Virus record (IMG/VR): IMGVR_UViG_2737471848_000002
Span: 1-8,957 of that record
DNA: 8,957 nucleotides
Source of the DNA: a virus
Lineage: Duplodnaviria; Heunggongvirae; Uroviricota; Caudoviricetes
Direction: 5' to 3' (one strand)
Shown: one piece after another, positions 1 through 8,957 of the stretch
Numbering within the stretch: the first letter of the stretch is position 1
Layout of the letters: each line of letters opens with the position of its first letter
Position numbers and translations under genes: made by a program
The notes under the pieces: model-generated
What the model was told of the DNA's origin: nothing
Database searches by the model: none
The model's input: only the letters and a program-made list of their open reading frames with translations

Positions 1-65
1 ACTTTCCAGAACCATACGAATCGCCCGCTGACGGACTTCGGGGGAAAAACGAGTATTTTTAGTCA
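1..65 (-). CDS. IS3-family transposase OrfA (HTH subunit), N-terminal 22 codons only; truncated by the window edge
   Basis: Minus-strand ATG at 65-63; translation MTKNTRFSPEVRQRAIRMVLES matches the conserved N-terminus of IS3-family OrfA proteins as I recall them. Confidence 0.65.
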
Positions 66-120
66 TCCTGTTTACCTCTTTCTCAGGGAGTTTAGTCTCC
101 AGGATTTCCGGGGCGGTTCA
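1..120 (-). mobile_element. IS3-family insertion sequence, terminal fragment (IS629/IS1203-like end: inverted repeat, leader and start of orfA); the element continues beyond the left window edge
   Basis: Reverse complement of 1-120 reads TGAACCGCCCCGGAAATCCTGGAGACTAAACTCCCTGAGAAAGAGGTAAACAGG followed by ATG ACT AAA AAT ACT CGT..., i.e. a TGAACCG-type terminal inverted repeat, a GAGG Shine-Dalgarno and the start of an OrfA-like ORF. The outermost base of the element is at 120. Specific IS name is from memory and not verified. Confidence 0.7.
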
Positions 121-166
121 TGCAGAGAATGGCTGCTGCAATTGAGAATTACTGGAGTGAACCATA

Positions 167-457
167 ATGGCTAACCTACGCAAAGAAGCGCGCGGCAGAG
201 AATGCCAGGTACGTATTTACGGCATATGCAATGGCAATCCTGAAACTACAGTTCTGGCACATTACCGGATGGCTGGAATTTGCGGAACGGGGATGAAGCC
301 TGACGACCTGATCGGTGCGTGGGCTTGTAGCGCGTGTCACGATGAAATCGACCGACGCACCCATAATCTCGACAACAAAGACGCCAGACTTTACCACCTC
401 GAAGGCGTGATCAGGACGCAGGCGATACTGCTGAAGGAGGGGAAGATTAAGTCATGA
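167..457 (+). CDS. Nin-region DUF1364-family protein (YbcO-like putative zinc-binding nuclease), 96 aa
   Basis: ORF 167-457 with GGAG at 152-155 upstream. Five Cys including a CSACH motif (C13, C21, C39, C54, C57). Size and pattern match my recollection of E. coli DLP12 YbcO, which sits directly upstream of rusA in lambdoid prophages. The stop overlaps the rusA start (ATGA at 454-457). Confidence 0.6.
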   Translation: MANLRKEARGRECQVRIYGICNGNPETTVLAHYRMAGICGTGMKPDDLIGAWACSACHDEIDRRTHNLDNKDARLYHLEGVIRTQAILLKEGKIKS

Positions 458-816
458 ACGAATATCAGTTTGTGCTTCCTTACCCGCCGTCGGTGAACAC
501 CTACTGGCGAAGACGGGGAAACCAATACTACATCAGCGATAAAGGCCAGAAATACCGAAAAGACGTTCAGCAAATCATCCGCCAACTCAAGTTAGACATT
601 TTCACCAAATCACGACTCCGCATCAAAGTCATCGCAGACGTTCCAGACTCCCGCCGCCGCGACCTCGACAACATCCTGAAAGGTTTACTCGACTCCCTTA
701 TCCACGCCGGATTTGCGGAAGACGACGAGCAATTCGATGACATTCGCGTAATTCGTGGTGTGAAAGTACCAGGCGGACGGCTTGGAATAAAAATCACCGA
801 ACTGGAGAACGTATGA
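454..816 (+). CDS. rusA: Holliday junction resolvase RusA (crossover junction endodeoxyribonuclease), 120 aa
   Basis: Translation MNEYQFVLPYPPSVNTYWRRRG...DSRRRDLDNILKGLLDSL...GGRLGIKITELENV aligns along its whole length with E. coli RusA as recalled ([20 protein letters not shown]...DRRRRDLDNLQKA...GGRLELTITEMGNE), including the acidic catalytic cluster D-x4-D-x-D. Translationally coupled to both neighbours. Confidence 0.88.
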   Translation: MNEYQFVLPYPPSVNTYWRRRGNQYYISDKGQKYRKDVQQIIRQLKLDIFTKSRLRIKVIADVPDSRRRDLDNILKGLLDSLIHAGFAEDDEQFDDIRVIRGVKVPGGRLGIKITELENV

Positions 817-1001
817 ACGCCACAATTAAAACGATACCAGAGCTTCTTATCCAGACAAGAGGCAATCAGACCGAAGTGGCGAGGATGCTTTCCTGCGCAA
901 GAGGAACAGTGCTCAAGTACAACCGAGACAGAAAAGGCGAGCGTCACGTAATAGTTAACGGCGTCCTGATGGTCAAACAGGGCAAGAGGGGAAGACGATG
1001 A
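813..1001 (+). CDS. ninH: NinH-like small DNA-binding protein, 62 aa
   Basis: Translation MNATIKTIPELLIQTRGNQTEVARMLSCARGTVLKYNRDRKGERHVIVNGVLMV resembles lambda NinH as recalled (MTFSVKTIPDMLVEAYGNQTEVARRLKCSRGTVRKYVDDKDGKMHAIVNDVLMV). The start overlaps the rusA stop and the stop overlaps the Q start. Confidence 0.78.
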   Translation: MNATIKTIPELLIQTRGNQTEVARMLSCARGTVLKYNRDRKGERHVIVNGVLMVKQGKRGRR

Positions 1002-1621
1002 GACTCGAAAGCGTAGCTAAATTTCATTCGCCAAAAAGCCCGATGATGAGCGACTCACCACGGGCTACAGCTTCTGACTCTCTTTCCGGTACTGATGTGA
1101 TGGCTGCTATGGGGATGGCGCAATCACAAGCCGGATTCGGAATGGCTGCATTCTGCGGTAAGCATGAACTCAGCCAGAACGACAAACAAAAGGCTATCAA
1201 CTATCTGATGCAATTTGCACACAAGGTATCGGGGAAATACCGTGGTGTGGCAAAGCTCGAAGGAAATACTAAGGCAAAGGTACTGCAAGTGCTCGCAACA
1301 TTCGCTTATGCGGATTATTGCCGTAGTGCCGCGACGCCGGGCGCAAGATGCAGAGATTGCCACGGTACAGGTCGGGCAGTTGATATAGCAAAAACAGAGC
1401 AGTGGGGGAGAGTTGTTGAGAAAGAATGCGGAAGATGCAAAGGTGTCGGCTATTCAAGAATGCCAGCAAGCGCCGCATATCGCGCTGTAACGATGCTAAT
1501 CCCAAATCTTACTCAACCCACCTGGTCACGCACTGTTAAGCCGCTGTATGACGCTCTGGTGGTTCAATGCCACAAGGAAGAGTCAATCGCAGACAACATT
1601 TTGAATGCAGTCACACGTTAG
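998..1621 (+). CDS. Q: Late-gene antitermination protein Q (lambda type), 207 aa
   Basis: 207-aa translation MRLESVAKFHSPKSPMMSDSPRATASD... with the C-terminal CRDCHGTGR...CGRCKGVG zinc-finger region is, as far as I can recall, essentially identical to phage lambda Q. It is followed by a lambda-like pR' promoter. Confidence 0.92.
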   Translation: MRLESVAKFHSPKSPMMSDSPRATASDSLSGTDVMAAMGMAQSQAGFGMAAFCGKHELSQNDKQKAINYLMQFAHKVSGKYRGVAKLEGNTKAKVLQVLATFAYADYCRSAATPGARCRDCHGTGRAVDIAKTEQWGRVVEKECGRCKGVGYSRMPASAAYRAVTMLIPNLTQPTWSRTVKPLYDALVVQCHKEESIADNILNAVTR

Positions 1622-1664
1622 CAGCATGATTGCCACGGATGGCAACATATTAACGGCATGATAT

Positions 1665-1720
1665 TGACTTTTTGAATAAAGTTGGGTAAATTTGACTCTA
1701 ACGATGGGTTGCTGCCTTCG
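1665..1720 (+). promoter_or_regulatory. Late promoter pR' with overlapping Q-utilisation (qut) site and initial transcribed pause region
   Basis: -35 TTGACT at 1665-1670, 17-bp spacer, -10 TAAATT at 1688-1693, predicted start near 1700, then AACGATGGG in the initial transcribed region. This matches the lambda pR' architecture I recall, placed immediately downstream of Q. Confidence 0.75.
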
Positions 1721-1723
1721 TTC

Positions 1724-1760
1724 AAGCCCTGATATTAACGTCTCGGGGCTTTTTGCGTTT
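1724..1760 (+). terminator. Putative promoter-proximal terminator (tR'-like) that Q-modified RNA polymerase would read through
   Basis: AAGCCC (1724-1729) pairs with GGGCTT (1746-1751), followed by TTTTGCGTTTT. The stem is short with a 16-nt loop, so intrinsic termination strength is uncertain. Confidence 0.4.
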
Positions 1761-2071
1761 TAAGCACAACGGAAAGCCTTCTTTCATGCCCTGCTTAGGC
1801 TCGACACTAAGTATTTGGGAGAGTTGGCTTCCCCATGTGGTTAAAACAGGGTTTGTAATGGGTACTCAGCCAAAGAACCTTCCTGTAGGGCGCTGAGCTA
1901 AGTCTCACGTAGTAGCCACCACATCCTAACCTGCTACCTCAGGAAATCGGTCGAAAGACGCCTGATAAACGTAACTGGTCCCCTTCAGCTATGGCTAGAC
2001 CGGCCAGTCGAAAAGCAGTATCGTCACTGCCTGCCATAGCGAACATAGACGAGCAACTAGACGAGGTTGTT

Positions 2072-2347
2072 ATGGAAAAAATCTCTGGAAGAGAACTGCA
2101 TTTTCTCAATCGAATTCTTCAATTTAAGCAGGAGAGAATTGCTGATTCTGACGTACAGGATGATGAGATTCTCATGGTTGACTCATTGGTCCGTCATGGA
2201 TATCTTGCTGTTGGCTTTTTCGACCGTGATAATAACGGCGGATATCATAGCTTAATGCAATACTACTCTCTTACCGAACTTGGCGTTGCAGCTCATAAAG
2301 ATGAATGGAAATGGAGAGGGAATCCAAATTCAAATAAAGGTCGCTAA
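2072..2347 (+). CDS. Hypothetical protein, 91 aa, acidic; moron ORF under pR'/Q control; no family recognised
   Basis: ORF with GAGG at 2063-2066 five nt upstream of ATG 2072. The in-frame upstream ATG at 1991 (118-aa version) has no Shine-Dalgarno and lies inside an 8-bp inverted repeat. The stop codon is embedded in a strong intrinsic terminator. Only one other + ORF (2067-2255, internal alternate frame) and no minus-strand ORF of 60 aa or more compete here. Confidence 0.5.
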   Translation: MEKISGRELHFLNRILQFKQERIADSDVQDDEILMVDSLVRHGYLAVGFFDRDNNGGYHSLMQYYSLTELGVAAHKDEWKWRGNPNSNKGR

Positions 2348-2363
2348 GGCGGCCTTTTTATTG
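2336..2363 (+). terminator. Rho-independent terminator overlapping the stop codon of the moron ORF
   Basis: AAAGGTCGC - TAAG - GCGGCCTTT followed by TTATTG: a GC-rich stem with one G-U pair, a tetraloop and a T-tract. Confidence 0.6.
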
Positions 2364-2652
2364 CACGACATTTCTGAAAGCGCATTCCACCAAAAACCAG
2401 ACAGACAAAACCCTCACCTTATCCGCTGTGGCTACGGTGCGGTGTGCTTTGCATAAAAGAAAACCAGCTCAATGGCTGGCTTCGTGAAAGCGGGTGGCAA
2501 GAGGTTGCGCTAACAACCTGATGCCGTTTTGCCCGTGCATATCGGTCACGAACAAATCTGATTACTAAACACAGTAGCCTGGATTTGTTCTATCAGTAAT
2601 CGACCTTATTCCTAATTAAATAGAGCAAATCCCCTCAATGAAGGGGTAGAGC

Positions 2653-2856
2653 ATGTACCGTATGGACAAAATCAGAGAATGGTTCAGTTACAGCTTCGGA
2701 GGACTGACTGCGATGGGTGGCATTCTCTCCCTGAATGACTGGGCTGTCATCATTGGTATTCTTTGTACTGTCGGCACATTTGGCATCAACTGGTACTACA
2801 AGCGCAAAGAGCGCGAGGACAGATTGAATGGCAATGTCACCGGCACTACGAAATAG
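2653..2856 (+). CDS. Class II holin of the phage 21 S21 / DLP12 EssD type (pinholin) with a dual-start motif, 67 aa
   Basis: Translation [57 protein letters not shown] has two hydrophobic segments, a Gly/Ala/Ser-rich first TMD and a charged C-terminus. The M-Y-R-M start mirrors the M-K-S-M dual start of S21. AAGGGG Shine-Dalgarno at 2641-2646. Sits immediately upstream of a SAR endolysin. Confidence 0.8.
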
Positions 2857-3331
2857 CGTAATAGCGGCGATAAGTGGCGGGGCTATTGCTATAGCATCTG
2901 TGTTAATCACTGGCCCAAGTGGTAACGATGGTCTGGAAGGTGTGAGACATAATCCTTACAAAGACATAGTTGGTGTATGGACTGTATGTTACGGGCATAC
3001 AGGAAAAGACATCATGCTCGGTAAAACGTATACCGAAGCAGAATGCAAAGCTCTCCTGAATAAAGACCTTGCCACGGTCGCCAGACAAATTAACCCGTAC
3101 ATCAAAGTCGATATACCGGAAACAACGCGCGGCGCTCTTTACTCGTTCGTCTACAACGTGGGGGCTGGCAATTTCAGAACATCGACGCTTCTTCGCAAAA
3201 TAAACCAGGGTGATATCAAAGGCGCATGTGACCAGCTACGTCGCTGGACATACGCTGGCGGTAAGCAATGGAAAGGGCTGATGACTCGCCGTGAGATTGA
3301 GCGTGAAGTCTGTTTATGGGGGCAGCAATGA
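2828..3331 (+). CDS. SAR (signal-arrest-release) endolysin, T4-lysozyme-like glycoside hydrolase family 24, R21/P1 Lyz type
   Basis: N-terminal Gly/Ala-rich weakly hydrophobic SAR segment [19 protein letters not shown], followed by the catalytic triad E-x8-D-x5-T in [17 protein letters not shown]. Near-collinear with the phage 21 / DLP12 endolysin as recalled. GAGGA at 2815-2819. The start overlaps the holin 3' end. Confidence 0.88.
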
Positions 3332-3765
3332 GCAGAGTAACCGCGATTATCTCCGCTCTGGTTATCTGCATCATCGTCTGCCTGTCATGGGCTGTTAATC
3401 ATTACCGTGATAAAGCCATTGCCTATAAAGAACAGCGCGATAAGGCCACGTACATCATTGCTGACATGCAGAAGCGTCAACGTGACGTAGCAGAACTCGA
3501 TGCCAGATATACAAAGGAGCTTGCTGATGCTAACGCGACTATCGAAAGTCTCCGTGCTGATGTTTCTGCTGGTCGTAAGCGCCTGCAAGTCGCCGCCACC
3601 TGTGCAAAGTCAACGACCGGAGCCAGCAGCATGGGCGATGGAGAAAGCCCAAGACTTACAGCAGATGCTGAACTCAATTATTACCGTCTCCGAAGTGGAA
3701 TCGACAGGATAACCGCGCAGGTTAACTACCTGCAGGAGTACATCAGGACGCAATGCCTGAAGTAA
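3328..3765 (+). CDS. Rz: Rz i-spanin (inner-membrane spanin subunit)
   Basis: Translation from ATG 3328, [28 protein letters not shown]..., matches the lambda Rz N-terminus as recalled: one N-terminal TMD and a coiled-coil periplasmic domain. ATGA overlap with the endolysin stop. GGGGG Shine-Dalgarno at 3318-3322. The track ORF start at 3316 lacks a Shine-Dalgarno. Confidence 0.85.
3527..3712 (+). CDS. Rz1: Rz1 o-spanin (outer-membrane lipoprotein spanin subunit), embedded in the +1 frame of Rz
   Basis: Internal ATG at 3527 preceded by AAGGAG (3513-3518). Signal peptide [20 protein letters not shown] with lipobox V-S-A-C, then a Pro-rich mature region ([13 protein letters not shown]) and a C-terminus resembling lambda Rz1 (NSIITVSE versus NGIISPSE). 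Wholly contained within Rz. Confidence 0.7.
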
Positions 3766-3797
3766 TTTTTTTGCAAATCACAAAGTCCATTTAATGA

Positions 3798-3820
3798 GCC
3801 TCGCGATGCGGGGCTTTTTT
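3798..3820 (+). terminator. Rho-independent terminator after the lysis cassette (first of a tandem pair)
   Basis: GCCTCG - CGATG - CGGGGC (one G-U pair) followed by TTTTTT. Confidence 0.6.
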
Positions 3821-3827
3821 GCAATAA

Positions 3828-3852
3828 ATGCGTACCGCAACGCATGTTTTTT
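3828..3852 (+). terminator. Rho-independent terminator (second of the tandem pair)
   Basis: ATGCGT - ACCGCA - ACGCAT perfect 6-bp stem followed by GTTTTTT. Confidence 0.55.
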
Positions 3853-3967
3853 ACACCGAACCTGACCCTTTGGAATGGGCCTTTGAGGATACCAGTTAGT
3901 GCTGGCGAGCCTCGGTGGGCTGGTTTCCTGTGCGGCAAAGGTTCATTTCAAATGGTAGGTAAACGTT

Positions 3968-4489
3968 ATGAATATCGTGCCACTTAATTACAAAGGTGAA
4001 ATTGTCAGTTTCAACACTGATGGTTGGATCAACGTCACAGGTGTTGCTGAGAGATTTGGGAAACGCATTGATAACTGGATGCGTTTGGCAGAAACGCTTG
4101 AATACGTTCGTGCTTTAGACGAAGCGTTGACCGGGAAAGAATCTCAAATTTTACATCCCTCACAATCGAGGTATGTAAAAACCAGCAAGGCACGAAAGGA
4201 CAGGGGTGGTGGTACGTGGCTACATCCAAAACTTTCAGTTGCATTTGCCCGTTGGTGTGATGCTCGTTTTGCTGTGTGGTGCGACCTGCACATTGATAGT
4301 CTGCTTCGCGGTGAACTGACTGAGCAGCAGAAATATGAGCAAGCATGTCGCATTCGCGATGACCGGAAATCAAAAGCCAGCAATGGGGCAAGAGAGATGG
4401 CTCGCTGGCGATGGGATAAGCCGGTTATTGAAGCAAATGTCGAGTACTGGCGCGAGCAACTGCAGTTGACTCTCGATATCGCTTGCTGA
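3968..4489 (+). CDS. KilA-N domain-containing protein (putative DNA-binding / antirepressor-like accessory protein), 173 aa
   Basis: ORF with AGGT at 3957-3960 seven nt upstream of the ATG. The N-terminal region MNIVPLNYKGEIVSFNTDGWINVTGVAERFGK...W...L resembles KilA-N/APSES-type domains as I recall them. Family assignment is from memory. Confidence 0.6.
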   Translation: MNIVPLNYKGEIVSFNTDGWINVTGVAERFGKRIDNWMRLAETLEYVRALDEALTGKESQILHPSQSRYVKTSKARKDRGGGTWLHPKLSVAFARWCDARFAVWCDLHIDSLLRGELTEQQKYEQACRIRDDRKSKASNGAREMARWRWDKPVIEANVEYWREQLQLTLDIAC

Positions 4490-4560
4490 TGGCAAACGCA
4501 AAACTGCGTTATCGGAAAAATCAAAGCATTACGAGAACTGAGCAACAGCTATCCATTACA

Positions 4561-4589
4561 AAGCCCATCTACGGGTGGGCTTGATAATG
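4561..4589 (+). repeat. Hairpin-GATAATG element, copy 1 (AAGCCCA / TGGGCTT stem followed by GATAATG)
   Basis: 7-bp inverted repeat 4561-4567 / 4576-4582 with an 8-nt loop containing CTAC, directly followed by GATAATG. A second copy with the same architecture lies at 5169-5201. Confidence 0.5.
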
Positions 4590-4779
4590 AAACCGGAATT
4601 TATTCTGGGTAACCAGTTACGGCAGTACAGCGAAACAACCCAAGCCAGTAAGTGGGGAAATAACACTGGCAGCCACTGAAAGATGAACCTCCTGCCTTAT
4701 GGCAAAAAAAAGATTCTTTGTGGTGGCGGACTGATGGAAAGACATCCTAATCAAGCAACCACTCCACAGGGTCATAATT

Positions 4780-5160
4780 ATGAACGACCAGCAAATCGAA
4801 AAAGAAATCGTTGAGAAAGGCAAAACCGCTCCGAGAATCACTCCGCAGCACATCGAAGACGTGATTAAAAGCGAGCATTACTTTACTGCTTATGATGGAC
4901 GAAATGGTGCCATTTCCAGCAACGAATATTGTGGCAGGGAAAAACCAGAAGAAGGCGATCGTGATTTATCACCATTGAAGTTGCTCACTTTCTGCGTACT
5001 GGTGCTGAAGAATGGCTTCACCGTCACCGGAGAGAGTGCCTGTGCAAGCCCGGAAAACTTTGATGCAGAAATTGGTCGGAAGATTGCCCGGCAAAATGCT
5101 GTAAACAAAATCTGGATGCTCGAAGGTTACTTGCTGAAGCAGAAGCTAAGCGAACAGTAG
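4780..5160 (+). CDS. Phage gp49/gp66-family protein (Phage_gp49_66-like), function unknown, 126 aa
   Basis: 126-aa ORF. The C-terminal segment GESACASPENFDAEIGRKIARQNAVNKIWMLEGYLL matches my recollection of the conserved core of the N4 gp49 / Sf6 gp66 family, which occupies this lysis-to-terminase position in P22-like phages. Confidence 0.55.
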   Translation: MNDQQIEKEIVEKGKTAPRITPQHIEDVIKSEHYFTAYDGRNGAISSNEYCGREKPEEGDRDLSPLKLLTFCVLVLKNGFTVTGESACASPENFDAEIGRKIARQNAVNKIWMLEGYLLKQKLSEQ

Positions 5161-5168
5161 TTATTACA

Positions 5169-5201
5169 AAAGCCATTCCCTACAGAGTGGCTTTGATAAT
5201 G
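5169..5201 (+). repeat. Hairpin-GATAATG element, copy 2 (AAAGCCA / TGGCTTT stem followed by GATAATG)
   Basis: 7-bp inverted repeat 5169-5175 / 5188-5194 with a 12-nt loop containing CTAC, followed by GATAATGG. Paralogous to 4561-4589. Confidence 0.5.
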
Positions 5202-5216
5202 GCTTATACCCTACAC

Positions 5217-5242
5217 GGGATATCTTAACTGATATCCCTTTT
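5217..5242 (+). terminator. Perfect palindrome GGGATATC-TTAACT-GATATCCC followed by TTTT (terminator-like, or an operator-type protein-binding site)
   Basis: 8-bp perfect inverted repeat with a 6-nt loop and a T4 tract, between the gp49-like stop (5160) and the Shine-Dalgarno of the next ORF. Confidence 0.35.
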
Positions 5243-5263
5243 AACGGATAAACGGAGCCAACA

Positions 5264-5506
5264 ATGGCAGAGATTATTCCTATGACTGAAGAACAGAAAT
5301 TCCAGTTAGAGATTTACAAACTGGTCATGAACCAGAACGAAGCCGCAGAGGAAGCATTTCAGTTCATTGGCACTGACGAGCTGAAGCTTGAGCTATTCAA
5401 AATTCACTTCCAGTCAGGCGGCGCTAATTCAGATATCACGACCCGCACTATCGAAGCGGTGCGTAAATCGAAGGAAGCGTTAGACCTGTTCACCACCGGA
5501 GCATGA
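5264..5506 (+). CDS. Hypothetical protein, 80 aa (positional equivalent of the small orphan ORF upstream of gene 3 in P22-like phages)
   Basis: ORF with ACGGAG Shine-Dalgarno 6 nt upstream. Acidic, predicted helical; no family recognised. Confidence 0.5.
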   Translation: MAEIIPMTEEQKFQLEIYKLVMNQNEAAEEAFQFIGTDELKLELFKIHFQSGGANSDITTRTIEAVRKSKEALDLFTTGA

Positions 5507-5541
5507 TGCTCAACCTGAAATGACAACTAAGTGAGATGAAT

Positions 5542-6030
5542 ATGGCAGCACCAAAGGGCAACCGATTTTGGGAGGCCCGCAGTAGTCATGGGCGAAATCC
5601 TAAATTCGAATCGCCTGAGGCGCTGTGGGCTGCTTGTTGTGAATACTTCGAGTGGGCTGATGATAACCCACTATGGGAGGGTAAGGTATTTTCATATCAG
5701 GGAGAAATAATTAAGGCTAATGTCCCTAAGATGCGAGCCATGACTATTTCAGGATTGTGTACCTTCCTTGATATCACCAGGCAAACGTGGGGAACCTTCC
5801 GGTCAATGGAAGGTTTTTCTGACGTCACATCGCGAGCGGAAGACATCATCTACGACCAGAAATTCTCTGGCGCAGCCGCTGACCTTCTCAACGCTAACAT
5901 CATCGCCCGTGATTTGGGCATCAAAGAGCAGTCGCAAGTTGAAGACGTGACACCTGATAAGGGAGATCGCGATAAGCGGCGCTCTCGTATCAAGGAGCTA
6001 TTCAACCGTGGAACTGGACGCGATTCTTGA
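5542..6030 (+). CDS. Terminase small subunit, P22 gp3 type (DNA-packaging protein gp3), 162 aa
   Basis: Translation [44 protein letters not shown]... resembles the P22-like gp3 family as recalled. GTGAG Shine-Dalgarno 6 nt upstream of ATG 5542 (the track ORF starts two codons earlier at 5536). Immediately precedes and overlaps the large terminase gene. Confidence 0.8.
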
Positions 6031-7507
6031 TAACTTGAGCGACGAAGAGCAAATCGAATTGCTCGAGCTACTCGAAGAAGAAGAGAACTACCGGAACACA
6101 CACCTGCTATATGAATTTACGCCATACAGCAAACAGCGTGAGTTCATCGACGCCGGGCATGACTATCCAGAGCGCTGTTTTATGGCTGGTAACCAGCTTG
6201 GTAAGTCATTTACTGGTGCTGCTGAAGTCGCATTTCACCTTACCGGGCGTTATCCGGGCACAAAAGGATATCCTGCTGATGGTAAATATGGTGGGGAGTG
6301 GAAAGGTAAGCGTTTCTATGAGCCTGTTGTCTTCTGGATTGGTGGCGAGACAAACGAGACGGTAACCAAAACGACTCAACGCATCCTGTGCGGTCGTATT
6401 GAAGAGAATGATGAACCGGGCTACGGTTCAATACCGAAAGAGGACATCATTAGCTGGAAGAAGTCTCCTTTCTTTCCGAACCTTGTTGATCACCTTCTGG
6501 TTAAGCATCACACGGCTGATGGCGTTGAAGATGGCATTTCAATCTGCTACTTCAAGCCATACTCGCAAGGTCGTGCTCGCTGGCAGGGTGACACAATCCA
6601 CGGAGTGTGGTTTGACGAAGAACCACCATACAGCATTTATGGCGAAGGGCTTACCCGTACCAACAAATACGGGCAATTCTCAATCCTGACGTTTACCCCG
6701 CTGATGGGGATGTCTGACGTTGTTACCAAGTTCCTGAAGAATCCCAGCAAGTCGCAGAAAGTGGTCAACATGACCATCTATGACGCTGAGCACTATACCG
6801 ACGAGCAGAAAGAGCAAATCATCGCATCCTATCCTGAGCATGAGAGAGAGGCGCGTGCTCGCGGTATTCCTACGATGGGTAGTGGTCGAATCTTCCAGAT
6901 ACCGGAAGAGACGATTAAGTGTCAGCCGTTCGAGTGTCCTGATCACTTCTACGTAATTGGCGGTATGGATTTCGGATGGGATCACCCGCAGGCGCAGGTT
7001 CAGCTTTGGTGGGATAAGGACGCAGACACAATCTACGTTTCACGCGTGTGGAAGGCGAAAGAAAAGACAGCCGTTCAGGCGTGGGGAGCAGTTAAATCAT
7101 GGGCGCATAAAGTGCCAACCGCATGGCCTCATGACGGAAACCAGCACGAGAAGGGTGGCGGTGAGCAGCTCAAAGGGCAGTATGCAGACGCTGGATTTAT
7201 GATGTTGCAGGAGCATGCGACATGGCCTGATGGCGGTAATGCTGTTGAGCCTGGCATCACTGAATTGCGCGACATGATGCTTGATGGTCGCTTCAAAGTA
7301 TTCAACACCTGTGAGCCATTCTTTGAGGAGTTCCGCCTCTATCACCGTGATGAAAACGGGAAGATCGTCAAGCTTAACGACGACGTTCTCTCAGCCGTTC
7401 GCTATGCATACATGATGCGCCGCTTCGCAAAAATGATGCGCGACATCAAAAAACCAAAAGAGAAAAAGATACCAGCCCCAATCAGGCCCATCGCACGGAG
7501 AACTTAA
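6008..7507 (+). CDS. Terminase large subunit, P22 gp2 type (headful packaging ATPase/nuclease), 499 aa
   Basis: 499-aa ORF starting at GTG 6008 (no in-frame ATG for about 58 codons), with AGGAG at 5993-5997. Acidic N-terminus [18 protein letters not shown], Walker-A-like GNQLGKS, and length and sequence matching P22 gp2 as recalled. Overlaps the terS 3' end by 23 nt. Confidence 0.9.
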
Positions 7508-8957
7508 ATGGCCGACGAAAACAGACTCAATTCCATTCTGTGTAAGTTTGACGCAGACTGGATGGCGAGCGATGAAGCCAGAACCGAGGCGACAAATGAC
7601 CTGTATTTTAGCCGAGTGTCGCAATGGGATGACTGGCTATCAAACTACACCACCCTGCAATATCGCGGACAATTCGATGTTGTCCGCCCGGTGGTCAGGA
7701 AGCTGGTCGCAGAGATGCGCCGGAACCCTATCGACGTTCTCTTCCGACCAAAAGACGGTGCTAATCCTGATGCAGCCGATGTGTTGATGGGAATGTATCG
7801 TACTGATATGCGCCATAACACGGCAAAGATTGCCGTTAACGTTGGAGTTCGTGAGCAGATAGAGTCCGGCGTTGGTGCATGGCGTCTGCTCACGCAGTAC
7901 GAAGACAACGACCCAACAAGCAACAATCAGGTAATCCGACGCCTTCCAATCCATGAAGCCTGCTCACACGTCATATGGGATGCCAACAGCAAGCAGATGG
8001 ATAAGAGCGACGCCAAGCACTGCACGGTGATTAACGCCTTGTCACGCAATGGTTGGAAAGAGTTCGCAGAGGATTACGGCATTGATCCTGACACGCTGCC
8101 ATCTTTCCAGAATCCGAACGATACATGGCTGTTTCCGTGGGTATCGAATGATGTCGTCTACGTCGCTGAGTATTACGAGGTCGAAGAGAAGAAAGAGAAA
8201 GTCTTCATCTACCGCGACCCGCTGACAGGTGAGCCGGTCAGCTATTACCAGCAGGATATCAAAGACGTCATCGATGACCTGGCTAATCGTGGATTCATTA
8301 AGGTAGCAGAGCGTAAGGTCAAGCGTCGGCGTGTGTATAAGTCGATCATCACCTGCACGCAGATACTGAAAGACCGCGAGAAGATAGCCGGAGAGCATAT
8401 TCCAATCGTTCCAGTATATGGCGAATGGTCATTCGCTGGTGACAAGGAGTGCTACGAAGGAGTGGTAAGGCTGACGAAAGACGGTCAACGCCTTCGTAAC
8501 ATGATCATGTCATTCAACGCCGATATTGTTGCTCGTTCACCGAAGAAGAAACCGACTTTCTTCCCTGAGCAAATCGAAGGCTACGAATACATGTACGGTG
8601 GAAATGATGACTATCCGTACTATCTGCAGAACAGGACCGATGAAAACGGTAACGACCTGCCGATTGGTCCAATCTCCTACATGGAAAACCCTGAAGTGCC
8701 GCAAGCCAACGCTTACATGCTTGAGGCTGCCACCAACGCAGTGAAAGAGGTGGCTAGTCTTGGTGTGGATGCGCAGGCAGCAAACTCTCAGGTCGCTTTC
8801 GATACCGTCAATCAACTGAACATGCGGGCAGACCTTGAGACATACGTGTTTCAGGATAACCTGGCTACCGCAATGCGACGTGATGGCGAGATTTATGCCT
8901 CAATGGTCAACGATATTTATGACGTTCCTCGTCATGTAATGTCAACGACGGATGAAA
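7508..8957 (+). CDS. Portal protein, P22 gp1 type; 5' partial (N-terminal ~483 codons, continues beyond the right window edge)
   Basis: ATG at 7508 directly after the terL stop (TAA 7505-7507). The frame stays open to the window end, which is why it is absent from the ORF track. Translation [18 protein letters not shown]...[34 protein letters not shown]...[22 protein letters not shown]...[25 protein letters not shown] is collinear with the P22 portal as recalled. Confidence 0.9.

Follow-up and report, generated by a model that had tools for sequence, protein, structure and literature searches.

The window, by which we mean the whole stretch of 8,957 nucleotides analysed here, opens inside a transposable element and passes at base 121 into the nin region of a prophage. 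What is this element, what did it interrupt when it arrived, and is it the reason why the prophage is defective? An earlier note on this DNA had read the first 120 bp as the end of an IS3-family element lying against rightward transcription, and had proposed that polarity on transcription into the late antiterminator gene Q might leave the prophage attenuated or defective.

Over all 8957 bases the window is 100% identical to contig JARWBQ010000002.1 of GCA_037957285.1 (L013 9548-18504; also L017). Its 8,819 bp of phage DNA lie between an IS629 on the left and another insertion sequence, IS100, on the right. When window 1-600 was compared by megablast with complete E. coli genomes, one match was 100% identical with the IS part included, namely that of strain OkiPb01684 (L001), a strain from bovine faeces in Okinawa with a complete chromosome, which shares the nin insertion. 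Many other matches start exactly at base 120, and a junction between IS629 and the nin region identical to that of the window is present in 1/5426 complete E. coli genomes. Also used for comparison were the O128:H27 strain 90-9281 (L002), whose nin site is uninterrupted; GCA_014105715.1 (L011), which carries a sister prophage with an empty nin site; and GCA_047262435.1 (L016), a sister genome with the nin insertion.

The L011 prophage is 99.99% identical to window 120-8939, with zero mismatches and one 1-bp indel. This sole difference over 8.8 kb is an extra G in L011 (approximately position 12707), corresponding to window position ~3160 inside the lysozyme gene (window 2828-3331). The lysozyme gene is intact in the window and is not called in L011, where the extra G represents a frameshift or else an error of sequencing.

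A complete IS629 element upstream of the phage DNA

Followed leftwards in its own contig, the element at the start of the window is a full copy of IS629, a member of the IS3 family, 1310 bp long (L013 8358-9667). Window 1-120, on the minus strand, is the left-end 120 bp of this copy and is 100% identical to L013 9548-9667; the window starts inside the element, and the boundary between element and phage is exact at 120/121. The minus strand of this segment reads TGAACCGCCCCGGAAATCC..., or, written up to the first codon of the transposase, TGAACCGCCCCGGAAATCCTGGAGACTAAACTCCCTGAGAAAGAGGTAAACAGG-ATG.... The left terminal inverted repeat (IRL, TGAACCGCCCCGGAAATCCTGGAGACTAAAC...) occupies window 80-120 on the minus strand and pairs with the right one (IRR) at L013 8358-8398. 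The two repeats are 41-nt imperfect arms, 76% complementary, and span 1310 bp end to end. The ends read TGAACCG...CGGTTCA, that is, imperfect repeats of the form 5'-TG...CA-3', as in other IS3-family elements.

The coding content agrees with this assignment. Two partly overlapping genes, orfA with a helix-turn-helix domain and orfB with an rve domain, both lie on the minus strand, which is the two-gene arrangement of the IS3 family. By translation, the first 22 codons of orfA (MTKNTRFSPEVRQRAIRMVLES) fall at window 1-66, with the ATG at 66-64 on the minus strand. The full OrfA (108 amino acids) matches the Pfam domain HTH_Tnp_1 (PF01527, E=2.4e-12), and precomputed domain annotations give OrfB matches to PF00665 (rve), PF13276 and PF13683. 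The signature of programmed frameshifting is likewise present: the ALIL frameshift pseudoknot (RF01497) is found on the minus strand at L013 9216-9332 with 121.5 bits, against a gathering score of 50, and PGAP labels the gene in OkiPb01684 "IS3 family transposase, programmed frameshift." The element is accordingly a full-length IS629, an IS3-family member with a predicted OrfA/OrfAB transposase of the DDE type, made by -1 frameshifting. Elements of this family transpose by a copy-out-paste-in route via a circular intermediate.

Over 1310 bp the nin copy shares 99.9% identity with the IS629 OrfA/OrfB copy in phage BP-4795 (AJ556162), and it shares 98.5% with those of many Stx2a phages; the identification was made against IS629 copies annotated by their depositors. 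On these identities the element is IS629 itself, in one of its known subtypes. Three subtypes, differing by 4-5%, have been described (PMC3271280).

The earlier note had seen an IS3-family end from 120 bp alone, with a TGAACCG-type repeat and the start of OrfA on the minus strand, and had suggested leftward extension as a check. The extension bears it out: the full 1310-bp element with its inverted repeats, orfA and orfB and the pseudoknot is recovered leftwards, and the transposase ORFs, a matching inverted repeat and a target-site duplication are all present in the window's own contig.

The insertion site and the interrupted gene

The second check proposed was a comparison with uninterrupted homologous prophages, and L011 and L002 both provide an empty site. 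There the uninterrupted allele reads ...gagtggaTGCagagaatgg..., or over a longer stretch ...gctgagtggatgcagagaatggc.... Aligned with each other, the empty site is gagtggatgcagagaatgg and the filled site is ...gagtggatgc|TGAACCG...CGGTTCA|tgcagagaatgg. The left junction of the nin copy is ...gctgagtggatgc|TGAACCGCC, and the right junction (window 106-135) is GGCGGTTCA|tgcagagaatggc. The trinucleotide TGC stands on both sides of IS629, its right copy at window 121-123, and occurs once in the empty site; this is a short duplication within the range of 3-4 bp. IS629 is known to duplicate 3-4 bp and to insert without a sequence-specific target (PMC3271280). The junctions are those of a simple insertion, in which IS629 entered an 89-codon gene of the nin region, in the interval between ninF and ybcO, and duplicated TGC.

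In its intact form, at L011 9445-9714 and L002 5779-6048, the interrupted gene has 89 codons and lies between ninF and ybcO (MSDFSELISF...LAEWMQRMAAAIENYWSEP*). Its product matches PHROG 1258 (phrog_1258, function unknown; E=5.9e-38), while profile searches for Pfam and NCBIfam domains in the 89 amino acid protein gave no match. The insertion point follows codon 75. Alignment with the intact gene places the 3' remnant, codons 76-89 (QRMAAAIENYWSEP and a stop), at window 123-167 on the plus strand in frame 3: 14 codons at 123-164 and the stop TAA at 165-167, which overlaps the ybcO ATG at 167-169. The idea that a small nin-region gene had been split is correct, since the two halves of the PHROG 1258 gene flank the element, but the reading given for it (frame 1, approximately 17 codons, stop at 172-174) has to be replaced. 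The frame 1 reading of window 121-174 (CREWLLQLRITGVNHNG*) is a chance ORF that crosses the ybcO ATG.

On the other side of the element, the reading frame of the truncated gene continues for 236 nt within IS629, giving a chimeric ORF of 153 amino acids. The exact 153 amino acid chimera occurs on only two long contigs, with two partial versions at the ends of contigs of approximately 3 kb. Because the chimera is so restricted and the junction is found in just one complete genome, the distribution indicates that the nin insertion is recent and confined to a lineage of bovine-associated E. coli. For annotation, the 153 amino acid ORF running into the IS should be regarded as a gene-calling chimera. 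The only demonstrable effect of the insertion is the loss of the 89 amino acid protein.

The chimera has 877 database matches, and most of the best 120 cover about half of the query at high identity and carry diverse, unrelated Pfam domains. This is the pattern expected of ORFs that run from other genes into the right end of IS629. Gene calling seems to produce such artefacts widely where IS629 adjoins other DNA, and the matches incidentally map many of its insertion sites.

Genes downstream of the insertion

The gene order around the element is ninB-ninE-ninF-...-ybcO/rusA-ninH-Q, followed by a late promoter and lysis genes, as judged from Pfam matches and annotations. The first intact gene past the IS is ybcO, which encodes a putative nuclease of the DUF1364 family (window 167-457, plus strand; PF07102, E=2.8e-44). 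It is followed, all on the plus strand, by the Holliday-junction resolvase gene rusA (454-816; PF05866, E=8.4e-17), ninH (813-1001; PF06322, E=1.3e-25) and an intact late antiterminator gene Q of 207 amino acids (998-1621; PF03589, E=1.3e-57). With minus-strand transposase genes facing plus-strand ybcO, rusA, ninH and Q, the element does lie in the nin region upstream of Q and against rightward transcription, as had been stated. The Q protein carries the identical PGAP accession, WP_001235461.1, in L001, where the IS is present, and in the uninterrupted L002.

A consensus scan finds a pR'-like late promoter, TTGACT-17-TAAATT, on the plus strand at window 1664-1692, 43 bp after Q, as a pattern match only. 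Its hexamers are those of lambda pR', so the site is probably the Q-dependent late promoter. Because it lies downstream of the IS, it is physically unaffected by the insertion. The genes that follow Q are those for holin, lysozyme, Rz, a KilA-N protein, a gp49-like protein, DUF2560, the small and large terminase subunits, and the 5' part of a P22-type portal protein. Q, the pR'-like site and the lysis and terminase genes are intact in the window.

The interval between Q and the holin gene has features of its own. The Rfam int-alpA RNA (RF02996) matches window 1988-2054 on the plus strand, approximately 300 nt downstream of the pR'-like promoter, with 43.7 bits (gathering score 35.8) and without the U-rich tail of the consensus. 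A 118 amino acid ORF (window 1991-2347, plus strand) has a start that overlaps this match, and PGAP calls a 91 amino acid version of it. Pfam, PHROG and NCBIfam gave no match to the 118 amino acid ORF, which may not be a real gene.

The insertion in the course of prophage decay

The phage DNA also ends at a transposable element. The P22-type portal gene is split at 8939/8940 by IS100, a member of the IS21 family, whose terminal 18 bp (TGTCAACGACGGATGAAA) form window 8940-8957 on the minus strand. Comparison of the junctions identifies a 5-bp target duplication, TGTAA, with its left copy at window 8935-8939. The junction in L013 reads ...cgtcaTGTAA|TGTCAACGACGG..., the other IS100 end in OkiPb01684 reads ...CCGTTCGTGACA|TGTAAcgctgac, and the intact portal gene of L011 reads ...cgtcatgtaacgctgac. 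From L013 18487 onward the sequence agrees at 100% identity with an element of NZ_AP042519 that carries the annotation "IS21-like element IS100 / IS100kyp", and istB, then istA, follow on the minus strand past the window end in the source contig. Every uninterrupted homologue stops matching the window at 8939.

This contig has two further lesions upstream. An IS629 that belongs to a second subtype, with 93.7% identity to the nin copy, has removed approximately the first 27 codons of replication gene O (the 4-bp duplication ATAC of this IS629 is visible in L011), and ISEc10 interrupts the toprim primase/helicase gene. The prophage in the window's own contig, over approximately 20 kb, has thus received at least four IS insertions (two IS629 subtypes, ISEc10, IS100). 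The prophage is a P22-like remnant that is decaying by multiple IS insertions.

In which order did these insertions occur? L011 has the O and primase lesions in common with the window's contig (99.99% identity), but its nin site is empty and its portal gene intact. The phage was consequently replication-defective before the nin IS629 arrived. The ordering is one of parsimony across four assemblies, and by parsimony the insertions of IS629 in O and of ISEc10 in the primase gene predate the nin insertion. Decay would have begun with these two, continued with IS629 in the nin gene and IS100 in the portal gene, and gone on to more IS629 copies and an inversion in OkiPb01684. The nin IS629 would then have entered a prophage already deprived of replication genes O and P by other insertion sequences.

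L011 also carries an IS629 of the identical subtype 8.5 kb upstream, in the DUF2740 gene. A local hop from this copy as the donor of the nin insertion was considered and rejected. Since L016 has the nin copy together with an intact DUF2740 gene, the DUF2740 and nin copies are independent insertions in different sub-lineages.

The left flank of the prophage differs from strain to strain. In L016, cI-cro-cII-DUF2740 and the 5' part of O are still contiguous with the O-proximal IS629. In L017, the window's own genome, the DNA to the left of this IS629 is not cII, cro or cI, and pR is no longer linked to the operon. Here (L017 1-2698) two IS629 copies of the second subtype, in inverted orientation, enclose a 1-kb unrelated segment, which contains a fragment of IstB together with small ORFs of 96 and 77 amino acids, in place of the cII-DUF2740-O5' flank of L016. 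This replacement by an inverted IS629 pair indicates that the immunity region of L017 was unlinked by an IS-mediated rearrangement. A lineage-wide deletion of the immunity region (N to cII), suggested by OkiPb01684, does not hold, as L016 keeps cI-cro-cII-O5'. Judged from these assemblies, loss or rearrangement of the immunity segment is strain-specific and limited to L017 and OkiPb01684.

OkiPb01684 has decayed further. Additional IS629 copies have entered its Rz gene, where there is also an inversion, its portal and capsid genes and an N homologue, and an IS1 has entered the tailspike gene. Two identical IS629 copies (L001 1973-3282 and 15673-16982) flank an inverted block that runs from the truncated O to the 5' part of Rz; one inversion junction falls in Rz at window 3670-3672, and the other borders the 3' part of a lambda-N-like gene next to ral. 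The arrangement of these copies identifies the block as an IS629-mediated inversion inside the prophage.

Taken together, what we see is very probably an ordinary IS629 insertion in a nin gene of an already defective P22-like prophage. Because that prophage had already lost replication genes O and P, the insertion was probably selectively neutral.

Does the element influence Q or rusA?

The proposal of the earlier note was that the antisense element could stop N-antiterminated pR transcription before Q, so that the prophage would be attenuated or defective for late expression. The geometry is suitable for this: IS629 separates the early genes from Q and is oriented against them. Once the chimeric ORF has ended within the element, approximately 1.07 kb of IS RNA remains untranslated, with many windows on the transcribed strand that are rich in C and poor in G, which makes Rho-dependent termination of unmodified transcripts plausible. 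In L016, where the upstream cI-cro-cII region is still contiguous, pR read-through into Q could still matter for the lysis genes. A terminator scan, however, found terminator-like sites on the plus strand of the IS at chance level (2 weak sites vs 1.9 expected), and in the window's own genome the pR side does not adjoin the truncated O. N-modified RNA polymerase, moreover, is said to have been found by Adhya, Gottesman and de Crombrugghe in 1974 to override the Rho-dependent polarity caused by IS elements and to read through it. Suppression of polarity by N/nutL has been reported as partial (PMC6260861). Stx prophages that carry IS629 still induce spontaneously, and their hosts make Stx (PMC10810198).

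Any one of the lesions in the portal, O and primase genes is by itself lethal for the phage, and those in O and the primase gene are older than the nin IS629. The prophage is indeed defective, as the earlier note had supposed, but not for the reason it gave: with the portal, O and primase genes broken and pR unlinked in the source genome, polarity on Q is not the cause. Any reduction of read-through into ybcO-Q would be irrelevant to phage viability here, and we regard polarity as an improbable explanation of the locus.

The opposite effect has a precedent. By analogy with IS2 and IS10 in DLP12, IS629 might supply or create an outward promoter and so activate the silent ybcO-rusA(-ninH-Q) genes of a dead prophage. 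The quiescent rusA of E. coli K-12 is expressed after IS2 or IS10 inserts upstream of it (PMC1636454), and in the window the IS629 end is just 44 bp upstream of ybcO-rusA. Two other prophages have IS629 nearby. In ETEC4085 (L004 2812-4121) an independent copy, flanked by the target duplication GAA, interrupts a KilAC antirepressor gene 32 bp ahead of the ybcO ATG; in the O111:H8 strain 8B (L015 ~1812-3120) a third copy, accompanied by a rearrangement, is found in ninE. Both are oriented like the copy in the window, whether through a preference for this region or by chance; agreement in orientation among three insertions is not significant (chance 0.25). In IS3-family elements, furthermore, the outward -35 element lies at the right end (IRR), and it is the IRL end that faces ybcO. 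A consensus scan for sigma-70-like promoters on the plus strand of window 1-166, which weak promoters could escape, gave no match. Were activation to occur all the same, RusA, and perhaps YbcO and Q, would be turned on in a dead prophage, and the recurrence of IS629 in the same orientation near ybcO would be due not to chance but to selection or to a hot spot in this region. We consider this still less probable than polarity.

Finally, an assembly artefact or a junction produced by IS-mediated rearrangement (misassembly or recombination between IS copies) might be suspected, as the window begins inside a multicopy repeat with 23 IS629-like places in OkiPb01684 and as IS629-mediated rearrangements have occurred elsewhere in the lineage (the inversion in OkiPb01684, the replaced left flank in L017), but the element lies between the two parts of a single gene, its 3-bp duplication is perfect, an empty site that corresponds to it exists, and the identical junction recurs in three assemblies made independently, including one complete chromosome, so that we give this possibility almost no weight.

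Discussion

The insertion thus explained as a simple event resembles in every respect what is known of IS629, an IS3-family element of E. coli and Shigella with the isoforms IS1203 and IS3411: length, ends, frameshift, 3-bp duplication and residence in a prophage all agree. We see no difference of substance from known IS629 copies, and the PHROG 1258 gene is apparently just another site. Few insertion sequences are as abundant in EHEC as IS629, and in O157:H7, 62% of its copies are in prophages or prophage-like elements (PMC3271280). The position of IS629 in Stx phages varies between strains without abolishing induction (PMC10810198). The locus is similar to the lambdoid and Stx prophages of EHEC (phiPA2/phiPA8, Sakai Sp), where IS629 likewise hits accessory genes or intergenic DNA and contributes to differences between strains and to prophage decay (PMC3271280, PMC10810198). 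Unlike them, it belongs to a P22-like remnant (intS/argW-associated) that is devoid of stx, has at least four IS in approximately 20 kb, and has no phenotype attached to it.

Two other comparisons are instructive. As with the IS2 and IS10 insertions of DLP12, which were found as rus suppressors of ruv, an IS stands immediately upstream of ybcO-rusA in a defective lambdoid prophage (PMC1636454). Those insertions activate rusA transcription, whereas no outward promoter is detectable at the IS629 of the window. The classical polar insertions (IS1 and IS2 in gal, IS2 in lambda early genes) also offer a parallel, in that an IS lies inside an operon and its untranslated antisense RNA is a potential substrate for Rho. 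Classical IS1 and IS2 insertions were shown to be polar, and the polarity was relieved by lambda N. The present case differs from these in that the upstream promoter region is rearranged in the window's source genome.

The nin IS629 is accordingly an already known element, with a known mechanism and in a known pattern, that of ordinary prophage decay. The region is best annotated as a defective P22-like prophage remnant, and its intact Q, lysis and terminase genes are no evidence of an inducible phage. What the locus contributes is one more insertion site of IS629 and a clear illustration of how insertion sequences degrade a prophage step by step.

What the first reader, a model, noticed from the sequence alone, without database searches (positions are those of the whole stretch)
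1700..2440. Orphan moron cassette under the Q-antiterminated late promoter, in the position where Stx phages carry toxin genes
From recollection of the lambda sequence, the window tracks lambda through Q, the pR' -35/-10 and the first few transcribed nucleotides, diverges for about 730 bp, and resumes lambda-like late-leader sequence near 2440. The divergent segment holds a weak hairpin plus U-tract (1724-1760), a ~300-nt ORF-free leader, a 91-aa acidic ORF (2072-2347) with its own Shine-Dalgarno, and a strong terminator over its stop codon. I recognise no family for the protein. The Q-to-holin slot is a classic cargo locus expressed at very high level on induction (Stx1/Stx2), so this could be a lysogenic-conversion, superinfection-exclusion, defence or anti-defence gene.
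Basis: partly seen in the sequence, partly recalled or inferred. Interest (0 to 1): 0.8.

Follow-up and report, generated by a model that had tools for sequence, protein, structure and literature searches.

The report
RNA-led cargo cassette in prophage
A lambda-like prophage carries, just downstream of its late-gene switch, a small foreign gene of unknown function plugged into a standard "socket" (a conserved folded RNA leader in front, a terminator behind), and the same socket holds at least 19 unrelated small genes in other prophages.

Summary
Against HK022/HK140 the window is collinear except for 595 bp (1768-2362), with GCAC at both junctions. Against lambda the replaced stretch is 1711-2479. 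The hairpin at 1724-1756 is the backbone's own short tR' terminator, not cargo. The "ORF-free leader" is not anonymous. Bases 1988-2054 are a bona fide int-alpA RNA (Rfam RF02996, 43.7 bits against a cut-off of 35.8). A small hairpin then holds the Shine-Dalgarno just before ATG 2072. The 91-aa ORF (2072-2347) is a real gene: it is under purifying selection, has 40% GC against about 49% in the flanks, belongs to no family, and has a modest winged-helix-like model. The same 84-nt leader (95-100% identical position by position) and the same terminator bracket at least 19 unrelated small ORFs, mostly in the antiterminator-to-holin slot of lambdoid and P22-like prophages. Canonical int-alpA RNAs likewise sit a few bases after an upstream stop codon and about 35 nt before variable cargo genes in satellite-like elements and phage structural operons. 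No promoter was found, so expression is inferred to depend on pR' and Q. I read this as a promoterless, RNA-led, swappable late-leader cassette. The cargo's function remains unknown.

The parts
998..1621 (+). Late antiterminator Q (context, lambda-type)
   Evidence: 207-aa ORF. It lies within the 95.9% identity block with lambda Q. The 100%-identical E. coli locus annotates it as an antitermination protein.
1664..1692 (+). pR' late promoter (TTGACT-17-TAAATT) with the lambda-type Q-binding/qut region (context)
   Evidence: This is the only promoter-like match upstream of the ORF on the + strand between 1550 and the ORF start. It aligns to lambda, HK022 and HK140 pR'. HK140 annotates the matching region as promoter/qut.
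1724..1756 (+). tR'-type intrinsic terminator of the backbone (hairpin 1724-1751, U run 1750-1754)
   Evidence: Homologous to AGCCCTGAGTTAATATCTCGGGGCTTTTTGCGTTTTAAGCAC of HK140 and HK022. dG -15 kcal/mol, z -2.6. The same hairpin lies upstream of the cassette in L002, L011, L017, L020, L021 and L023; in L017, L021 and L023 the cassette starts 2-3 nt after its U-tract.
1768..2362 (+). The inserted segment as a whole (595 bp relative to HK022/HK140), with GCAC at 1764-1767 and 2363-2366
   Evidence: blastn HSPs run 1300-1767 and 2363-2648 against HK022 and HK140, with a 4-nt overlap in the subject. The segment is absent from all phage records.
1768..1987 (+). Noncoding mosaic leader borrowed from other lambdoid late leaders. 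It includes a near-invariant core at 1837-1922 and a 33-nt element at 1946-1978.
   Evidence: The core is shared with Klebsiella phage RCIP0114, an E. coli prophage with a DUF1133-type upstream gene, and 13 viral contigs. In the two annotated loci (L003, L080) it lies between a Q-like gene and the holin. The 33-nt element is shared with Sashavirus and Taipeivirus noncoding gaps. The segment is missing or only partial in sister cassettes. It has no Rfam hit and no significant folding signal.
1988..2040 (+). int-alpA RNA three-way junction (P1 1988-1995/2033-2040; invariant CUAG, CGAAAAGC, GCCUG)
   Evidence: Rfam RF02996 hit at 1988-2054, 43.7 bits against a gathering score of 35.8, E 1.7e-07. 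The MFE fold reproduces the junction. 11 of 16 pairs show compensatory changes across 26 distinct members.
2041..2071 (+). Linker plus small hairpin (2052-2058 pairs with 2065-2071). It holds the Shine-Dalgarno GAGG (2063-2066) in its loop and 3' arm and ends directly at the ATG.
   Evidence: Fold. An equivalent hairpin with different stem sequences occurs in most independent int-alpA leaders. 15 of 18 leaders have it against 202 of 547 control starts; Mann-Whitney p = 0.001 on MFE.
2072..2347 (+). Cargo gene: 91-aa orphan protein with a winged-helix-like model
   Evidence: ORF. Homologues at 71-91% identity occur in E. coli, Serratia, Yersinia and Sodalis. Differences fall mainly at the third codon position (25-27 of 35-40), and synonymous changes outnumber nonsynonymous. 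GC is 39.9% against about 49% in the flanks. AF2 pLDDT is 66, and all Foldseek hits are winged-helix proteins at E about 1e-2. The 118-aa extension from ATG 1991 is rejected.
2336..2362 (+). Cassette intrinsic terminator (stem 2336-2344/2349-2357, loop UAAG holding the stop codon, U-rich tail)
   Evidence: dG -13.4, z -3.8. The same GGTCGC-TAAG-GCGGCC-TTTTTTATTGCAC element, or a compensated GGCTGCC/GGCGGCC variant, follows unrelated cargos.
2363..2652 (+). Resumed HK022-type late leader up to the holin start (context)
   Evidence: 93-94% identity to HK022 and HK140 over 2363-2648. The holin at 2653-2856 is of the HP1 family, PF16080.

Best explanation
What it is. Bases 1768-2362 are a promoterless accessory-gene cassette inserted into the Q-dependent late leader, immediately after the phage's short tR' terminator.

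Shown:
- The working unit is a conserved frame. It comprises an int-alpA RNA three-way junction (1988-2040), a linker with a small hairpin that holds the Shine-Dalgarno next to the ATG (2041-2071), a variable ORF, and an intrinsic terminator (2336-2362).
- In this window the ORF is a 91-aa orphan protein under purifying selection, with a winged-helix-like model.
- The same 84-nt leader and the same terminator bracket at least 19 unrelated small ORFs. Wherever the flanks could be read, these sit between a late antiterminator (lambda Q, the P22 gp23 type or another type) and the holin, apart from one second copy downstream of the lysis genes.
- Canonical int-alpA RNAs sit a few bases after an upstream stop codon and about 30-45 nt before variable genes. 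They do so in integrase/AlpA/primase satellite-like elements and inside phage structural operons.

Inferred:
- Transcription starts at pR'. Without Q it stops at tR'. With Q, the polymerase reads through tR', the cassette and the cassette terminator into the lysis genes. The cargo is therefore made late and abundantly, like Stx.
- The int-alpA leader acts in cis on the inserted gene. It provides an autonomous, structurally insulated translation start, and possibly regulation or mRNA stabilisation.
- The conserved flanks let cargos be exchanged by homologous recombination.
- The cargo most likely binds a protein or nucleic acid through a winged-helix fold with an acidic "recognition" helix, and serves a phage-host or phage-phage conflict role. 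This last step is a guess.
For: Insert and junctions.

int-alpA membership.

Structure is supported by covariation.
- 11 of 16 pairs show compensatory changes.
- G-U cells (about 20) outnumber A-C cells (6) on the sense strand.
- The Yersinia copy of the same cargo has a leader with compensatory changes in P1, P2 and P3.

Same leader, different cargo:
- Fused proteins P0010-P0028 share only the translated leader sequence.
- 19 viral loci carry the leader.
- The cargos fall into 19 BLASTP clusters.
- Pairwise identity is 95-100% from -84 to -1 and drops to 0.26-0.30 after the ATG; identity returns at the terminator.

Slot: the cassette lies between antiterminator and holin.

No promoter:
- The only promoter-like match upstream of the ORF on the + strand is pR'.
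- In L017, L021 and L023 the cassette starts 2-3 nt after the tR' U-tract.
- The canonical motif starts 6-46 nt after an upstream same-strand stop codon in most loci, typically 7-8 nt.

SD hairpin.

Real gene.

Fold.

Canonical contexts.
Against: - No expression data were available. The promoter scan is a crude sigma-70 consensus search and would miss weak or alternative-sigma promoters in 1768-1987.
- Rfam classifies int-alpA as an sRNA, and no experiment shows a cis role.
- The SD-hairpin enrichment is moderate, because 37% of control starts also pass.
- The window-type leaders are nearly identical, so their 19 cargos could reflect a recent burst of recombination rather than a long-standing system.
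- The leader is rare: 6 of 5,426 complete E. coli genomes and no cultured-phage record.
- The protein model is of modest confidence (pLDDT 66) and the fold matches are weak (E about 1e-2).
- The Sodalis homologue has a decayed leader (it does not reach the Rfam cut-off), so the cargo does not strictly need it.
Confidence: 0.7

Rival explanations
1. int-alpA is a free-standing, trans-acting small RNA, as Rfam labels it. On this view it merely lies next to the ORF, and the cargo's expression does not depend on it.
For: The Rfam type is "Gene; sRNA". The junction nucleotides are invariant from Pseudomonas to E. coli elements, which would suit a conserved trans partner.
Against: There is no promoter in front and no terminator behind the motif. 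It starts 6-8 nt after upstream stop codons in most loci. A start codon with an SD follows at 27-37 nt in nearly every locus, always on the same strand. The leader stays attached to each new cargo up to the ATG.
Confidence: 0.1
2. The conserved hairpin structures are DNA-level recombination sites (attC-like or hairpin-recognising recombinase sites). They capture and move gene cassettes, and the RNA fold is incidental.
For: Homology boundaries are sharp, falling exactly at the 5' end of P1 and at the 3' hairpin. The cargos are very diverse. The motif is adjacent to integrase genes in satellite-like elements. GCAC occurs at both junctions.
Against: G-U pairs are valid only on the sense strand. 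The motif keeps a fixed spacing to the SD and ATG and has an SD-holding hairpin. No recombinase lies in the prophage late region. The 3' element is an ordinary intrinsic terminator with a U-tract. 84-nt and 30-nt flanks are enough for ordinary homologous recombination (established knowledge of Red/RecET recombineering).
Confidence: 0.1
3. This is a classic moron with its own weak promoter in 1768-1987. It is expressed from the repressed prophage and confers lysogenic conversion or superinfection exclusion.
For: It has its own terminator, deviant GC content, and is present in only some relatives. 220 nt of unexplained leader lie upstream of the int-alpA motif in this particular phage.
Against: No promoter-like site lies in 1768-2071. 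The 1768-1987 segment is absent or different in sister cassettes that keep the leader and terminator. The segment matches late-leader sequence of other phages.
Confidence: 0.1

Closest known systems
int-alpA RNA motif (Rfam RF02996; Weinberg et al. 2017, PMC5737381)
   Same: The window's 1988-2054 scores above the curated cut-off. It has the same three-way junction and the same invariant junction nucleotides.
   Different: The family is catalogued as a candidate sRNA near integrase and alpA genes (Rfam label; the description is from my own knowledge, because the paper's supplement is not held). Here it lies in a Q-dependent late leader with no int or alpA nearby. The comparative data point to an intercistronic 5' leader of variable cargo genes, with an added SD hairpin that the Rfam model does not cover.
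Late-leader cargo of lambdoid phages: stx1/stx2 in Stx phages, orf-64 in lambda
   Same: Same slot, downstream of Q, pR' and tR' and upstream of the holin. Expression is expected to be Q-dependent (Stx biology from established knowledge and PMC8065619).
   Different: There is no toxin homology. The cargo is a 91-aa orphan. The gene sits in a conserved RNA-leader/terminator frame that also holds many other ORFs.
Morons (Juhala/Hendrix definition; discussed for P22-like phages in PMC2629481)
   Same: An extra gene is present in some relatives only. It has deviant GC content and its own terminator, and lies between conserved genes.
   Different: No promoter of its own was found. The flanks are conserved across unrelated cargos, which is not part of the moron concept.
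Variable-gene hotspots of phage satellites and P2-like phages (Rousset et al. 2022, PMC9122126; P4-like int-psu hotspot, PMC8628076)
   Same: A fixed position in a mobile element holds highly variable accessory genes. In the roughly 16-kb int/AlpA/primase elements found here, the variable gene lies directly after int.
   Different: Those hotspots are defined by their flanking protein genes. None of the cargos tested here matched known defence models. A shared RNA leader at the hotspot edge has not been described, as far as I could find.
Integron gene cassettes
   Same: Promoterless ORFs with conserved structured boundaries are exchanged at a fixed site and expressed from an upstream promoter.
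   Different: There is no integron integrase, attI or attC. The conserved element is 5' of the ORF, is coupled to translation signals, and behaves as RNA. The 3' element is a terminator.
Winged-helix proteins (MarR/PadR/AspA/YjcQ-like)
   Same: The predicted topology is H-H-H-beta hairpin-H. All top Foldseek hits are winged-helix proteins, TM 0.55-0.67.
   Different: There is no sequence-family match. It is a single 91-aa domain without the MarR dimerisation helices. The putative recognition helix region (25-44) has net charge -5, which is atypical for DNA binding.

Membership tests
int-alpA RNA (RF02996) | Score at or above Rfam's curated gathering threshold | tested here: met
   43.7 bits against 35.8; the full model (1-71) is matched.
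int-alpA RNA (RF02996) | Three-way junction (P1 enclosing two hairpins) with conserved CUAG / CGAAAAGC / GCCUG | tested here: met
   The MFE fold gives the junction. The three motifs are invariant in 26 distinct sequences, and 11 of 16 pairs covary.
int-alpA RNA (RF02996) | Genomic association with integrase and alpA genes | tested here: not met
   No int or alpA lies in the 8,957-nt window, and the motif is in the late leader. The association does hold for canonical members in satellite-like elements. This is a contextual feature, not a structural one.
Moron (Hendrix/Juhala) | Extra gene between genes that are adjacent in related phages | tested here: met
   HK022 and HK140 lack 1768-2362.
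Moron (Hendrix/Juhala) | Own promoter allowing expression independent of the surrounding operon | tested here: not met
   No sigma-70-like site lies in 1768-2071. Sister cassettes start 2-3 nt after the tR' U-tract. The scan is crude, so weak or alternative promoters are not excluded.
Moron (Hendrix/Juhala) | Own terminator and deviant base composition | tested here: met
   Terminator at 2336-2362, dG -13.4, z -3.8. The ORF has 39.9% GC against about 49% in the flanks.
Stx-type late-leader cargo | Located between Q/pR'/tR' and the holin gene | tested here: met
   Q 998-1621, pR' 1664-1692, tR' 1724-1756, ORF 2072-2347, holin 2653.
Stx-type late-leader cargo | Q-dependent transcription on induction | not testable with these tools
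   This needs RNA-seq or a reporter in an induced lysogen and a Q mutant.
Winged-helix (MarR/PadR-like) proteins | Sequence-profile match to a curated family | tested here: not met
   Pfam gives no family even at E 10. PDB sequence profile: best E 0.81.
Winged-helix (MarR/PadR-like) proteins | Winged-helix fold | tested here: inconclusive
   The model has pLDDT 66 and pTM 0.51. All of the top 50 PDB hits listed are winged-helix or winged-helix-like proteins, but at E 1e-2 to 1e-1.
Integron cassette | attC site recognised by an integron integrase, in an array next to intI/attI | tested here: not met
   No integrase lies in the late region. The 3' hairpin is a U-tailed terminator. At most two cassettes were seen per phage, and they were not adjacent.
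Translational riboswitch | Conserved aptamer followed by an SD-containing expression platform | tested here: inconclusive
   A conserved junction plus an SD hairpin is present. No mutually exclusive pairing was seen on inspection, and the downstream genes share no theme.
Translational riboswitch | Specific ligand binding | not testable with these tools
   This needs in-line probing or ITC with candidate ligands.

The most novel reading that the evidence does not exclude
int-alpA is not an sRNA. It is a sensing translational switch: a conserved three-way-junction "aptamer" coupled to an SD hairpin. It binds a small molecule or a conserved host or phage factor, and so gates a whole class of hypervariable accessory (conflict) genes. 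These genes sit in lambdoid late leaders, in integrase/AlpA satellites and in front of homing-endonuclease-like genes. Leader plus terminator would then be a universal plug-in socket for newly acquired phage genes.
Probability: 0.15. Interest if true: 0.85.

Novelty: new variant of a known kind. Interest (0 to 1): 0.6.

Why it matters
Cargo genes in the Q-to-holin slot are well known, with Stx as the prime example. The notable point here is how the gene is installed. An almost invariant 84-nt structured RNA leader and a common terminator form a frame around at least 19 unrelated orphan ORFs.

The same RNA family marks variable-gene positions in satellites and inside structural operons. This gives three things:
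- A concrete, testable function for an orphan Rfam motif, as a cis leader for inserted genes.
- A sequence handle for harvesting late-expressed phage "dark-matter" genes, which are candidate anti-defence or anti-satellite factors: scan for int-alpA and take the next ORF.
- An explanation for a recurrent annotation artefact, the "MARPASRKAVSSLPAIANIDEQLDEVV" N-terminal extensions.

If the leader proves to be a sensor or translational enhancer, it would also be a compact part for expressing genes inside long phage operons.

Tried and rejected
- tRNA/tmRNA scan of the window: none found.
- Rfam at permissive E-values over 1600-2700: only int-alpA. The 1768-1987 segment has no family and no folding signal (z -0.14; z -0.28 for 1905-1990).
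- Protein identification all failed. I tried Pfam, PHROGs, PADLOC, a PDB sequence profile, an exhaustive HMMER search of 1.84 billion representatives (6 hits, only 2 full-length relatives), and Foldseek against viral structures (uncharacterised winged-helix-like proteins only).
- 118-aa ORF from ATG 1991: rejected. It is the translation of the int-alpA RNA. The ATG lies in the P1 stem. It is GTG in L008, absent in L007 and L010, and followed by an in-frame stop in the Yersinia copy.
- 47-aa ORF at 1753-1896: treated as spurious, because it overlaps tR' and the conserved noncoding core.
- The terminator scan missed both terminators because of its loop and tail rules. They were confirmed by folding.
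- The genome-contig scan with the 24-nt core found a single species representative, Pseudomonas massiliensis. It was useful for context but not for distribution.
- Literature searches found no functional study of int-alpA and no description of a leader-framed late-leader cassette.
- A hammerhead or other known self-cleaving core was considered from memory and rejected. There is no CUGAUGA, and Rfam gave no ribozyme hit.
- Riboswitch-style alternative pairing between P1 and the SD hairpin was looked for by eye and not found.
- Cargos behind the leader, and cargos of satellite-like elements, were scanned for defence or known functions. The window-type cargos are all orphans. Canonical-motif cargos include DUF6387, methyltransferases, HNH, Endonuclease VII, T5orf172 and a TnsA-like protein.
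Full report
**1. The observation**

The window is the nin-to-late region of a lambdoid prophage. In order it holds rusA, ninH, Q (998-1621), pR', a long leader, an HP1-family holin (2653), endolysin, Rz, a KilA-N gene and terminase.

blastn against lambda gives two blocks: 988-1710 (95.9%) and 2480-2648 (95.3%).

Lambda is not the closest backbone. HK022 and HK140 align to 1300-1767 and 2363-2648, with the four bases GCAC shared at both junctions (1764-1767 and 2363-2366). The real insertion is 595 bp, 1768-2362.

It folds well (dG -15, z -2.6). It belongs to the backbone and acts as tR'.

None of 50,697 phage records contains the insert. Six of 5,426 complete E. coli genomes do: four at 99% identity or more, and two carrying a 91.5% variant.

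**2. The ORF**

ATG 2072 is preceded by GAGG at 2063-2066, and the ORF ends at TAA 2345-2347. It is a real gene.
- Homologues in E. coli HL15, Yersinia proxima and Sodalis ligni are 85-87% identical in DNA.
- 25-27 of the 35-40 differences fall at third codon positions, and synonymous changes outnumber nonsynonymous.
- GC content is 39.9%, against about 49% on both sides.

The family is tiny. A word-indexed search of 5.8 billion proteins found full-length relatives only in E. coli, Serratia, Yersinia and Sodalis. An exhaustive HMMER pass over 1.84 billion representatives found just two other full-length clusters, at 67% and 45% identity. Pfam, PHROGs, PADLOC and PDB sequences gave nothing.

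The AlphaFold model is of modest quality (pLDDT 66). Its order of elements is helix, helix, helix, beta-hairpin, helix. All top PDB matches are winged-helix proteins (MarR, MepR, PadR, AspA, YjcQ) at E about 1e-2 and TM 0.55-0.67. The viral-structure library returned only uncharacterised proteins of the same shape.

The protein is mildly acidic (pI 6.0). The segment that would be the recognition helix has net charge -5. Canonical DNA binding is therefore doubtful.

**3. The leader is a known RNA**

Rfam finds one family in the window: int-alpA (RF02996) at 1988-2054 on the + strand, 43.7 bits against a curated cut-off of 35.8.

The minimum-energy fold reproduces the three-way junction. Across 26 distinct members collected here, 11 of 16 base pairs show compensatory double changes. 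CUAG, CGAAAAGC and GCCUG are invariant. G-U cells (about 20) outnumber A-C cells (6), so the sense strand is the functional one.

The Yersinia copy of the same cargo gene has a leader with different but compensated P1, P2 and P3 stems.

The 118-aa ORF listed from ATG 1991, which RefSeq annotates in strain HL15, is simply this RNA read as protein. The ATG lies in the P1 stem. It is GTG in L008 and absent in L007 and L010. The Yersinia version hits a stop codon.

**4. The same frame holds many genes**

The protein search returned 19 proteins that share only "MARPASRKAVSSLPAIANIDEQLDEVV" with the query. After that comes a methionine and an entirely different sequence. These are gene-caller fusions of the leader to other cargos.

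A scan of viral contigs with the leader core gave 19 loci. Alignment to the window shows two conserved pieces with unrelated DNA between them: 1988-2074, and the terminator around 2337-2366.

For eleven loci with different cargos, anchored on the ATG:
- Pairwise identity is 95-100% from -84 to -1.
- It falls to 0.26-0.30 immediately after the start codon.
- Upstream of -85 it is 0.3.
- It rises again to 0.87 at the terminator.

The cargos fall into 19 BLASTP clusters of 52-129 aa. None has a Pfam family and almost none a PHROG.

Wherever the flanks could be read, the cassette lies between a late antiterminator and the holin. This holds for lambda Q, for P22 gp23-type PF03589 proteins and for a third type. 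One phage of the window's own type has a second cassette after the lysis genes.

In L017, L021 and L023 the int-alpA P1 stem begins 2-3 nt after the tR' U-tract. The 220 nt at 1768-1987 of this window are therefore not part of the unit.

**5. What 1768-1987 is**

This stretch is a patchwork of noncoding modules found in other late leaders.

An 86-nt core (1837-1922) is almost invariant in Klebsiella phage RCIP0114, an E. coli prophage and 13 viral contigs. In the two annotated loci (L003, L080) it lies between a Q-like gene and the holin. In those phages it is followed by a terminator that the window lacks.

A 33-nt element (1946-1978) recurs upstream of int-alpA in several sister cassettes. 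It also occurs in noncoding gaps of the lytic Sashavirus and Taipeivirus genomes.

Neither module has an Rfam match or a folding signal. I could not assign them a function.

**6. What int-alpA does elsewhere**

A pattern for the canonical junction found 45 more viral loci, and those checked are recognised by Rfam.

About half are roughly 16-kb elements with this order: tyrosine integrase, then int-alpA 7-8 nt after the integrase stop codon, then a variable 268-313-aa gene about 35 nt later, then an antirepressor, an AlpA regulator and a D5-type primase-helicase. This layout explains the family's name. It also places the RNA at the edge of a variable-gene position next to int, comparable to the int-proximal hotspot described in P4-like satellites (PMC8628076).

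In other loci the motif lies inside structural operons and precedes inserted genes:
- an HNH-like gene between tail genes L and K of a Pseudomonas prophage;
- a T5orf172 zinc-finger protein;
- Endonuclease VII, HNH, methyltransferase and TnsA-like genes.

In most loci the motif starts 6-46 nt after a same-strand stop codon, so there is no room for a promoter.

Between the junction and the start codon (27-37 nt) most independent leaders form a short hairpin. It holds the purine-rich SD in its loop or 3' arm and ends 0-5 nt before the start codon. The stems differ completely between lineages: AGCAAC/GUUGUU here, and GGCGUU/AACGUU, UGCCU/AGGCA, AUCGAAU/AUUCGAU, GUCAC/GUGAC elsewhere. Fifteen of 18 independent leaders have such a hairpin against 202 of 547 control starts from the same loci. 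The leader hairpins are also more stable (Mann-Whitney p = 0.001).

**7. How it most likely works**

*Shown:* the layout is pR' (1664-1692), tR' (1724-1756), mosaic leader, int-alpA junction, SD hairpin, ORF, terminator (2336-2362), resumed leader, holin. The only sigma-70-like match upstream of the ORF is pR'.

*Inferred from established lambda biology:* polymerase from pR' stops at tR' unless modified by Q. Q-modified polymerase reads through tR' and the cassette terminator into the lysis and morphogenesis genes. The cargo is therefore a late, high-level product like Stx, and is not expressed from a promoter of its own in the repressed prophage. The cassette terminator would stop any unmodified polymerase that leaks past tR' before it reaches the holin.

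*Inferred from the comparative data:* the int-alpA junction and SD hairpin act in cis to give an inserted gene its own insulated translation start within a long transcript. Regulation, or protection of the mRNA 5' end after processing, is also possible. Which of these applies cannot be decided here.

*Inferred:* cargos are exchanged by homologous recombination between the 84-nt and roughly 30-nt flanks. These lengths are sufficient for Red/RecET-type recombination (own knowledge).

The cargo's role is unknown. The only hint is that the Yersinia prophage with the same cargo carries an AcrIF11-like ADP-ribosyltransferase in the same slot.

**8. Rivals**

- *Free sRNA (Rfam's label).* This is hard to reconcile with the missing promoter and terminator, the 7-nt spacing from upstream stop codons, and the fixed distance to a start codon.
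- *DNA-level cassette recombination site.* This would explain the sharp boundaries and the link to integrases. It does not explain the sense-strand G-U pairs or the coupling to translation signals.
- *Classic self-promoted moron.* This lacks a promoter and is contradicted by sister loci that abut tR'.
- *Riboswitch-like sensor.* The architecture does not exclude it, but no alternative pairing or common gene theme supports it.

**9. Novelty and verdict**

A foreign gene in the Q-to-holin slot is ordinary. An orphan winged-helix-like protein is one more piece of phage dark matter.

What appears new, as far as the searchable literature goes, is the following. The gene sits in a conserved RNA-leader/terminator frame shared by many unrelated cargos. 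The int-alpA motif behaves as the 5' leader of variable inserted genes in phages and satellites, rather than as an sRNA.

I rate this a new variant of a known kind, with interest 0.6.

Noticed in passing
window 1837-1922 (also L003 about 3000-3100, L080 about 2500-2610, L081-L093): An 86-nt noncoding core is almost invariant across phages whose flanks differ (Klebsiella phage RCIP0114, an E. coli prophage with a DUF1133-type upstream gene, 13 viral contigs). In the two annotated loci it lies in the late leader between a Q-like gene and the holin. In those phages a terminator follows it; the window lacks that terminator. It has no Rfam family, and there is too little variation to test for structure.
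   Followed up: partly
window 1946-1978; L030 1501-1534; L031 1501-1537: A 33-nt element (ATCGGTCGAAAGACGCCKGATAAACGTAACYGG) sits upstream of int-alpA in several cassettes. It also occurs in noncoding gaps of the lytic Sashavirus and Taipeivirus genomes. In Sasha it is followed by the lambda-type long late-leader hairpin (CACAACAGGTAAGAGCATTG...CAGTGCTCTTATCGTTGTG), which suggests that noncoding RNA modules are shared between temperate and lytic phages.
   Followed up: partly
window 1991-2071 and proteins P0010-P0028: Gene callers translate the int-alpA RNA as "MARPASRKAVSSLPAIANIDEQLDEVV" and fuse it to whatever ORF follows. This creates a false shared N-terminus on at least 19 unrelated protein clusters in public databases. 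RefSeq annotates the same gene as 276 nt in one strain and 357 nt in another.
   Followed up: yes
L035-L079 (for example L053 1-7200, L052 150-7900): About 16-kb satellite-like elements have this order: integrase, int-alpA 7-8 nt after the integrase stop, a variable 268-313-aa gene (DUF6387 or orphan), an antirepressor, AlpA, and a D5-type primase-helicase. The variable gene next to int resembles the int-proximal hotspot of P4-like satellites.
   Followed up: partly
L018 4545-4944 (oriented with the motif on +): A phage of the same type as the window carries a second int-alpA cassette, with a 101-aa orphan cargo and the same terminator. It lies downstream of Rz and an antirepressor-like gene, so the frame is not restricted to the Q-holin slot.
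   Followed up: partly
L033 6320-7007 (Yersinia proxima prophage): The Q-to-holin slot that holds the same int-alpA-led cargo also holds, on the opposite strand, an AcrIF11-like ADP-ribosyltransferase (PF26151) and a 64-aa ORF. This hints that the slot collects anti-defence genes.
   Followed up: no
window about 1699-1701: There is a one-base insertion in the initially transcribed region of pR' (CTCTAACGAT, against CTCAACGAT in lambda, HK022 and HK140). It lies between the -10 hexamer and the AACGAT pause-inducing element. L001 and L025 share it; L018 and L019 do not. Any effect on Q loading is unknown.
   Followed up: no
window 1764-1767 and 2363-2366: The four bases GCAC occur at both insert junctions relative to HK022 and HK140. 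T-run plus GCAC also follows the cassette terminator in most sister loci. This could be microhomology used in the original insertion, or chance.
   Followed up: no
L026 3318-4050 (minus strand), Pseudomonas massiliensis prophage: An int-alpA RNA, followed by a 214-aa ORF that I judged HNH-like by eye (Pfam found no family), is inserted between the tail genes L and K. This is the only species-representative genome with the exact 24-nt core of the window's motif.
   Followed up: partly
window 2648-2860: Homology to lambda, HK022 and HK140 stops at 2648. The holin is a 67-aa HP1-family protein (PF16080) rather than lambda S, so the lysis cassette is also mosaic.
   Followed up: no

Follow-up and report, generated by a model that had tools for sequence, protein, structure and literature searches.

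The RNA encoded at 1988-2054 on the given strand of this phage DNA is almost certainly a member of the int-alpA motif family, and we consider, at a probability of roughly 55%, that it works as a portable 5' leader which would control in cis the translation of the cassette gene that follows it, a reading built on sequence comparison. The window, by which we mean the whole stretch of 8,957 nucleotides that was analysed, encodes YbcO, RusA, NinH, Q, holin, lysozyme, Rz, KilA-N, gp49-like, terminase and portal proteins. The interval 1761-2071, taken in a preliminary description as one structured leader of about 300 nt, is, as judged from other phages in which its parts stand separately or reordered, a mosaic late-operon leader of three modules and not a single RNA, these modules being a lambda-type hairpin (1757-1847), an element which we call element 2 (1846-1926) and the leader of the int-alpA cassette (1988-2071). 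The motif family as such is already known, and it is the mechanism that we infer here. The features are the following.

1664-1692, + strand: pR'-like late promoter from the promoter scan (-35/-10 TTGACT, 17 nt, TAAATT), upstream of the finding
1724-1760, + strand: tR' terminator, an inverted repeat forming the hairpin AAGCCCTGA/TCGGGGCTT, then TTTTTGCGTTTT
1757-1847, + strand: stem A, a long imperfect hairpin (inverted repeat with 29-nt arms, 76% complementary)
1846-1926, + strand: element 2, about 80 nt, with the near-invariant core TGTAATGGGTACTCAGCCAAAGAACCTTCCTGTAGGGCGCTGAGCTAAG..CACGTAG..GCCACCACAT, in 18 distinct versions
1927-1987, + strand: spacer, its first ~20 nt still homologous by alignment to the element-2 tail
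1988-2040, + strand: int-alpA three-way junction (Rfam RF02996, MFE fold, covariation)
1988-1995/2033-2040, + strand: helix P1 of the junction
1998-2000/2007-2009, + strand: helix P2 of the junction
2015-2018/2027-2030, + strand: helix P3 of the junction, with the loop UAUCGUCA at 2019-2026
2047-2053, + strand: site 1, AGACGAG, with GACGA at 2048-2052; predicted duplex with the P3 loop, -7.1 kcal/mol
2052-2071, + strand: weak hairpin AGCAACU/GGUUGUU of the MFE fold, -5.1 kcal/mol
2059-2065, + strand: site 2, AGACGAG, with GACGA at 2060-2064 in the hairpin loop; predicted duplex with the P3 loop, -7.1 kcal/mol
2072-2347, + strand: cassette ORF, 91 aa
2336-2362, + strand: putative cassette terminator read from the sequence, AAAGGTCGC-TAAG-GCGGCCTTT then TTATT, with the stop codon in its loop
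2363-2652, + strand: HK022/lambda-type distal late leader, which resumes at the right boundary of the insertion and reaches the holin gene

It was in the Rfam search, one of the checks proposed in the preliminary description, where the identity of this RNA became clear, given that the RF02996 model matches 1988-2054 (+) over its full length (positions 1-71 of 71) with 43.7 bits, above the gathering score of 35.8, and an E value of 1.3e-6. The invariant junction strings, CUAG at 1995-1998, CGAAAAGC at 2009-2016 and GCCUG at 2029-2033, are all present, and the window contains a single copy of the CTAG..CGAAAAGC pattern, for an expectation of 0.01. The junction strands read UA, GAAAA and CU, and the MFE fold of the 1984-2090 region gives the same three helices, P1, P2 and P3. 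Covariation, another of the checks proposed, is strong in 40 distinct relatives: 97.7% of the helix cells are paired, compared with 63.4% after shuffling, a figure for which only relatives with 6 or more of 7 P1 pairs had been collected, so that the unbiased parts are P2, P3 and the loop-to-tail test described below. In the same relatives, which were collected by a pattern that fixes the junction nucleotides and leaves out more divergent members, the covariation score is 0.871 vs. 0.177 shuffled, with 0 of 500 shuffles reaching 0.871 and slid-partner controls (1-3 columns) giving 0.08-0.15, and 11 of the 15 helix pairs have changed on both sides. The P1 helices of the relatives contain 20 G-U pairs vs. 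6 A-C, which favours an RNA read from the + strand, that is, from this strand. Of 20 viral loci obtained with the junction pattern, 18 also score above the Rfam threshold.

The int-alpA motif was described in Weinberg et al. 2017, Nucleic Acids Res 45:10811 (PMC5737381), and the main text of that paper does not discuss it; in the literature searched we found no functional study of the motif, two papers giving just its name. The window shares with the family the three-stem junction, its invariant strings and the phage or prophage setting, but differs in that no int or alpA gene lies in these 9 kb, the motif being placed in a late operon between Q and the lysis genes; that neighbourhood is the source of the family name, and is descriptive rather than defining. 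A further difference is that Rfam classes the family as an sRNA, while the motif, here and in 54 of 57 relatives, lies at most 80 nt upstream of a same-strand start codon.

Regarding the repeat itself, the inverted repeat GCTATGGC (1988-1995) / GCCATAGC (2033-2040) of the preliminary description is real and exactly where it was placed, with 8 nt per arm, 100% complementarity and 37 nt between the arms, and it is stem P1 of the junction. An 8-bp repeat alone is not exceptional; the 1.1 kb around it holds 12 inverted repeats of at least 7 nt, one perfect 9-mer among them. The repeat is more than chance because of the covariance-model match, the junction pattern and the covariation in relatives, which place it, in line with the folded 5' UTR proposed there, in a conserved RNA structure ahead of the ORF. 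Thermodynamic stability was also considered as evidence of structure and set aside as uninformative (z-scores of +1.4, +1.2, -0.78 and -0.49), with the MFE z-scores of -0.78 for 1984-2090 and -0.49 for 1761-2090 being unremarkable.

The regulatory reading starts from the P3 loop, whose UCGUC (2021-2025) is complementary to the GACGA of both site 1 and site 2, within a heptamer, AGACGAG, that occurs only twice in the window, the second time overlapping the Shine-Dalgarno GAGG at 2063-2066. In the window this loop-tail pairing amounts to only 5 bp, at a predicted -7.1 kcal/mol. A Watson-Crick match of at least 5 nt located 4-16 nt after P1, together with another one touching the Shine-Dalgarno, is found in 32 of 54 distinct members, compared with 0.0% when the loops of other members are used and 2.1% when a member's own loop is shuffled, and the pair of sites is missing at this cut-off in 22 of the 54. 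Site 2 by itself touches the Shine-Dalgarno in 39 of 54 members vs. 5-7% in controls. Loop and target sequences are hypervariable across the family, and they change together, with a three-way compensation inside the subfamily of the window: UCGUC with GACGA and GACGA in the window, UCGUA with UUACGAU and UACGA in Vibrio phage PS15B-5, and ACCUCA with UGAGG and GAGGU in Pseudomonas phage IME307. The Rfam consensus tail, AgGG, is likewise complementary to the consensus loop, CCuU. The two-site complementarity is present neither in the Rfam model nor in the literature searched, and the site 1 pseudoknot may already be part of the original motif description. A loop that matches two repeats beside a ribosome-binding site suggests a control of translation, and site 1 is proposed here as a putative pseudoknot partner and decoy for that ribosome-binding site.

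In the mechanism that we propose, the junction would hold the P3 loop ready to pair with either of the two identical tail sites. Pairing with site 1 would form a pseudoknot and leave the ribosome-binding site free, and pairing with site 2, presented in the small hairpin loop and overlapping GAGG, would block ribosome binding, so that the leader could set the level of translation of the cassette ORF from its start at 2072. In the window, where the cassette is without a promoter of its own, transcription would be provided by a Q-modified RNA polymerase reading through tR'. The cis-regulatory role was one of several raised in the preliminary description, and of these it is the best-supported reading, with the P3 loop being complementary to the Shine-Dalgarno region. 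The location in other genomes fits a leader as well: a same-strand start codon lies within 80 nt of the motif in 54 of 57 members, at 30-39 nt in 28 of them, and the 57 downstream proteins make up 42 clusters unrelated to one another, with HNH and GIY-YIG endonucleases, Rha and small proteins of unknown function among them, Rha-type genes being found downstream only in some other members of the family.

The junction could instead be a purely structural 5' cap or boundary, whether or not the site 1 pseudoknot forms; it would then shield the 5' end of the cassette mRNA against RNase E and RppH, or keep the ribosome-binding site insulated from what lies upstream, and the likeness of site 2 to site 1 would be incidental. 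It is known that 5'-terminal stem-loops stabilise mRNA in E. coli, for example that of ompA. In 20 of 56 contexts a TATAAT-like hexamer lies 0-8 nt ahead of P1, whereas hardly any such hexamers occur at 14-49 nt; P1 would in those 20 cases begin at the transcript 5' end or a few nt from it, and the placement of the motif directly after tRNAs or terminators suits a boundary role. Nevertheless, site 2 covaries with the loop, as its contact with the Shine-Dalgarno and the joint changes of the Vibrio and Pseudomonas variants illustrate, and the motif of the window lies ~290 nt from the pR' start, away from any 5' end unless the RNA is processed, and we hold this explanation to be improbable.

Still less probable, and indeed very doubtful, is a riboswitch in which the junction binds a small molecule and the loop pairing with site 1 or 2 serves as the expression platform. 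The SAM-II and preQ1 riboswitch classes have pseudoknot expression platforms that hide the Shine-Dalgarno, and the likeness to them lies in a compact 5'-UTR fold (53 nt here, an aptamer-like size) whose loop pairs at the ribosome-binding site, with a loop-to-tail pseudoknot beside the Shine-Dalgarno as in several pseudoknot riboswitches. Some 17 junction and closing-pair nucleotides are in upper case in the Rfam consensus, in favour of this reading, the same nucleotides being fixed by the search pattern in our own set. However, the 42 unrelated downstream clusters show no common function or metabolic theme, the loop and target sequences are hypervariable, nothing implies a ligand, and the target is duplicated; we know of no riboswitch designed with duplicated identical target sites.

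A trans-acting small RNA resembling the c4 RNA of P1 and P7 or the CI RNA of P4 deserves a closer comparison, and we regard it as unlikely, though less so than the two previous explanations. In this case, the junction would be released by processing or by termination at the U-run after P1 and would accumulate, and its P3 loop would pair in trans with both target sites of further mRNA molecules, giving negative feedback, or cross-regulation and immunity between cassettes with a common loop. The c4 and CI RNAs are excised by RNase P (and PNPase) as stable RNAs of ~77 nt acting in trans; they belong to an immunity operon and control an antirepressor. This mechanism was reportedly worked out by Citron and Schuster in 1990, Hartmann et al. 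in 1995 and Forti et al. The likeness consists of a small multi-stem RNA encoded at the head of the operon under its control, of repeated targets on the same transcript to which a short exposed stretch of this RNA is complementary, one target lying at the ribosome-binding site of the following gene, and of pairing sequences that are diversified between relatives, as in heteroimmune c4 RNAs. The Rfam type of the family is, as said, sRNA and not cis-regulatory; each transcript has two copies of the target for one loop, a duplication that a simple cis switch does not require and that suits a trans-acting RNA equally well. At least 6 U in the 9 nt after P1 are found in 16 of 57 members, in which transcription could stop at this run and a short RNA be set free. 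In 9 of 57 contexts, the motif begins 2-4 nt after the 3' end of a tRNA, a place at which processing of the RNA is to be expected. In contig L029, two motifs stand 340 nt apart, with loop/target pairs that do not cross-match. On the other hand, the subfamily of the window is without a U-run after P1 (GAACAUAG), no CCA-like sequence for recognition by RNase P as a 3' end follows P1 in the listed sequences, the Rfam C4 model matches nothing in the whole window up to an E value of 10, and the constant, short spacing to the start codon is just as well explained in cis. Differences from c4 are also that both targets lie downstream of the RNA in the window, and that the gene behind it is not icd or ant but belongs to a late operon and not to an immunity region. 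The role of c4 in the control of ant is cited in PMC8201110.

The interest of the cis leader is that int-alpA is one of the many orphan RNA motifs which comparative genomics has delivered without a known function, and that the proximity to start codons in 54 of 57 members, the covariation of the loop with two sites and the 42 cargo families in phages of many genera turn it into a hypothesis testable by a few point mutations. If correct, the leader would be a compact and naturally orthogonal translational control module, and it would explain how accessory phage genes carry their own expression control between genomes. Going further, and with less than even confidence, we would tentatively see int-alpA not as a small RNA standing alone but as the front half of a portable riboregulator moving together with accessory phage genes, such as morons and homing endonucleases. 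Its rigid three-way junction would offer a hypervariable address loop to two copies of the loop's own address, one lying on the ribosome-binding site, and would thereby provide a private channel of translational control for each cassette, in cis or in trans. Separately, element 2 would be an undescribed ncRNA in the tRNA slot of lambdoid late leaders.

The cassette that the leader belongs to is an insertion of ~600 bp, absent from HK022, HK97 and the mEp phages; 1768-2362 is missing from HK022 and ~170 other phage records that match both flanks, and the matches of HK022, HK97 and the mEp phages begin again at 2363, with the same sequence in lambda. Two E. coli lysogens, OkiPb01684 and 20AR0354, carry this prophage and are 100% identical to the window over the 660 nt of the cassette region that were compared. 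Its 91-aa ORF has no Pfam, PHROG or NCBIfam match, its AlphaFold model is unusable (pLDDT 52), and only 9 clusters of homologous proteins were found, most of them of 91 aa. Phages of six genera share the 82-nt leader at 75-96% identity. A putative terminator hairpin of 9 bp at 2336-2357, followed by TTATT, is conserved in five cassettes, and a simple terminator scan did not flag 2336-2362; this hairpin is kept in Sodalis, Yersinia and Serratia, where it follows the same ORF and all the homologues retain the leader as well, and in Salmonella phage BIS08P22, where the cargo before it is unrelated. A moron, in the sense of Hendrix and colleagues, is a gene added between conserved phage genes together with a promoter and a terminator of its own. 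The window cassette agrees with it in being a ~600-bp insertion with one small ORF and a hairpin plus U-run at its end, but differs in that no promoter is found in the window copy, since the promoter scan gave no sigma-70-like promoter between 1693 and 2177 and consequently none directly before the motif; cassette relatives carry a -10 box just upstream of P1. It differs also in that the portable parts are here the RNA leader and the terminator, common to unrelated cargo genes.

Very probably, 2072 is the true start of the cassette ORF and not the ATG at 1991, which lies in the same frame inside the 5' arm of the repeat, because GAGG stands 6 nt upstream of ATG 2072, homologues are called at 91 aa in Yersinia, Sodalis and three Logan clusters (at 118 and 80 aa in Serratia), and the same RNA precedes unrelated ORFs elsewhere at the same distance. 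RefSeq calls the ORF from ATG 1991, which makes the protein run through the RNA motif. The preference for 2072 expressed in the preliminary description is thereby upheld, but not the cause it gave, that the 8-bp stem buries the upstream ATG; this codon is unused because no ribosome-binding site precedes it and because it falls within a conserved RNA.

With regard to the leader as a whole, the claim that 1761-2071 contains no ORF of 60 aa or more is borne out by the ORF listing, and these are the frames that touch it.

1753-1896, + strand: ORF of 47 aa
1807-1908, - strand: ORF of 33 aa
1939-2109, - strand: ORF of 56 aa
From ATG 1991: reading frame of 118 aa

Such an ORF-free late leader had been called unusual and is in fact normal in lambda-like phages, given that in lambda itself the ~400 nt between tR' and S start with the same hairpin and hold only the 3' tail of the annotated orf-64, which mostly overlaps the 6S region. 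The window also shares with lambda the Q family (PF03589), pR'/qut, tR' and the hairpin after tR', which is divergent here, and differs from it in that lambda is without the element-2 core and without the int-alpA cassette. The promoter at 1664-1692 occupies the position of the annotated pR'/qut of HK620, HK022 and the mEp phages, and tR', which is the “first hairpin” of the preliminary description, aligns with the tR' of HK022 and lambda. Stem A is a divergent copy of the lambda hairpin 3' of tR' (ACAACAGGTAAGAGCATTG...CAGTGCTCTTTCCGTTGTG), is present in the MFE fold of 1761-2090, and was aligned with lambda, one E. coli prophage and one Serratia prophage; its arms covary with G-U wobbles in three loci, L129, L130 and L131.

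This layout bears directly on the analogy with lambda 6S RNA that the preliminary description had drawn, in which the abundant pR' transcript would give rise, by cleavage or termination, to a discrete small RNA covering most of 1761-2071. The 6S equivalent of the window, with its pR' -10 at 1687-1692 and its tR' hairpin at 1724-1751 followed by a U-run, ends at ~1760, upstream of the interval. The interval would be transcribed from pR' only after read-through of tR', and in most homologues element 2 has its own terminator, making an RNA of stem A plus element 2 conceivable there. In the window, however, the cassette has taken the place of the terminator seen behind element 2 in relatives, and the three modules are separate or reordered elsewhere (in Serratia, at L197, the cassette precedes stem A), which leaves this explanation with the slimmest chance of all those considered.

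Finally, element 2 lies downstream of a Q-type antiterminator gene at the four loci whose upstream gene was examined, and a terminator-like hairpin follows it within ~100 nt in all seven lineages examined, having been confirmed by the scan for two of them, L002 and L005. It has no Rfam match, with relaxed thresholds yielding noise only, and its core showed no covariation (17 RNAalifold pairs, 0 compensatory). A pattern scan of genome contigs returned only chance matches in unrelated taxa. Coding is ruled out as the reason for its conservation because the A-rich loop inside the core changes by 2 nt in length in six homologues; together with the non-conservative changes of L129, this led us to reject both a 12-aa mini-ORF at 1858-1896 and the minus-strand ORF at 1807-1908 as the cause. 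ARAGORN found no tRNA or tmRNA in the window, nor at element 2 in nine homologous loci. In the Klebsiella phages KpF5 and vB_Kpn_RAH1, it is a tRNA gene that comes after the same upstream leader module, with vB_Kpn_RAH1 also retaining the downstream terminator module.

The observation is genuine, and a known motif accounts for most of it; what we add is a testable mechanism for the int-alpA RNA and an adjacent, unclassified conserved element. The window corresponds to the late region of a P22/HK022-like lambdoid prophage, with the gene order YbcO, RusA, NinH, Q, holin, lysozyme, Rz/Rz1, KilA-N protein, gp49-like protein, DUF2560, terminase and portal, and its Q-holin interval carries the following features.

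Features of the Q-holin interval (window coordinates)
998-1621: lambda-family Q gene
1664-1692: pR'-like promoter
1724-1751: tR' hairpin, with a U-run directly 3'
1757-1847: stem A, a long imperfect hairpin
1846-1926: element 2, a near-invariant core of about 80 nt in the late leader
1998-2000/2007-2009: int-alpA stem P2
2015-2018/2027-2030: int-alpA stem P3, loop UAUCGUCA
2653-2856: HP1-family holin gene

Both flanks of 1600-2660 were matched by about 175 phage records, with coverage of only about 45% of the region, and the HK022 alignment together with a distant search placed an insertion at about 1768-2362, which starts just past ...GCGTTTTAAGCAC, the common leader picking up again at 2363. 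The only significant match in a search against all Rfam families was to the described family int-alpA (RF02996; Weinberg et al. 2017, PMC5737381); it lies in this insertion, on the + strand at 1988-2054, and spans the full model (E 1.3e-6, 43.7 bits vs. the gathering score of 35.8). The 8-bp inverted repeat of the preliminary description was found exactly at 1988-1995/2033-2040 by an inverted-repeat search, and it is stem P1 of the int-alpA three-way junction, with the ATG at 1991 within its 5' arm. The repeat alone would be unremarkable, given that the same 1.1 kb contains 12 inverted repeats of at least 7 nt, and folding energies did not improve on shuffled sequence. The junction nucleotides are invariant, and the minimum free energy fold gives the identical P1, P2 and P3 helices.

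Strong covariation was seen across relatives. A junction-pattern scan of viral contigs yielded 120 loci, and keeping those in which at least 6 of the 7 P1 positions pair left 81 matches (57 distinct sequences), which have 45 different P1 arms; 18 of 20 loci tested passed the Rfam threshold. Among 40 distinct sequences, 97.7% of cells were paired vs. 63.4% after shuffling, and the covariation score was 0.871 vs. 0.177, a value reached by none of 500 shuffles, with slid-partner controls at 0.08-0.15. P2 and P3, neither pre-selected in collecting the relatives, both covary, and the excess of G-U over A-C pairs in P1 (20 vs. 6) points to an RNA read from the + strand of the window. Our literature search found no functional study of this family. 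One viral contig bearing the motif also has a GP20-b RNA match (RF03003, 50.6 bits, L006:4621-4676).

The int-alpA RNA is a leader, and a portable one. Of 57 members, 54 have a start codon with a Shine-Dalgarno sequence on the same strand within 80 nt, the distance being 30-39 nt in 28 of them, and the proteins encoded downstream fall into 42 unrelated clusters, including HNH_3+AP2, GIY-YIG+NUMOD3 and HNH endonucleases as well as Rha and numerous small unknown proteins. Across phages of Enterobacter, Salmonella, Klebsiella, Edwardsiella, Pantoea and Vibrio, identity over the 82-nt leader is 75-96%. Salmonella phage BIS08P22 shares the leader (38.5 bits), spacer, Shine-Dalgarno and terminator with the window but has unrelated cargo, in a cassette sitting elsewhere, at the position of the window's gp49-like gene. 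The same terminator hairpin (AAAGGTCGC..GCGGCCTTT) ends cassettes with unrelated cargo at 2336-2362 in the window and at L003:3549-3575; the cassettes thus share their 5' RNA leader and 3' end, and these common ends could serve as recombination handles for cargo exchange. In a Yersinia proxima prophage, an AcrIF11-like ADP-ribosyltransferase gene (Pfam PF26151, L196:3516-4007) adjoins the same cassette in the Q-holin interval, and this site appears to gather accessory and anti-defence genes.

The window's own cargo, a 91-aa ORF, is rare (9 clusters among 5.8 billion proteins), and the Yersinia, Sodalis and Serratia prophages with a homologue all retain the leader and the terminator AAAGGTCGCTnAGGCGGCCTTTTT. 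Because of this retention, and because the ORF is called at 91 aa in Yersinia, Sodalis and three Logan clusters (118 and 80 in Serratia), the start is very probably at 2072, as the preliminary description held. RefSeq calls it as 118 aa from ATG 1991, across the int-alpA RNA (e.g., WP_203070230.1, strain HL15), and a similar over-extension is seen in Pseudomonas phage IME307 (L201, CDS from 593). The interval 1761-2071 contains no ORF of 60 aa or more, this 118-aa extension being the sole long frame, though calling this unusual was mistaken, long ORF-poor late leaders being normal in lambda-like phages.

A feature outside the Rfam model is that the tail holds two short direct repeats, both complementary to the P3 loop; we found no description of this complementarity in the searchable literature.

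P3 loops and their tail sites
Window: loop UCGUC (2021-2025); site 1 GACGA (2048-2052); site 2 GACGA (2060-2064)
Vibrio phage PS15B-5: loop UCGUA; site 1 UUACGAU; site 2 UACGA
Pseudomonas phage IME307: loop ACCUCA; site 1 UGAGG; site 2 GAGGU

In the window, a weak hairpin (2052-2071, -5.1 kcal/mol) carries site 2 in its loop, and site 2 overlaps the GAGG (2063-2066) that stands 6 nt 5' of ATG 2072; the heptamer AGACGAG occurs twice in the 9-kb window, both times at the tail sites. Of 54 distinct members, 46 show at least one Watson-Crick loop match of 5 nt or more, 39 show one that touches the Shine-Dalgarno, and 32 combine an early site (4-16 nt past P1) with a Shine-Dalgarno site, this last pattern occurring in 0.0% with other members' loops and in 2.1% with the own loop shuffled. 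Loops and targets vary widely (UGCCU/AGGCA, CCACGA/UCGUGG, UCCGC/GCGGA), and within the subfamily to which the window belongs, changes in the loop go with changes in both sites. Viral contig L029 has two motifs 340 nt apart (8870-8923 and 9211-9264) with different loops (AAGCCUUA, AACCGUGA), each matching its own downstream sites only, which makes them look like orthogonal pairs in a single genome.

We propose that the junction would present the P3 loop for pairing with either site: with site 1 it would form a pseudoknot leaving the Shine-Dalgarno free, and with site 2 a kissing contact blocking it, so that the choice would set translation of the ORF. Since the site 1 match is at least as long as that of site 2 in most members, and site 1 is closer to the loop, the default state is expected to be "on". 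The main rival is a released RNA acting in trans, as in the P1/P7 c4 and P4 CI antisense RNAs, which seem closest in way of working but have no homology to int-alpA; the two targets per loop, U-runs past P1 in 16 of 57 members, and tRNA-adjacent placement all speak for it. A purely protective 5' structure and a riboswitch are less likely readings of the leader.

Upstream of P1, TATAAT-like hexamers cluster at 0-8 nt in 20 of 56 contexts (nearly none at 14-49 nt), a tRNA 3' end lies 2-4 nt ahead in 9 of 57, and the motif begins right after the tR' U-run in contig L097 and Serratia L197, placements indicating that int-alpA usually stands at a transcript or processing boundary. Our promoter scan found none ahead of the window's motif, so cassette expression would come via Q-dependent read-through. 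In the viral contigs L037, L096, L099, L125 and L029 (sample 3300045988), the motif follows, by 2-4 nt, suppressor-type tRNAs with anticodons UUA and UCA (ARAGORN), which suggests phages with recoded stop codons, and ORF calls there, made with the standard bacterial code, may be wrong.

The single structured leader envisaged over 1761-2071 gives way to independent modules, given that the cassette precedes the lambda-type hairpin in Serratia L197 and follows it in the window; the analogy with lambda 6S RNA also fails. Stem A is a diverged version of the hairpin immediately 3' of tR' in lambda (L198:990-1063), for which we know of no assigned function; the hairpin is kept from lambda to the window prophage with compensatory changes, and its arms covary in other phages, G-U wobbles included. 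An alternative partner for its 3' arm GUUGUGG could be CCACAAC 3' of element 2, which would make a possible switch.

Element 2, missing from lambda, is known in 18 distinct versions (homologues include L002:3012-3095, L005:2512-2597, L131, L138, L186 and L191) and is rare (5 of 5426 complete E. coli genomes). It matched no Rfam family, its core showed no covariation, and a coding role was ruled out by a 2-nt length change. In the four loci whose upstream gene was checked, element 2 follows a Q-type gene, and a terminator-like hairpin follows within about 100 nt 3' in 7 of 7 lineages examined, the tool scan confirming only L002 and L005. In four homologues, tRNA genes lie 250-350 nt upstream of the element, and the related Klebsiella phages KpF5 and vB_Kpn_RAH1 have a tRNA gene after the same upstream leader module, the latter also retaining the downstream terminator module. 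Just 5' of the holin gene, a perfect 9-bp inverted repeat (2550-2558/2582-2590) and a 13-nt pair (2581-2593/2620-2632) lie in leader sequence common to lambda and HK022, despite the different holin family (HP1 type) here.

Follow-up and report, generated by a model that had tools for sequence, protein, structure and literature searches.

Results

A mosaic accessory slot ends the lysis cassette

In the 8,957-nt stretch of phage DNA analysed here (the window), the region separating the lysis genes from the terminase genes is a mosaic accessory slot at the end of the lysis cassette, in the late operon of a P22-like prophage. The best explanation of its content, which we hold with good though not full confidence, is that three independent cassettes delimited by hairpins have been assembled there, one of them coding for a putative sponge of the Acb4 family. 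Overall, this is mostly known biology.

The slot contains three genes, all on the + strand: a gene for a KilA-N plus ORF11CD3 protein (3968-4489; 173 aa, pI 8.9), at the position that rha occupies in P22; a gene of the Acb4 family, also called gp49/66 (4780-5160; 126 aa, PF13876); and a DUF2560 gene (5264-5506; 80 aa), the counterpart of P22 Orf80 and Sf6 gp67. Shine-Dalgarno-like motifs precede the three start codons by 7-9 nt. Ahead of them, on the same strand, fold prediction and a terminator scan both identified tandem intrinsic terminators after Rz/Rz1 (3796-3852), the first hairpin being at 3796-3816 and the second at 3828-3845, with a U-run after each. The first post-Rz/Rz1 terminator is annotated in phage Emek, and the homologous DNA of HK544, phi80 and mEp235 also carries an annotated terminator. 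The flanking lysis and terminase genes are mutually overlapping, whereas the three slot genes are spaced 103-290 nt apart and strong folds are found between them.

This layout agrees with a sequence-only reading of the window, which had placed three ORFs with their own ribosome-binding sites between the tandem terminators and the terminase, separated by hairpins rather than tightly coupled. Its family labels were likewise recovered from Pfam, both for KilA-N (PF04383, E=8e-22) and for gp49/gp66 (PF13876, E=3e-35), and the variability that it attributed to the slot is real: at least 80% of the slot is covered by no phage record and by 5 of the 5,426 complete E. coli genomes. The E. coli record nearest to the window, that of strain OkiPb01684, has been rearranged by IS3 elements and so does not reproduce its context cleanly. 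In the 4490-4779 spacer, small ORFs (one of 43 aa at 4683, Emek orf53 and Huey CDS0065) were considered as genes and discarded, as they lie in differing frames and are unconserved.

Leader and spacer shared with P22

On either side of the first gene, the window shares non-coding DNA with P22. Upstream, positions 3854-3952 are 100% identical to P22 39530-39628, and this identity stops about 15 nt short of the first gene's start codon. It includes a leader common to rha-bearing phages (3874-3952, + strand), which corresponds to the sequence of the P22 small RNA P22F (PMC13397905). Downstream, a non-coding spacer (4619-4746, + strand) is 94.6% identical to P22 40180-40307, just after rha, and corresponds approximately to the 3' two-thirds of another P22 small RNA, P22G. 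Positions 3899-3952 were also considered as a vestigial 18-codon stub of rha; given the P22F data and an internal Rha ATG, they are just shared leader, and the GTG start of P22 rha is probably over-extended.

The three genes are separately swappable

We then compared the occurrence of each gene with that of the trio. Among the 5,426 complete E. coli genomes, the KilA-N gene is found in 155, the gp49/66 gene in 524 and the DUF2560 gene in 899; the contiguous trio is found in five, at 97-100% identity. Every sub-combination of the three genes exists, with clean breakpoints. Arrangements observed include Rha, Gp49 and DUF2560; Gp49 and DUF2560; KilA-N and DUF2560; KilA-N alone; DUF2560 alone; KilA-N and Gp49 with gp3 directly after; and KilA-N and Gp49 ahead of an HNH gene and a different terminase. 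The breakpoints are at 3952/3953, 4550, 4746/4747, 5142, 5159/5160 and 5272.

The Acb4 cassette (4747-5160, + strand) consists of the gene and the 33 nt upstream of it, ribosome-binding site included, and the segment from 4747 to about 5159/5160 is exactly missing from P22 and from E. coli AR_0058, indicating a precise insertion. Segment 4747-5159 therefore lies, like a moron, between sequences that adjoin in related phages. Morons and "boundary sequences" of lambdoid phages were reportedly described by Juhala et al. in 2000 and Clark et al. in 2001, and the annotation of Sf6 carries one such boundary sequence, "bsq7". The likeness extends to the short conserved sequences found at mosaic joints; the slot differs from the lambdoid cases in that no private promoter was found and in that the joint element is a structured hairpin with compensatory changes.

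The trio thus consists of separately swappable single-gene cassettes and forms no working unit, because each gene assorts on its own, with breakpoints located exactly between the genes, and because orthologues of the KilA-N gene occur in unrelated positions in other phages. These cassettes are gained, lost and exchanged independently of one another. The sequence-only reading had proposed one functional module instead, in which a KilA-N DNA-binding protein and "two small partners" would act together in regulation, exclusion or anti-defence. Such a module would account for three adjacent genes on the same strand, outside the core modules, and for the recurrence of the exact trio in five genomes. 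We consider it highly improbable: those five genomes are to be set against 155, 524 and 899 for the single genes, in early operons and among tail genes KilA-N orthologues stand without the other two genes, and Acb4 acts alone in published assays.

Conserved hairpins at the joints

Some of these breakpoints coincide with structured elements. Hairpin 1 (4554-4589, + strand), recognized by its fold (dG -20.6 kcal/mol, z=-4.8) and by the breakpoints next to it, is a "type 3" copy of a second hairpin, hairpin A. Homology with Sf6 and Huey, both of which lack the KilA-N gene, starts at hairpin 1 (breakpoints 4550/4554), and in IMG/VR contigs a hairpin of this type is joined to hairpin B. Hairpins A and B are themselves part of a junction element (5159-5242, + strand) identified by fold and covariation, in which hairpin A (5159-5204, z=-5.7 by folding) is followed by an invariant linker and by hairpin B (5217-5238), which is terminator-like with UUUU after it. 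Although hairpin B lies downstream of acb4, it belongs to this shared junction element. Of the 2,799 E. coli records matched, about half carry the junction element alone, in every case with the lysis genes on one side and the terminase on the other.

Five of the 16 pairs of hairpin A covary. Its covariation score is 0.293, compared to 0.187 in shuffles (none of 500 reaches the observed value) and to at most 0.11 when slid. Its copies group into about three lineages, which leaves few compensatory events that are independent. Searches of Rfam, at the gathering threshold and with E up to 10, returned no credible family for the hairpins.

In a simple consensus scan for sigma-70-like promoters, none was found ahead of the three genes, which are therefore probably transcribed as part of the Q-antiterminated late transcript. 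Hairpins A and B, a widespread element, delimit the cassettes and mark the recombination joints, and they are probably processing or 3'-end sites of this late transcript.

The middle gene codes for a putative Acb4-family sponge

By sequence, profile and predicted fold, the middle gene (4780-5160) belongs to Acb4, a recently characterized family of viral proteins that act as sponges for cyclic-dinucleotide immune signals, and its product is a putative anti-CBASS protein. The protein matches PF13876 over the full model length (120.8 bits for a cut-off of 27, E=3.4e-35), and 125 of its 126 residues are identical to those of Sf6 gp66 (Q716B1), the single difference being G3D. Sf6 gp66 is itself listed in Table S3 of the Acb4 paper, among 1,331 published Acb4 homologues. 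A profile match to the crystallized SPO1 Acb4 sequence (PDB 9e4w) was also obtained, with E=6.8e-5, and an N4-like Acb4 is 40% identical (E=1e-26). The AlphaFold2 monomer model (pLDDT 92.1) has the fold of the Acb4 protomer, with a three-stranded sheet, flanking helices and a long C-terminal helix. When it was compared to the PDB with Foldseek, the top 13 matches were all chains of 9e4w (probability 1.0, TM on target 0.55-0.71), and the next match had E=0.26. Close relatives, at 71-73% identity, carry a fused Tad2 or Sequestin sponge domain.

These results go against the statement that no function could be read from sequence, and profile and structure searches as then recommended contributed to identifying Acb4 in the middle protein. 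The description of "three genes of unknown function" likewise no longer applies to the middle one, since PF13876 has become the family of the Acb4 sponges. We consider family membership and fold as established for the 126-aa protein; ligand binding, oligomeric state and anti-CBASS activity we infer. The protein would form a homo-oligomer sequestering cyclic-dinucleotide immune signals, and CBASS effectors would as a result stay inactive during lytic growth.

What such a protein might bind can be approached from two characterized relatives. SPO1 Acb4 and eight homologues were shown to bind cyclic dinucleotides and to relieve CBASS; all eight homologues bound 3'3'-cGAMP, and extensions as well as host-dependent specificity were noted (10.1101/2024.12.30.630793). 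The gp49 protein of N4, for which signal binding and relief of CBASS were shown as well, binds c-di-AMP at 111 nM, prefers this ligand, and triggers the E. coli guard system PanDA (10.64898/2026.08.10.743972). By analogy, 3'3'-cGAMP or 3'3'-c-di-AMP are likely ligands. Both relatives differ from the present protein. SPO1 Acb4 belongs to the same Pfam family, is the only fold matched and shares the stacking and hydrophobic pocket residues F48, F62 and I66, but it is about 24% identical and 96 aa long instead of 126, the protein of the window having a longer N-terminal part and an insertion; it also comes from a virulent Bacillus phage, whereas the present gene lies in the late operon of a temperate P22-like phage. 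As for N4, it is a virulent schitovirus.

Of the ten SPO1 residues in contact with the ligand, three are kept (F48>F80, F62>F94 and I66>I98), two are similar (N63>D95, a backbone contact, and V56>C88), and five are changed (K36>L68, E49>T81, Y57>A89, T70>I102 and K81>M113). With only three identical contacts and with the guanine-reading residues K36 and E49 replaced by L68 and T81, the ligand specificity of SPO1 Acb4 is not transferable.

[quoted passage not shown] The five non-conservative changes in the pocket, the approximately 30 extra residues at the N-terminus and in the insertion, and the published variation in extensions and specificity, including the preference of N4 gp49 for c-di-AMP, would all fit with such a divergence. 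We nevertheless find it rather unlikely, as the pocket positions are invariant or nearly so inside the protein's own subfamily, every one of the eight homologues assayed bound 3'3'-cGAMP, and the fusion partners of its relatives are specifically other immune-signal sponges. In the literature, we found no published binding or infection data for the Sf6/P22-like Acb4 subtype.

A "hypothetical" prophage gene, carried by about 10% of the complete E. coli genomes, can thus be relabelled as a probable sponge for immune signals. Such a gene would affect the success of P22-like phages and prophages against CBASS, and it could also make these phages the targets of guard systems that sense sponge activity, such as PanDA. 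As a counterpoint, expression from a late operon, past two terminators, may bring the sponge into play late in the infection.

The first gene takes the place of rha

The KilA-N gene (3968-4489) replaces rha of P22 exactly, behind the same leader, and codes for a basic stand-alone DNA-binding protein. KilA-N (PF04383) covers residues 7-114, with 77.5 bits for a gathering threshold of 23.8. ORF11CD3 (PF10549) scores below its cut-off on the window protein (16.2 bits for 25, E=0.013), and is recorded for cluster representatives 99-100% identical to it and for about 100 relatives, nearly all of those examined. Identical proteins (100%) are encoded by phages Emek, HK544 and ev099. The same two-domain architecture and length are found in Orf11 of Pseudomonas phage D3, the namesake of ORF11CD3, with 44% identity over 98% of the protein. 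Orthologues of D3 Orf11 lie at the start of the early operon beside a CI-like repressor, as seen in Pseudomonas prophages, and in another phage among tail genes, whereas the gene of the window follows the lysis genes.

Despite its position, the protein is not a member of the Rha family, the common features being position and leader only. P22 Rha (ORF201) has an N-terminal Phage_pRha domain where KilA-N is found here; Phage_pRha (PF09669) gave no match to the first protein even at E up to 10 in Pfam, and BLASTP with an Rha protein from the same slot was not significant. Its C-terminal 55 residues do match a PHROG "Rha-like regulator" (E=4e-9). Rha is known for a single phenotype, as it inhibits the growth of phages in hosts deficient in IHF; P22 Rha and the class of regulators with shuffled KilA-N, Bro-N and Rha domains were reportedly described by Henthorn and Friedman in 1995 and by Iyer, Koonin and Aravind in 2002. 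Domain content, charge and position, the only grounds available, suggest that the first protein would be a trans-acting regulator of this Rha/Bro/antirepressor class. No significant match was found for it in a single-sequence search of the PDB, and no match for any slot protein in NCBIfam.

A KilA-N protein in a prophage also brings to mind BstA of prophage BTP1, an abortive infection factor with an N-terminal KilA-N-like DNA-binding domain, and the first gene might similarly be expressed in the lysogen and abort infection by other phages. For the three proteins of the slot, PADLOC indeed returned a single hit, a weak match of the first protein to the candidate system PDC-S22 (E=1.2e-5); this match is confined to the KilA-N domain, and no BstA model was matched. 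BstA is about 307 aa long, has its own C-terminal domain, lies beside the repressor and is expressed in the lysogen, whereas the protein of the window is 173 aa long, lacks the BstA C-terminal domain, and is encoded away from the repressor, in the late operon, where two terminators precede it and no promoter was detected. A BstA-kind function is thus very unlikely, and we retain the regulator as the preferred reading.

The third gene is a widespread DUF2560 gene

The third gene (5264-5506) had been called an 80-aa orphan, which it is not: its product matches PF10834 over full length (143.8 bits for a cut-off of 25, E=1.8e-42), its DNA is 96% identical to orf80 of P22, and it is the most frequent of the three genes, with the 899 genomes reported above. 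In the literature, DUF2560 receives two incidental mentions. The protein is acidic (pI 4.6) and predicted to form four helices (AlphaFold2 pLDDT 86.7). A fold search against the PDB gave no match (best E=2.9), a single-sequence search of the PDB nothing significant, and the neighbours found in BFVD are all uncharacterised proteins. From its domain content, charge and position only, DUF2560 would most likely be a protein-binding modulator.

A relationship to Sequestin was considered and rejected, as hhalign, run against the Sequestin portion of the fusion protein P0195, gave a probability of 0.4%. Sequestin (PF21825) gave no match to DUF2560 at E up to 10.

Counter-defence in the slot

[quoted passage not shown] Because the first position of the slot thus holds a Tad2-like sponge in Huey, the slot is an anti-defence hotspot. 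The "anti-CRISPR" labels in the Huey annotation were set aside as generic automated ones, the proteins being Tad2-like and Acb4-like. The anti-defence theme of the sequence-only reading is therefore borne out for at least one gene, the Acb4-family one, and abandoned for the three genes as a joint unit.

A broader proposal would be that the whole slot is an anti-defence island, the KilA-N/ORF11CD3 protein and DUF2560 being counter-defence proteins of undescribed kinds, such as a small acidic inhibitor binding a defence protein. Two proven sponge families do occur in the slot, Tad2-like in Huey and Acb4 here, and right beside them DUF2560 is small, acidic and helical, like many phage inhibitors. 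We regard this proposal as unlikely. KilA-N is a DNA-binding fold, and DUF2560 does not resemble Sequestin, has no match in PADLOC or among PDB folds, and is not listed in any supplementary table of the sponge-discovery paper; it far exceeds the sponges in frequency and hardly varies in its presence among P22-like phages, so that a phage-intrinsic role would suit it equally well. The more general form, in which the lysis-terminase junction of P22-like and lambdoid phages is a counter-defence island whose cassettes are exchanged at, and post-transcriptionally organised by, the conserved, structured, non-Rfam hairpin A/B RNA, seems just as doubtful. If the island reading were true, DUF2560, found in about one sixth of E. 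coli genomes, would represent a new kind of anti-defence or host-takeover protein.

Under the reading that we prefer, independent cassettes in a mosaic slot, sponge function should not be assumed for the KilA-N and DUF2560 neighbours of the Acb4-family gene. The slot, together with its conserved hairpin joints, is a place to look for further counter-defence cargo.

A gene slot of changing content between lysis and packaging

The window comes from a P22-like prophage of Lederbergvirus type and is the right end of its late region. Genes for RusA, NinH and antiterminator Q (998-1621) precede the lysis genes, which encode a holin (2653-2856), a lysozyme (2828-3331) and Rz/Rz1 (3316-3765). After the three genes studied here come gp3, the small terminase (5536-6030), and then the large terminase (6008-7507). 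E. coli OkiPb01684 has a prophage that matches 3766-5535 at 100% DNA identity, in an IS3-rearranged copy. This closest E. coli copy of the prophage contains several IS3, IS21 and IS1 insertions and has its Q-lysis segment inverted relative to the window, so that it is defective.

The features read from the sequence alone were largely recovered. The three ORFs, all on the + strand, have exactly the coordinates claimed: a KilA-N gene at 3968-4489 (PF04383, E=8e-22), a gp49/gp66-family gene at 4780-5160 (Phage_gp49_66, PF13876, E=3.4e-35) and a third gene at 5264-5506. Tandem terminators do follow Rz/Rz1 (hairpins 3796-3816 and 3828-3845, a U-run behind each), and each gene has its own ribosome-binding site, with a Shine-Dalgarno-like motif 7-9 nt upstream. 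The genes are indeed separated by hairpins, in gaps of 103-290 nt, whereas genes within the lysis and terminase modules on either side overlap one another. Hairpin 1 (4554-4589, z=-4.8) lies between genes of the trio, as do hairpin A (5159-5204, z=-5.7) and hairpin B (5217-5238), the latter with UUUU directly behind it. The third protein, described as an 80-aa orphan, is in fact a DUF2560 protein (PF10834, E=1.8e-42), and its gene is that known as orf80 in P22 and as gene 67 in Sf6.

The sequence-only reading also suggested that the trio could form one regulatory, exclusion or anti-defence unit, and this was not supported. By megablast, 155 of 5,426 complete E. coli genomes had the KilA-N gene, 524 the gp49/66 gene (near full length in 116) and 899 the DUF2560 gene, but only 5 the contiguous trio; it was absent from all INPHARED phage records. 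In an even sample spread over the whole hit list, the slot contained Rha, Gp49 and DUF2560; Gp49 and DUF2560; KilA-N and DUF2560; Rha and DUF2560; KilA-N alone; DUF2560 alone; or a GIY-YIG nuclease. Further examples had KilA-N and Gp49 with gp3 directly behind them, or with an HNH gene and another terminase behind them. All combinations were thus seen, and breakpoints were sharp. Strain AR_0058 and P22 lack precisely 4747-5159, made up of the gp49/66 ORF with the 33 nt ahead of it, and in Emek some 100 bp of other DNA replace 4752-5162. In Sf6 and Huey, both without KilA-N, homology to the window begins at hairpin 1 (4550/4554). Strain A3 lacks 5143-5509, DUF2560 included, and strain E308 diverges past 5272. 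The observation itself stands, but its genes are of three kinds: one belongs to an anti-defence family that is known and was characterised recently, one is a shuffled cassette, common and DNA-binding, and one encodes the likewise common DUF2560 protein.

The middle gene belongs to the Acb4 family

PF13876 was recognised in December 2024 as the anti-CBASS 4 (Acb4) family, whose SPO1 member assembles as a homotetramer and sequesters CBASS signals, 3'3'-cGAMP and related ones; 8 of 8 homologues tested bound 3'3'-cGAMP, and those from phages of Gram-negative hosts also bound 3'3'-c-di-AMP (10.1101/2024.12.30.630793). Sequence, profile and model comparisons place the gp49/66 gene product in this family, as a predicted sponge. 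Phage Huey encodes an identical protein, and Sf6 gp66 (Q716B1), one residue different, is listed among the 1,331 Acb4 homologues (10.1101/2024.12.30.630793). A profile built from 75 relatives matched the sequence of SPO1 Acb4 (9e4w) with E=6.8e-5. The AlphaFold2 model was confident (pLDDT 92.1), and its best 13 PDB matches were all 9e4w chains (probability 1.0, TM on target ≤0.71), the first match beyond them having E=0.26. In relatives that are 71-73% identical, the protein is joined to a sponge domain, Tad2 (PF11195) or Sequestin (PF21825), a fusion pattern that has served to discover new sponges (10.1101/2025.07.12.664507). c-di-AMP is bound at 111 nM by N4 gp49, which gave the Pfam family its name and sets off PanDA, a guard system of E. 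coli (10.64898/2026.08.10.743972); the window protein is 40% identical to an N4-like Acb4 (E=1e-26). Only 3 of the 10 ligand-contact residues of SPO1 Acb4 are matched (F80, F94 and I98 in the window protein) and the guanine-reading K36 and E49 are replaced by L68 and T81, so that the ligand specificity of SPO1 Acb4 cannot be carried over to it.

In Huey, the KilA-N/Rha position holds a Tad2-like protein (PF11195, E=1.7e-24), followed by the same Acb4 gene and DUF2560, so that two distinct sponge families use the slot, which stands out as an anti-defence hotspot. The two Huey genes annotated as 'anti-CRISPR protein' (L001 2495-2995 and 3230-3610) are actually these Tad2-like and Acb4-family (PF13876) genes, and the labels look like generic automated anti-defence labels.

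The first gene is a shuffled DNA-binding cassette

The first protein (173 aa, basic, pI 8.9) combines a KilA-N domain with a C-terminal ORF11CD3 domain, the latter below threshold on the window protein itself and recorded for identical and related proteins. Orf11 of Pseudomonas phage D3 (44% identity, ~170 aa) has the same stable two-domain architecture. The gene stands exactly where P22 has rha: window 3854-3952 is the P22 rha leader at 100% identity, ending ~15 nt before the start codon, and 4619-4746 corresponds to P22 DNA immediately downstream of rha. Membership of the Rha family was rejected (no PF09669 match, pairwise comparison not significant), as was a BstA-like protein, on size, domains and location. 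Orthologues open the early operon, next to a CI-like repressor, in P. aeruginosa prophages and stand among tail genes in another phage (L137), which makes the gene an autonomous, position-independent cassette. In L137, a Bro-N and a second KilA-N gene are inserted ahead of the tape-measure gene (8713-10541); cassettes of the KilA-N/Bro-N class therefore enter late operons freely. Our best inference is that the window protein would act in trans as a DNA-binding regulator, one of the shuffled KilA-N/Bro-N/Rha class.

DUF2560 and the junction element

The DUF2560 family is narrow and enterobacterial, with 88 clusters. The acidic protein (pI 4.6) is predicted to form four helices (pLDDT 86.7), a fold with no PDB match and only uncharacterised neighbours among viral models; comparison with Sequestin showed no relationship, and a search for functional literature on DUF2560 returned nothing. 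At least one prophage that shares the terminase lacks the gene, which is dispensable for gene order there; elsewhere, it stands upstream of another type of terminase. A protein-binding modulator would be our guess.

Hairpin A, an invariant linker and terminator-like hairpin B form a junction element (5159-5252). Of the 2,799 E. coli records hit, roughly half have its 90-nt segment 5163-5252 by itself, unannotated and always between lysis cassette and terminase, including lambda-type prophages without any of the three genes (further copies: L008-L010, 4001-4090). Rfam has no family for it. A pattern search of IMG/VR gave more than 120 copies (loci L013 onward), with three hairpin-A types that differ in stem but share the architecture, the invariant linker and hairpin B following. 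Window hairpin 1 is one of these types, but no hairpin B stands behind it. By RNAalifold, hairpin A has 16 pairs, five of which change on both sides, one appearing as GC, GU, AU, CG and UG, and 98% of alignment cells are paired. Its covariation score, from copies representing about three lineages, was 0.293, against 0.187 ± 0.009 for shuffled alignments (none of 500 as high) and no more than 0.11 when the register was slid. The element links at least 10 upstream with at least 4 downstream contexts. Both it and DUF2560 may have roles not yet described.

Small RNAs and annotation

Between Q and holin, the 118-aa ORF 1991-2347 (+) matched no family in Pfam, PHROG, NCBIfam or PADLOC, nor, by tblastn, anything in 50,697 phage records; its start is overlapped by an Rfam int-alpA RNA match (1988-2054, +; 43.7 bits, gathering score 35.8). 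Two small RNAs reported from P22 infection, P22F and P22G, map onto the trio region (PMC13397905). P22F corresponds to the leader (3874-3952) and P22G to the spacer (4619-4746), its end falling in the 5' arm of hairpin A; these positions are consistent with putative processing or 3'-end formation at the hairpins. In P22 (L012), orf25 (1730-1807) spans both hairpin A and hairpin B and is unlikely to be a gene, and the annotated GTG start of rha is probably over-extended by 23 codons into the shared leader (976-1044).

Follow-up and report, generated by a model that had tools for sequence, protein, structure and literature searches.

The locus studied here raises the question of what a pair of repeated hairpins on either side of a small phage gene is for. 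The window, that is the whole stretch of 8,957 nucleotides that was analysed, carries on its plus strand a KilA-N gene (3968..4489; Pfam PF04383) and a gene of the Phage_gp49_66 family (4780..5160; Pfam PF13876, E 3.4e-35; present in the ORF list), the latter being the cargo between the two hairpins. The initial annotation had described elements of about 30 nt (4561-4589 and 5169-5201) with a 7-bp stem and a CTAC-containing loop, and had listed attenuation, RNA stability or processing, and protein binding, possibly by the KilA-N product, as functions. We found that a repeated structured motif does delimit this accessory gene.

Both hairpins are present at these places, 71 nt past the KilA-N stop (4489) and 8 nt past the gp49-like stop (5160), distances that are correct for the coordinates used at the time. 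The elements are larger, however. Their 5' flank (ATTACA) and 3' flank (GATAATG) are conserved and pair with each other, and therefore the units span 4554-4589 (copy 1, type A) and 5162-5201 (copy 2, type B), both on the plus strand and defined by sequence, fold and covariance-model matches. With the full units, the gap is 64 nt from the KilA-N stop to copy 1 and 1 nt from the gp49-like stop to copy 2. Copy 1 reads CATTA CA AAGCCCATC tacg GGTGGGCTT GA TAATG, and copy 2 reads TATTA CA AAAGCCATTC cctaca GAGTGGCTTT GA TAATG. Both follow one plan, with a lower stem of 5-7 bp, a 2x2 internal loop (CA/GA), an upper stem of 9-10 bp and a small loop. In copy 1, the lower stem pairs 4554-4558 with 4585-4589 (CAUUA/UAAUG), the internal loop is formed by 4559-4560 (CA) and 4583-4584 (GA), and the upper stem (4561-4569 / 4574-4582) closes on the loop UACG at 4570-4573. 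The lower stem of copy 2 pairs 5162-5166 with 5197-5201 and can be extended to 5160-5166 / 5197-5203, followed by the internal loop at 5167-5168 (CA) and 5195-5196 (GA), the upper stem at 5169-5178 / 5185-5194 and the loop at 5179-5184. With G.U pairs counted, the inner stems are 9 bp in copy 1 and 10 bp in copy 2, rather than 7 bp.

The folding energy of each copy was -20.6 kcal/mol (z = -4.9 for copy 1 and -5.0 for copy 2 against dinucleotide shuffles), and for both the fold of the minus strand was weaker than that of the plus strand. The family covariance models scored copy 1 at 58.8 and 51.8 bits and copy 2 at 53.8 and 52 bits (E ~1e-11 to 1e-12), and a scan of the window with these models gave no third copy. 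The mutual resemblance of the two copies is far beyond chance. The search of homologous phages that the initial annotation had called for found the motif at equivalent positions, so a refutation based on its absence fails.

The two window elements are members of a widespread family of RNA hairpins of ~37-41 nt in lambdoid phages and prophages of Enterobacterales. The covariance model returned 140 copies in 703 kb of related loci, and 140/140 were on the late-operon strand. The type-A form occurs in 1349/5426 complete E. coli genomes (about a quarter), and phage records that have it number at least 147; Stx prophages of EHEC O157:H7 also carry it. P22 has a type-C copy, and related forms are spread over dozens of genera of Enterobacterales. 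The DLP12 and Qin prophages of K-12 carry no copy, so the published K-12 RNase III maps are unusable here. Most relatives have loops of 3 nt, for example ACU or AAU; the CTAC of the initial annotation is found in both window loops and is not conserved across the family. The terminal AUG is nearly invariant, with AUA in one copy and UUG in another as exceptions.

This hairpin family was previously unannotated. In a scan of the window, no curated model of Rfam 15 matched it: the one Rfam match overlapping copy 1 was a chance-level XIST A-repeat (4516-4582, minus strand) at 16 bits versus a gathering score of 33 (E 7.4), and copy 2 was covered by no match. The records of P22, HK97, Sf6 and HK620 carry no annotation of these hairpins, and no paper giving the motif sequence was found in the literature searched. 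A divergent 'R-type' third copy after Rz in P22 (locus L004, 1572-1609) was considered; neither covariance model detects it and it is unproven. By eye, that segment keeps CA/GA and AAAUG, and its lower stem covaries to AUUU/AAAU.

A pattern scan with fixed flanks and seven stem pairs left free yielded 81 copies from 80 Enterobacterales species. It replaced an earlier flank-anchored retrieval with fuzzy regular expressions, which was too loose to be informative. In these copies, 97.9% of the free stem cells (555/567) were paired over 35 distinct stems, and G.U outnumbered A.C by 75:2. In the covariance-model alignments, 96-97.5% of pair cells were paired versus 33-52% with the partner column slid, and both sides had changed at 9-11 of the 15 pairs. 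Since pairing is nearly complete and G.U is far above A.C, the hairpin is under selection in the sense strand. In FSL SP-016, the copy 3' of a minus-strand gene scored 39 bits on the minus strand versus 26. The selected molecule is most simply the late mRNA; the G.U asymmetry is equally compatible with a single-stranded DNA hairpin of the same strand.

The position and orientation of the elements are fixed relative to genes. They lie on the late (Q-antiterminated) transcript, directly 3' of the stop codons of small accessory genes in the lysis-terminase interval. Matches in the whole genomes of P22, HK97 and Sf6 were confined to the region between Rz and terminase, and 60/80 genome loci had lysis genes upstream and HNH/TerS/TerL downstream on the same strand. 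In 56/81 copies, the upstream frame had its stop codon 0-6 nt from the element. For phage Huey, the annotation puts anti-CRISPR genes within the stretch covered by the BLAST match, which does not imply their placement in the lysis-terminase interval.

This distribution bears on the proposed link to the KilA-N protein. A binding site for that neighbour (or for Rha), or an intrinsic terminator or attenuator, is extremely unlikely. The KilA-N gene does adjoin the element in this window, and the outer sequences are palindromic. But the element is 3' of Rha in phiKp_30 and P22, 3' of a 50-aa gene in Sf6 and behind more than 20 unrelated upstream sequences, and 0/80 genome loci had a detectable homologue of the window's KilA-N, so that the distribution largely refutes the link. 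The spacer covariation, moreover, indicates that a hairpin was selected and not a duplex operator. The initial annotation was right that no terminator U-tract follows either window hairpin: GAUAAUG comes after the stem, and the terminator scan calls neither copy. Actual terminators sometimes lie directly upstream of the element. Attenuation, which had also been suggested, is unsupported: the U-tract is missing and alternative pairing was not seen.

Several further candidates were tried and rejected. A promoter with GATAAT as its -10 has no acceptable -35 upstream and no scan match. A terminator on either strand lacks the U-tract; the minus strand offers only UUUGUAAU with a weaker fold, and P22 is without it. 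A conserved small protein from the terminal AUG is not indicated by the near-random, frameshifted reading frames. REP/RAYT, CRISPR repeats, an IHF site and IS200/IS605-like ends were also set aside, as no signature of theirs was recognised in the elements.

The right flanks of both window copies are also conserved. The right flank of copy 1 (4590..4746, plus strand) is apparently non-coding, and the ORFs that start from the terminal AUG there are variable, from 3 to 60 codons, with frameshifted variants. Downstream of copy 2, a terminator-like hairpin at 5217..5242 on the plus strand (GGGAUAUC-uuaacu-GAUAUCCC followed by UUUU, seen in the fold) belongs to that copy's conserved right flank, which is kept in 80/139 instances; its U-tract falls under the threshold of the terminator scan. 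From the AUG of copy 2 runs a 9-codon mini-ORF, MAYTLHGI(S/T), whose stop lies inside the loop of this hairpin. The DUF2560 (P22 orf80) gene follows at 5264..5506 (plus strand; Pfam and spacing). In P22-like loci its start is always 62 nt past the last element, and in more distant prophages (the L162 and L210 architectures) it has an element on both sides. With low confidence, 3777-3798 on the plus strand, just past the Rz stop, may be a truncated remnant of a type-C-like element, with the 5' half only, fused to an intrinsic terminator. This segment was listed under the 14-nt repeat family D1, its likeness to ATTGCAGAGGCCATTTAATGAG of P22 was seen by eye, and it has no covariance-model match.

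These reading frames allow a translational explanation, in which ribosomes terminating at the adjoining stop codon free the AUG in the lower stem, and translation of the mini-ORF melts the next terminator-like hairpin or supplies ribosomes to the next gene. The nearly invariant AUG, a stop codon 0-3 nt 5' of the element and the 9-codon ORF of types B and C, which in every case terminates within the loop of the following hairpin, are consistent with such a leader peptide or coupling device. We regard it as very unlikely, because ORF lengths across the family are near random (median ~8 codons, range 1-175) with frameshifted variants, and a consistent Shine-Dalgarno sequence is absent. The AUG pairs with an equally conserved CAU, so that structure suffices to explain its conservation, and it is replaced in the two copies with AUA and UUG.

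The elements coincide with mosaic junctions. Homology blocks between phages begin at the left edge of the elements, and BLAST block starts cluster at 4550-4554 (27 HSPs) and 5160-5163 (60 HSPs); a further junction, where 45 HSPs end, is located at 4746 just upstream of the gp49 cassette. At least 21 unrelated left flanks were found, the cargo between copies differs among Emek, HK544, phiKp_30 and the window, and hybrid elements and single-copy states occur in L030, L064 and Stx2 phage 1717. Cassettes that are otherwise unrelated share these conserved 35-40 nt, so the elements may also act as short homology patches for phage recombinases, by which cassettes would be exchanged, deleted or added. 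We infer this as a secondary consequence.

Could gene exchange be the function itself? The elements might be DNA-level recombination sites, in which a single-stranded hairpin or cruciform is targeted by a recombinase or nuclease that exchanges cassettes, as in integron attC sites or with hairpin-recognising transposases. The element has a variable stem between conserved ends that pair, with a spacer left unpaired; its G.T pairs are strand-asymmetric, its left-edge junctions are sharp and involve many cargo genes, hybrid copies exist, and copies stand on both sides of single small genes, all of which suits this explanation. Yet no integrase, transposase or other protein consistently co-occurs; the genes around the elements are those for lysis, HNH proteins and terminase, along with small genes of various kinds. 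The flanks are unlike attC core sites, orientation tracks the gene in the sole inverted case (FSL SP-016), and the junctions are accounted for by ordinary homologous exchange within a 35-nt stretch of conserved sequence. The resemblance to T7 described below indicates RNA. A dedicated recombination site is thus rather improbable. A broader and speculative proposal, to which we give little credence, takes the lysis-terminase interval of lambdoid phages as a dedicated cassette platform, with the hairpin as both an RNase III-dependent switch and a site of DNA capture or exchange. A standard hairpin would accompany every accessory (moron or anti-defence) gene, either brought along by the gene or already present at its point of insertion, and the RNA switch would set expression only under Q-antiterminated read-through, a retroregulation like that of lambda sib. 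It would be the phage counterpart of integron attC logic, minus the integrase.

The reading that we prefer, with a probability of about one half, is that the elements may be T7-type RNase III processing and stability signals that double as homology patches for gene shuffling. Among the functions in the initial annotation, the RNA-stability or processing element is the one that the sense-strand G.U asymmetry and the likeness to T7 RNase III sites favour. Model R2, built from prophage copies only, was run on T7. Five of its top six matches in the T7 early region (6.2 kb) were the upper stems of five intergenic hairpins, which precede genes 0.3, 0.5, 1, 1.1 and 1.3 (14.4, 12.7, 11.3, 7.3 and 6.9 bits); individually these matches are weak (E 0.03-4) and cover the upper stem only. 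Other T7 positions gave nothing comparable, the best background in the remaining 33 kb being 13 bits, and R2 did not match the T7 late RNase III sites. We take the early intergenic hairpins to be RNase III sites; beyond R1.1, this follows Dunn and Studier 1983, where the sites are reportedly described. Among the features listed for V01146 and NC_001604, none is an RNase III feature.

The likeness extends to individual pairs. T7 R1.1 is AAGGUCAUUC-GCAA-GAGUGGCCUU and window copy 2 is AAAGCCAUUC-..-GAGUGGCUUU, and the five loop-proximal pairs (C-G, U-A, U.G, A-U, C-G) are identical in the two. The apex of copy 1, CAUC-UACG-GGUG, resembles that of T7 R1, CAUC-UGCG-GGUG. At the distal box, copy 2 has C-G, U-A and U.G as R1.1 does, and copy 1 has C-G and U.G like T7 R1. 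Beside the closing pair, UG occurs in 65/79 and UA in 67/79 distinct copies of the family; in a sample with unconstrained apex the counts were 22/34 for UA and 12/34 for UG, so the box is common and not universal.

RNase III stringently requires the UG pair of the distal box, its cut must be separated from the loop by no fewer than 11 bp, and internal loops limit it to single-strand cleavage, leaving a protective 3' hairpin (PMC1540722). In the window, the CA/GA 2x2 loop comes directly after the upper stem of 10 bp (copy 2) or 9 bp (copy 1), which is in keeping with signals of the R1.1 type, whose internal loop is about 11-13 positions away from the hairpin loop. The helix has 16-19 stacked positions, slightly under the ~20-22, or two turns, of typical RNase III substrates (PMC1540722), and the lower stem of copy 1 is just 5 bp. 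In signals of the R1.1 type, G-C pairs at positions 2 and 4 of the proximal box are inhibitory. At the foot of the upper stem, where this box may lie, the window copies have mostly A-U pairs (AAG/CUU and AAAG/CUUU), with variation across the family.

On this model, host RNase III would recognise a quasi-continuous helix as in the T7 early sites, composed of the lower stem, the C.A + A.G internal loop and the 10-bp upper stem with its UA/UG distal box. The predicted cut is in or beside the 3' side of the internal loop, at ~4583-4587 and ~5195-5199. After the cut, the upstream message would end in a protective hairpin, and each accessory cassette would be separate from its neighbours in expression and decay. 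The flanks CAUUACA and GAUAAUG are strictly conserved, absent from the T7 sites and not accounted for by the known properties of RNase III; they could be the signature of a further protein partner.

A simpler function that needs no RNase III is a generic intercistronic stabiliser or insulator. Such a hairpin would block 3'-5' exonucleases after cuts made elsewhere and, near a stop codon, may slow termination or keep ribosomes or RNA folding from crossing between cassettes. A sense-strand hairpin without a U-tract directly 3' of stop codons is what it calls for, and the variable spacing from the stop (0-6 nt) fits a hairpin set as near to the stop as it will go, with no fixed register. REP hairpins near stop codons in E. 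coli, reportedly described by Liang, Rudd and Deutscher in 2015, are a precedent. However, the invariant CAUUACA/GAUAAUG, the conserved C.A + A.G loop and the conserved U.G wobble would be superfluous in a plain barrier, and the specific likeness to T7 RNase III sites is left unexplained. We therefore consider it unlikely.

If the RNase III reading is correct, the family would represent a processing signal, dependent on a host RNase, that is common in lambdoid late operons. To our knowledge, no such signal has been described there, and our literature search found nothing relevant on RNase III sites in these operons. It would also say, in concrete and testable molecular terms, what the long-debated 'linker' or 'boundary' sequences of mosaic phage genomes are, namely a patch at module borders that is conserved because of its own RNA function. 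The element marks the borders of the accessory locus, an aid to annotation, and it could be a natural insulator part in engineered operons.

Several known systems resemble the elements in part. Integron attC sites are likewise located at the 3' end of cassette genes and share the conserved pairing ends, unpaired spacer, variable stem and strand asymmetry. In contrast, our elements are much shorter, have flanks of CATTACA/GATAATG in place of RYYYAAC/GTTRRRY cores, follow the direction of transcription and are without an integrase; none was found among their neighbours. REP/BIME sequences are also 3' untranslated or intercistronic RNA hairpins of ~35-40 nt without a U-tract and can stabilise upstream mRNA, but their sequence is unrelated, and the prophage elements occur singly in one region with no GTAG/RAYT signature.

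The PeSLs of T4-type phages are repeats beside non-essential genes in hyperplastic regions, where recombination shuffles, deletes or replaces genes (PMC2839356). As with our elements, copies flank variable genes, and recombination between copies accounts for gene gain and loss. A PeSL, however, combines a sigma-70 promoter with a working terminator, whereas the elements have neither promoter nor U-tract and show strong covariation; the promoter scan found no promoter-like site in or beside the window copies. The boundary ('linker') sequences of lambdoid phages (Susskind and Botstein; Clark et al. 2001, cited in PMC3029335) are short conserved module borders proposed as foci of homologous recombination. 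Our elements similarly fall where homologous and non-homologous segments meet. The bsq features of Sf6 are located elsewhere (bsq7 is inside Rz), and the Sf6 and HK620 records leave the hairpins unmarked. Unlike boundary sequences, the elements are selected as hairpins, so they have a function of their own beyond homology.

For the T7 early sites (R0.3, R0.5, R1, R1.1 and R1.3), the differences lie in the internal loop, which is larger and asymmetric in T7 and small and symmetric (CA/GA) here, and in the CAUUACA/GAUAAUG flanks and shorter lower stem, which belong to the prophage family only. T7 uses its sites in a lytic early operon, whereas the putative cleavage here would take place in late operons of temperate lambdoid phages. 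In both, intercistronic hairpins lie shortly after stop codons in polycistronic phage mRNA, and a 9-10 bp upper stem of near-identical consensus with a U-A/U.G distal box is followed by an internal loop and a lower stem.

The phage is P22-like (Lederbergvirus-type), and the window is its late region. Pfam matches placed Rz at 3316-3765, KilA-N at 3968-4489, a gene of the gp49/Sf6-gene-66 family at 4780-5160, DUF2560 (P22 orf80) at 5264-5506 and the small terminase gp3 at 5536-6030. The ORF at 6008-7507 is similar to the TerL genes found 3' of the elements in other loci and holds the position of P22 gene 2. BLAST bore out the P22-like kinship, with heavy mosaicism. Rfam also matched an int-alpA RNA (RF02996) at 1988-2054 (+ strand; 43.7 bits vs a gathering score of 35.8, E 1.3e-6); the match lies at the beginning of the ORF 1991-2347, with a Q-like gene (998-1621) on one side and the holin region on the other.

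The initial annotation described two repeated hairpin motifs flanking the gp49-like gene. We found both where it placed them, each longer than described: the left-hand ATTACA and the right-hand GATAATG occur in both copies and pair with each other. The units are 4554-4589 (copy 1) and 5162-5201 (copy 2). RNAfold predicted one architecture for both copies: a CAUUA/UAAUG lower stem leads through a 2x2 CA/GA internal loop into an upper stem of 9 or 10 bp, capped by an apical loop of 4 or 6 nt. The fold energy of each copy is -20.6 kcal/mol (z about -5), and the minus-strand fold is weaker. As noted before, the U-tract of a canonical terminator is absent at both hairpins, and a terminator scan called neither. 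No sigma-70-like promoter was found in or beside either element, and an Rfam 15 search at both gave no family match. Covariance models found exactly two copies in the window.

Directly 3' of the Rz stop, window 3777-3845 (+) carries what may be the 5' half of an element resembling type C, the P22 stem variant, fused to terminator-like hairpins. The two successive intrinsic-terminator-like hairpins lie at 3796-3816 and 3828-3845 (+), each followed by U6. The P22 counterpart after Rz (1572-1609 of locus L004) is a full hairpin with CA/GA and AAAUG, and was not recognised by the models.

The repeated motif is real, and the finding is considerably broader than the initial annotation saw: the motif is present at equivalent positions of homologous phages (Emek, HK544, phiKp_30, P22) with different cargo. 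In Emek a different gene, orf53, sits between the two copies, and HK544 has no annotated gene there. In phiKp_30 the first copy lies 3' of Rha, not KilA-N. The earlier proposal of a KilA-N binding site or attenuator is effectively excluded. P22 has one copy with a compensatory stem change, AAAGCC/GGCUUU to GAGGCC/GGCCUC. Several stem types occur across 80 IMG/VR loci retrieved via orf80, including G.U intermediates (GAGGCC/GGUCUC) and double changes (GAGACC/GGUCUC), and the lower stem covaries too (AUUA/UAAU to AUUG/CAAU). A first covariance model was built from 23 variants; a search with it found 140 copies in 703 kb, all 140 on the late-operon strand. Among 39 distinct sequences, pair cells were paired in 96.2% of cases vs 33-48% with the 3' partner slid, and 9 of 15 pairs showed two-sided changes.

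Since these early collections were filtered for pairing, we ran fixed-flank pattern scans instead. A CATTACA-N19-27-GATAATG scan of IMG/VR matched at least 120 loci; among the matches listed, 49 of 122 form the anchored hairpin, many with new stems. We then scanned GTDB, one genome per species, with CATTACAG-N6-TTC-N3-GAG-N7-GATAATG, which leaves seven pairs unconstrained. This yielded 81 matches in 80 genomes, where less than one was expected by chance, spanning many Enterobacterales genera (Serratia, Citrobacter, Enterobacter, Kluyvera, Erwinia, Pectobacterium, Yersinia, Rahnella, Pantoea, Brenneria). One of the 81, at 2847-2883 of locus L283, is on a contig labelled Sphingomonas sp., outside Enterobacterales, and may be contamination or a transferred prophage. 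The free positions were paired in 555 of 567 cells vs about 37% by chance; all seven free pairs were intact in 70 of 81 copies, with 35 different stems. In the pooled alignment of 79 distinct copies, pairing reached 97.5%, with two-sided changes in 11 of 15 pairs. Positions -1/-2 and +1/+2 tend to pair (66%), giving a lower stem of about 7 bp in one subfamily. We found the type-A form, that of copy 1, in 1349 of the 5426 complete E. coli genomes and in 147 phage records, among them HK97, ES18, Stx phages, Klebsiella phages and one Aeromonas phage.

Non-Watson-Crick pairs in the free positions of the GTDB matches were G.U 75 times and A.C twice. Because the scan orientation is fixed by the flanks and not by the pairs, this asymmetry shows selection on the hairpin as formed by the single-stranded sense strand. 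As G.T, it would fit single-stranded DNA equally well, the form in which a DNA-level recombination site could act; we consider such a site quite unlikely.

These data define a new, strongly covarying hairpin family that occurs in lambdoid phages of Enterobacterales and is restricted to their lysis-terminase accessory region. In the whole genomes of P22, HK97 and Sf6, copies occur only between Rz and the terminase. Around the 80 genome copies, endolysin or Rz homologues are found on the upstream side; the downstream side has HNH, small or large terminase or phage metallopeptidase homologues. The side rule was broken once, by a lysozyme match downstream, and every match lies on the element's strand. 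In two more distant prophages (L162, L210), a DUF2560 gene sits between two copies. FSL SP-016 has a copy 8 nt beyond a gene on the minus strand; its higher score is also on that strand, indicating that element orientation follows the gene.

The upstream frame stops 0-6 nt 5' of the element in 56 of 81 copies; in the P22-like set this distance is 1-2 nt for at least seven unrelated C-termini. A translational coupling device at this position is very improbable in our assessment. ORFs opening at the element's terminal AUG have near-random lengths and frameshifted variants, and this AUG probably owes its conservation to pairing with CAU and not to use as a start codon. At copy 2 it opens a 9-codon mini-ORF, MAYTLHGIS. 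A perfect 8-bp hairpin with UUUU after it (5217-5242) holds the stop codon of this ORF (5226-5228) in its loop. Mini-ORF and hairpin together (window 5199-5242, +) are kept with the element in most P22-like loci, HK97 and Stx2 phage 1717.

The elements coincide with mosaic junctions. Among 139 copies with enough flank, the left flank is of at least 21 unrelated kinds and the right flank of 10, three of them common. When window 3300-6100 was compared with the collected related loci by BLAST, HSP starts clustered at 4550-4554 (27) and 5160-5163 (60), the left edges of copies 1 and 2, and HSP ends at 4746, where the gp49 cassette begins. Public BLAST agrees, with two phages aligning from query base 855 (window 4554). 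Hybrid and single-copy states, such as a type-A hairpin with the right flank of types B/C in two related loci (L030, L064) and Stx2 phage 1717, are as expected from exchange between copies.

Other features of these loci were also recorded. The approximately 160 nt right of copy 1 (4590-4746, +) is widely conserved in P22-like phages and HK97; its reading frame is disrupted by indels in relatives and it contains small hairpins (e.g. 4593-4608), and it may be a non-coding RNA or regulatory spacer. HK97 (2799-2900 of locus L085) retains the element, the terminator-like hairpin and about the first 25 codons of orf80 and diverges before an HNH endonuclease gene, a mosaic junction inside DUF2560. 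A second sharp junction, unrelated to the hairpins, lies at window 3328, 12 nt into Rz (55 BLAST block starts); in Sf6, boundary sequence bsq7 is annotated inside the Rz gene. In phage Huey, the region aligned by BLAST to window 3700-5541 includes an Rz-like spanin and, somewhere along it, annotated anti-CRISPR genes; anti-defence cargo in the hairpin-delimited locus is only a suggestion from this annotation.

The conserved internal loop and flanks, together with a conserved U.G wobble located two pairs down from the closing pair, point to recognition by a factor and not to mere stability. A generic stabiliser or insulator hairpin is therefore doubtful. The carrier phages differ in their annotated Q proteins and terminases, making a host factor the more economical candidate.

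To compare architecture, we folded the early-operon intergenic regions of phage T7. The hairpin between genes 1 and 1.1, AAGGUCAUUC-GCAA-GAGUGGCCUU, is very close to copy 2, AAAGCCAUUC..GAGUGGCUUU, and that before gene 1, CAGGUCAUC-UGCG-GGUGGCCUG, to copy 1, AAGCCCAUC-UACG-GGUGGGCUU. In the 6.2-kb T7 early region, five intergenic hairpins were among the top six hits of R2, a covariance model trained solely on prophage copies: those before genes 1.1 (5861-5884), 1 (3115-3134), 0.5 (1441-1465), 0.3 (866-887) and 1.3 (6421-6445). These matches are weak and cover the upper stem alone. In the other 33 kb of T7, a single background hit scored comparably, and no other intergenic hairpin did. We take the five to be the RNase III sites R1.1, R1, R0.5, R0.3 and R1.3, respectively. 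The T7 early sites were reportedly described by Dunn and Studier in 1983, with cuts said to fall about 3 nt beyond the matched hairpins. For R1.1 the identification is corroborated: its position, GCAA tetraloop and UA/UG box agree with a published description (PMC1540722).

The top five pairs of copy 2 are identical to R1.1, and its internal loop begins after a 10-bp upper stem; RNase III substrates require at least 11 bp between cut and loop (PMC1540722). The distal box UA/UG is a positive determinant for RNase III, UG being stringent (PMC1540722), and 65 of 79 distinct copies carry the conserved U.G, which is less dominant in the sample with an unconstrained apex. The T7 resemblance, the R1.1-like apex of copy 2 and this U.G favour RNase III processing. 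RNase III would cut near GA/UAA on the 3' side of the element, leaving a hairpin-capped upstream message and separated cassettes. Internal loops are known to confine the cut to one strand, and the resulting 3' hairpin shields from 3'-5' exonucleases (PMC1540722). However, substrates typically have two helical turns (PMC1540722); the helix of the elements is a little short, and the family-specific flanks are unexplained by RNase III. Taken together, we assign a probability of roughly 50% to the reading that the elements are T7-like RNase III signals for processing and stability and act as module boundaries too.

The hairpins are not marked in the Sf6 record, where bsq2-bsq7 are annotated elsewhere, or in the HK620 record, and the motif sequence was not found printed in the literature searched. 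At junctions, they behave like the lambdoid boundary sequences, for which recombination at module borders was proposed (PMC3029335), and the PeSL cassettes of T4-type phages, for which it was demonstrated (PMC2839356). The family is not a categorically new system; it is a variation on known kinds, namely phage RNase III sites and boundary/PeSL-like shuffling motifs.
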